Part shown: piece by piece, positions 1 through 35,809 of the stretch
How positions within the stretch are numbered: the first letter of the stretch is position 1
Layout of the letters: every line of letters begins with the position of its first letter
Assembly: GCA_016522385.1 (NCBI GenBank)
Contig: JAEKFU010000064.1
Location: 1 to 35,809 of the forward strand
Length of the DNA stretch: 35,809 nt
Direction: 5' to 3'
Source of the DNA: Pseudomonadota bacterium
GTDB lineage: Bacteria; Pseudomonadota; Alphaproteobacteria; Rhizobiales; Aestuariivirgaceae
Notes under the pieces: generated by a model
What the model saw: only the letters and a program-made list of their open reading frames with translations
The model's database searches: none
What the model was told of the DNA's origin: nothing
Position numbers and translations under genes: made by a program

Positions 1-1
1 G

Positions 2-211
2 CTGTTTGCTCTATATCCTCCTGAACGCTTCAAACAAATCCACCGCAAATGGGGTCGAGTCCATTTCCAATACCTGATGGCCGGTGAACAATTGGCCGAC
101 TATGACTATTTTGCCATTACCGCCGGCACCAAGAGCCTCGCCGCCAGATACGCTCATCGCCCGGCAGCCCCCGGCTTTGACCGGTTCAAAACCCGTTGGC
201 TGGGAAATTGA
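2..211 (+). CDS. 3' end of an unidentified protein gene, truncated by the window edge (69 codons + TGA)
   Basis: Frame 2 is open from the window edge to TGA at 209-211 (...ERFKQIHRKWGRVHFQYLMAGEQLADYDYFAITAGTKSLAARYAHRPAAPGFDRFKTRWLGN*). The residue composition is varied and protein-like. It ends 33 nt before the co-oriented next gene. It is absent from the ORF track because it has no start in the window. It competes with the antisense 70-aa ORF 11..223. I do not recognise the family. Confidence 0.4.
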   Translation: MFALYPPERFKQIHRKWGRVHFQYLMAGEQLADYDYFAITAGTKSLAARYAHRPAAPGFDRFKTRWLGN

Positions 212-244
212 GGCCATTGGCACGAAATCTGCATAGTTCGGGAC

Positions 245-1573
245 ATGTTCACGAGACGTGCCATACTTGCTGGATCCATGGGGGCAACAGCGCTAGGCGT
301 GGCGGGTGCAACTGCTGGTGCAGCACCGGCGAATGCCTACAATGCCATGGATTACGGCGTTCGACCCAACGCGCCGCATGACCAGTCCGGTGCACTGCAG
401 GCGGCCATCGACGGCGCGAACGCGAACGGCGGTTACCTGATCCTGCCGCCCGGCCGGTATGTCGCCCGAAATCTGTCGATCTCCGCGCCGTTTTGCCTGC
501 AAGGCATGCCTGGCCTGACGCAGCTGATACTTGCCGGTGGCGCTCATCTCCTGCAGGCCGGGAACACGCATAACGTCACGCTGTCAGGCATCATCTTTGA
601 CGGCGCGCGCCAACCGGTTTCGCAGGCACTTGTTGTCTTCGATCAGGTCGACAATCTGACAATCGAGCAATGCGAATTTCGCAACAGCGTGGCCAACAGC
701 CTGAGCGTCAGGCGCTCATCGGGCCGCGTCATGAACAACACTTTGGCTCATGCGGGCGCCGCGGCGATCTTTGCGATCGACAGCCGCGGTCTCGAGATTT
801 GCCATAACCATGTCCACGACATGGCCGATAACGGCATTCTGGTTTGGCAGTCCAAGCCGCGCGAAGACGGCACTATCATCTCGCACAACCGTATTGAACG
901 CATCGGCAACAAGAGTGGCGGCAGTGGTCAGTATGGCAATGGCATCAACATATTTCGCGCCGGTAATGTCACTGCCTCTGACAACCGTATCTGTGATTGC
1001 GCCTATACCGCCATCCGCAACCATTCCGGCTCGAACGTGCAGATGCTCGCCAACAATTGCAGTCGTTTGGGCGAAGTGGCGCTGTACAGTGAATTCGGCT
1101 TTGAGGGAGCGGTTATTTCCGACAATGTTGTTGATGATGCAGCCACCGGCATTTCGATCACCAACTTCAGTGACGGCGGTCGTCTCGCCGTCTGCGCCAA
1201 CAATCTGGTGCGCCGGCTGCACGTCCGCGATCATTCGGACAAGCGCGGCATCGGCATCTCCGTTGAGGCCGATACCGTAGTCACCGGAAATGTCATCGAG
1301 GATGCCCCCGTGGCCGGCCTAGCACTCGGTTGGGGCCCGTACAGCCGTAATGTTTCGGCAATCGGTAACATCGTGCGGCGCTGTGGCGTCGGCATCACCG
1401 CCTCGGTCAGCCGGCGAGCAGAACAGAGCCTGATTGCCCACAATATTATCTCGGGCATCGCAGGCGCGGCCATTCTCGGCATGGATCACAGTCGGCCGGC
1501 AACTGCCGACCTGGCGCTGCCGGGCGCAGAAATCCCGTCGACCCTGACGATTTCAGATAACCTGATCAGCTGA
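245..1573 (+). CDS. Tat-exported right-handed parallel beta-helix repeat protein (TIGR03808-like 'TAT-translocated repetitive protein'), function unknown
   Basis: 442-aa ORF. The N-terminus MFTRRAILAGSMGATALGVAGATAGAAPANA has a twin-arginine motif, a hydrophobic core and an A-x-A cleavage site. The body contains reiterated ~22-25-aa G/N/I-rich turns (NNxI..., GNxI..., DNxI...) typical of pectate-lyase-like beta-helices. Confidence 0.85.
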   Translation: MFTRRAILAGSMGATALGVAGATAGAAPANAYNAMDYGVRPNAPHDQSGALQAAIDGANANGGYLILPPGRYVARNLSISAPFCLQGMPGLTQLILAGGAHLLQAGNTHNVTLSGIIFDGARQPVSQALVVFDQVDNLTIEQCEFRNSVANSLSVRRSSGRVMNNTLAHAGAAAIFAIDSRGLEICHNHVHDMADNGILVWQSKPREDGTIISHNRIERIGNKSGGSGQYGNGINIFRAGNVTASDNRICDCAYTAIRNHSGSNVQMLANNCSRLGEVALYSEFGFEGAVISDNVVDDAATGISITNFSDGGRLAVCANNLVRRLHVRDHSDKRGIGISVEADTVVTGNVIEDAPVAGLALGWGPYSRNVSAIGNIVRRCGVGITASVSRRAEQSLIAHNIISGIAGAAILGMDHSRPATADLALPGAEIPSTLTISDNLIS

Positions 1574-1687
1574 CTTCGCGATCAATTTCGATTGGCACAG
1601 CCTTGCTGCATCTCCCAACTGCTGGGGAGGGGGTGAGCGGAGCATCAACATCCGAACGCCTCAGCAAGCTCCTTCGAAACGTCCTGC

Positions 1688-2713
1688 CTAACCGCCCTCC
1701 CTGAGGACAGAGGGGACCGCGCCTTGAACAGCTCGCAGCTCACCAGTCTGGATATCCGCCCGGTTAAAGACCGGCACACAGGCAAAACGCTCCAGGATCG
1801 CGCAATCTTCATCACCAAACACCGCAAGATCGACCAGCAATCGGGCCATCAGCGTTTCGGCACCGCGAGATGCGCCGTCATCGCACTTCAGCGCAATTCC
1901 GAGCCCGGCATGCGGCACGGCTGCACAGAATACACCTTCGGCACCGGTCTTCACAAACGCGCCGGGCACGGCGGTCATCAAATCGGTGCAGAACCGATCC
2001 GTGCCGGCAACCATGAACGGATGTGCGCGGACCGCCGCTACGATCCGATTGGCCGCTGCGCGGCGTTCGTCGCTCATACCCTGACCGCTGGCGAACCGGG
2101 CAAATCCCGATGCCCACGCACCAAGCGGAAGGGCCCATGTTGGCACTGAACAGCCATCGATACCGCACGGTGCCGAAGTCATATCCGCATCGCACATCTC
2201 GGCGATCACATTGGCGATAGTCTGCTGAACAGGATGATCGGGCCGTGTATAGCCTTTAAGATCAACGTCCAGATGTTTGCCGAGGGCAAGCATTCCGGCA
2301 TGCTTGCCCGAGCAGTTATTGTGCACTGGACCGGGTTCTGCACCTAAAATGGCCAAGTCGCGCGTTGCTTCATGCCGTGTCGGCCAGTGCGGCCCGCACT
2401 CGTAAGATTTTTCCGAAATCCCCGCCTTGGCCAGCATCGAGCGCGCCGCGGCGATATGCGCAGGCTCGCCGTTGTGGGAAGCACATGCCAGGGCAATTTC
2501 GGCATTGTTGAAGCCGAAACGTGCCGCCGCCCCGGACTCGACGAACGCCAGTGCCTGCAGTGCCTTGACGGCGGAACGCGGAAACACCGGCATAGTGATG
2601 TCGCCGGCGCTTGCGATCAGTTCGCCGTCAGCCTTCGATACTGCATAAGAAGCCCGATGGCAGCTTTCAACAATGCCGCCGCGAGTGACTTCGACAAGAA
2701 CGGGATTGATCAT
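1688..2713 (-). CDS. asparaginase family protein (L-asparaginase II / PF06089 type)
   Basis: 341-aa ORF. It begins MINPVLVEVTRGGIVESCHRASYAV...PVFPRSAVKALQALA...ACASHNGEPAHI...NNCSGKHAGML, the pattern I recognise from the Rhizobium-type asparaginase II family. Its ATG (2711-2713) overlaps the TGA of the upstream aminotransferase (ATGA). Confidence 0.85.
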   Translation of the reverse strand: MINPVLVEVTRGGIVESCHRASYAVSKADGELIASAGDITMPVFPRSAVKALQALAFVESGAAARFGFNNAEIALACASHNGEPAHIAAARSMLAKAGISEKSYECGPHWPTRHEATRDLAILGAEPGPVHNNCSGKHAGMLALGKHLDVDLKGYTRPDHPVQQTIANVIAEMCDADMTSAPCGIDGCSVPTWALPLGAWASGFARFASGQGMSDERRAAANRIVAAVRAHPFMVAGTDRFCTDLMTAVPGAFVKTGAEGVFCAAVPHAGLGIALKCDDGASRGAETLMARLLVDLAVFGDEDCAILERFACVPVFNRADIQTGELRAVQGAVPSVLREGG

Positions 2714-3642
2714 TCAGCGGCTTCTGCAAGGCTCGTATCGACCAGCGTGGAAAAGCGCGGGTCATCATGCGCCTGCCAGTACAGCGCTCTGAGCCGGCTG
2801 GCGACTGGTCCGGCTTGTCCATCTCCGACTTCTTCATCATCAAGCATCGTGACCGGGATAATGCCGCCGGCCGTTGATGTGATGAAGATCTCATCCGCTG
2901 AATTAAGCGCATCAGCGGTGACGGCGGCAACCACTGTCTCGATATTGAGATCGCCGGCCAATTCGATCGCCGTGCGCCGTGTGATGCCATGCAGTACCCC
3001 GGTATCCGGCGTCATCATCACGCCGTCGTTGATGATGAAGATGTTGAAGCCTGGCCCCTCGGTGACATTGCCATCCCGATCGAGCAGTACCGGCACCTTT
3101 GCACCGCGTTCAGACGCCTCCATCATCCCCGCTGTCAAATCGCCCCACATGTAGTTTTTGATGGTCTGGTCGAACGAAGCCATCGGCGTTCGCTCAGCTG
3201 AAGCGGTGATCATTCTGATCCCCTGCGGTTGCTCCTCATAGGGCGCGATCCACATGAACGGTATGGCAAAGCCATAGAGCCCGTTGGTGCAGTCAAGCGG
3301 ATTGCGTGTCCCTGGTGGTAGCGAGCCGCGCGTCGCGGTGAAATTGACATAGGCGTCTTGCAAACCGGTCAGCGCCACCAGTCGGTGCAACATGGCAATC
3401 AGCCCGGTCCGGTCGAGCGGCAGCTTGAAACGCAGCTTGTCGGTACTGGCCAGGAAGCGATCGATATGATCCTCCAGGCGAAAGAACTGTCCCTTCCAGA
3501 CATGCACCACATCGTAAGTTGCATCGGAGCGGATGAAGCCCAGATCAGTAATCGGAATCCGCGCCTCACTAACCGGCACGAATTCCCCGTTCACATAACC
3601 TGCTCCGGCGGCGAATTGGTCGTCAGAGCTCTTGTTCGTCAT
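2710..3642 (-). CDS. class IV aminotransferase (branched-chain / D-amino-acid aminotransferase fold)
   Basis: 310-aa ORF. The N-terminus is YVNGEFVPVSEARIPITDLGFIRSDATYDVVHVW. The internal NVTEGPGFNIFII and GVLHGITRRTAIELA blocks are typical of class IV PLP aminotransferases. It is first in a two-gene operon with the asparaginase-family gene. Confidence 0.85.
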   Translation of the reverse strand: MTNKSSDDQFAAGAGYVNGEFVPVSEARIPITDLGFIRSDATYDVVHVWKGQFFRLEDHIDRFLASTDKLRFKLPLDRTGLIAMLHRLVALTGLQDAYVNFTATRGSLPPGTRNPLDCTNGLYGFAIPFMWIAPYEEQPQGIRMITASAERTPMASFDQTIKNYMWGDLTAGMMEASERGAKVPVLLDRDGNVTEGPGFNIFIINDGVMMTPDTGVLHGITRRTAIELAGDLNIETVVAAVTADALNSADEIFITSTAGGIIPVTMLDDEEVGDGQAGPVASRLRALYWQAHDDPRFSTLVDTSLAEAAE

Positions 3643-3812
3643 AGTTTGCCTCTTGTGGAGCTGTGCAGACCGGTGATTAAAGCACCAAACGCTTCAGTCG
3701 ACGAGTCGTGATACGCATCACACGCGGGTTTGATGGCACCTATGTTGACCGCGCAAATCCCACGCTGCAGACTTGATACCATTGAATCCATCTATAGCGC
3801 AGGAACCAGGTC

Positions 3813-4472
3813 ATGGAACTCTTTACCGCTCGGGTATGCCCCTATGCCCATCGCAGCCGTTTGGCGCTTCTGGAAAAAGGCCTCGAATTTCAACACACCG
3901 AGATTGATTTCAAGAACAAGTCGGTAAGATTTTTGGAGGCCTCGCCATATGGCAAGGTGCCAGCGCTCGTCCATGACGGTAAAACGCTATACGAGAGTCT
4001 GATTATCAACGAGTATCTCGACGAGGTATTCCCTGAGCCTCAGCTGATGCCGGATGATCCGGTGCTCAAGGCGAGAGTGCGTATCTGGAACCATTATTGT
4101 GATGAATACTACACCGCGGATCAATATGCGTTGATGAAGAACAGGGAGTCAGAGCGCCACGCCGAGCTGCTCGGCAAGGTGCATGACAGGATGCGCTTCG
4201 TCGAATCTGAAGGCTTTGTCAAGCTCTCCGGTGCTGGACCTTACTGGCTCGGCGCCGAGGTTAGCCTGATTGACCTTGCCTGGTACCCGTTCTTTGAGCG
4301 GCTTCCGGCCTGGACCTATTACCGTGGTCTGACGATCCCGACAGACTGCCCGCGGCTTGCCGCATGGGTAACCGCCATGTCCGAGCGTGCGTCGGTCACA
4401 GACATTGCCAATGACAAAGATTATTACATCGCCAGCTATGAAGGATACGCCGGTGAGGTGATGGCCGCCTAG
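3813..4472 (+). CDS. glutathione S-transferase family protein
   Basis: 219-aa ORF. It has a thioredoxin-like N-domain (CPYAHRSRLALLEKGLEF...YGKVPALVHDGKTLYESLIINEYLDE) and a helical C-domain. It is divergent from the aminotransferase operon. Confidence 0.85.
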   Translation: MELFTARVCPYAHRSRLALLEKGLEFQHTEIDFKNKSVRFLEASPYGKVPALVHDGKTLYESLIINEYLDEVFPEPQLMPDDPVLKARVRIWNHYCDEYYTADQYALMKNRESERHAELLGKVHDRMRFVESEGFVKLSGAGPYWLGAEVSLIDLAWYPFFERLPAWTYYRGLTIPTDCPRLAAWVTAMSERASVTDIANDKDYYIASYEGYAGEVMAA

Positions 4473-4478
4473 AGTCGA

Positions 4479-4925
4479 TCACACCCCGCCAGCAGCCAGC
4501 GTGCCAAACCGCTCGCGAATTCGTTTCCGCAGCGAGTCACGCACACTCCGGAAACCTTCCAGAATCTGCTCGCGACTGCCAGCGATCGCCGACGGGTCGA
4601 GCGTTGGCCAGTATTCCGCTTCGATGGCCATGGTGCGGGTCATCTCGAGCGCCTTGTGGTGGGCTTCCGGTGAAAGTGAAATTACGAGATCGAAGCTTGA
4701 ATCCTCTAGGTCATCAAAGGTGCGCGAGCGGTGTTTCGACAGGTCAATGCCAATTTCATCCATGACCGTAACGGCGAAGCCGTCCACCTCACCGGAGCGC
4801 GCGCCACAGGACTGGACATAGACCTGGCGGCCGTAGAAGTGCCGCATTAGCCCTTCGGCCATCGGTGATCGGACGGAGTTGTGGCTGCAAGCGAAAAGCA
4901 CGGCCCCTGGCAGATCGCTCGCCAT
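4479..4925 (-). CDS. low-molecular-weight phosphotyrosine phosphatase / ArsC-type phosphatase family protein
   Basis: 148-aa ORF with an N-terminal C-X5-R-S P-loop (LFACSHNSVRSPMAEG). The size and layout fit the LMW-PTP fold. It lies 9 nt downstream of the UPF0262 gene. Confidence 0.85.
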   Translation of the reverse strand: MASDLPGAVLFACSHNSVRSPMAEGLMRHFYGRQVYVQSCGARSGEVDGFAVTVMDEIGIDLSKHRSRTFDDLEDSSFDLVISLSPEAHHKALEMTRTMAIEAEYWPTLDPSAIAGSREQILEGFRSVRDSLRKRIRERFGTLAAGGV

Positions 4926-4934
4926 CGGCGGACC

Positions 4935-5435
4935 TTAGCCGCGCCAGTGCAAAACGCACACCAGCGTGAACAGCCGTCGGGCGGTATCGAAATCGACATG
5001 AACTTTGCCCTTCAGCCTTTCTTGAAGAATTTCACTGCCTTCATCATGCAAGCCCCGCCGCGCCATATCGATGGTCTCGATCTGGCTTGGCGTTGAAGTG
5101 CGGATCGCGTCAAAATAGCTCTCGCAGATCATGAAATAGTCTTTGACGATCCGCCGGAAAGGTGACAGCGCCAGCCCGATGATCGCGCAATCCTTGCCCG
5201 TGCGATCAGAGATACCGAACATCAGCCGGCCCTCGGTGATCGACAGGCGCAACTTGTAGGGCCCACTGTCGCGACCGACGACTTGAAACGAATTCTCCTG
5301 AAGCAGATCGAAGATTGCCACCTGCCGCTCATGCTCGACGTCTGCCGACGGCACCACAGCTAGGCTCGTGTCAAGCTGCACATCGATCAGCTTGGCGGTC
5401 GCATCGTTCAAAGTTTCATCAGTCGGCGCAGGCAT
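4935..5435 (-). CDS. UPF0262 family protein (alphaproteobacterial, function unknown)
   Basis: 166-aa ORF with the family hallmarks [66 protein letters not shown] and [16 protein letters not shown]. Confidence 0.8.
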
Positions 5436-5444
5436 GTAGCGGGA

Positions 5445-5584
5445 CTAAGGCCTGTGGACAATTAGTATTGCGGTGTTGGCGTAGCCTACTTTGTCTCTGG
5501 CTGGCTTTTGGTGGTGCGGCAGGGCCAACCCCTTCAAGCCGCTCACAGTACCGTTCAATGGCGACATGGGCCGCATCCTTTCTG
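5445..5584 (-). repeat. copy A of a ~140-nt intergenic repeat element (paralogue of 17924-18062)
   Basis: The reverse complement of 5445-5583 aligns without gaps to 17924-18062, with 99/139 identical positions by hand count. The most conserved block is CTAATTG[T/C]CCACAGGCC. The element ends 9 nt upstream of the UPF0262 ATG and is co-oriented with it. Confidence 0.75.
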
Positions 5585-5694
5585 TCAAAGTTGCTCAAAT
5601 TTCATCTCCGTCAAAGCCATTACTAACTCTGGAACAGGCACCCAATCTGACCCGAACCTACCAAACCAGCGCCACAACCCTGATTATCCACACC

Positions 5695-6990
5695 CTAGGA
5701 CAGGTTCAATCGGATGGCGACCGACCTGGCATGGGCGTCAAGGCCCTCCGCGCGGCCGAGCGTCACTGCTGCCGGGCCGACTTTTCTCAGTGCGTCTGGC
5801 GAGCATTTTAGGATCGATGTGCGCTTCATGAAATCGAGAACGTTGAGACCTGACGAGAACCGCGCGCTGCGCGCCGTCGGCAACACATGATTGGGTCCAC
5901 CGACATAATCACCGACCGCCTCCGGCGTATAGGCGCCAATGAAAATGGCGCCGGCATTTCGCACTCGCCGGCTCAGGTCTTCCGCATTCTCCGTAGCGAC
6001 TTCAAGATGCTCCGGCGCCAGCTTGTCGACCAGCGGCAGAGCCTCATTGAAATCCGATACAATTATGATGGCGCCGAAATCACGCCAGCTGGACCCAGCG
6101 ATATCCGCCTTCGGCAGGGATTTCAGCTGGCTCTGGACAGCCGCCTCGACTGCTTCAGCAAAACTCTCATCGTTGGTAATCAGGATCGATTGCGCGCTGG
6201 TATCATGTTCCGCCTGGGCCAACAGATCCGCTGCAATCCAACTCGGGTCATTGGCGGCATCGGCCAGGATCAGCACTTCGGAAGGCCCGGCAATCATGTC
6301 GATGCCAACCGTGCCGAAGACTTGTCGCTTGGCCGCCGCCACATAGGCATTGCCCGGTCCGACAATCTTGGCAACAGGGGCAATCGTGCCGGTGCCATAT
6401 GCCAACGCAGCCACTGCCTGTGCGCCGCCAATCCGGTAGATTTCCGAAACGCCGGCGATCTTCGCTGCTGACAACACTTGGGCATTGACGATACCATCGG
6501 GCGTCGGGACAACCATCACCAGCCGTTCGACGCCGGCCACTTTGGCCGGTATCGCATTCATCAAGACCGACGACGGATAGGCCGCCAGTCCACCGGGCAC
6601 ATAAAGACCAACTGCCTCGACCGCTGTCCAGCGGTGTCCGAGCTCAACCCCACTGTCGTCGGTATAGCGTTCGGCGTCGGGTAGTTGACGCTGATGGTAG
6701 GCGGTAATCCGTTCCGCTGCCAGTTCCAGCGCGCCGCGCACGTCGTCCGGGCATTCGGTTTCAGCCGCACGGATCTCTAAATCTGAAAACTGCAAATTCT
6801 CGACAGTTGGCGCATATCGGTCAAACTTCTCTGTTAGTTCGACAAGTGCCGTGTCGCCGCGTGTGCGCACATCGGCAATGATCTCAGCGACTGCCGAATT
6901 GACGTCCGCCGCGCCCTCGCGCTTCATTGTCAGCAGCACGCCAAACTGTTCGCCAAAGTCGGCAGTTGCCGTATTCAGCCATTGCGCCAT
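5695..6990 (-). CDS. hisD: histidinol dehydrogenase
   Basis: The ORF 5695..7098 carries HisD blocks (GLYVPGG.AAYPSSVLMN, VGIDMIAGPSEVLILAD, AQAEHD, APEHLE, GDYVGGPNHVLPT). I place the start at the internal ATG at 6990 (MAQWLNTATADF...). That gives about 431 aa and removes the overlap with the upstream DUF2948 gene, whose stop is at 6998-7000. Confidence 0.95.
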   Translation of the reverse strand: MAQWLNTATADFGEQFGVLLTMKREGAADVNSAVAEIIADVRTRGDTALVELTEKFDRYAPTVENLQFSDLEIRAAETECPDDVRGALELAAERITAYHQRQLPDAERYTDDSGVELGHRWTAVEAVGLYVPGGLAAYPSSVLMNAIPAKVAGVERLVMVVPTPDGIVNAQVLSAAKIAGVSEIYRIGGAQAVAALAYGTGTIAPVAKIVGPGNAYVAAAKRQVFGTVGIDMIAGPSEVLILADAANDPSWIAADLLAQAEHDTSAQSILITNDESFAEAVEAAVQSQLKSLPKADIAGSSWRDFGAIIIVSDFNEALPLVDKLAPEHLEVATENAEDLSRRVRNAGAIFIGAYTPEAVGDYVGGPNHVLPTARSARFSSGLNVLDFMKRTSILKCSPDALRKVGPAAVTLGRAEGLDAHARSVAIRLNLS

Positions 6991-6997
6991 GTTTTGC

Positions 6998-7435
6998 TCA
7001 CTCGCCGTGATCGGGAATATTTGCGGTTTCCCACATGGGACCGAGATCTTCAAGGCTGGCCTCGATACATTCGACGCCAAGTCGGATGATGCCGCCACCG
7101 GAGAATGTCAGATCAATCGATCCAGCCGGCGCTTCATCCCCGGGTCGGAAAGCGATCGCCAATAGCGACAGGATTGCATCCTCGGCGCCTTGCCGGACCT
7201 TTTGCGATTGAACCGACGTCACCCGATTGAAATGCAAACCGCAACGTCTGCGCATGCCCGACCGTTTCGCCTGACCCGCCACGGTGCTCCAGTCGAATCG
7301 GTTGGCGACCAGCACGAACCGCTGTTCGCCGGCCAGGTAGCGGATGTCGCCGATGCGCAGAACAGCATCCTGCAACTGTGCCGAAATCACCGACAGGTCG
7401 TCCTCATCCAAAGCTGCTAGCTTCAACAGGTCCAT
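6998..7435 (-). CDS. DUF2948 family protein
   Basis: The ORF 6998..7450 probably starts at the ATG at 7435 (MDLLKLAALDEDDLSVISAQLQDAVLRIGDIRYL...). The sequence and the position between murA and hisD match the conserved alphaproteobacterial DUF2948 gene. Confidence 0.8.
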   Translation of the reverse strand: MDLLKLAALDEDDLSVISAQLQDAVLRIGDIRYLAGEQRFVLVANRFDWSTVAGQAKRSGMRRRCGLHFNRVTSVQSQKVRQGAEDAILSLLAIAFRPGDEAPAGSIDLTFSGGGIIRLGVECIEASLEDLGPMWETANIPDHGE

Positions 7436-7457
7436 GTGATGCGGCCCCACTGCCGGC

Positions 7458-8747
7458 TCAATCGCTCAGCCGTTCGATATCTGCGCCGCAGGCCTTCAGC
7501 TTTTCTTCAAGCGTCTCAAAGCCCCGATCGAGATGGTAGACCCGATTTAGGACCGTGTCGCCTTCCGCGGCAAGTCCAGCGATCACCAGTGACACCGAAG
7601 CTCGCAGGTCGGTTGCCATCACCTGTGCGCCGACCAGCCGGTCAACGCCTCTGACATGTGCAGTGTCGCCGTGCAAAGTGATATCGGCACCGAGCCGCGC
7701 CAGTTCCTGAACATGCATGAAGCGATTCTCGAAGATCGTTTCGCGGATCGTCGACACGCCGTCCGCCTTGGTCATCAGCGCCATCAGCTGGGCCTGCAGA
7801 TCGGTGGCAAATCCCGGATAGGGCTGGGTCTCGACCGATATCGGATGCAAAAGCCCGCCATTGCGCTGTACGCGCATGCCGTCTTTGCTGGCTGCAACCT
7901 CTGCGCCGGCCTGCCGCATGACCTCATTTAATGCATCAAGGAGCTCAGGTCGTGCCCCCGCAAGTGTAACGTCGCCACCTGTCATTGCAGCCGTGATCGC
8001 ATAGGTGCCGGTCTCGATCCGGTCCGGCAAAACATCATGCCGGGCACCATGCAACCGTTCGACCCCTTGGACCGTCATTGTTGATGACCCAATACCGGCA
8101 ATCTTGGCGCCCATCTTCACCAGGCATTGCGCTACATCAGCGACTTCAGGCTCGCGCGCGGCATTCTCGATCACCGTTTCGCCCTTGGCAAGCGCCGCCG
8201 CCATCAGAGTGGTATGCGTTGCGCCGACCGAGACTTTGGGGAACACAATGCGATCACCGATCAGGCCCGATGGGGCTTCGGCGACCACATACCCACCGTC
8301 CAGTGAGATCTTGGCGCCGAGTTTTTCAAGGGCCATCAAATAAAGGTCGACTGGGCGAGTGCCGATGGCACAACCGCCAGGCAAGGATACCCGTGCTTGA
8401 TGACAGCGGGCAACCAACGGCCCCAGGACCCAAAAACTCGCCCGCATCTTCGCGACAAGCTCATACGGCGCCACCGTGTCGACGATCTCGCCGGCCGTAA
8501 GGTGAACAGTTTCGCCCTGCATGACCGAGCAGCCGGCGCGCTTACCGTCCATCGACATGTCGGCACCATGATTGCGCAGGATGCGTAGCAGCAGATTGAC
8601 GTCTGCCAGGCGCGGCACATTACGCAATGTGAGAGTCTCGTCGGTCAACAACGAGGCAATCATCAATGGCAGGGCGGCGTTTTTTGCCCCGCTGATATGA
8701 ATTGTGCCATTTAGCTTGTTGCCGCCGCGAATGCGGATACGGTCCAT
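7458..8747 (-). CDS. murA: UDP-N-acetylglucosamine 1-carboxyvinyltransferase
   Basis: 429-aa ORF beginning [34 protein letters not shown], with the catalytic-loop region [14 protein letters not shown] and [12 protein letters not shown]. This is an unmistakable MurA. Confidence 0.97.
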
Positions 8748-8892
8748 GTCAATCCCAACGTGTTCAGGTTAGTGCGATAGCACGATCCGGACGCCCGCAC
8801 CCCAGTGCAGCGAGTCTTAATGGTGAGGTTACAAGCATATTTTGCCGCATTGGGGCAATCCCCTTACGGCAATTGAATTGTGTTCACGACAA

Positions 8893-9048
8893 CTATTCAC
8901 TATCGGTCTTGGACTTGGATTTTTCGGTCCCGCCAGCCTGGCGCTGGCGCGCCTGCGACTTACGCCGTTGCAAATTGGCCCGCAATGCCGCTGCCAGCCG
9001 CTGCTTGCGGTCGCCTGATGATTTTTTGCCGGAAGCCCGCTTTTTCAT
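8893..9048 (-). CDS. small Lys/Arg-rich hypothetical protein (51 aa)
   Basis: The internal ATG at 9048 of ORF 8893..9102 gives MKKRASGKKSSGDRKQRLAAALRANLQRRKSQARQRQAGGTEKSKSKTDSE. A GGGA lies 4 nt upstream. The start is 13 nt after the TAG of the GlcG-like gene, so the two are probably co-transcribed. I cannot assign a family. Confidence 0.4.
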   Translation of the reverse strand: MKKRASGKKSSGDRKQRLAAALRANLQRRKSQARQRQAGGTEKSKSKTDSE

Positions 9049-9061
9049 CGTCGTCCCAGAT

Positions 9062-9505
9062 CTATCCGGCATTGGCGACATATCCGGCCGCCTCAATGCC
9101 AATTACGGCCAGCTTTTCATCTTGCTCGCCCGCTTCTCCGGCCACGCCGACCGCACCGAGAACTCGGCCGGCGTCGTCTCGGATGTAGACCCCGCCCTTC
9201 GAGCCGATCAGCGGCAGGCCCATGCGTTGTTCGGCGACCCGCGCCACGCCGTGGAACCAGATCGGCGTCTCCTCGGCCCATCGACGGACTTCCTCTGTGC
9301 TCTTGCCATAGGCGATACAAGTAAATGCCTTGGCCTGGGCAATATGCGCCAGAAGGGGGGCTGCGTCTTCTTCGCGTCCCAGCGCAATAGGATGCCCCCC
9401 GGCATCGCACACTGCCACCGCAATTCGGCGGTGCGGACCTGTCCGTCCGCCAGCCAGCGCAGCAGTAAGTATGGTTTGTGCAGAACTTAGCTTGAGAGCA
9501 GTCAT
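9062..9505 (-). CDS. GlcG/HbpS-like heme-binding (DUF336) protein
   Basis: 147-aa ORF containing IAVAVCDAGGHPIAL.REEDA, AQAKAFTCIAYGKST and GGVYIRDDAGRVLGAVGVAGEAGEQDEKLAVIGIEAAG, which are DUF336/GlcG signature blocks. Confidence 0.85.
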   Translation of the reverse strand: MTALKLSSAQTILTAALAGGRTGPHRRIAVAVCDAGGHPIALGREEDAAPLLAHIAQAKAFTCIAYGKSTEEVRRWAEETPIWFHGVARVAEQRMGLPLIGSKGGVYIRDDAGRVLGAVGVAGEAGEQDEKLAVIGIEAAGYVANAG

Positions 9506-9791
9506 GGGACAACACCGACCGATTGAATGTGAGGAGCTGGCCTCAGCGTGACACAGGATGGGCCAGACTTCAAACCGGCACTGACTTGCTCAGGTAAAGA
9601 CGATCGCAAGCAACAGGGTCCGAGTTCACATACCCGCTCTCTTCCATTGATGCCGACCCTCGTCAATGGACTACTGGTGCAATTACAATTTGCCGGCATT
9701 CATCAAATTGCCATATGTTTCGCTCAACCCAATGTCCGAACGATGACACGATAGACGCTTCGTTCGTACGGCAGGAGATATTCGACGATCC

Positions 9792-10253
9792 ATGGTCACA
9801 TTGACGATAAACGGCGACCGACAAAGTTTCGATGTTGAAGCTAAAATGCCCTTGTTGTGGGTTCTGCGCGATGTTGCCAACCTTACGGGCACCAAATTTG
9901 GCTGTGGCGCAGGATTGTGTGGTGCCTGTTCGGTGCTCGTTGACGGCGAACTCACACGTTCTTGCGTGACACCGGTCGAAAACGTTGAAGGCTCCGATAT
10001 CAGGACCATCGAATCACTGGCAAGCAAACAGCACTTGTCGGCCGTTCAACAGGCGTGGCTCGAGCTTGATGTTCCGCAATGTGGCTATTGCCAGCCCGGC
10101 ACGATCGTTGCCGTGACAGCGCTCCTGGCCGAAGCGCCGAATCCGACGGACGACGAGATTGATGCCGCAATAACCAATATTTGCCGTTGTGGCACCTATG
10201 ACCGCATTCGCAAAGGTGTTCGGCGAGCAGCCGAAATCGTAGCGGCAACGTGA
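9792..10253 (+). CDS. (2Fe-2S)-binding small subunit of a molybdopterin oxidoreductase (IorA / aldehyde-oxidoreductase small-subunit type)
   Basis: 153-aa ORF with a plant-type ferredoxin cluster (GCGAGLCGACSV) followed by the second cluster (CGYCQPG...CRCGTY). Confidence 0.9.
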   Translation: MVTLTINGDRQSFDVEAKMPLLWVLRDVANLTGTKFGCGAGLCGACSVLVDGELTRSCVTPVENVEGSDIRTIESLASKQHLSAVQQAWLELDVPQCGYCQPGTIVAVTALLAEAPNPTDDEIDAAITNICRCGTYDRIRKGVRRAAEIVAAT

Positions 10254-10254
10254 C

Positions 10255-12522
10255 GTGAAAACCGAGACAAGCATAACTCGACGTGTTTTTGTCGTAGGCT
10301 CTGCCATAATCGGTGGAACCGCGTTGACGGGTCTAGGGATCGGCACCGGTTATCTGGCCACGGTAGACGTCGATGGAACACAATCCGGCCCTGGTGAGAA
10401 CGACAGTGTCAATCTTACAGCCTGGATCAACATCGCTACTGACAATGTTATCACGATATTTGTCCCTTTCGTGGAGATGGGCCAAGGCACCCATACCGGG
10501 CTTGCCCAATTAGTCGCCGAAGAGCTTGGCCTCGATCTCTCGGCAGGCAATATCCGCGTCACGCATCCGCAAGAAGAGTTTGCCGCCCACACTAATTTGA
10601 CTATGTTTCTAAACCAGCGCCCGGAAGAAATGTCTGGTCCTTTGTCGTGGTATGGCAAGCGTTTTCTCGCCTCCATGAAATTGTCGGCCACCGGCGCTTC
10701 GTCCGCTGTTGTGGGTAACTGGCATGCCATGCGCCACGCGGGCGCCATTGCCCGGCAGATGCTGCAGGCCGCGGCCGCCCGGCACCTGGACGGAAAGCCC
10801 GATGATTTGATCCTTGATCATGCCTTATTCAAACGCGCAGACGGCGCAAATTCGGTTTCCTTCGGCACCATCGCCAAGGCGGCGGCCAAGATTGACCCAC
10901 CAACCGACATTGCGCTCAAGCCGGCTGCCGAATTCTCGGTCATTGGAAAGCCGATCCCTCGGATGGATGCGGCGGCAAAGATCACTGGTCGAGGGCAGTA
11001 CGGCGTCGACGTAAGATTGCCCGGCATGGCGTTTGCCACGGTCCGCCAGGCACCGGTCTTCGGCGCCACGATCAAAAAGGTCGAAGACAAAGTGGCACGT
11101 TCGATGCGCGGTGTTATTGATGTGATCATCGATGGCGATTCGATGATCGTAGTTGCCGATAATACATGGCGAGCCTTCCAGGCGGCCGAGGCTCTGGAAA
11201 TCGAGTACACATTGCCCGAAAAACCGGTTGCGGGCGAAGACTTTGCTGCCGCGTTCAAAGCGCGCCACGAAGCAGGCGCGTTCACCCAGTCAGAACAGCC
11301 CGGTGATGCTGCTAATGCCCTGTCAGCGGCAGCAAAGAAGATCGAAGCTGAATACCATACGCCCTATCTCGCTCATGCCACGATGGAACCGATGAACAGC
11401 ACGGTTTGGTGGAAACCCGATGATACCGTCGAGGTCTGGGCGCCAACCCAGTCTGCGGCTATGGCACGCCAGGTCATCGAGTCGGTCGGCGGCGCCAGCT
11501 CCATCAAGGTGCATGTCACATTTGCTGGTGGCGGCTTTGGCCGCCGCGCTGAGAAGAACTTCGTCATTCATGCCGCAAAAGCAGCCAAGGCGCATAAAGG
11601 CCGTCCGATACAGCTGACCTGGTCGCGAACCGAAGACATGCAGCATGATGTCTATAGGCCCGCGGCAATCGCCAAGCTAAAGGCCGGCCTCGATGAGAAC
11701 GGGCAGCTGACGGCATTCGATGCGGTGATTGGCACCCACTCGGTCATGGCATCATTCCTGTTACGCAACATGGATCTGTCGAGTAATTTGACCGCCGACA
11801 ACACGACGCTTGAGGGCATCGCCCATATGCCATACCAGGTCCGCAACCGCAGGATCGCGGCGGTTGAGGTCGAGACATCGGTGCCGATCGGCTTTTGGCG
11901 GTCCGTCGGTCATTCCAACAATGCCTTCTTTGTCGAGAGCATGATCGACGAGTGTGCCGTTGCGGCCGGCAAGGATGCCTTCGATTTCCGCCTTGCGCAT
12001 CTCGGTCCACAGCAGCGGCGTCACAAAAAGGTGCTGGAAACACTGCGTGATATGGCTGACTGGACCGGGCGCGGCGGCAATGGCCGGGGCAGGGGGGTCG
12101 CCCTGCATGAGTCGTTCCGTTCGATCGTCGGCGCGGTAATCGACATTGATGTCGATAGCCAAAAGCAGGTAACGCTCAACAAGGTCGTTGCAGTGATTGA
12201 TTGCGGCACCATCATCAATCCTCGCCTGGTCGAGGCACAGGTCCAGAGTGGCATCATCTTCGGCTTGACCGCAGCCTGTTTCGGCAGAATTGACATCGCC
12301 GATGGCATGGTCGCACAGGAGAATTTCGACAGCTATGAAATGCTGACACTGGCCCGTGCGCCGTCTGTTGAAGTACATCTTATGACAAATGCTGAACTGC
12401 CTGGCGGCGTTGGCGAACCCGGCACACCGCCGGCAGCGCCGGCGCTGGCTAATGCCATTTTCTCTGCGACCGGCGAGCGCATCCGCCGATTACCTATTTC
12501 CGAGGCGGGCTATGCATTGTAA
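10255..12522 (+). CDS. molybdopterin-binding large subunit (IorB / xanthine-dehydrogenase family) with a Tat-type signal
   Basis: 755-aa ORF. The GTG start lies 1 nt after the small-subunit TGA. The N-terminus SITRRVFVVGSAIIGGTALTG is a twin-arginine signal. Family blocks include MGQGTHTGLAQLVAEELG, GGGFGRR, and a C-terminal GVGEPGTPPAAPALANAIF. Confidence 0.9.
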   Translation: MKTETSITRRVFVVGSAIIGGTALTGLGIGTGYLATVDVDGTQSGPGENDSVNLTAWINIATDNVITIFVPFVEMGQGTHTGLAQLVAEELGLDLSAGNIRVTHPQEEFAAHTNLTMFLNQRPEEMSGPLSWYGKRFLASMKLSATGASSAVVGNWHAMRHAGAIARQMLQAAAARHLDGKPDDLILDHALFKRADGANSVSFGTIAKAAAKIDPPTDIALKPAAEFSVIGKPIPRMDAAAKITGRGQYGVDVRLPGMAFATVRQAPVFGATIKKVEDKVARSMRGVIDVIIDGDSMIVVADNTWRAFQAAEALEIEYTLPEKPVAGEDFAAAFKARHEAGAFTQSEQPGDAANALSAAAKKIEAEYHTPYLAHATMEPMNSTVWWKPDDTVEVWAPTQSAAMARQVIESVGGASSIKVHVTFAGGGFGRRAEKNFVIHAAKAAKAHKGRPIQLTWSRTEDMQHDVYRPAAIAKLKAGLDENGQLTAFDAVIGTHSVMASFLLRNMDLSSNLTADNTTLEGIAHMPYQVRNRRIAAVEVETSVPIGFWRSVGHSNNAFFVESMIDECAVAAGKDAFDFRLAHLGPQQRRHKKVLETLRDMADWTGRGGNGRGRGVALHESFRSIVGAVIDIDVDSQKQVTLNKVVAVIDCGTIINPRLVEAQVQSGIIFGLTAACFGRIDIADGMVAQENFDSYEMLTLARAPSVEVHLMTNAELPGGVGEPGTPPAAPALANAIFSATGERIRRLPISEAGYAL

Positions 12523-12725
12523 CAGCGCTGAGGAGTCATTTTTTGGTCCAAAATTGATTCTGCGACCATTCGCCGTGCTCATCAGGCAATCCATGCGCTG
12601 CTAAAAGACGTACAGATTGCGGAATTGGTGGGATACAGGACTCCGGATTAATGCCCGGGCGCTAATGTGAGTAAAGAACAGGGCAGCGAAAAGGGAGTCT
12701 TCTCGATCAGTACACACGACGGGTA

Positions 12726-14213
12726 ATGGGGACTAAGCGTAAAATTGTTGTTGTCGGCGCCGGGCCGGGAGGATTGGCCGCGGCCATGCTGTTGGCGCAT
12801 CGTGGCTGCGATGTCACACTGCTCGAGGCACGCGCGACCGTCGGCGGACGTTCCGGCTACATACAGGAGCAGGGGTTCTGCTTCGATATTGGACCAACAT
12901 TCTTCCTCTTTCCCGAAGTGTTGCGGGAGATCTTTGCCGAAGTCGGCCGTGATCTCATGACCGAGGTACCCATGACCAAGATCGACCCTCTATACAGGGT
13001 CGCATTCGAAGGTGCTGGACACCTTGATGCTCGCGACGGTGTCGATGCCATGCGGGACGAGATTGCCCGATTGTCCGCGGAAGACGCGGCAAATCTTGAT
13101 TGTTTCATGCGCGACAACCGAAGAAAGATCGCCGACTTCAAGTCCGTTCTGCAGAACCCGTTTGACACGATATTCGACTACCTACGCCCTGGCGTTCTCT
13201 CAGCGCTGGGTAACCTGCGGCCGCATCGTAGTCTGGACGATGATCTAAAGCGGTTCTTCCGCGACGAACGCGTGAGACGAGCGTTTTCCTTCCAGTCGAA
13301 ATATCTTGGCATGTCGCCGTTCAACTGTCCCAGTCTGTTTACCATCCTCGCCTTCCTGGAGCATGAGTATGGTGTGTGGCACCCAACCGGCGGCTGCAAC
13401 ATGGTTATGCGCAAGATGGCTGAAATTGCTGGCCAACTGGGTGCTGATGTTCGCCTGTCCGAGCCGGTGACCGCCCTTGATTTTGAAGGCCGGCGGATTT
13501 CTGCAGTGAACACCGATCAGGCGCGCTATGAGGCCGACGCGGTGGTGATCAATGCCGACTTCGGAAAAGCCATGCAGAGCCTGGTGCCGGTCCATATGCG
13601 CAGGCGCTGGACCGACGACAAGATCGCCGGCAAGAAGTTTTCATGTTCGACATACATGCTGTATCTGGGTTTCAAGGGCGAGCTACCCGACATTCATCAT
13701 CACACGATATGCCTGGCAGACGACCTCGTTGCCAATGTTGATGAGATTCAGACCAGCATGGTACTGCCGAAGACACCGTCATTTTACGTCCAGAACGCCA
13801 GTGTGACTGACAAAACCCTGGCACCTGCTGGACACAGCACGCTCTATGTGCTTGTCCCCGTGCCGAATTGTGATGCTGAAATCGACTGGCAACGAGAAGC
13901 CGGGCCCTATCGCGAGCTGGTCCTCGATCGATTGTCACTCATTGGAATCAACGATATTCGTGATCGCATTGTCTTTGAGCGGATCCTGACACCGCAGCTC
14001 TGGCACCAGGACCATGGCATATTCAAAGGTGCGACGTTCAACATGAGCCACAACCTGTCGCAGATGCTCTATTTCCGGCCGCACAACCGGTTTGAAGACG
14101 TAAAAGGGTTATATCTCGTTGGCGGCGGCACGCATCCGGGCAGCGGATTGCCGGTAATCTTTGAGTCCGCGCGGATCTCCAGCCGGTTGATTTCGGATGA
14201 TCTGAACCTCTAA
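12726..14213 (+). CDS. phytoene/diapophytoene desaturase family enzyme (CrtI/CrtN type)
   Basis: 495-aa ORF. It has an N-terminal FAD fold (KIVVVGAGPGGLAAAMLLAHRGCDVTLLEA..VGGR), then GFCFDIGPTFF. The C-terminal CrtI signature is FRPHNRFEDVKGLYLVGGGTHPGSGLPVIFESARI. Confidence 0.85.
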   Translation: MGTKRKIVVVGAGPGGLAAAMLLAHRGCDVTLLEARATVGGRSGYIQEQGFCFDIGPTFFLFPEVLREIFAEVGRDLMTEVPMTKIDPLYRVAFEGAGHLDARDGVDAMRDEIARLSAEDAANLDCFMRDNRRKIADFKSVLQNPFDTIFDYLRPGVLSALGNLRPHRSLDDDLKRFFRDERVRRAFSFQSKYLGMSPFNCPSLFTILAFLEHEYGVWHPTGGCNMVMRKMAEIAGQLGADVRLSEPVTALDFEGRRISAVNTDQARYEADAVVINADFGKAMQSLVPVHMRRRWTDDKIAGKKFSCSTYMLYLGFKGELPDIHHHTICLADDLVANVDEIQTSMVLPKTPSFYVQNASVTDKTLAPAGHSTLYVLVPVPNCDAEIDWQREAGPYRELVLDRLSLIGINDIRDRIVFERILTPQLWHQDHGIFKGATFNMSHNLSQMLYFRPHNRFEDVKGLYLVGGGTHPGSGLPVIFESARISSRLISDDLNL

Positions 14214-14329
14214 AAGCAAGCTTAAGTGTCGAATTTTCCTAGGGCACAACGACGTAGGGATGGTTCCAAATGGCGTCATCTTGCTCTAAAAGCAAAAGTG
14301 AAATTCATTGCTGAGGGTGGACTGCTTCA

Positions 14330-15847
14330 ATGGGTAAGAGAGTTGCGGTTGTCGGCGCAGGTCTTGGTGGACTGACGGCAGCATGTACGCTGGCGGCCCG
14401 TGGTCATCAGGTTACACTGTTCGACAAGAATGACTGGGTTGGCGGCAAGGCAGCCGTTCTGGAACAGGATGGTTTTCGTTTCGACATGGGACCGACCATC
14501 CTGACCGTGCCACAGGTCTTGTTTCGGGTGTTTGGCGAAGCCGGTCGAAAGATTGAGGATTATCTCGATCTTGTCCGTCTGGATCCGCAATGGCGGTGCT
14601 TTTTTGAAGACGGTAGCATTCTCGATCTGCATGAAGATGTCGATGAAATGGCCCGCACGATCGACGAGTTCACCGGTAACACCGCGTCTGGAAAGGGATA
14701 CCGTGATTTCATCGCGTTTGCCGAACGCCTGCACCGCATATCCAACCGGTTCTTTTTCTGGAAAAGCGTTGAAGATCTTAAAGATACGATCGACATCAAG
14801 CAGAACATGACACTCGACACGCTATCTGATGTCATGGCACTGAAAATGGGTTCGTCAGTCGCCGGCACGATCCGCAAGAAAGTCCCGGACAAACGGGTGG
14901 CGCAGCTTCTCGACCACTTCGTTCAGTATGTTGGTTCATCGCCCTATCAGTCGCCGGCCGTGCTGTGCTCCATTGCCCACATGCAGACGGAACTTGGCGT
15001 CTGGTATCCAATCGGTGGGACTCGGGCCGTGCCGGTGGCACTGGAAAAGCTGGCCATTGAACTTGGCGTCAAGATCGAACTTAGTTGTGATGTCTGCAAA
15101 ATTGAACAGATCGACGGCGTGGTCAGTGCTGTAGTGATCGCCGACGGCAGGCGCGTTGAGTTCGACGCCGTGGTCTCCAATATGGATGCCATTCGCACCT
15201 ACAATGAGCTCATTGGTGGTGAAGCGGCAAAGCACTATGCCCGACAAAAATTCGAACCGGCCTGCTCGGGCGTTGTCCTTTACCTCGGCCTCAACAAGGC
15301 CTATGACCATCTCAAGCATCATTGTTTCGTCTTCTCGAGGGATCCCAAGGAAGAGTTCGATGCAATCTATGGACGCGGTGAACCCGCGCCCGACCCAACC
15401 TGCTATCTCGCCGCACCGAGCACCACTGAGCCGGCCGTTGCCCCAAAAGGTGGCGAGGCGCTCTATGTATTGGTCCACACCCCCTACTTGCGCGACCACC
15501 ACAACTGGAAGGATATGTTGCCCGGCTATCGCCAAGTCATTCTCGACAAGCTGAAGCGCACTGCTGGCATGACGGATATCGAGGACAGGATTGTCACCGA
15601 AGCCACACTGACGCCGCAGGACATTCATGAACGCTACAAGGTGCTGAACGGGGCGATTTACGGTCTGTGCAGCCATGGCAAGTTCACAGGCGCCTTCAAG
15701 CCCGGCAACCGTAGCCGTCATGTCAGGGGCCTTTACCTGAGCGGGGGCGCAGCGCATCCTGGACCCGGCATGCCAATGGTTATGATGTCGGGTTGGATTG
15801 CAGCCGATGCGTTCGACCAGGACCAGAAGCAGCGGGCAGCCGCCTAG
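14330..15847 (+). CDS. second CrtI-family FAD oxidoreductase (CrtD / CrtP-like end-group desaturase or oxygenase)
   Basis: 505-aa ORF containing VAVVGAGLGGLTAACTLAARGHQVTLFDKNDWVGGKA and GFRFDMGPTILT. The C-terminal GAIYGLCSHGKFTGAFKPGNRSRHVRGLYLSGGAAHPGPGMPMVMMSG resembles the CrtD/CrtP branch more than the CrtI branch. Confidence 0.8.
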   Translation: MGKRVAVVGAGLGGLTAACTLAARGHQVTLFDKNDWVGGKAAVLEQDGFRFDMGPTILTVPQVLFRVFGEAGRKIEDYLDLVRLDPQWRCFFEDGSILDLHEDVDEMARTIDEFTGNTASGKGYRDFIAFAERLHRISNRFFFWKSVEDLKDTIDIKQNMTLDTLSDVMALKMGSSVAGTIRKKVPDKRVAQLLDHFVQYVGSSPYQSPAVLCSIAHMQTELGVWYPIGGTRAVPVALEKLAIELGVKIELSCDVCKIEQIDGVVSAVVIADGRRVEFDAVVSNMDAIRTYNELIGGEAAKHYARQKFEPACSGVVLYLGLNKAYDHLKHHCFVFSRDPKEEFDAIYGRGEPAPDPTCYLAAPSTTEPAVAPKGGEALYVLVHTPYLRDHHNWKDMLPGYRQVILDKLKRTAGMTDIEDRIVTEATLTPQDIHERYKVLNGAIYGLCSHGKFTGAFKPGNRSRHVRGLYLSGGAAHPGPGMPMVMMSGWIAADAFDQDQKQRAAA

Positions 15848-15867
15848 TCGCGACGGGACGATCCGCC

Positions 15868-16668
15868 GTGACCCGTTCGGCTAAGCCGAAATCTCCGACA
15901 GAACTGTTCAGTGACCGGTTCTTCAGAGGTTTTTCGCGGTATGTCCGGTTTTTCTACGGCAGAAATTTCTCCGGCGTTCGTGTTCTCAACCCGGAGAACG
16001 CCGAAATACCGCCCGATCGTGCAGCCATCTTCTTTTGCAATCACAGCGCCTGGTGGGACGGCATCGTAATGCACTTGATGTCATCCACACTGATCGAGGG
16101 TCGCAAGCCATTCGCGCCTATGGATGAGGTCGCTCTCGAGCACTATGGCATTTTGAAGCGTGTCGGGATGTTCGGCGTCGAACAGGACACGCCACGCGGC
16201 GCGGCGCACTTTCTGAAAATCTCGCGCGGTCTGTTGCAGCGCACCGATACGGTCCTTTGGATGACACCGCAAGGTGGCTTCTTTGATCCCAGGGTTCGGC
16301 CGATCAGTTTCAAGCCAGGTCTCGCCCATTTGGCACGCGACCGGAATGCGATCCTGGTACCGGTGGCAATGGAGTATCCGTTCTGGGAAGAGCGTAGACC
16401 CGAAGCGCTGTTCAATTTTGGCAACCCCATAGATTCCGCTGCCTCGAAGCAACGTCCAGTAGATGCCTGGAACACGATGCTCGAGAACCGGCTGAGTAAA
16501 ACAATGGACGACCTGGCGTCGGCTGCGATCGACCGCAAACCGGAAGCCTTTAAGACCCTGATTGCAGGCTCCGCCGGCATCAATCCGTTCTATGATGCCT
16601 GGCAATTCGTCAAGGCCATCGCGACCGGTAAAAAATTCTCGCGCAGGCATCGGGATGTTTCAACGTGA
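15868..16668 (+). CDS. PlsC-type (lysophospholipid) acyltransferase family protein
   Basis: An HX4D acyltransferase motif is present (FFCNHSAWWDG). The longest ORF starts at TTG 15793, which is 55 nt inside the upstream gene. I prefer the in-frame GTG at 15868, 21 nt after the upstream TAG and preceded by GGGACG. The start remains uncertain. Confidence 0.7.
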   Translation: MTRSAKPKSPTELFSDRFFRGFSRYVRFFYGRNFSGVRVLNPENAEIPPDRAAIFFCNHSAWWDGIVMHLMSSTLIEGRKPFAPMDEVALEHYGILKRVGMFGVEQDTPRGAAHFLKISRGLLQRTDTVLWMTPQGGFFDPRVRPISFKPGLAHLARDRNAILVPVAMEYPFWEERRPEALFNFGNPIDSAASKQRPVDAWNTMLENRLSKTMDDLASAAIDRKPEAFKTLIAGSAGINPFYDAWQFVKAIATGKKFSRRHRDVST

Positions 16669-17792
16669 TCGATGCGCTTCTTGTCGTTTGCCTTGTCCTG
16701 GCGCTGGTCCCGTTCGGCCTGGCACTGATCAATCTGATGTTCTACCGGCCTTTGCCAACGACTGACACGGCTAACTTGCCGGCATTGAGCGTTCTGATTC
16801 CAGCGCGCAACGAACAAGACAGGATTGCGCCGGTACTGGAGGCTCTGACCCGCAACATATACGCTGATGCCGAGATCATCGTCGGCGACGACGGTTCGAC
16901 GGACAGAACCGTTGCAGTCGTCGATGAATTTTCCAAGCGGGACAATCGTATTCGGTCAATTCCGGTGTCGCCGGGAGACGACGATGGATGGGCCGGCAAG
17001 AACAATGCCTGTTATCGCCTAGCCAAAGCGGCCGAACATGACGTTCTGATCTTTCTCGATGCTGACGTAACCATCGCCGATGACGGTCTTGCGCGGCTCG
17101 CGGCGGCTGTCTCTCGCAAGCCGGATGTGGCCTTGCTGAGCGGCTTTCCGCAACAGATCGCCCTGTCGTTTTGGGAAAAGTTGCTAATTCCGCTGATTCA
17201 CTTTCTGCTGCTTGGTTATCTGCCTTTTCTCGGCGTCCGCTTTACCCGTCACCCGATGTTCGGCACAGCATGTGGGCAATTGATTGTGGTCACCAGGCCG
17301 GCCTATTTTGCGGTTGACGGCCATGCGTCCTTCAGATCGCTTCTGCATGACGGTCTGCACCTGCCACGCAAGCTTCGCGCGGCCGGCTTAAAGACCGACC
17401 TGGCCGACTTTACCAATCTGGCCAGCACCCGCATGTACGACAATGTTGAAGACCTTCGCGTCGGTCTGATGAAGAATGCTCATGAAGCCATGGCGACCCC
17501 AATCGCTCTGCCAATTTGGACAATCATATTGCTTTTTGGTCAGGTCTTGCCGGCAGCAATTCTGCTGGCGCTGCTTTTAGCCGGTGGGCCGACGGATGCA
17601 ATTGTCTATGCCGGACTTGTCACAGTGCTGGCATTTGGGTTACGCGGGCTGTTGGCAATAAGGTTTCGGCAATCGTGGTTGGGGGTTGTTTTGCATCCTT
17701 TCGGAATACTCGCATTACTGCAACTGCAATGGCGCGCGCTCATGAACCGCCGGCGCGGCGTTAAAGTGAACTGGAAGGGGCGCGCGTACTAG
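16665..17792 (+). CDS. family-2 membrane glycosyltransferase (CrtQ / CruC-like architecture)
   Basis: 375-aa ORF with an N-terminal TM segment and a GT2 core (SVLIPARNEQDRI...IVGDDGSTDRT...FLDADV), followed by several C-terminal TM segments. The GTG start overlaps the acyltransferase stop (GTGA at 16665-16668). Confidence 0.85.
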   Translation: MIDALLVVCLVLALVPFGLALINLMFYRPLPTTDTANLPALSVLIPARNEQDRIAPVLEALTRNIYADAEIIVGDDGSTDRTVAVVDEFSKRDNRIRSIPVSPGDDDGWAGKNNACYRLAKAAEHDVLIFLDADVTIADDGLARLAAAVSRKPDVALLSGFPQQIALSFWEKLLIPLIHFLLLGYLPFLGVRFTRHPMFGTACGQLIVVTRPAYFAVDGHASFRSLLHDGLHLPRKLRAAGLKTDLADFTNLASTRMYDNVEDLRVGLMKNAHEAMATPIALPIWTIILLFGQVLPAAILLALLLAGGPTDAIVYAGLVTVLAFGLRGLLAIRFRQSWLGVVLHPFGILALLQLQWRALMNRRRGVKVNWKGRAY

Positions 17793-17923
17793 GGCAAGCG
17801 AGCAACCGGGGTTGGGGCGCCGGTTGACAGGATTGGAACAGACACTTGGGGCGTGAGGATAATGGACGTGCTGGCATATTCGAAGACGAACACCTGTGAA
17901 GACGGGCCAGTCCGTTCAAGTTC

Positions 17924-18062
17924 CGAAAAGACGTGGCCCGTTTCGCACCTGGACGTCAATTTGAGCGACTTGAAAGGGATGGCTCTAGAGCACCACTCAA
18001 AGCTTGCCATGTACAATATGGGCTGCGCCAGGACTGCAACCCTAATTGCCCACAGGCCCTAA
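17924..18062 (+). repeat. copy B of the ~140-nt intergenic repeat element (paralogue of 5445-5584)
   Basis: See copy A. The alignment is ungapped with 99/139 identical positions. The element ends with TAA at 18060-18062, directly abutting the ATG of the ABC ATPase at 18063. Confidence 0.75.
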
Positions 18063-18998
18063 ATGCACGACGATCCGGCAGTCAGTGTTAGCGGCCTGTT
18101 TAAGTCCTATGCCGGTGTACCGGCAGTACGCGGCATTTCGTTTGACATCGCCCCTGGCGAGACATTCGCCCTGCTTGGCCCAAACGGCGCGGGCAAAACG
18201 TCGACGATCGAAATCCTCGAAGGTTATCGAAAACGGACTGCCGGCCATGTTAATGTCCTCGGCTTTGATCCAGGTGAAAATTGCCGCGAATTTCGCGAAT
18301 GCATTGGCCTTGTCCTGCAATCGACCGCCTTGGAGCCAGAGCTGACGGTAATTGAGACCGTTACCGCATTCTCGCAATTCTATCCTGAGCCGCTGCGTGT
18401 AGAGGGATTACTGAAAACTGTCGGACTCGCCGATCGCCGCGACAACCGCGTTAGGACACTATCGGGCGGTCAGCAACGGCGTCTGGAGATAGCTCTTGGC
18501 CTCATTGGCAACCCTGAAGTCGTTTTTCTGGACGAGCCAACCACCGGTCTCGACCCAGACGCCCGCGCCGGTGTCTGGCACTTGATCCGCAAACTTTCCC
18601 AAAAAGGCAAGACCGTCATACTGTCTTCGCATCACATGGAAGAGGTCGAGGCCTTGGCGCATCGCCTGGCCATCCTGGTGGCCGGAAAAATCTGTGCATC
18701 CGGCACTGTGGCCGACCTGTTGCATGAATTCGGCGGTCATTCCCGCTTCAGCTTCTGGTGGCCGTTTGATCAGCTCCCCTACAATCTGCCTCCAGCGCTT
18801 GGCAGCCTGCATCACGGTCATGACAACTGGGTTAGCTTTTCGGTCGCCGAACCCGGCAAGGCCCTGGTGCAACTCACCGGCTGGGCCCATCATTACGGTG
18901 TAAATCTGGATTCACTGACGATTACCAAGCCAACCCTTGAGGACATCTATTTGTCTCTGACCGGCGCGCGCCAAAAATCGGGCGGGCCGGACCGGTGA
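18063..18998 (+). CDS. ABC transporter ATP-binding protein (ABC-2 / DrrA-type exporter ATPase)
   Basis: 311-aa ORF with Walker A (GPNGAGKTS), Q-loop, ABC signature (LSGGQQRRL), Walker B (VVFLDEPTTGLD) and H-loop (SSHHMEE). Confidence 0.9.
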   Translation: MHDDPAVSVSGLFKSYAGVPAVRGISFDIAPGETFALLGPNGAGKTSTIEILEGYRKRTAGHVNVLGFDPGENCREFRECIGLVLQSTALEPELTVIETVTAFSQFYPEPLRVEGLLKTVGLADRRDNRVRTLSGGQQRRLEIALGLIGNPEVVFLDEPTTGLDPDARAGVWHLIRKLSQKGKTVILSSHHMEEVEALAHRLAILVAGKICASGTVADLLHEFGGHSRFSFWWPFDQLPYNLPPALGSLHHGHDNWVSFSVAEPGKALVQLTGWAHHYGVNLDSLTITKPTLEDIYLSLTGARQKSGGPDR

Positions 18999-19783
18999 TG
19001 CTGGTGAAACAAATACAATACCAATTGATGCTGTTCTTCAGACGGCCCGCCGCGCTGTTCTTCGTCATAGTCATGCCGGTGGTGCTGCTCGCCCTGCTCA
19101 CCCAGATACTGGGCAATGATCCTATACCCGGTCAGACGACGACGTCGGCACAGTTCTATACGCCGGCTCTTGCTGTCTTCGGTGTCGTCACGGCCTGTTT
19201 CACCTATCTGGCCGTTTCCACAGCAACGTCGCGCGATCAGGGTATCCTCAAACGCATCCGCGGCACGCCCTTGCCGCCGTCGGTCTACATGACGGCAAGG
19301 ATTATCTCAGTCACTGTCATCGCCCTTATATCCGCGGCCCTCGTCATCGCGTCAGGCGTGATCTTTCTTGATGTCGAAATGCAATGGGATAAGGCCGTCG
19401 CCGGTCTGTTCATTCTTGTCACCGGAGGCCTCAGCTTTGCCGCGCTCGGCATGATGGTCGTGGCCTTGTGCCGGTCGAGCGAAACCGTTCAGGCGGTTGT
19501 CAACGCCACATTGCTGCCGCTCGCCTTCCTGTCGGAGATCTTCATCCGCCCGGGCCGCGAGTTGCCGGACTGGATGATCTGGACAGCAGATTTCTTTCCG
19601 CTAAAGCATTTCAGTGTCGCCCTTGGCAACGCCTTTAAACCCTCGCTTGAGGGGTATGGCTTTACCTGGACGGATGCAGATGACGCGTTCAGCGTTTTGC
19701 CCGAATTCCTTATTCTGCTCGCATGGGGTCTGTTTGCTGGCGTGATCGCGGTTCGATTCTTCAAATGGGATGTCAGGTTGTGA
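18995..19783 (+). CDS. ABC-2 type transporter permease
   Basis: 262-aa ORF with about 6 hydrophobic segments. The start (GTG 18995 or ATG 18998) overlaps the ATPase stop (GTGATG). Confidence 0.85.
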   Translation: MMLVKQIQYQLMLFFRRPAALFFVIVMPVVLLALLTQILGNDPIPGQTTTSAQFYTPALAVFGVVTACFTYLAVSTATSRDQGILKRIRGTPLPPSVYMTARIISVTVIALISAALVIASGVIFLDVEMQWDKAVAGLFILVTGGLSFAALGMMVVALCRSSETVQAVVNATLLPLAFLSEIFIRPGRELPDWMIWTADFFPLKHFSVALGNAFKPSLEGYGFTWTDADDAFSVLPEFLILLAWGLFAGVIAVRFFKWDVRL

Positions 19784-19801
19784 TGGTTCGAACTGTTCAG
19801 A

Positions 19802-20302
19802 TTAGATCTGCTTCAGCAACTCGAGCCAGCGCTGTATTCGAGCTTCATTGACTCCAAGGTCCGAATAGCCGATCTGACTGCGCGAGTAGATCGCCAGCGT
19901 CGAACGTTGCCCAGACAAAGCCAGGAACTTAACCGAAATCGTATCCGGGAACTTAAGCAGTGGGCTGCGCTGAACATACCGGATCGTCAAATCGGTGTTG
20001 GATTCGTCGACCAATTGCAAACGGGGCTCTCTGGCCCAAGTCTCTTTCGCGCGTGCCATCAATGCGCTGGCCGCCAGTTCAAACTCCGGTGGTTCCATAT
20101 CAGATGAACTGGACGTACACACTGTAGCCGGACAGACAAGAAAAGCATTTGGCCTGGTGGACTTCTCCATCGTCGCGAAGTCGATTTGCCCAAGATCGGC
20201 CGGTCCCGCCAACATGGTCCATACCTGGTTTGGCCAGACCAGCAGCGCCGCGCCCAAGACAAAGGCGACCACAGCAGTGGCGATCACTATACCTTTACGC
20301 AT
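19802..20302 (-). CDS. DUF1499 domain protein with an N-terminal membrane anchor or signal
   Basis: 166-aa ORF with N-terminal hydrophobic segment MRKGIVIATAVVAFVLGAALLVW. The C-terminal block FPDTISVKF...IYSRSQIGYSDLGVNEARIQRWL matches the DUF1499 signature as I remember it. Confidence 0.75.
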   Translation of the reverse strand: MRKGIVIATAVVAFVLGAALLVWPNQVWTMLAGPADLGQIDFATMEKSTRPNAFLVCPATVCTSSSSDMEPPEFELAASALMARAKETWAREPRLQLVDESNTDLTIRYVQRSPLLKFPDTISVKFLALSGQRSTLAIYSRSQIGYSDLGVNEARIQRWLELLKQI

Positions 20303-20473
20303 TTCTATCCGAATTCACCATTTCCGGGAACGAAAGGCCTAACGCAGTTGTCTGGCAACTTCGAGGCGGCACGAACCCAGCCGACAACAGGCCCTGGGCG
20401 TTGTCCACACATTCGGTGCCGGCAGGCCCGCTGGGCACCGCTAACCTAGGGGCAATCGTTGCGCGGGCGCCAA

Positions 20474-21577
20474 TTAACGATGCGACCTGAGCAAAATGGC
20501 ACGCGCCTGTTCTACCCATTGTTCGCGCTCAATCCGCCCGGGGAAATCCAGCACGGTGTTCACGCGATCGATGTCGGCTGGTGTGAATTCTGAGATCTGC
20601 CGGAACGATGTGATTCCGAGGTTGATGAGCTTTTCTTGTAGAGCCTCACCAATACCGTTGATCATCGTCAAATCATCAACCTGCACACCTGTCTCATCTG
20701 CCGCACGTGTTTGCTCTGAAACGTACTCCGCTTCGCTCACTGTATCGACGGCTTCCTCGTCCGACTGGGTTTCAAGAGCCACCTGAGCCGCAGCGAGCTC
20801 TGTCTCGAGTCGTTCCACCTCGTCATCCTGCTGACGTAGACGTTCCTGAAGTTCAGCGATCTGGGTACGGGCCTCTTCGGCCTCACCACGGCTTTCGGCT
20901 TGCGCTTGCTGTAACTCTTGTTCGAGACGCTCGCGTGCCTGTTCAGCGCTGTCGCGCGCTGCCTCTACACTGTCAAGCCGGGCACCAAGATCTTTGCTTT
21001 CTGATCGCAACTGATTGACTTCGGAGGTCCTCTCCGCGTCGGCAGCTGTCGCCTTCTCCAAATCCGAGCGGATCCCGACTAGGTCAGATTCGAGATCGTC
21101 GGCTCGTTTGGTGGCCGCGGCTTCTTCAGACTTGAGATCTGACAACGCCTGTTTTGTCTCTGCGTGTTTGTCAAGTTCGCGTTTCAATTTCTCTTCGCCA
21201 GTCGCAAGTTCGGCCTGGAGCGACTCGATGCGCTCGAGCGCAGAGGCTTCGTTCGCCTCTGCTTTGGTCAATAGGCGTTTGGTTTTTCTGTGTTCATTGC
21301 GCGCCTTCTTGAGCTTCTCGTCGCTCTTGTCCAGATCGGCCTGCAGAGAATTGGCCTGTTCCTTGGCCGACACCACCTTAGCTTCCGTCTTGGACAAGGT
21401 TTGCTGTGTCTTCTGGTGGCTTTGCTGTTCGGATTTCAGGGCCTCTTCGGCTCTGCTGCGCTGCTGCGAGAACTGTGCTTCGCGGTCTGCCAACTGCCTT
21501 CTGTTCTGGAGACCGAAATAGAGCCATGCCAATAGCACACCGACGGCAAAACCAACTACAAGCCATAGGATTTCCAT
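20474..21577 (-). CDS. membrane-anchored coiled-coil protein with 42-residue repeats and a C-terminal helix-hairpin-helix-like domain
   Basis: 367-aa ORF with an N-terminal TM (MEILWLVVGFAVGVLLAWLYFGL) and about 270 aa of E/K/Q/A/L-rich heptad sequence. The C-terminus is DDLTMINGIGEALQEKLINLGITSFRQISEFTPADIDRV...GRIEREQWVEQA. GGAAGGG lies upstream of the ATG. Confidence 0.8.
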   Translation of the reverse strand: MEILWLVVGFAVGVLLAWLYFGLQNRRQLADREAQFSQQRSRAEEALKSEQQSHQKTQQTLSKTEAKVVSAKEQANSLQADLDKSDEKLKKARNEHRKTKRLLTKAEANEASALERIESLQAELATGEEKLKRELDKHAETKQALSDLKSEEAAATKRADDLESDLVGIRSDLEKATAADAERTSEVNQLRSESKDLGARLDSVEAARDSAEQARERLEQELQQAQAESRGEAEEARTQIAELQERLRQQDDEVERLETELAAAQVALETQSDEEAVDTVSEAEYVSEQTRAADETGVQVDDLTMINGIGEALQEKLINLGITSFRQISEFTPADIDRVNTVLDFPGRIEREQWVEQARAILLRSHR

Positions 21578-21881
21578 AACTCTTACCCTTCCGAATTAGT
21601 TACTGATAGCTGGCGTTTGTCCGGTGATGACCAGGCTATCGCCAAACTTGCCTTGGATCGTAACACTGCTCGCATACTGCGGCCAGCCGGTTACTTGCCC
21701 ATAGTCGATCGAATGTGCGTTGTCGGCATATCGGTGCCGATTGCACGGATTCTTTACTGTTTCGCGTATAGTTGTGTTTTCAATAACACTTATGTGCAAA
21801 CGAGTGCCATTTGGATGACGGCAGAATGTGCTTGATTTTCGCGCGGAATCCATGTTCTCACAGGGTCAATCGTTTCCCGGC

Positions 21882-21956
<75 letters not shown>

Positions 21957-22017
21957 TCCGACAACAGCAATCGTTTGCGGTTGAGCGCGGAGCATCAGGA
22001 ACATACGATAGTCTCAC

Positions 22018-23520
22018 ATGAATCGCCTGACCTACCAGCTTGGCGCCATGCTACAAAAGCGGCGCGCGCCGATCATCGAATTTAACCGCGTGTCCTTTGT
22101 CATCGGCATTCTGCTGCTCGTACTGACACTGTTCATGTTCCCGCCGGCAATCACCGATGTCATTGCCTCCAACCCGGACTGGAAGGTCTTTGCCGGTTCG
22201 GCCTTTGTGACCGGCTTTATCGGCATGATGCTGGTGATGATGAGTCGTGGCCGCTGGTCCAACGAGGTTTCCCTGAGAGAGGGCTTTATCCTGACTGTCG
22301 CGAGTTGGGTCGTACTGGCGACGTTTGCCGCCATGCCGTTTGTGTTTCTTGGTCGCGGCCTCAGTTTGATTGATGCCTGGTTCGAGGCTGTTTCAGGTTT
22401 GACGACGACCGGCTCAACCATCATGACCGGCCTCGATGAATTGCCGCCAGGAATTCTGCTGTGGCGCTCGATCATTCAGTGGATCGGCGGCATTGGCATC
22501 GTCGTCATGGCGCTGATCATGTTGCCGTTCCTCAAGGTCGGCGGCATGCAGCTATTCCAGACCGAGAGCTCCGATCGCAGCGACAAGTTCGTGCCGCGGG
22601 CCCGCGAGGTCATGGGGTTAATCGCCTTTACCTATGTCGCGCTGACCGCAGCCTGCGCTATTGCCTACGGGGCAGCCGGCATGTCAGCCTTCGATGCCCT
22701 CAATCACGCCATGACCACGATCGCCACAGCCGGATTTTCCACTCACGACCTCTCTTTCGGCTATTTCAAGGAGGCAGCGATCCACTGGGTTGCGTTCGTC
22801 TTCATGTTTGCCTCCAGCCTGCCGCTGGTGTTGTACGTCAAGGCAGTCAAGTCCCGCTCGCTGAACGTCTTTGAGGATCAACAGGTGCGTGGTTTTTGCA
22901 AGATGGTCGCCGCCATTCTGATCGGTTTGACCCTGTGGTTGGCATCACGGCCGGAAATCTCACTGGCCGAGGCACTCCGCACCGTGTGCTTCAATGCCAT
23001 GGCGATCATCTCGACCACCGGCTATGTTTATGGCGACTATACCGCCTGGGGAGCCGGTGCCGTCGGCACGTTCTTTGTTCTGATGTTTCTCGGCGGTTGC
23101 ACTGGCTCGACCACCGGCGGCATGAAGGCCTTTCGGTTGCAGGTCATGCTGCTAAGTTCGTTCAATTATATCCGCCAGCTGATGAGCCCCAATCGGGTGG
23201 TTGTCGCCACTTATAATGGCAAGCAGATCACTGGCGATATTGCCTCCTCAGTGCTGGCTTACCTGTCGGTGATGTTTGCATCGGTGATGATTTTCACCGT
23301 TACCCTGTCGTTCTTTGGGCTTGATTTCATCACCAGTTTGAGCGGTGCGCTGACGGCACTTGCTAATGTTGGCCCGGCGCTCGGGCCCCAGATCGGGCCG
23401 GCCGGCAATTTCGGCGCGCTGCCCGATGGAGCAAAGGTGGTTTTGGTCGTCGGCATGCTGCTTGGGCGCCTGGAGTTCTTTACTGTTCTTGTCGTACTGA
23501 GCAGGGATTTCTGGCGCTAG
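22018..23520 (+). CDS. trkH: TrkH-family potassium uptake protein
   Basis: 500-aa polytopic ORF with reiterated pore-loop-like motifs (SGLTTTGSTI, TIATAGFST, AIISTTGYV, GGCTGSTTGGMK), characteristic of TrkH/KtrB. Confidence 0.9.
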   Translation: MNRLTYQLGAMLQKRRAPIIEFNRVSFVIGILLLVLTLFMFPPAITDVIASNPDWKVFAGSAFVTGFIGMMLVMMSRGRWSNEVSLREGFILTVASWVVLATFAAMPFVFLGRGLSLIDAWFEAVSGLTTTGSTIMTGLDELPPGILLWRSIIQWIGGIGIVVMALIMLPFLKVGGMQLFQTESSDRSDKFVPRAREVMGLIAFTYVALTAACAIAYGAAGMSAFDALNHAMTTIATAGFSTHDLSFGYFKEAAIHWVAFVFMFASSLPLVLYVKAVKSRSLNVFEDQQVRGFCKMVAAILIGLTLWLASRPEISLAEALRTVCFNAMAIISTTGYVYGDYTAWGAGAVGTFFVLMFLGGCTGSTTGGMKAFRLQVMLLSSFNYIRQLMSPNRVVVATYNGKQITGDIASSVLAYLSVMFASVMIFTVTLSFFGLDFITSLSGALTALANVGPALGPQIGPAGNFGALPDGAKVVLVVGMLLGRLEFFTVLVVLSRDFWR

Positions 23521-23630
23521 AGCGCGTCTGGCCTTGATGGAAATATCAAGACCAGAAAAAGACCTGATCGACTTCAAAATGATAGAGAACGATTGTCGTG
23601 TGAAGTGCTTCCATCTCAGAAAGACACGCT

Positions 23631-24209
23631 CTAGTCTTTTGGCGGTTGTCTGTCAGACAGGCCCACCTGGTTGGTCTGTCGCCAGTTTTCTGGGCGCTCG
23701 AAGGGTCCTTGCCAGATGCCGCGTCCGGCCTTTTCGGCATCTCTTTCCGCGCGCGCATAGCTCAATGAGTGCCTCGTATAGGCGACTGCCCATCCTGCCT
23801 TGACCATGGCTTCGTTTAGCTCGAGCCCGTTCACCGAGCAAACCCCGACTGTTCGATCGTAACGATCGGTATCGATGATCTGACAGCTCACGGGTACATT
23901 GCTGATCAGTTGCCGCAGATGGCGGGTTGCCAGTCTGCCGCAGGCATAGCTGTTGCCCCTGCCATCCTTGCAGCTTTGACGATACTCGGGCGCATCAATG
24001 CCATACAGTCGAATTTCGTCCGCCCCGTCGCGCAGTGAGTCGCCGTCTAACACATGCACGGACGAATATATCGTTTGTGGACTGAGGGTCCGGATGATCA
24101 GGATGGCACCACCGGCCAGCAGGATAAACAACAGCCCATCGGCAATCTTGCGCCATACCGGGCGTGGTCTGTCTAGCCACCGAATCGAGTCGCCACGGTG
24201 CTCACTCAT
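23631..24209 (-). CDS. membrane-anchored thermonuclease (staphylococcal nuclease, SNase) family protein
   Basis: The ORF 23631..24233 probably starts at ATG 24209, which overlaps the moaE stop (ATGA). It has a TM segment (IADGLLFILLAGGAILII). SNase blocks are present: IRLYGIDAPE, DRYDRTVGVC, LNEAMVKAGWAVAY and AEKAGRGIW. Confidence 0.85.
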   Translation of the reverse strand: MSEHRGDSIRWLDRPRPVWRKIADGLLFILLAGGAILIIRTLSPQTIYSSVHVLDGDSLRDGADEIRLYGIDAPEYRQSCKDGRGNSYACGRLATRHLRQLISNVPVSCQIIDTDRYDRTVGVCSVNGLELNEAMVKAGWAVAYTRHSLSYARAERDAEKAGRGIWQGPFERPENWRQTNQVGLSDRQPPKD

Positions 24210-24670
24210 CCGTTGCCGGGATCCTTCAACCAACGGTCACGTGCGGTATTGTCACGTTCCTCGGCCGCGACCCAATCCGCGCCGTCTGACCGCGTCTCGA
24301 GCTTCCAGAAAGGTGCCGACGTCTTTAGCCAATCCATCAGGAATTCACAGGCTTCGAACGCTGCAGCCCGGTGCGCCGAAAGGACGATCACCAGAACGAT
24401 GTCTTCTCCTGGCTCCATGCGGCCGTAACGGTGCACGATCAAAGTTTCATCAAGCGGCCAGCGCTCGTGGGCCTGTGCCTCGATGTCGCCAAGCGCCTTT
24501 TCCGTCATGCCCGGATAGTGTTCCAGCGTCATGGCGCTGATCTTTTCAATTCCACTGCCCTCTCGCACCGTGCCGACAAACATTGCCGTGGCGCCGCTTG
24601 TCGTGTTGCCTTTGCGCAGTCTTGACAGCTCCGCACCGGCATCGAACGGGTCCTGCTGCACCTTGATCAT
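24206..24670 (-). CDS. moaE: molybdopterin synthase catalytic subunit
   Basis: 154-aa ORF containing MFVGTVRE, TLEHYPGMTEKAL, RWPL, IVHRYGRMEPGEDIVLV, SAHRAAAFEACEFLMDWLKTSAPFWK. It is collinear with E. coli MoaE as I recall that sequence. Confidence 0.95.
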   Translation of the reverse strand: MIKVQQDPFDAGAELSRLRKGNTTSGATAMFVGTVREGSGIEKISAMTLEHYPGMTEKALGDIEAQAHERWPLDETLIVHRYGRMEPGEDIVLVIVLSAHRAAAFEACEFLMDWLKTSAPFWKLETRSDGADWVAAEERDNTARDRWLKDPGNG

Positions 24671-26739
24671 TGAGTTGCTTCCGGCGTGGCCTCTTCATTG
24701 CCGCCACCGAGCAGGTTGTTCAACAACGAGCCCCCCTGTTTCTTCAGCGACTCCGTGGCGTCCTGACCGAGTAATTCGTTCGCCTTTTTCTCCACCTTGT
24801 TCAGGGCTTTCGAATTGAGTTTCTTTTTGAGGGTGTCGGCACCGTTTTCCAGATCGAGCCCCCCGCCGGCCTTTGTCAGTTTTGCCAGCGCGTTGAAGGC
24901 GGCTTCCGGATTCTCCAGGATGCCCTCGATGTCGGGATAGATCTTCGGATTGTTCCATGGCCCCCTGATGATGATCGGAACGGCGATGCCTGATAACTCT
25001 TCTGCGCCGCCTTGGCCCTGCAGACTGGCGACAAGCTTCGGGCGGGTCTTGTAGTCGAGTGCCCGGCGCAGCAGGTCAACCTCGCCGATCCCGGTGATGC
25101 GCACCAGCGGGCCGAGCAGTTTGAGATCGCGGTTTTCGGCAATGCCGTCCTTGATGGCAAAAGAAGCCTCCAGCAAGGAGAAATCGGTTTTCTCGTCTGG
25201 ACCGGTATCCCAACCGCCGAGAATGTTGTTCTGCACGTTGCGGATCATCCGCGCCACATTGAGACCGCGTAACGCACCATCGGTGAATTGAAATTTCCCG
25301 GTGCCGCGCAGCGTCGAGATCATCTCCCGCTGGCTTTGGCCGGTTGCGGCAACCAACAGATTGATCCCAGCGACCCCGCTGATCCGCTCTAGCCTGGCGA
25401 AATCGGCCAGTATACGATAGCCATCGATCCCTGTTGAATTGAGACTGCCCTGCACCGTCGGTTTGGTGCGCGTGCCATCGAGCACCAATTTGCCGTTGGC
25501 CTTGCCATCGTAGAAATTCATTTCTTTGAGCGTTGCGGTCAGCACTCCGTTCTTTAGCGTCGCCAGCACATCGGTCCGGCCGATCTCAACATCACCATAA
25601 TGAATCTGCGAAACCGCCAGATTGAGATTGGCATCGAGCGCTTTGAGACCGGTAAATGAGATCGGTTGATCGCTCCAGTCGTCTCTTGGAGCGTCGCCTT
25701 TCGAATTGCCGTCAGCGGGTAATGCATAAATGTTGGCATCTATCTTGTCGGCCCCCAGATTGGCCGTCACCTGCGGGCGCGCACCGCCGAGTGCGACAGC
25801 GATATTGCCGCGTGCATTCATGCCGTCCAGAGACAATCTCGCCTGGCTGAGCTTGATTGTATTGCCCTCAAGATCAAGTGCCCCTTCGACTGAGAAAGCT
25901 TCCAGTCCATTTCCCGGCTCAAGGGTATTGCCGCTCCATCGGGCCAATTTGCGGAGCGATGAAGTCTTCATATCGATTTTGCCTGCCAGGCCAAATCCAT
26001 CGCGCAGAACGCCGCGGCCATTGAAAATAAACTCTATCAGCCGTCCGGTAACCGAAACATCGATCGGCGAGCCCTCCGCTCCCAGGCGCGTCGGGCTCTT
26101 GGCAAAGAGCGTCAGATTGACCCGCTCGCGGTTCCAGACCAGCGACCCCTTTGTCTGCAATGGGCTGTCCAGGCTTGGCATCGAGACCGTGAGATTGACC
26201 CCCTTGGCCTCGAAGACCGAGCCGCTGCGCTCGTCGAGAAACTTGATGTCGCCATCTTCGATGACGATCGGCGCGACTGAAATCTCATCAACATACTCGC
26301 CGGTGCCGGTTGTCCCGCTTGAACCGGACGATCCAACATTGCCGCCGCCGGCTTTGTCAAACACCCAGTTGCCGTGGCCCTGTTGGTCGACCAGCAGATT
26401 GAGCCGTGGCCGCACTAGGGTGATTTCACTGATCTTCACCTCACGTGACAGAAGCGCGGCAGCGGCCACCCGCACGCGCAAAGTGTTCATCTGGGCAACG
26501 TTGCCTTCGAACATGCCCGGCGGATTGGACAGGGAAACGCCCTTGAGCTCGACGGCCAGTTCAGGCCAGTAGGTCAGCCTCGGCACACCGGTGATCTCCA
26601 GGGTTCTGCCGGTTGCCTTCTTGACCGCCGCCTGCATCTGTTCACCAACGAATTCCGGTGTGATCAGCAGCGGCACCGCCGCCAGTCCAGCGCCGATCAG
26701 AAAGATCACTGCGCCAAAGATGATCAATAACCGCTTCAC
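24667..26739 (-). CDS. AsmA family protein (envelope / outer-membrane biogenesis)
   Basis: A roughly 690-aa ORF with an N-terminal anchor (KRLLIIFGAVIFLIGAGLAAVPLLI) and a long beta-rich body typical of AsmA. The track start is TTG 26763. I prefer GTG 26739, which is preceded by GAGGA at 7-nt spacing. The stop overlaps the moaE ATG (ATGA). Confidence 0.85.
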   Translation of the reverse strand: MKRLLIIFGAVIFLIGAGLAAVPLLITPEFVGEQMQAAVKKATGRTLEITGVPRLTYWPELAVELKGVSLSNPPGMFEGNVAQMNTLRVRVAAAALLSREVKISEITLVRPRLNLLVDQQGHGNWVFDKAGGGNVGSSGSSGTTGTGEYVDEISVAPIVIEDGDIKFLDERSGSVFEAKGVNLTVSMPSLDSPLQTKGSLVWNRERVNLTLFAKSPTRLGAEGSPIDVSVTGRLIEFIFNGRGVLRDGFGLAGKIDMKTSSLRKLARWSGNTLEPGNGLEAFSVEGALDLEGNTIKLSQARLSLDGMNARGNIAVALGGARPQVTANLGADKIDANIYALPADGNSKGDAPRDDWSDQPISFTGLKALDANLNLAVSQIHYGDVEIGRTDVLATLKNGVLTATLKEMNFYDGKANGKLVLDGTRTKPTVQGSLNSTGIDGYRILADFARLERISGVAGINLLVAATGQSQREMISTLRGTGKFQFTDGALRGLNVARMIRNVQNNILGGWDTGPDEKTDFSLLEASFAIKDGIAENRDLKLLGPLVRITGIGEVDLLRRALDYKTRPKLVASLQGQGGAEELSGIAVPIIIRGPWNNPKIYPDIEGILENPEAAFNALAKLTKAGGGLDLENGADTLKKKLNSKALNKVEKKANELLGQDATESLKKQGGSLLNNLLGGGNEEATPEATQ

Positions 26740-26864
26740 AGCAAAATCCTCATCGCCTTTCAACTCGAATCACACTCTAGCATATCGACCGTTCCGCCCT
26801 TGGGCATGGCGGCTTCTTTAGCTAAGGTGCCAATTTCTGAAACCACCAACGGAATCGATAATTC

Positions 26865-28820
<1,956 letters not shown>

Positions 28821-28825
28821 CCGGT

Positions 28826-30562
28826 TCAAATCTGCCCAATCTGTCCGGGCCCGATACGTAGCGAAACGCGCCGGCGTTTGCGGCCGCGCATGGTCCGCGA
28901 CAGGATAATGACGGGGATAATGCCGGAGGCAACGATCGTCAGGGCCGCCAGGGCGCTGTCTTCAAGCTGGTCGAGCGAGGCCAACGTATAGACCATGGTC
29001 GACAGGGTTTCGAAGTTGAACGGCCGCAAGATCAACGTGGCCGGCAGTTCCTTCATGCAATCGACAAACACCAGCAGCGCTGCTGACATCAGGGCCGGCC
29101 GTATCAAGGGCAAATGGACGTCTTTCAGCGCCCCAGTCGGTGATCGTCCGAGGGTGCGCGCCGCTGCAGCAAGGCTTGGTGTCACCCGCTGCAGACCAGT
29201 TTCAAGATTGCCGTGCGAAATCGCCAGGAACCGCACGACATACCCGAATGTTATTGCGGCAATGCTGCCGGACAGAATGAGGCCCGTTGAGATACCGAAT
29301 GTTTCCTGGGCAAACCTCGACAGTGCGTTGTCGGTTGCGGTCAGTGGTACCAGAATACCAATGCCGAGGACCGTTCCGGGTACCGCATAGCCGACGCTTG
29401 CCATGCGCACCGCCATCCGTACCATTGCATTGCCTGCCAACCGGTTGGCATAGGCTAGAAAAAGTCCGGCCAGCACTGCAATCGCCGCGGCAATGCCGGC
29501 AAGCGTTAAGGTATTGAGGACGGCGTGGCTGAATTCCGGTGTTGCTGCATCGGCGAACCGGGTGACCGCAAAAGACGTAAGCACGCCACCTGGAATGAAA
29601 AACCCCAGTGTGACCGGCAATAGGCAGAACACTGTCGCAGCCCAGCCGCGCCAGCCGACAAGTCGCGTTCGGCTCAGCGGATGTTCATGTGTCGTGGTGT
29701 GATAAAACGACTGATTCTTGCGGCCCGTTCGCTCCAACCACAATAGCGCAATCACGAATACGAACATCACAAGCGCAATTTGCGCTGCCCCACCAAGATT
29801 GCCGCGGCCGAGCCATGTTGAGTAGATGCCCAAGGTCAAAGTGCGCACACCGAAATGTTCGACCGCACCGATATCATTGAGACACTCCATCATCGCCAGG
29901 CTGACGCCGACGGCGATTGCCGGGCGGGCAAGAGGGAGCGCGACGGTGAAGAACACGCCCGCTGGTGTCCGCCCGAGCGTGCGCGCGACCTCTAGATGGC
30001 ACACGGACTGGCGCATGAAACTGGCTCGCGCGGTGATGAACACGTAAGGATAGAGCACCAGCGACATGACAAAGATTGCGCCACCCAAAGATCGGATGTC
30101 GGGAAACCAGTAGTCGGTCTTCGATCGCCAACCGGCAATTTCACGAATCGCGGTTTGAAACGGACCGGCATACTCGAACACATCGACATAGGTATAAGCG
30201 ATGATGTAGGTCGGCATCGCCAGCGGCAGCAGCAGCAGCCATTGCATCACTTTGCGGCCAGGAAACCGGTACATGGTAATTAACCAGCCCGCGGACGTGC
30301 CCATAAGGAACGTCAGCGCACCTACACCGGTCATCAGCAGCGCCGTCTGTAGCAGATAATCCGGAAGGACTGTTGCAACCAAGTGTGGCCAGATGTTTTC
30401 CGACGGCGCCAGCGCCAGGAAAGTAATCGCGGCGATCGGCAGCAGCAGCAATGAGCTGACAAGTAGTGCCCCGGCCCGCCACCAGACATCGGGATCCTTG
30501 CGGACAAAAGTTGCAATATCTGTCATATCAGGCAGCGCAAGTTCTTGGTCTGATTCCTGCAC
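28826..30562 (-). CDS. two-domain ABC transporter permease (FbpB / iron(III)- or thiamine-type)
   Basis: 578-aa polytopic ORF with two EAA-loop-like repeats (LEVARTLGRTPAGVFFTVALPLARPAI and AAARTLGRSPTGALKDVHLPLIRPAL), i.e. a fused double permease. The start is uncertain (GTG 30562 or ATG 30526). Confidence 0.85.
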   Translation of the reverse strand: MQESDQELALPDMTDIATFVRKDPDVWWRAGALLVSSLLLLPIAAITFLALAPSENIWPHLVATVLPDYLLQTALLMTGVGALTFLMGTSAGWLITMYRFPGRKVMQWLLLLPLAMPTYIIAYTYVDVFEYAGPFQTAIREIAGWRSKTDYWFPDIRSLGGAIFVMSLVLYPYVFITARASFMRQSVCHLEVARTLGRTPAGVFFTVALPLARPAIAVGVSLAMMECLNDIGAVEHFGVRTLTLGIYSTWLGRGNLGGAAQIALVMFVFVIALLWLERTGRKNQSFYHTTTHEHPLSRTRLVGWRGWAATVFCLLPVTLGFFIPGGVLTSFAVTRFADAATPEFSHAVLNTLTLAGIAAAIAVLAGLFLAYANRLAGNAMVRMAVRMASVGYAVPGTVLGIGILVPLTATDNALSRFAQETFGISTGLILSGSIAAITFGYVVRFLAISHGNLETGLQRVTPSLAAAARTLGRSPTGALKDVHLPLIRPALMSAALLVFVDCMKELPATLILRPFNFETLSTMVYTLASLDQLEDSALAALTIVASGIIPVIILSRTMRGRKRRRVSLRIGPGQIGQI

Positions 30563-30590
30563 CGGTCATAGGAATGCAGCGCAAATAACA

Positions 30591-33140
30591 TCAATCGGCG
30601 AGAACCCGGGTGGTTGGAAACGTGATTTCAACCAGGGTTCCCTTCTTGCGTTCGCTGGAGATCTTAAACTGTGCTCGGTTCGCTTCTGTGAGCGCCCGGG
30701 TCAACGGTAGTCCCAGCCCTGTCCCCAGACGCTCCACGCGGTCGGGAACTTCGATGCGCCGAAACGGCTGCATCGCGGACTCAAGTTCTGACTGGCTCAT
30801 GCCAATGCCGGTGTCCTTGATTTTCAGCTTCAGCTCGCCAGATTTGCTGACGTTTGCCGAGACAATCGTCTGTCCGCCCGGATCGGTGAACTTGATGGCA
30901 TTGGACAGCAGATTGAGCAGGATTTGTTTGATCGACCGCAAGTCGGCAACCACATTTGGCAAATCTGGCGGCAGCGATTTTCGCAAGACTACCCGCGCCG
31001 ACGTCGCCAGTTCCTGCATGATGTCAAAACAATCGTCACAAACGGCGCGCAAGTCGACGCTGGTGAAATTGAGCTCCAGCTTGCCGGCTTCTATTTTTGA
31101 CAGATCAAGCAGATCGTTGATCAGCGACAGTAGGTGATGGCCACTCTTGTGAATATCGTTGGCGTAACCAAGATACTTCTCATTCGCGATTTCACCGAAC
31201 CGCTCAGAACGCATGACATCGGAAAAGCCCAATATGGCGTTGAGCGGCGTGCGCAATTCATGACTGATACGGGCCAGAAATTCCGATTTTTGGGCACTCG
31301 ACAACTCCGCTGCTTCCTTGTCGTGCCGCAACTGCGCCTCGGTTTTCTTCCATTGCGTGATATCGCGTAGCACGGCGCAATACACCGTACCCCCCGCGCT
31401 GCCAATCCGGGCAATCGTCATGAACAACGCGATTTCGCCGCCCTGGCTCACAACGCCAGTCACTTCGCGCCCATCATTGAATACAGATGCAATCCCGCCA
31501 TCCGTTAGGGCAGCAAGGTAGTCTTTCAGGGTTGCCCGGCTGTCCTTGGCAAGTAAGTCGGCAAATGGTTTGCCGGCCACCTCCGCCAACCGGTACCCGA
31601 ACAGGGCTTCGGCGCCGGCGCTAAGATTCAAGATTGCACCGCGATTGTCCATTGTGACGATGCCGTCGGTCGCCGTATCGATTATCGCCTGCAATTCAGG
31701 GTCGTTCTGACCTTCCGATGGTAGCGCAGGAGTACGCTCTTTATCACCGGGCCGCATTGGCGCTGACGTTTCATCAAGTCTGGACGAACGCGTCCTTTCG
31801 CGCGTCGGCGGCAACGGTGGTGGCCGCGAATCTGGCGGCCGCCCGGATGCCACTTCGGTTGCCGGGCGTTCGGATCCGGCAGGAGTGCAGGTCACCGGGC
31901 GTAGGGTCGACTGGACAAGCGGTCCATCATGCCATGGAAATTTTCCTGTGGAAACGTCGACATTCTTGGTGGCGCCTTCGGCGTCGGCAATGCTGAGGCT
32001 GGTCCTGCTGCCCGCTGGCTGTTGCAGCTGATCGAACAGATCAAGTCGCGCGGCCAGCGCCGTGGGTTGTTTGTATCCGAGCAAGTTCATGGCCGCACGA
32101 TTGGCAAAATAGAACGTGTGGTCGCGGTGCAGGATAATTGCATCATCGAGCCGGTTGAGCGTCTTGCTGACCAGTTCCGGTACAGCCGGCAGTGCATCGG
32201 TTTCTGGTTCGGGTTCTCTGTTTCTTGTTGCGGGTGCATCATTTGCGCCAATCTCCTTAGAGATGGCCTGCGATATGGCGGCAAGTTGCTTGCCGGTATC
32301 TTGCGGTTCACTGGAACGTGGTTCCCGTTGGAGCGGCTCGGGCTTTTCTGGCGCTGCGACCTTGGAGACTTCGGTGCCGCTTTGTGGGTCAATGACAGGA
32401 ACCGGTGAGGTTTGAGCTTCACTCAACGCACGCTCCAATGCTCGCCGGTCGGTGACGTCCTCCAACATGAGCAACACATTAATGCTGTCCGGGTGCGCTT
32501 CACTTTCAAGCAGTCGGGCGGTTATCCGCAGTTCGCGATCGCCATAATTGGTCGGCACCTGGCGCAGTACGCTTATAGTGCGTGCCGCCATGACATGCTC
32601 AACGAGCGAAGCAGCCTCTTCCGGTGAGGCGAACAGGCCGTCCAGACCGTTCAGGTTGGTCCGTGGAATCATTTCACCGGCAGCAGTATTCCAGAAAACG
32701 ATCTGGCCTGCATCGCCGGCAACGACGATGGCGATTGGCATGGCGCCGAGAATTTCGGTCATCAATCCCGGATCAGCTGCATCGCCGATTTGATGGATGC
32801 GATCCGACACTACCAACAGCCCGGCGCGCCCGTCCGGCAAAGAATGAATCGAACACAAGCATGCTATAGATAGAAGCTTACCGCTTGCCGAAGAGAAATT
32901 GAGCTGAGCGCTCGTTTGCTCACCCGGCGGCAGAGAGCCGATAAGTTCGGCAATCAGTACAATATCAGGATCGCGCGTGTCGAAGGGCCGGTCAATCAGA
33001 TCAAATAATGTGTCGCCGCCAAGCGCCGCAATTCCAGCCGAGTTAGCCCACACGATGCGCCCACGCATACCGTCCCAAAGCCACGCCGGCCGATCCTCGG
33101 CCTGCAACTGATCCAACGATGGAGTGGCCGACTGCGCCAA
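30591..33140 (-). CDS. soluble multi-PAS sensor histidine kinase (PleC/DivJ/PdhS-like HisKA + HATPase_c, no receiver domain)
   Basis: 849-aa ORF with TTG start 33140, preceded by AGGAGG at 5-nt spacing. The H-box is FLARISHELRTPLNAILGFSDV, followed by ...EKYLGYANDIHKSGHHLLSLINDLLDLSKIEAGK, N-box LLNLLSNAIKFT and G-boxes DTGIGM / GTGLGL. Several PAS-like segments are present and there is no N-terminal TM. Confidence 0.9.
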   Translation of the reverse strand: MAQSATPSLDQLQAEDRPAWLWDGMRGRIVWANSAGIAALGGDTLFDLIDRPFDTRDPDIVLIAELIGSLPPGEQTSAQLNFSSASGKLLSIACLCSIHSLPDGRAGLLVVSDRIHQIGDAADPGLMTEILGAMPIAIVVAGDAGQIVFWNTAAGEMIPRTNLNGLDGLFASPEEAASLVEHVMAARTISVLRQVPTNYGDRELRITARLLESEAHPDSINVLLMLEDVTDRRALERALSEAQTSPVPVIDPQSGTEVSKVAAPEKPEPLQREPRSSEPQDTGKQLAAISQAISKEIGANDAPATRNREPEPETDALPAVPELVSKTLNRLDDAIILHRDHTFYFANRAAMNLLGYKQPTALAARLDLFDQLQQPAGSRTSLSIADAEGATKNVDVSTGKFPWHDGPLVQSTLRPVTCTPAGSERPATEVASGRPPDSRPPPLPPTRERTRSSRLDETSAPMRPGDKERTPALPSEGQNDPELQAIIDTATDGIVTMDNRGAILNLSAGAEALFGYRLAEVAGKPFADLLAKDSRATLKDYLAALTDGGIASVFNDGREVTGVVSQGGEIALFMTIARIGSAGGTVYCAVLRDITQWKKTEAQLRHDKEAAELSSAQKSEFLARISHELRTPLNAILGFSDVMRSERFGEIANEKYLGYANDIHKSGHHLLSLINDLLDLSKIEAGKLELNFTSVDLRAVCDDCFDIMQELATSARVVLRKSLPPDLPNVVADLRSIKQILLNLLSNAIKFTDPGGQTIVSANVSKSGELKLKIKDTGIGMSQSELESAMQPFRRIEVPDRVERLGTGLGLPLTRALTEANRAQFKISSERKKGTLVEITFPTTRVLAD

Positions 33141-33363
33141 CTAACCCTCCTGACCGGCAGAAAACTCTACCGGTCTGACCCCCCGCAAATCCACCGCATG
33201 GCCCGACTAGGTGGCGCTTTGCGAGTCAACTCTAGAACCGCACAAACTCGAATCAAAAATAGACAAATTTGAGCTGTTGCGTCCACTGTTTATTAATTTC
33301 ACTACAGCTGCGTAGCGATAATTGGACCGGATGACGTAGGGGGAGCGTGCCGCAATATCCGCT

Positions 33364-33392
33364 CTTGAAAAGCGCCGGGCTTAGGCCTAGTT
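33364..33392 (+). promoter_or_regulatory. candidate sigma70-type promoter for tRNA-His
   Basis: The layout CTTGAA-N17-CTAGTT resembles the rhizobial CTTGAC-N17-CTATAT consensus. It would put a transcription start about 7 nt upstream of the tRNA 5' end. This is a pattern match only. Confidence 0.25.
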
Positions 33393-33406
33393 TGCCGGCG
33401 ATTGGA

Positions 33407-33483
33407 GCCGCCTTAGCTCAGTTGGTTAGAGCGCTGGATTGTGGATCCAGAGGTCCCCTGTTCGAGCCAGGGAGGCGGTACCA
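33407..33483 (+). tRNA. tRNA-His (anticodon GUG), no encoded G-1
   Basis: A 77-nt cloverleaf can be folded. The acceptor stem is GCCGCCU/AGGCGGU (G1:U72), the D arm GCUC-AGUUGGUUA-GAGC, the anticodon arm CUGGA-UUGUGGA-UCCAG, the variable loop AGGUC and the T arm CCCUG-UUCGAGC-CAGGG. Discriminator A73 and CCA are encoded. Position -1 is A. Confidence 0.95.
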
Positions 33484-33576
33484 TTGCTCCTGGAAATAAA
33501 ACTGGTTTGCCAATCACTTATTTTCATCTTAGACTTTCCCGGTCGACTTAGTTGAGTCCCAGGGAGGTAAGCTAGT

Positions 33577-34542
33577 ATGAAGAAGTTGATCATTGGCGCT
33601 ATCGCCAGTGCTGGTTTGTTTGCAGTCACAATTGCGGGCGCTGCCGCTCAGCAAAAATTCATTTCCATCGGTACAGGTGGTGTAACTGGTGTATATTATC
33701 CGACCGGCGGCGCCATCTGCCGATTGGTCAATAAGGGCCGCAAGGATCACGGCATTCGCTGTTCGGCGGAGTCAACCGGTGGCTCGATCTATAACATCAA
33801 CACCATCAAGGCCGGTGAGCTGGAATTCGGCGTTGCTCAATCCGATTGGCAGTATCATGCCTTTCACGGTACGTCCAAATTCGAGGAAAGTGGCAAGTTC
33901 GAAAAACTTCGTGCGGTGTTTTCCGTGCATCCCGAGCCAGTCACGATCATTGCCCATGACGATTCGGGCATCAAGAATGTCACCGATTTGAAGGGCAAGC
34001 GGGTCAACATCGGCAATCCCGGTTCCGGCACTCGTGGCACCTGGGAGGTCATGGAAGGTGCCTTGGGTTGGCAGCGTACTGATCTCAAGCTCGCCGCCGA
34101 AATGAAGTCGGCCGAAACCGGCGCAGCGGTATGTGATGGCAAGATCGATGCCTATTTCTGGCTGGTTGGCCATCCATCAGCATTGACGCAGGAATCGCTG
34201 GCGTCTTGTGCGGCGCATCTGGTTCACGCCACTGGGCCGGAAATCGACAAGCTCGTCGCTGATAAGCCTTATTACCGGACGGCGACCATTCCGGCCGGCA
34301 TGTACAACAACAAGGAAGACATCAACACCTTCGGCGTCGGCGCGACATTCGTCACCAGTGCCGATGTGCCTGAAGATGTCGTCTATGTTGTCGTCAAGGC
34401 TGTATTTGAGAACTTCGATCAATTCAAAAAACTTCACCCGGCCTTTGCCAATCTGAAGCCTGAAGAAATGGTCAAGGACTCACTGTCGGCCCCGCTTCAT
34501 GACGGCGCGGCGAAGTACTATAAGGAAAAAGGCTGGATGTAA
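33577..34542 (+). CDS. TAXI-family TRAP transporter solute-binding protein
   Basis: 321-aa ORF with GGGAGG upstream and a signal peptide ([24 protein letters not shown]). TAXI hallmarks are present: [35 protein letters not shown] and HPSALTQE. Confidence 0.9.
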
Positions 34543-34560
34543 TCCAGATTGGTGCAGTGC

Positions 34561-34591
34561 GGCGTGATCGGCCAATGTTGCCGGTCACGCC
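34561..34591 (+). promoter_or_regulatory. strong intercistronic stem-loop between the TRAP binding-protein and permease genes
   Basis: GGCGUGAUCGGC-CAAUGUU-GCCGGUCACGCC forms 12 bp (one G:U) with a 7-nt loop. It begins 19 nt after the binding-protein TAA and is followed only by GGCUUUG, so it lacks a canonical U-tract. Confidence 0.45.
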
Positions 34592-34728
34592 GGCTTTGAT
34601 GAAATCGCCGGATCGTTTGCGGAATCCGATTAGCGATAGAGGTAGCTGCAAAGCAGGGTCATGCGGCCGACCGGACTTTGCCGACCAGCCAGCCGCGACC
34701 CGGCAACGTTGCAAGGGGAGGGGTAGCC

Positions 34729-35809
34729 GTGGCTGAGGAACGCAAAGTCGAAAAATCAGCTGAAGAAATCGTTGCCGAGGTTGATACCGGCGGACGCAAC
34801 AAGCTAGCTGGCTCACATGCGCGGCTGATTCCGCTCATTTGTTTCATCTGGGCGCTCTACCAGCTTTACATCGCCTCGCCAGTTCCCTCGATGCTGACGG
34901 AATATACCGGGGCGGCAATTTTCTATTTCGTCGGCAACCTGTCGATCTCGCGCAAGGTTCATTTGGCCTTTGCCATTGTTCTCGCCTCACTTGCCTTCCC
35001 GCTTTACAGGTCAGCTCCCAAGGATCGAATACCTTACTACGATTGGTTTCTTCTGGCGCTCGGCGTGTCGTCGATTTTGTACATGATCCTGCTAAACGCC
35101 AACATCGCCGAACGGGCCGGTGATTTCAGTCACTCCAACATACCGTATGACATGACCGTGGCTTTGATCGGCATCACGGTGCTGACCTTCTCGATTTTCC
35201 GTACCCTCGGCCTGCCGTTGATCGTCGTTGCGGCGATCCTCGCCGGCTATGTTTTCATTGGCGGCGGCAATTGGGGCGGTGCATCTTTTGTCAAGGGTGT
35301 CTGGCATTTCTGGATGCAGGAAGAAGGTATCTTCGGCAAGCCGCTCGAGGTCTCGACCCAGACAATTTTCCTTTTTGTGCTGTTTGGTGCCATCCTGGAA
35401 AAGGCCGGCGCTGGTGCCTACTTTATCAAGATCGCTTTTGCCCTGCTTGGCCATTTGCGTGGCGGGCCTGCCAAAGCAGCTGTGATCGCATCGGCCATGA
35501 GCGGGCTCTACTCGGGTTCATCGATCGCCAACACGGTGACCACCGGCACCTTCACCATCCCGCTGATGCGCAAGACCGGTTTGACGCCGGAAAAAGCCGG
35601 CGCCATCGAGGTGGCGTCCTCGACCAACGGCCAGTTAACTCCGCCTGTAATGGGTGCAGCCGCCTTCCTGATCGCCGAGTTCACTGGAATTCAATATACC
35701 GAAATCCTAAAGCACGCATTGGTGCCGGCGCTCGTTTCGTATATTGCGCTGGTTTACATCGTCCATCTGGAAGCCTGCAAACTCGACTTGCGCGGCCTGC
35801 CGAAGCCTC
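34729..35809 (+). CDS. TRAP transporter fused permease (TAXI-associated DctQM-type), 3' end outside the window
   Basis: My own translation from GTG 34729 (AGGGGAGGGG upstream) stays open to the window end (360 codons). It reads VAEERKVEKSAEEIVAEVDTGGRN...LICFIWALYQLYIAS...GKPLEVSTQTIFLFVLFGAILEKAGAGAYFIKIAFALLGHLRGGPAKAAVIASAMSGLYSGSSIANTVTTGTFTIPLMRKTG...STNGQLTPPVMGAAAFLIAEF. It is missing from the ORF track because no stop lies in the window. Confidence 0.85.
   Translation, partial: MAEERKVEKSAEEIVAEVDTGGRNKLAGSHARLIPLICFIWALYQLYIASPVPSMLTEYTGAAIFYFVGNLSISRKVHLAFAIVLASLAFPLYRSAPKDRIPYYDWFLLALGVSSILYMILLNANIAERAGDFSHSNIPYDMTVALIGITVLTFSIFRTLGLPLIVVAAILAGYVFIGGGNWGGASFVKGVWHFWMQEEGIFGKPLEVSTQTIFLFVLFGAILEKAGAGAYFIKIAFALLGHLRGGPAKAAVIASAMSGLYSGSSIANTVTTGTFTIPLMRKTGLTPEKAGAIEVASSTNGQLTPPVMGAAAFLIAEFTGIQYTEILKHALVPALVSYIALVYIVHLEACKLDLRGLPKP

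Follow-up and report, generated by a model that had tools for sequence, protein, structure and literature searches.

What are the two similar stretches of about 140 nt that occupy different intergenic spacers of this DNA, each lying close to the start codon of the gene behind it? Within the window, i.e. the whole 35,809-nt stretch that was analysed, positions 17924-18062 of the forward strand (copy B) resemble the reverse complement of positions 5445-5583 (copy A). The initial annotation favoured a non-coding element, be it a shared 5' leader or cis-regulatory RNA, a regulator-binding module or a REP/MITE-like dispersed repeat. Its gap-free alignment was reproduced, with 99 of 139 positions identical, a value far above chance expectation. 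In a repeat search of the window, the pair was scored as 137 nt at 72%, the second-longest inverted pair reaching only 41 nt, and two conserved 21-mers were each found exactly twice where shuffled sequences are expected to contain none. The junctions described at the 3' ends were also recovered on reading the sequence: copy B ends with a TAA placed directly before the next ATG, and copy A ends 9 nt 5' of the ATG of the UPF0262 gene.

The flanks, previously held to be unrelated, proved to be homologous as well, since the similarity, interrupted by a few indels, runs on in the 5' direction until the upstream gene's stop codon is reached. A profile of 274 model positions, built from copies in other genomes with the window sequence excluded, aligned copy B (17790-18061) to model positions 2-273/274 and copy A (5694-5446) to positions 5-273 (E-values in Table 1). 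Because these matches extend beyond the 139 nt, the true elements measure 268 nt and 248 nt, respectively, and the two spacers (~260 nt) are completely filled by them. Two decayed copies of a ~268-nt non-autonomous transposon (a MITE) are very probably present, each inserted at the TA of a stop codon between neighbouring genes, and the ~140-nt stretches are their better-preserved halves. The annotation was right in treating the repeat as real and non-coding; it had seen the 3' half only, and the structure escaped it. With an intact copy found in another genome (L024), copy B shares 77% identity over 254 nt. The coordinates of both elements and of the adjacent genes are compiled in Table 1.

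Table 1. Elements, their component parts and neighbouring genes in the window.
Feature	Position	Strand	Evidence
Family-2 glycosyltransferase (GT2) gene, upstream of copy B	16665..17792	+	Pfam PF00535, E 1e-22
Left TA of copy B duplication; with G17792 (element base 1) forms the TAG stop of the GT2 gene	17790..17791	.	sequence reading
Copy B, very probably a decayed full-length MITE (268 nt), filling the GT2 to ABC-ATPase spacer	17792..18059	+	profile E 3.3e-55
Left terminal inverted repeat, copy B, degenerate	17792..17823	+	64% identity to family consensus
Hairpin I, copy B; encloses SD-like GAGGA 17855-17859 and the canonical start position GTG 17868-17870	17824..17920	+	column mapping, family covariation
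Relic reading frame, copy B; canonical start position GTG to TAA; in-frame ATG 17862 and GTG 17853 upstream	17868..18062	+	
Hairpin II, copy B; outer stem 17932-17952 with 18007-18027, inner stem 17967-17994; inside the earlier 139 nt	17932..18027	+	
Right terminal inverted repeat, copy B (best-conserved 3' block of the initial annotation)	18028..18059	+	88% to consensus
Right TA of copy B duplication; TAA 18060-18062 closes the relic frame and abuts the ABC-ATPase ATG 18063	18060..18061	.	
ABC ATPase gene of an ABC-2 exporter, downstream of copy B	18063..18998	+	Pfam PF00005
Histidinol dehydrogenase gene (hisD), upstream of copy A; longest ORF given	5695..7098	-	Pfam PF00815, E 1.5e-169
Left TA of copy A duplication (element orientation); with G5695 forms the TAG stop of hisD	5696..5697	.	
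Copy A, very probably a decayed MITE (248 nt), filling the hisD to UPF0262 spacer	5448..5695	-	profile E 4e-38
Left terminal inverted repeat, copy A, 3-nt deletion	5666..5695	-	76% identity to consensus
Truncated relic reading frame, copy A; ATG 5576, 43 codons, stop TAG 5447-5445	5445..5576	-	
Right terminal inverted repeat, copy A	5448..5479	-	outer 18 nt are part of the IS-identical 21-mer
Right TA of copy A duplication; TAG 5447-5445 closes the relic frame, 9 nt before the UPF0262 ATG 5435-5433	5446..5447	.	
UPF0262 protein gene, downstream of copy A	4935..5435	-	Pfam PF06793, E 3e-70

Intact relatives of the two copies are ~265-268 nt long, encode no transposase and are bounded by terminal inverted repeats of ~32 bp beginning GGGCCTGTGGACAATTAG; their sole open reading frame comprises 64 codons and has no Pfam match. 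Eleven copies delimited by such repeats and measuring 264-285 nt were found in genomes of Roseospira, Roseibium, Hellea, Robiginitomaculum, Kiloniellaceae, Rhodospirillaceae and Rhizobiaceae, among them L024, in which the terminal motif stands at both ends in inverted orientation. A pattern search on the element end added five further copies from metagenomes; a metagenome search combining an internal motif with the end pattern gave 0 matches, and none was obtained when the intact element was compared with PLSDB plasmids by blastn. A genome-wide scan for a 17-mer yielded 95 matches against ~140 estimated to arise by chance, which is about chance level; loci were accepted only if they had a second end in inverted orientation or showed homology to the profile. 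A 3.86-Mb relative (ERZ25072999 ctg322018) carries at least 3 copies. The family is widespread in Alphaproteobacteria, and across many genomes the genes next to its copies are unrelated to one another. In the literature searched, whose coverage was incomplete, no description was found of this MITE family or its end sequence, including among MITEs with translational coupling or of IS427 origin.

The terminal repeats themselves are well kept outside the window: in eight copies, 28-32 of 32 terminal positions pair (31-32 in seven of them), and substitutions at one end are mirrored at the other. In the window, 23 of 32 pairs remain in the terminal stem of copy B and 25 of 32 in that of copy A. When the two ends of each copy were locally aligned with one another, 19 of 25 positions agreed in copy B and 20 of 27 in copy A, scores that were reached by 184 and 45 of 2000 shuffles, respectively. 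Taken alone, the window repeats are therefore marginally significant, and their identification rests on homology to the intact copies. The right end of copy B also matches the left-end model in reverse orientation (18061-18028).

The origin of such an element is suggested by its ends. Its terminal 21-24 nt recur without change at the ends of ~840-bp, two-ORF insertion sequences (IS) of the IS5 family (IS427 type), found in Sphingobium and at loci L064, L050 and L062. For instance, the ~840-bp IS of S. baderi pDE3 (L096, 2279-3121) carries an orfA matching DUF4096 (E 4e-28) and an orfB matching DDE_Tnp_1 (E 9e-11). At the right end of copy A, the outer 18 nt and the flanking TAG make up the 21-mer CTAATTGTCCACAGGCCTTAG (5465-5445), which is identical to full-length IS ends. 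Contig ends of Sphingobium AS12 contain exactly this 21-mer, followed by the first 16 residues of orfA. It thus represents the orfA-proximal IS end in Sphingobium, and it forms the orfB-proximal end in L064; the same terminal sequence lies beside the C-terminus of orfB in L064, L050 and L062. Since the terminal repeats are shared with full-length IS5-family elements, the element is a MITE, which is an ordinary kind of mobile sequence, and to judge from these shared ends it would be moved by an IS427-type transposase supplied in trans. No transposase was matched by tblastn in the 35.8-kb window.

Members of the IS427 group are ~830-865 bp long, produce 2-bp direct repeats and contain two ORFs (PMC3281130). 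In addition, IS711 duplicates TA at YTAR sites (PMC3163539). The present family resembles this group, which includes IS711 of Brucella and IS1248/ISPpa2 of Paracoccus, in the 21-24-nt ends, the TA at YTAR and the position of the start codon, which lies 73 nt from the end in the IS orfA and 74-77 nt from it in the element. It differs in that the MITE has no transposase, measures 268 nt rather than ~840, pairs over ~32 bp at its termini and has a two-hairpin interior not seen to be homologous to that of the IS. Beyond the terminal repeats, nucleotide alignment of the element interior with the Sphingobium IS stayed within about 1 sd of shuffled sequences and was not significant, so that it is the ends and the start-codon position that suggest a possible origin by internal deletion. 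The stop codons also differ: the IS transposase ends with a TAA at -14 inside the terminal repeat, whereas in most MITE copies the reading frame is shifted by one and its stop falls on the duplicated TA. A likeness between the C-terminus of the relic frame (SKLARNEMG...) and the transposase motif RYDK(L/T)A was set aside, as the nucleotide sequences do not align convincingly.

The insertion sites agree with this affiliation. Flanks of the form Y-TA...TA-R were scored in 18 of 23 copies, or 19 of 23 after a coordinate correction for L098, and both window copies are included; copy B, for instance, reads cTA/GGGC...GGCCC/TAa, the slashes marking the element boundaries. Furthermore, the upstream stop codon consists of the duplicated TA and the initial G of the element in copy A, copy B, L015 (on both sides), L018, L038, L052, L086, L108 and L112. 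Given a TA in the target and a G at the start of the element, a TAA or TAG stop codon that is hit at its TA by an insertion is restored as TAG. Such an insertion would leave the upstream protein unharmed, and both window copies sit exactly there. At copy A, the hisD stop falls at the same codon position as in relatives. The family illustrates how, in GC-rich genomes, stop codons can offer a TA-targeting element with an initial G a place to insert safely.

For copy B, a state without the element could be identified. A relative (L114) has the same gene order, with a GT2 protein 68% identical and an ABC ATPase (P0181) 67% identical to those of the window, and there the stop codon of GT2 and the ABC start overlap, leaving no spacer. 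This locus is an empty site for copy B. If the element and one TA are taken out of copy B, GCGTAC-TAA-ATG is left. As shown by the empty site, copy B split the junction at which the glycosyltransferase stop and the ABC-ATPase start abutted. The same TAA-ATG junction recurs in L052, between unrelated genes. That locus was examined as an orthologous GT2/ABC-ATPase insertion and rejected, since its flanking proteins are unrelated to those of copy B; it accordingly represents an independent insertion. An exact empty site was not found for copy A. In four relatives, the interval from hisD to UPF0262 is without the element and is taken up by an unrelated spacer of 63-143 nt, against a predicted 9 nt. 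One of these four, MAG GCA_013002595.1, carries a copy elsewhere in its genome.

The earlier statement that no convincing conserved helix was found does not hold for the family. The family fold consists of a terminal stem and two long hairpins, with 99 predicted pairs, of which 31 show compensatory changes; 92.8% of the cells are paired, compared with 36-41% in slid controls, and the observed values were reached by none of 500 shuffles. Folding favours the sense strand over the antisense strand in 8 of 10 copies; in seven of them the difference amounts to 10-23 kcal/mol. Between a quarter and half of the pairs are gone from the window copies. In hairpin I, copy B retains 26 of 36 pairs, compared with 33-36 of 36 in intact copies, and 15 of 18 pairs are kept in the outer stem of hairpin II. 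Copy A has suffered deletions in hairpin I, and with 26% identity to the consensus its SD/start region is destroyed. Predicted fold energies are -101 and -91.5 kcal/mol in the window copies, as against -157 to -192 kcal/mol in eight others. Most likely, the window copies are no longer able to move.

A covarying structure, a sense strand that folds better than its complement in most copies, and the co-orientation of each copy with the gene that it abuts are also what would be expected of a cis-regulatory leader RNA (a riboswitch or attenuator) or of a regulator-binding module common to both downstream genes. Such a role is nevertheless very improbable. No Rfam family was matched by the whole window at gathering score, and in both spacers a search at E up to 10 returned only a chance 17-nt snoRNA fragment outside the element. 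The downstream genes of the many copies are unrelated in function, and their products include an ABC ATPase, UPF0262, apolipoprotein N-acyltransferase, glyoxalase, LysR, DUF502, DMRL synthase and sugar-ABC permeases; at the copy B site, one relative lacks any spacer; the terminal repeats are identical to IS ends and flanked by a TA duplication; and the loss of pairs in the window copies likewise speaks against a maintained RNA. The dispersed repeat, which was the last of the three options originally put forward, is the one borne out by the terminal inverted repeats, the TA duplication and the IS5-family ends. Repeats of the REP/BIME/REPIN type, whose spread depends on a RAYT (IS200/IS605-like) enzyme and not on a DDE transposase, are likewise often intergenic, palindromic, dispersed and biased in orientation, features that the element shares. 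Its membership in that class is exceedingly improbable, since the 21-24-nt ends are identical to those of DDE-type IS5-family elements, TA is duplicated at YTAR, and a ~268-nt unit with 32-bp terminal repeats is not a pair of 20-40-nt palindromes.

The open reading frame raises a different question, namely whether the family encodes a small protein of ~64 residues (MLAYSTTN...TLIVHRP) with its own ribosome-binding site. The frame is indeed open in both window copies and stops in the same alignment column, as had been noted. In copy B it is homologous to the 64-codon frame of 59 protein clusters, about 45 of which are exactly 64 residues long; intact copies have a strong GGAGG 7 nt 5' of the ATG; and among 10 copies found by terminal repeats alone, 8 have a frame that is uninterrupted as far as the terminal stop. 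The substitutions tell otherwise. The distribution of mismatches between the window copies over codon positions (10/14/16) was confirmed, and across 21 pairs of the 64-codon frame the median dN/dS is 1.04, with variable sites divided 23/27/24 among codon positions 1/2/3. A ratio close to 1 indicates that no constrained peptide is encoded, and in that sense the original non-coding reading holds. Moreover, the copies at L097-L099 read the middle of the element in another frame that is still open, frameshifted variants occur (P0174, P0177 and P0179), the conserved "residues" fall on hairpin arms and the terminal repeat, no Pfam family is matched, and the start region is lost in copy A. The SD, the start codon and the 64-codon frame that ends on the terminal TA(A/G) are located where the transposase gene of the parent IS starts. 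Openness as a strong sign of selection was rejected: under dinucleotide shuffling a frame of this length stays open with a probability of 0.07-0.40 per copy, other frames are often open as well, and for copy B the value is 0.35 after 41 random substitutions from the consensus. As a constrained protein the candidate is largely refuted, and a small-protein gene family can hardly be upheld.

For annotation, this means that 64-residue hypothetical proteins of the form MLAYSTTN...LIVHRP should be treated as MITE read-throughs, not as genes. One candidate regulatory RNA and one candidate small-protein gene are thereby removed, and two odd ~260-nt spacers are accounted for as transposon relics.

The placement of the copies remains to be considered. 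A repeat found at random positions and orientations had been named as the case against any function; the element is a mobile repeat, yet its placement is strongly non-random. Between co-directional genes, 14 of 14 copies lie in sense orientation, and 12 copies end no more than 9 nt from the next start codon, which is beyond what purely neutral insertion explains. In the window, scans of both spacers found neither a sigma-70 promoter nor an intrinsic terminator, and both copies lie within operons in sense orientation and are presumably transcribed as part of the operon mRNA. The sense-only orientation, together with the proximity to start codons, suggests that the element may relay translation. 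Tentatively, the MITE family could carry a built-in translational bridge, by which ribosomes would cross the element, reach the next start codon and avoid polarity; this is a possibility to which we give less than even weight. Its parts would be an SD and a start codon, both conserved and derived from the transposase gene, a frame of ~64 codons whose sequence is unconstrained, and, at the far end, a stop codon that the duplicated TA provides. Equipped in this way, the element could land in operons, even at the junction of translationally coupled genes or in the gap separating a gene from its ribosome-binding site, and sense insertions alone would be tolerated. A bridge would explain the 14 sense copies, the 12 copies ending within 9 nt of a start codon and the position of copy B on a former TAA-ATG junction. 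The conserved AGG, which lies 6 nt before the ATG in copy B (CACAGGCCC) and had been proposed to serve the gene behind it, is a possible SD. If the orientation bias does reflect a need for translation across the element, the family would be an example of a mobile element with its own device against polar damage.

Several families of small bacterial repeats invite comparison. Correia/NEMIS of Neisseria, RUP of S. pneumoniae (associated with IS630-Spn1) and ERIC/IRU of enterobacteria are small MITEs that have terminal inverted repeats and end in 5'-TA-3'; their RNA is extensively base-paired, they are co-transcribed with neighbouring genes, many contain open frames, and the ends of RUP match an IS (PMC2229807). 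The window family is larger (~268 vs 100-170 nt), has another IS family as partner and folds into three domains, a terminal stem and two independent hairpins, whereas theirs is one long stem-loop. It is also strictly sense between co-directional genes, and it often occupies stop codons or lies no more than 9 nt from a start codon; in the literature searched, strict sense orientation and siting at stop or start codons were not found reported for Correia/NEMIS, RUP or ERIC/IRU. Closer in host range are Bru-RS1/Bru-RS2 of Brucella and CIR (CerM-associated intergenic repeat) of Caulobacter/Brucella, which are palindromic repeats of alphaproteobacterial intergenic regions and are found, among others, in the order of the window organism. 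Bru-RS is tied to an IS427-group element in that IS711 inserts into it; its units measure 103-106 bp. CIR has TA termini and 5' and 3' halves that fold independently, is without terminal inverted repeats and is defined by a GANTC site (PMC2229807). The window family differs from CIR in having terminal inverted repeats, and no GANTC was seen on reading its consensus. Among eukaryotes, the Tourist-type MITEs have as partners PIF/Harbinger transposases, which are distant relatives of IS5; they are deletion-derived, insert at a TA-containing target with a 3-bp TAA/TTA duplication and have no operon context. The likeness to the window family lies in the non-autonomous state, the IS5-related partner and the TA-containing target.

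Two minor points concern the neighbouring genes. An exact-protein look-up of the ABC ATPase found no record. The start of hisD given in Table 1 is that of the longest ORF; the true start probably lies further inside, because the proteins of relatives have 431 aa.

The repeat shared by the two spacers extends beyond the 139 nt in which it was initially noticed. On realignment, the ungapped pair of 17924-18062 (+) and the reverse complement of 5445-5583 gave the same count of 99 identical positions, and a repeat search of the window returned copies A and B as an inverted pair of 137 nt (72%), all other pairs being at most 41 nt; the two best-conserved 21-mers each occurred exactly twice, versus none in 100 shuffles. 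The 3' core CTAATTGYCCACAGGCC, scanned against one genome per species, gave about as many matches as expected by chance, but with some clusters among Alphaproteobacteria. At L024, a locus from another genome, the motif is present twice, inverted and 250 nt apart, with a 254-nt match to copy B at 77%. Homology thus extends in the 5' direction past the original span, where the initial annotation had seen unrelated flanks, and the alignment to a family profile of 274 model positions, made from copies outside the window only, agrees. Profile search found no third copy in the window. The elements occupy their spacers wholly, running from the upstream stop codon as far as the following gene's start region; the junctions originally described (TAA-ATG at copy B; TAG, 9 nt and ATG at copy A) were both read in the sequence. 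The 139-nt span is the least-decayed half of the element, and copy A has lost its internal start-site segment and carries deletions in the first hairpin.

Outside the window, 11 copies of 264-285 nt, L024 included, were found in genomes of Roseospira marina, Roseibium sediminicola, Hellea, Robiginitomaculum, Kiloniellaceae, Rhodospirillaceae and Rhizobiaceae, with additional copies in metagenomes. Without exception, these genomic and metagenomic copies have GGGCCTGTGGACAATTAG as 5' end and its reverse complement as 3' end. Terminal pairing covers ~32 bp, lineage-specific substitutions are mirrored between the two ends, and Y-TA...TA-R flanks are present in 18 of 23 copies as scored, or in 19 with the coordinate of L098 corrected. 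The terminal 21-24 nt are also the ends of full-length insertion sequences (IS): where contigs of Sphingobium sp. AS12 and S. terrigena end, copy A's 21-mer recurs unchanged, with the opening 16 residues of a transposase orfA behind it. A related IS of ~840 bp on the S. baderi plasmid pDE3 has an orfA matching DUF4096 and an orfB matching DDE_Tnp_1, and the same terminal end adjoins the orfB C-terminus at L064, L050 and L062. In layout the parent IS fits the IS427 group (IS5 family): members of this group measure ~830-865 bp, with two ORFs and direct repeats of 2 bp (PMC3281130), and one of them, IS711, duplicates TA at YTAR (PMC3163539). Given its small size, terminal repeats, direct repeats, lack of a transposase and IS-like ends, the element is a MITE (a small non-autonomous transposon) by the usual criteria (PMC11578231; PMC2229807), and the sequence-based tests likewise place it with bacterial MITEs that have an IS427-type element of the IS5 family as partner. 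Among the options first proposed, it is the REP/MITE-like dispersed repeat that stands, on terminal repeats, TA flanks and IS-type ends. A dozen Sphingobium contigs break off ~105-127 nt into one IS427-type element, which is multicopy and the cause of the contig breaks in these assemblies.

Correia, RUP and ERIC elements are alike in terminal repeats, TA termini and base-paired transcripts (PMC2229807), whereas this MITE differs in size, partner IS, three-domain fold and strict sense orientation. CIR, as defined in PMC2229807, was ruled out because reading the consensus turned up no GANTC and the element has terminal repeats. No description of this MITE family was found in the searchable literature, which is not proof of absence.

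Coordinates and loci of the element family, its predicted fold and neighboring features
Feature	Sequence	Position	Strand	Remark
Copy B, profile alignment	window	17790-18061	+	model positions 2-273 of 274, E 3.3e-55
Copy A, profile alignment	window	5694-5446	-	model positions 5-273, E 4e-38
Terminal stem	RNAalifold	columns 3-35 with 247-279		
Hairpin I	RNAalifold	columns 36-84 with 89-135		encloses SD and start site
Small hairpin	RNAalifold			third predicted part
Hairpin II	RNAalifold	columns 147-167 with 226-246		plus inner stem
Sense copies	winA (copy A), winB (copy B), L008, L018, L024, L038, L052, L099, L107, L108, L109, L111, L112, L113			between co-directional genes
Terminal stop to next start	winB, L052	0 nt		
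	L008, L099	1 nt		
	L112, L113	3 nt		
	L107	5 nt		
	L108	8 nt		
	winA, L109, L111	9 nt		
	L110	overlapping		
Element between convergent genes	L015	2355-2624		
IS-bearing contig ends	L005, L011, L029, L031, L058, L063, L080, L084, L090, L092			Sphingobium sp. AS12
IS-bearing contig ends	L046, L061			S. terrigena
Cluster around copy B	window	12726-19783		
Amine oxidase/desaturase-like	window	14330-15847		
Acyltransferase	window	15793-16668		
GT2	window	16665-17792		
ABC-2 exporter	window	18063-19783		
hisD, longest ORF	window	5695-7098	-	
tRNA	window	21882-21953		Rfam, 73.5 bits
tRNA	window	33407-33480		Rfam, 66.8 bits
~114-nt insert	L115	1560-1673		
Short terminal-repeat pairs	L101	4166-4339		
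	L077	1004-1190		
	L067	7159-7315		
	L081	1721-1877		
	L093	1391-1452		

The insertion sites can be reconstructed in part. The window belongs to a member of the Hyphomicrobiales close to Aestuariivirgaceae. The metagenomic relative L114 carries amine oxidase, acyltransferase, GT2 (family-2 glycosyltransferase), ABC ATPase and ABC-2 permease genes in the same order as the window, at 67-68% protein identity; the GT2 stop and the ABC start overlap in L114, and the spacer is absent. In silico removal of copy B and one TA leaves GCG TAC TAA ATG, with the stop abutting the start. The empty junction and the stop-start restored by deletion show that copy B inserted where two genes had been tightly coupled. 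At copy A, hisD stops at the codon position also seen in four relatives, whose hisD-UPF0262 spacers (63-143 nt) are unrelated to the element; one of the four has a MITE copy elsewhere in its genome, and no exact empty site for copy A was found. In both copies the upstream TAG consists of the left TA and the first G of the element, and stop codons formed likewise from TA and a terminal G occur at L015, L018, L038, L052, L086, L108 and L112. At L015, both convergent genes end on the duplicated TA plus the element's terminal G; before insertion, one TA was common to their overlapping stop codons. L052 has a TAA-ATG junction like that of copy B, between two ABC permease genes unrelated to those of the window. 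It follows directly from the sequences that a TA-targeting element starting with G restores the stop when landing in TAA or TAG, and that many of the harmlessly hittable YTAR sites in GC-rich genomes are stop codons. The genes around copy B resemble a carotenoid or other glycolipid synthesis-and-export cluster, with the exporter genes set apart from the synthesis genes by copy B. The longest hisD ORF has 467 codons from a GTG versus 431 residues in relatives, and the true start probably lies ~36 codons further in.

Contrary to the earlier impression that no convincing conserved helix exists, RNAalifold applied to ten copies of the window's subfamily predicted a fold of 99 pairs, with compensatory changes in 31. 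Paired cells amounted to 92.8%, versus 36-41% with partners slid by 1-3 columns, and the observed covariation was matched in none of 500 shuffles. Pair retention across the three main helices is 28-32/32, 33-36/36 and 17-18/18 for copies outside the window, 23/32, 26/36 and 15/18 for copy B, and 25/32, 18/36 and 14/18 for copy A; fold energies are -101 and -91.5 kcal/mol for the window copies versus -157 to -192 in the others. Both copies in the window are relics. Folding favors the sense over the antisense strand in 8 of 10 copies (by 10-23 kcal/mol in seven), and G.U versus A.C cells number 42 to 6 in hairpin I and 13 to 14 in the terminal stem, an asymmetry that hints at RNA-level constraint and is partly built in, since the structure was predicted on the sense strand. 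As previously stated, no known riboswitch or sRNA family was recognized, the Rfam search on the element giving zero family matches.

The reading frame common to both copies was confirmed, as was the split of mismatches among codon positions (10/14/16). In intact copies, GAGGAGGAAGGAC-ATG is followed by a frame of exactly 64 codons ending on the right-hand TA(A/G), and this relic frame accounts for 59 clusters in the protein collection, about 45 of exactly 64 residues. A small-protein gene was nevertheless rejected, in keeping with the non-coding nature first favored: median dN/dS is 1.04, indicating no constrained peptide, and variable sites fall 23/27/24 over codon positions. In addition, the central part of the element is read in a different frame in one sublineage, frameshifted variants are known, and the conserved 'residues' fall on hairpin arms and the terminal repeat. 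That the frame is open counts for little: 7-40% of shuffled sequences are expected to be open too, as are, for copy B, 35% of simulated neutral descendants. In the element the start codon is 74-77 nt from the end, matching the beginning of orfA at position 73 of the IS; the simplest view of the Shine-Dalgarno (SD) sequence and start is thus that they are left over from the transposase gene.

Position relative to genes is strongly skewed, not random as a ubiquitous repeat would have it. With orientation assigned from the SD/start side or from the profile, all 14 copies between two co-directional genes are in sense and none in antisense (p about 6e-5 under random orientation), and at 12 sites the next start codon is at most 9 nt from the element's terminal stop or overlaps it; several of these sites now have the native ribosome-binding site ~270 nt away. 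Seven of these loci were detected via the called ORF, which could enrich young or intact copies but cannot produce the orientation bias. The element itself is of an ordinary kind, and what stands out is this pattern of sense orientation and start-codon proximity. In our reading, target choice (TA at stops, the AT-richer stretch before starts) accounts for part of the position, and selection against antisense copies for the orientation. One attractive mechanism, which we hold to be possible but less likely than not, is that the MITE acts as a translational bridge: ribosomes would load at its own SD, translate its unconstrained frame and terminate beside the downstream start codon. If true, the bridge would keep gene coupling and avert polarity. 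Alternatively, the AGG of the terminal repeat, which in copy B precedes the ATG by 6 nt, may serve as a minimal SD, or the element may contain an outward promoter, although a simple scan found no sigma-70-like promoter.

Variants of the family were also observed. A ~114-nt insert, present at L115 and in the ORF variants P0151, P0153, P0160, P0161, P0164, P0167, P0171 and P0173, sits between hairpins I and II, within the small hairpin's loop, and extends the relic ORF to 101-102 codons. It comprises two palindromes, GATCACGATGACTTTGGATTG...CAATCCAAAGTCATGAACGTGATC and GAGCTGGACG...CGTCCAGCTC, and looks like a second small repeat nested in the MITE. The two tRNA genes of the window are unrelated to the element. 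Shorter pairs of the terminal repeats may be smaller deletion derivatives of the family; that at L101 is a ~170-nt derivative with hairpin I and without hairpin II, and the other short pairs span 60-190 nt.
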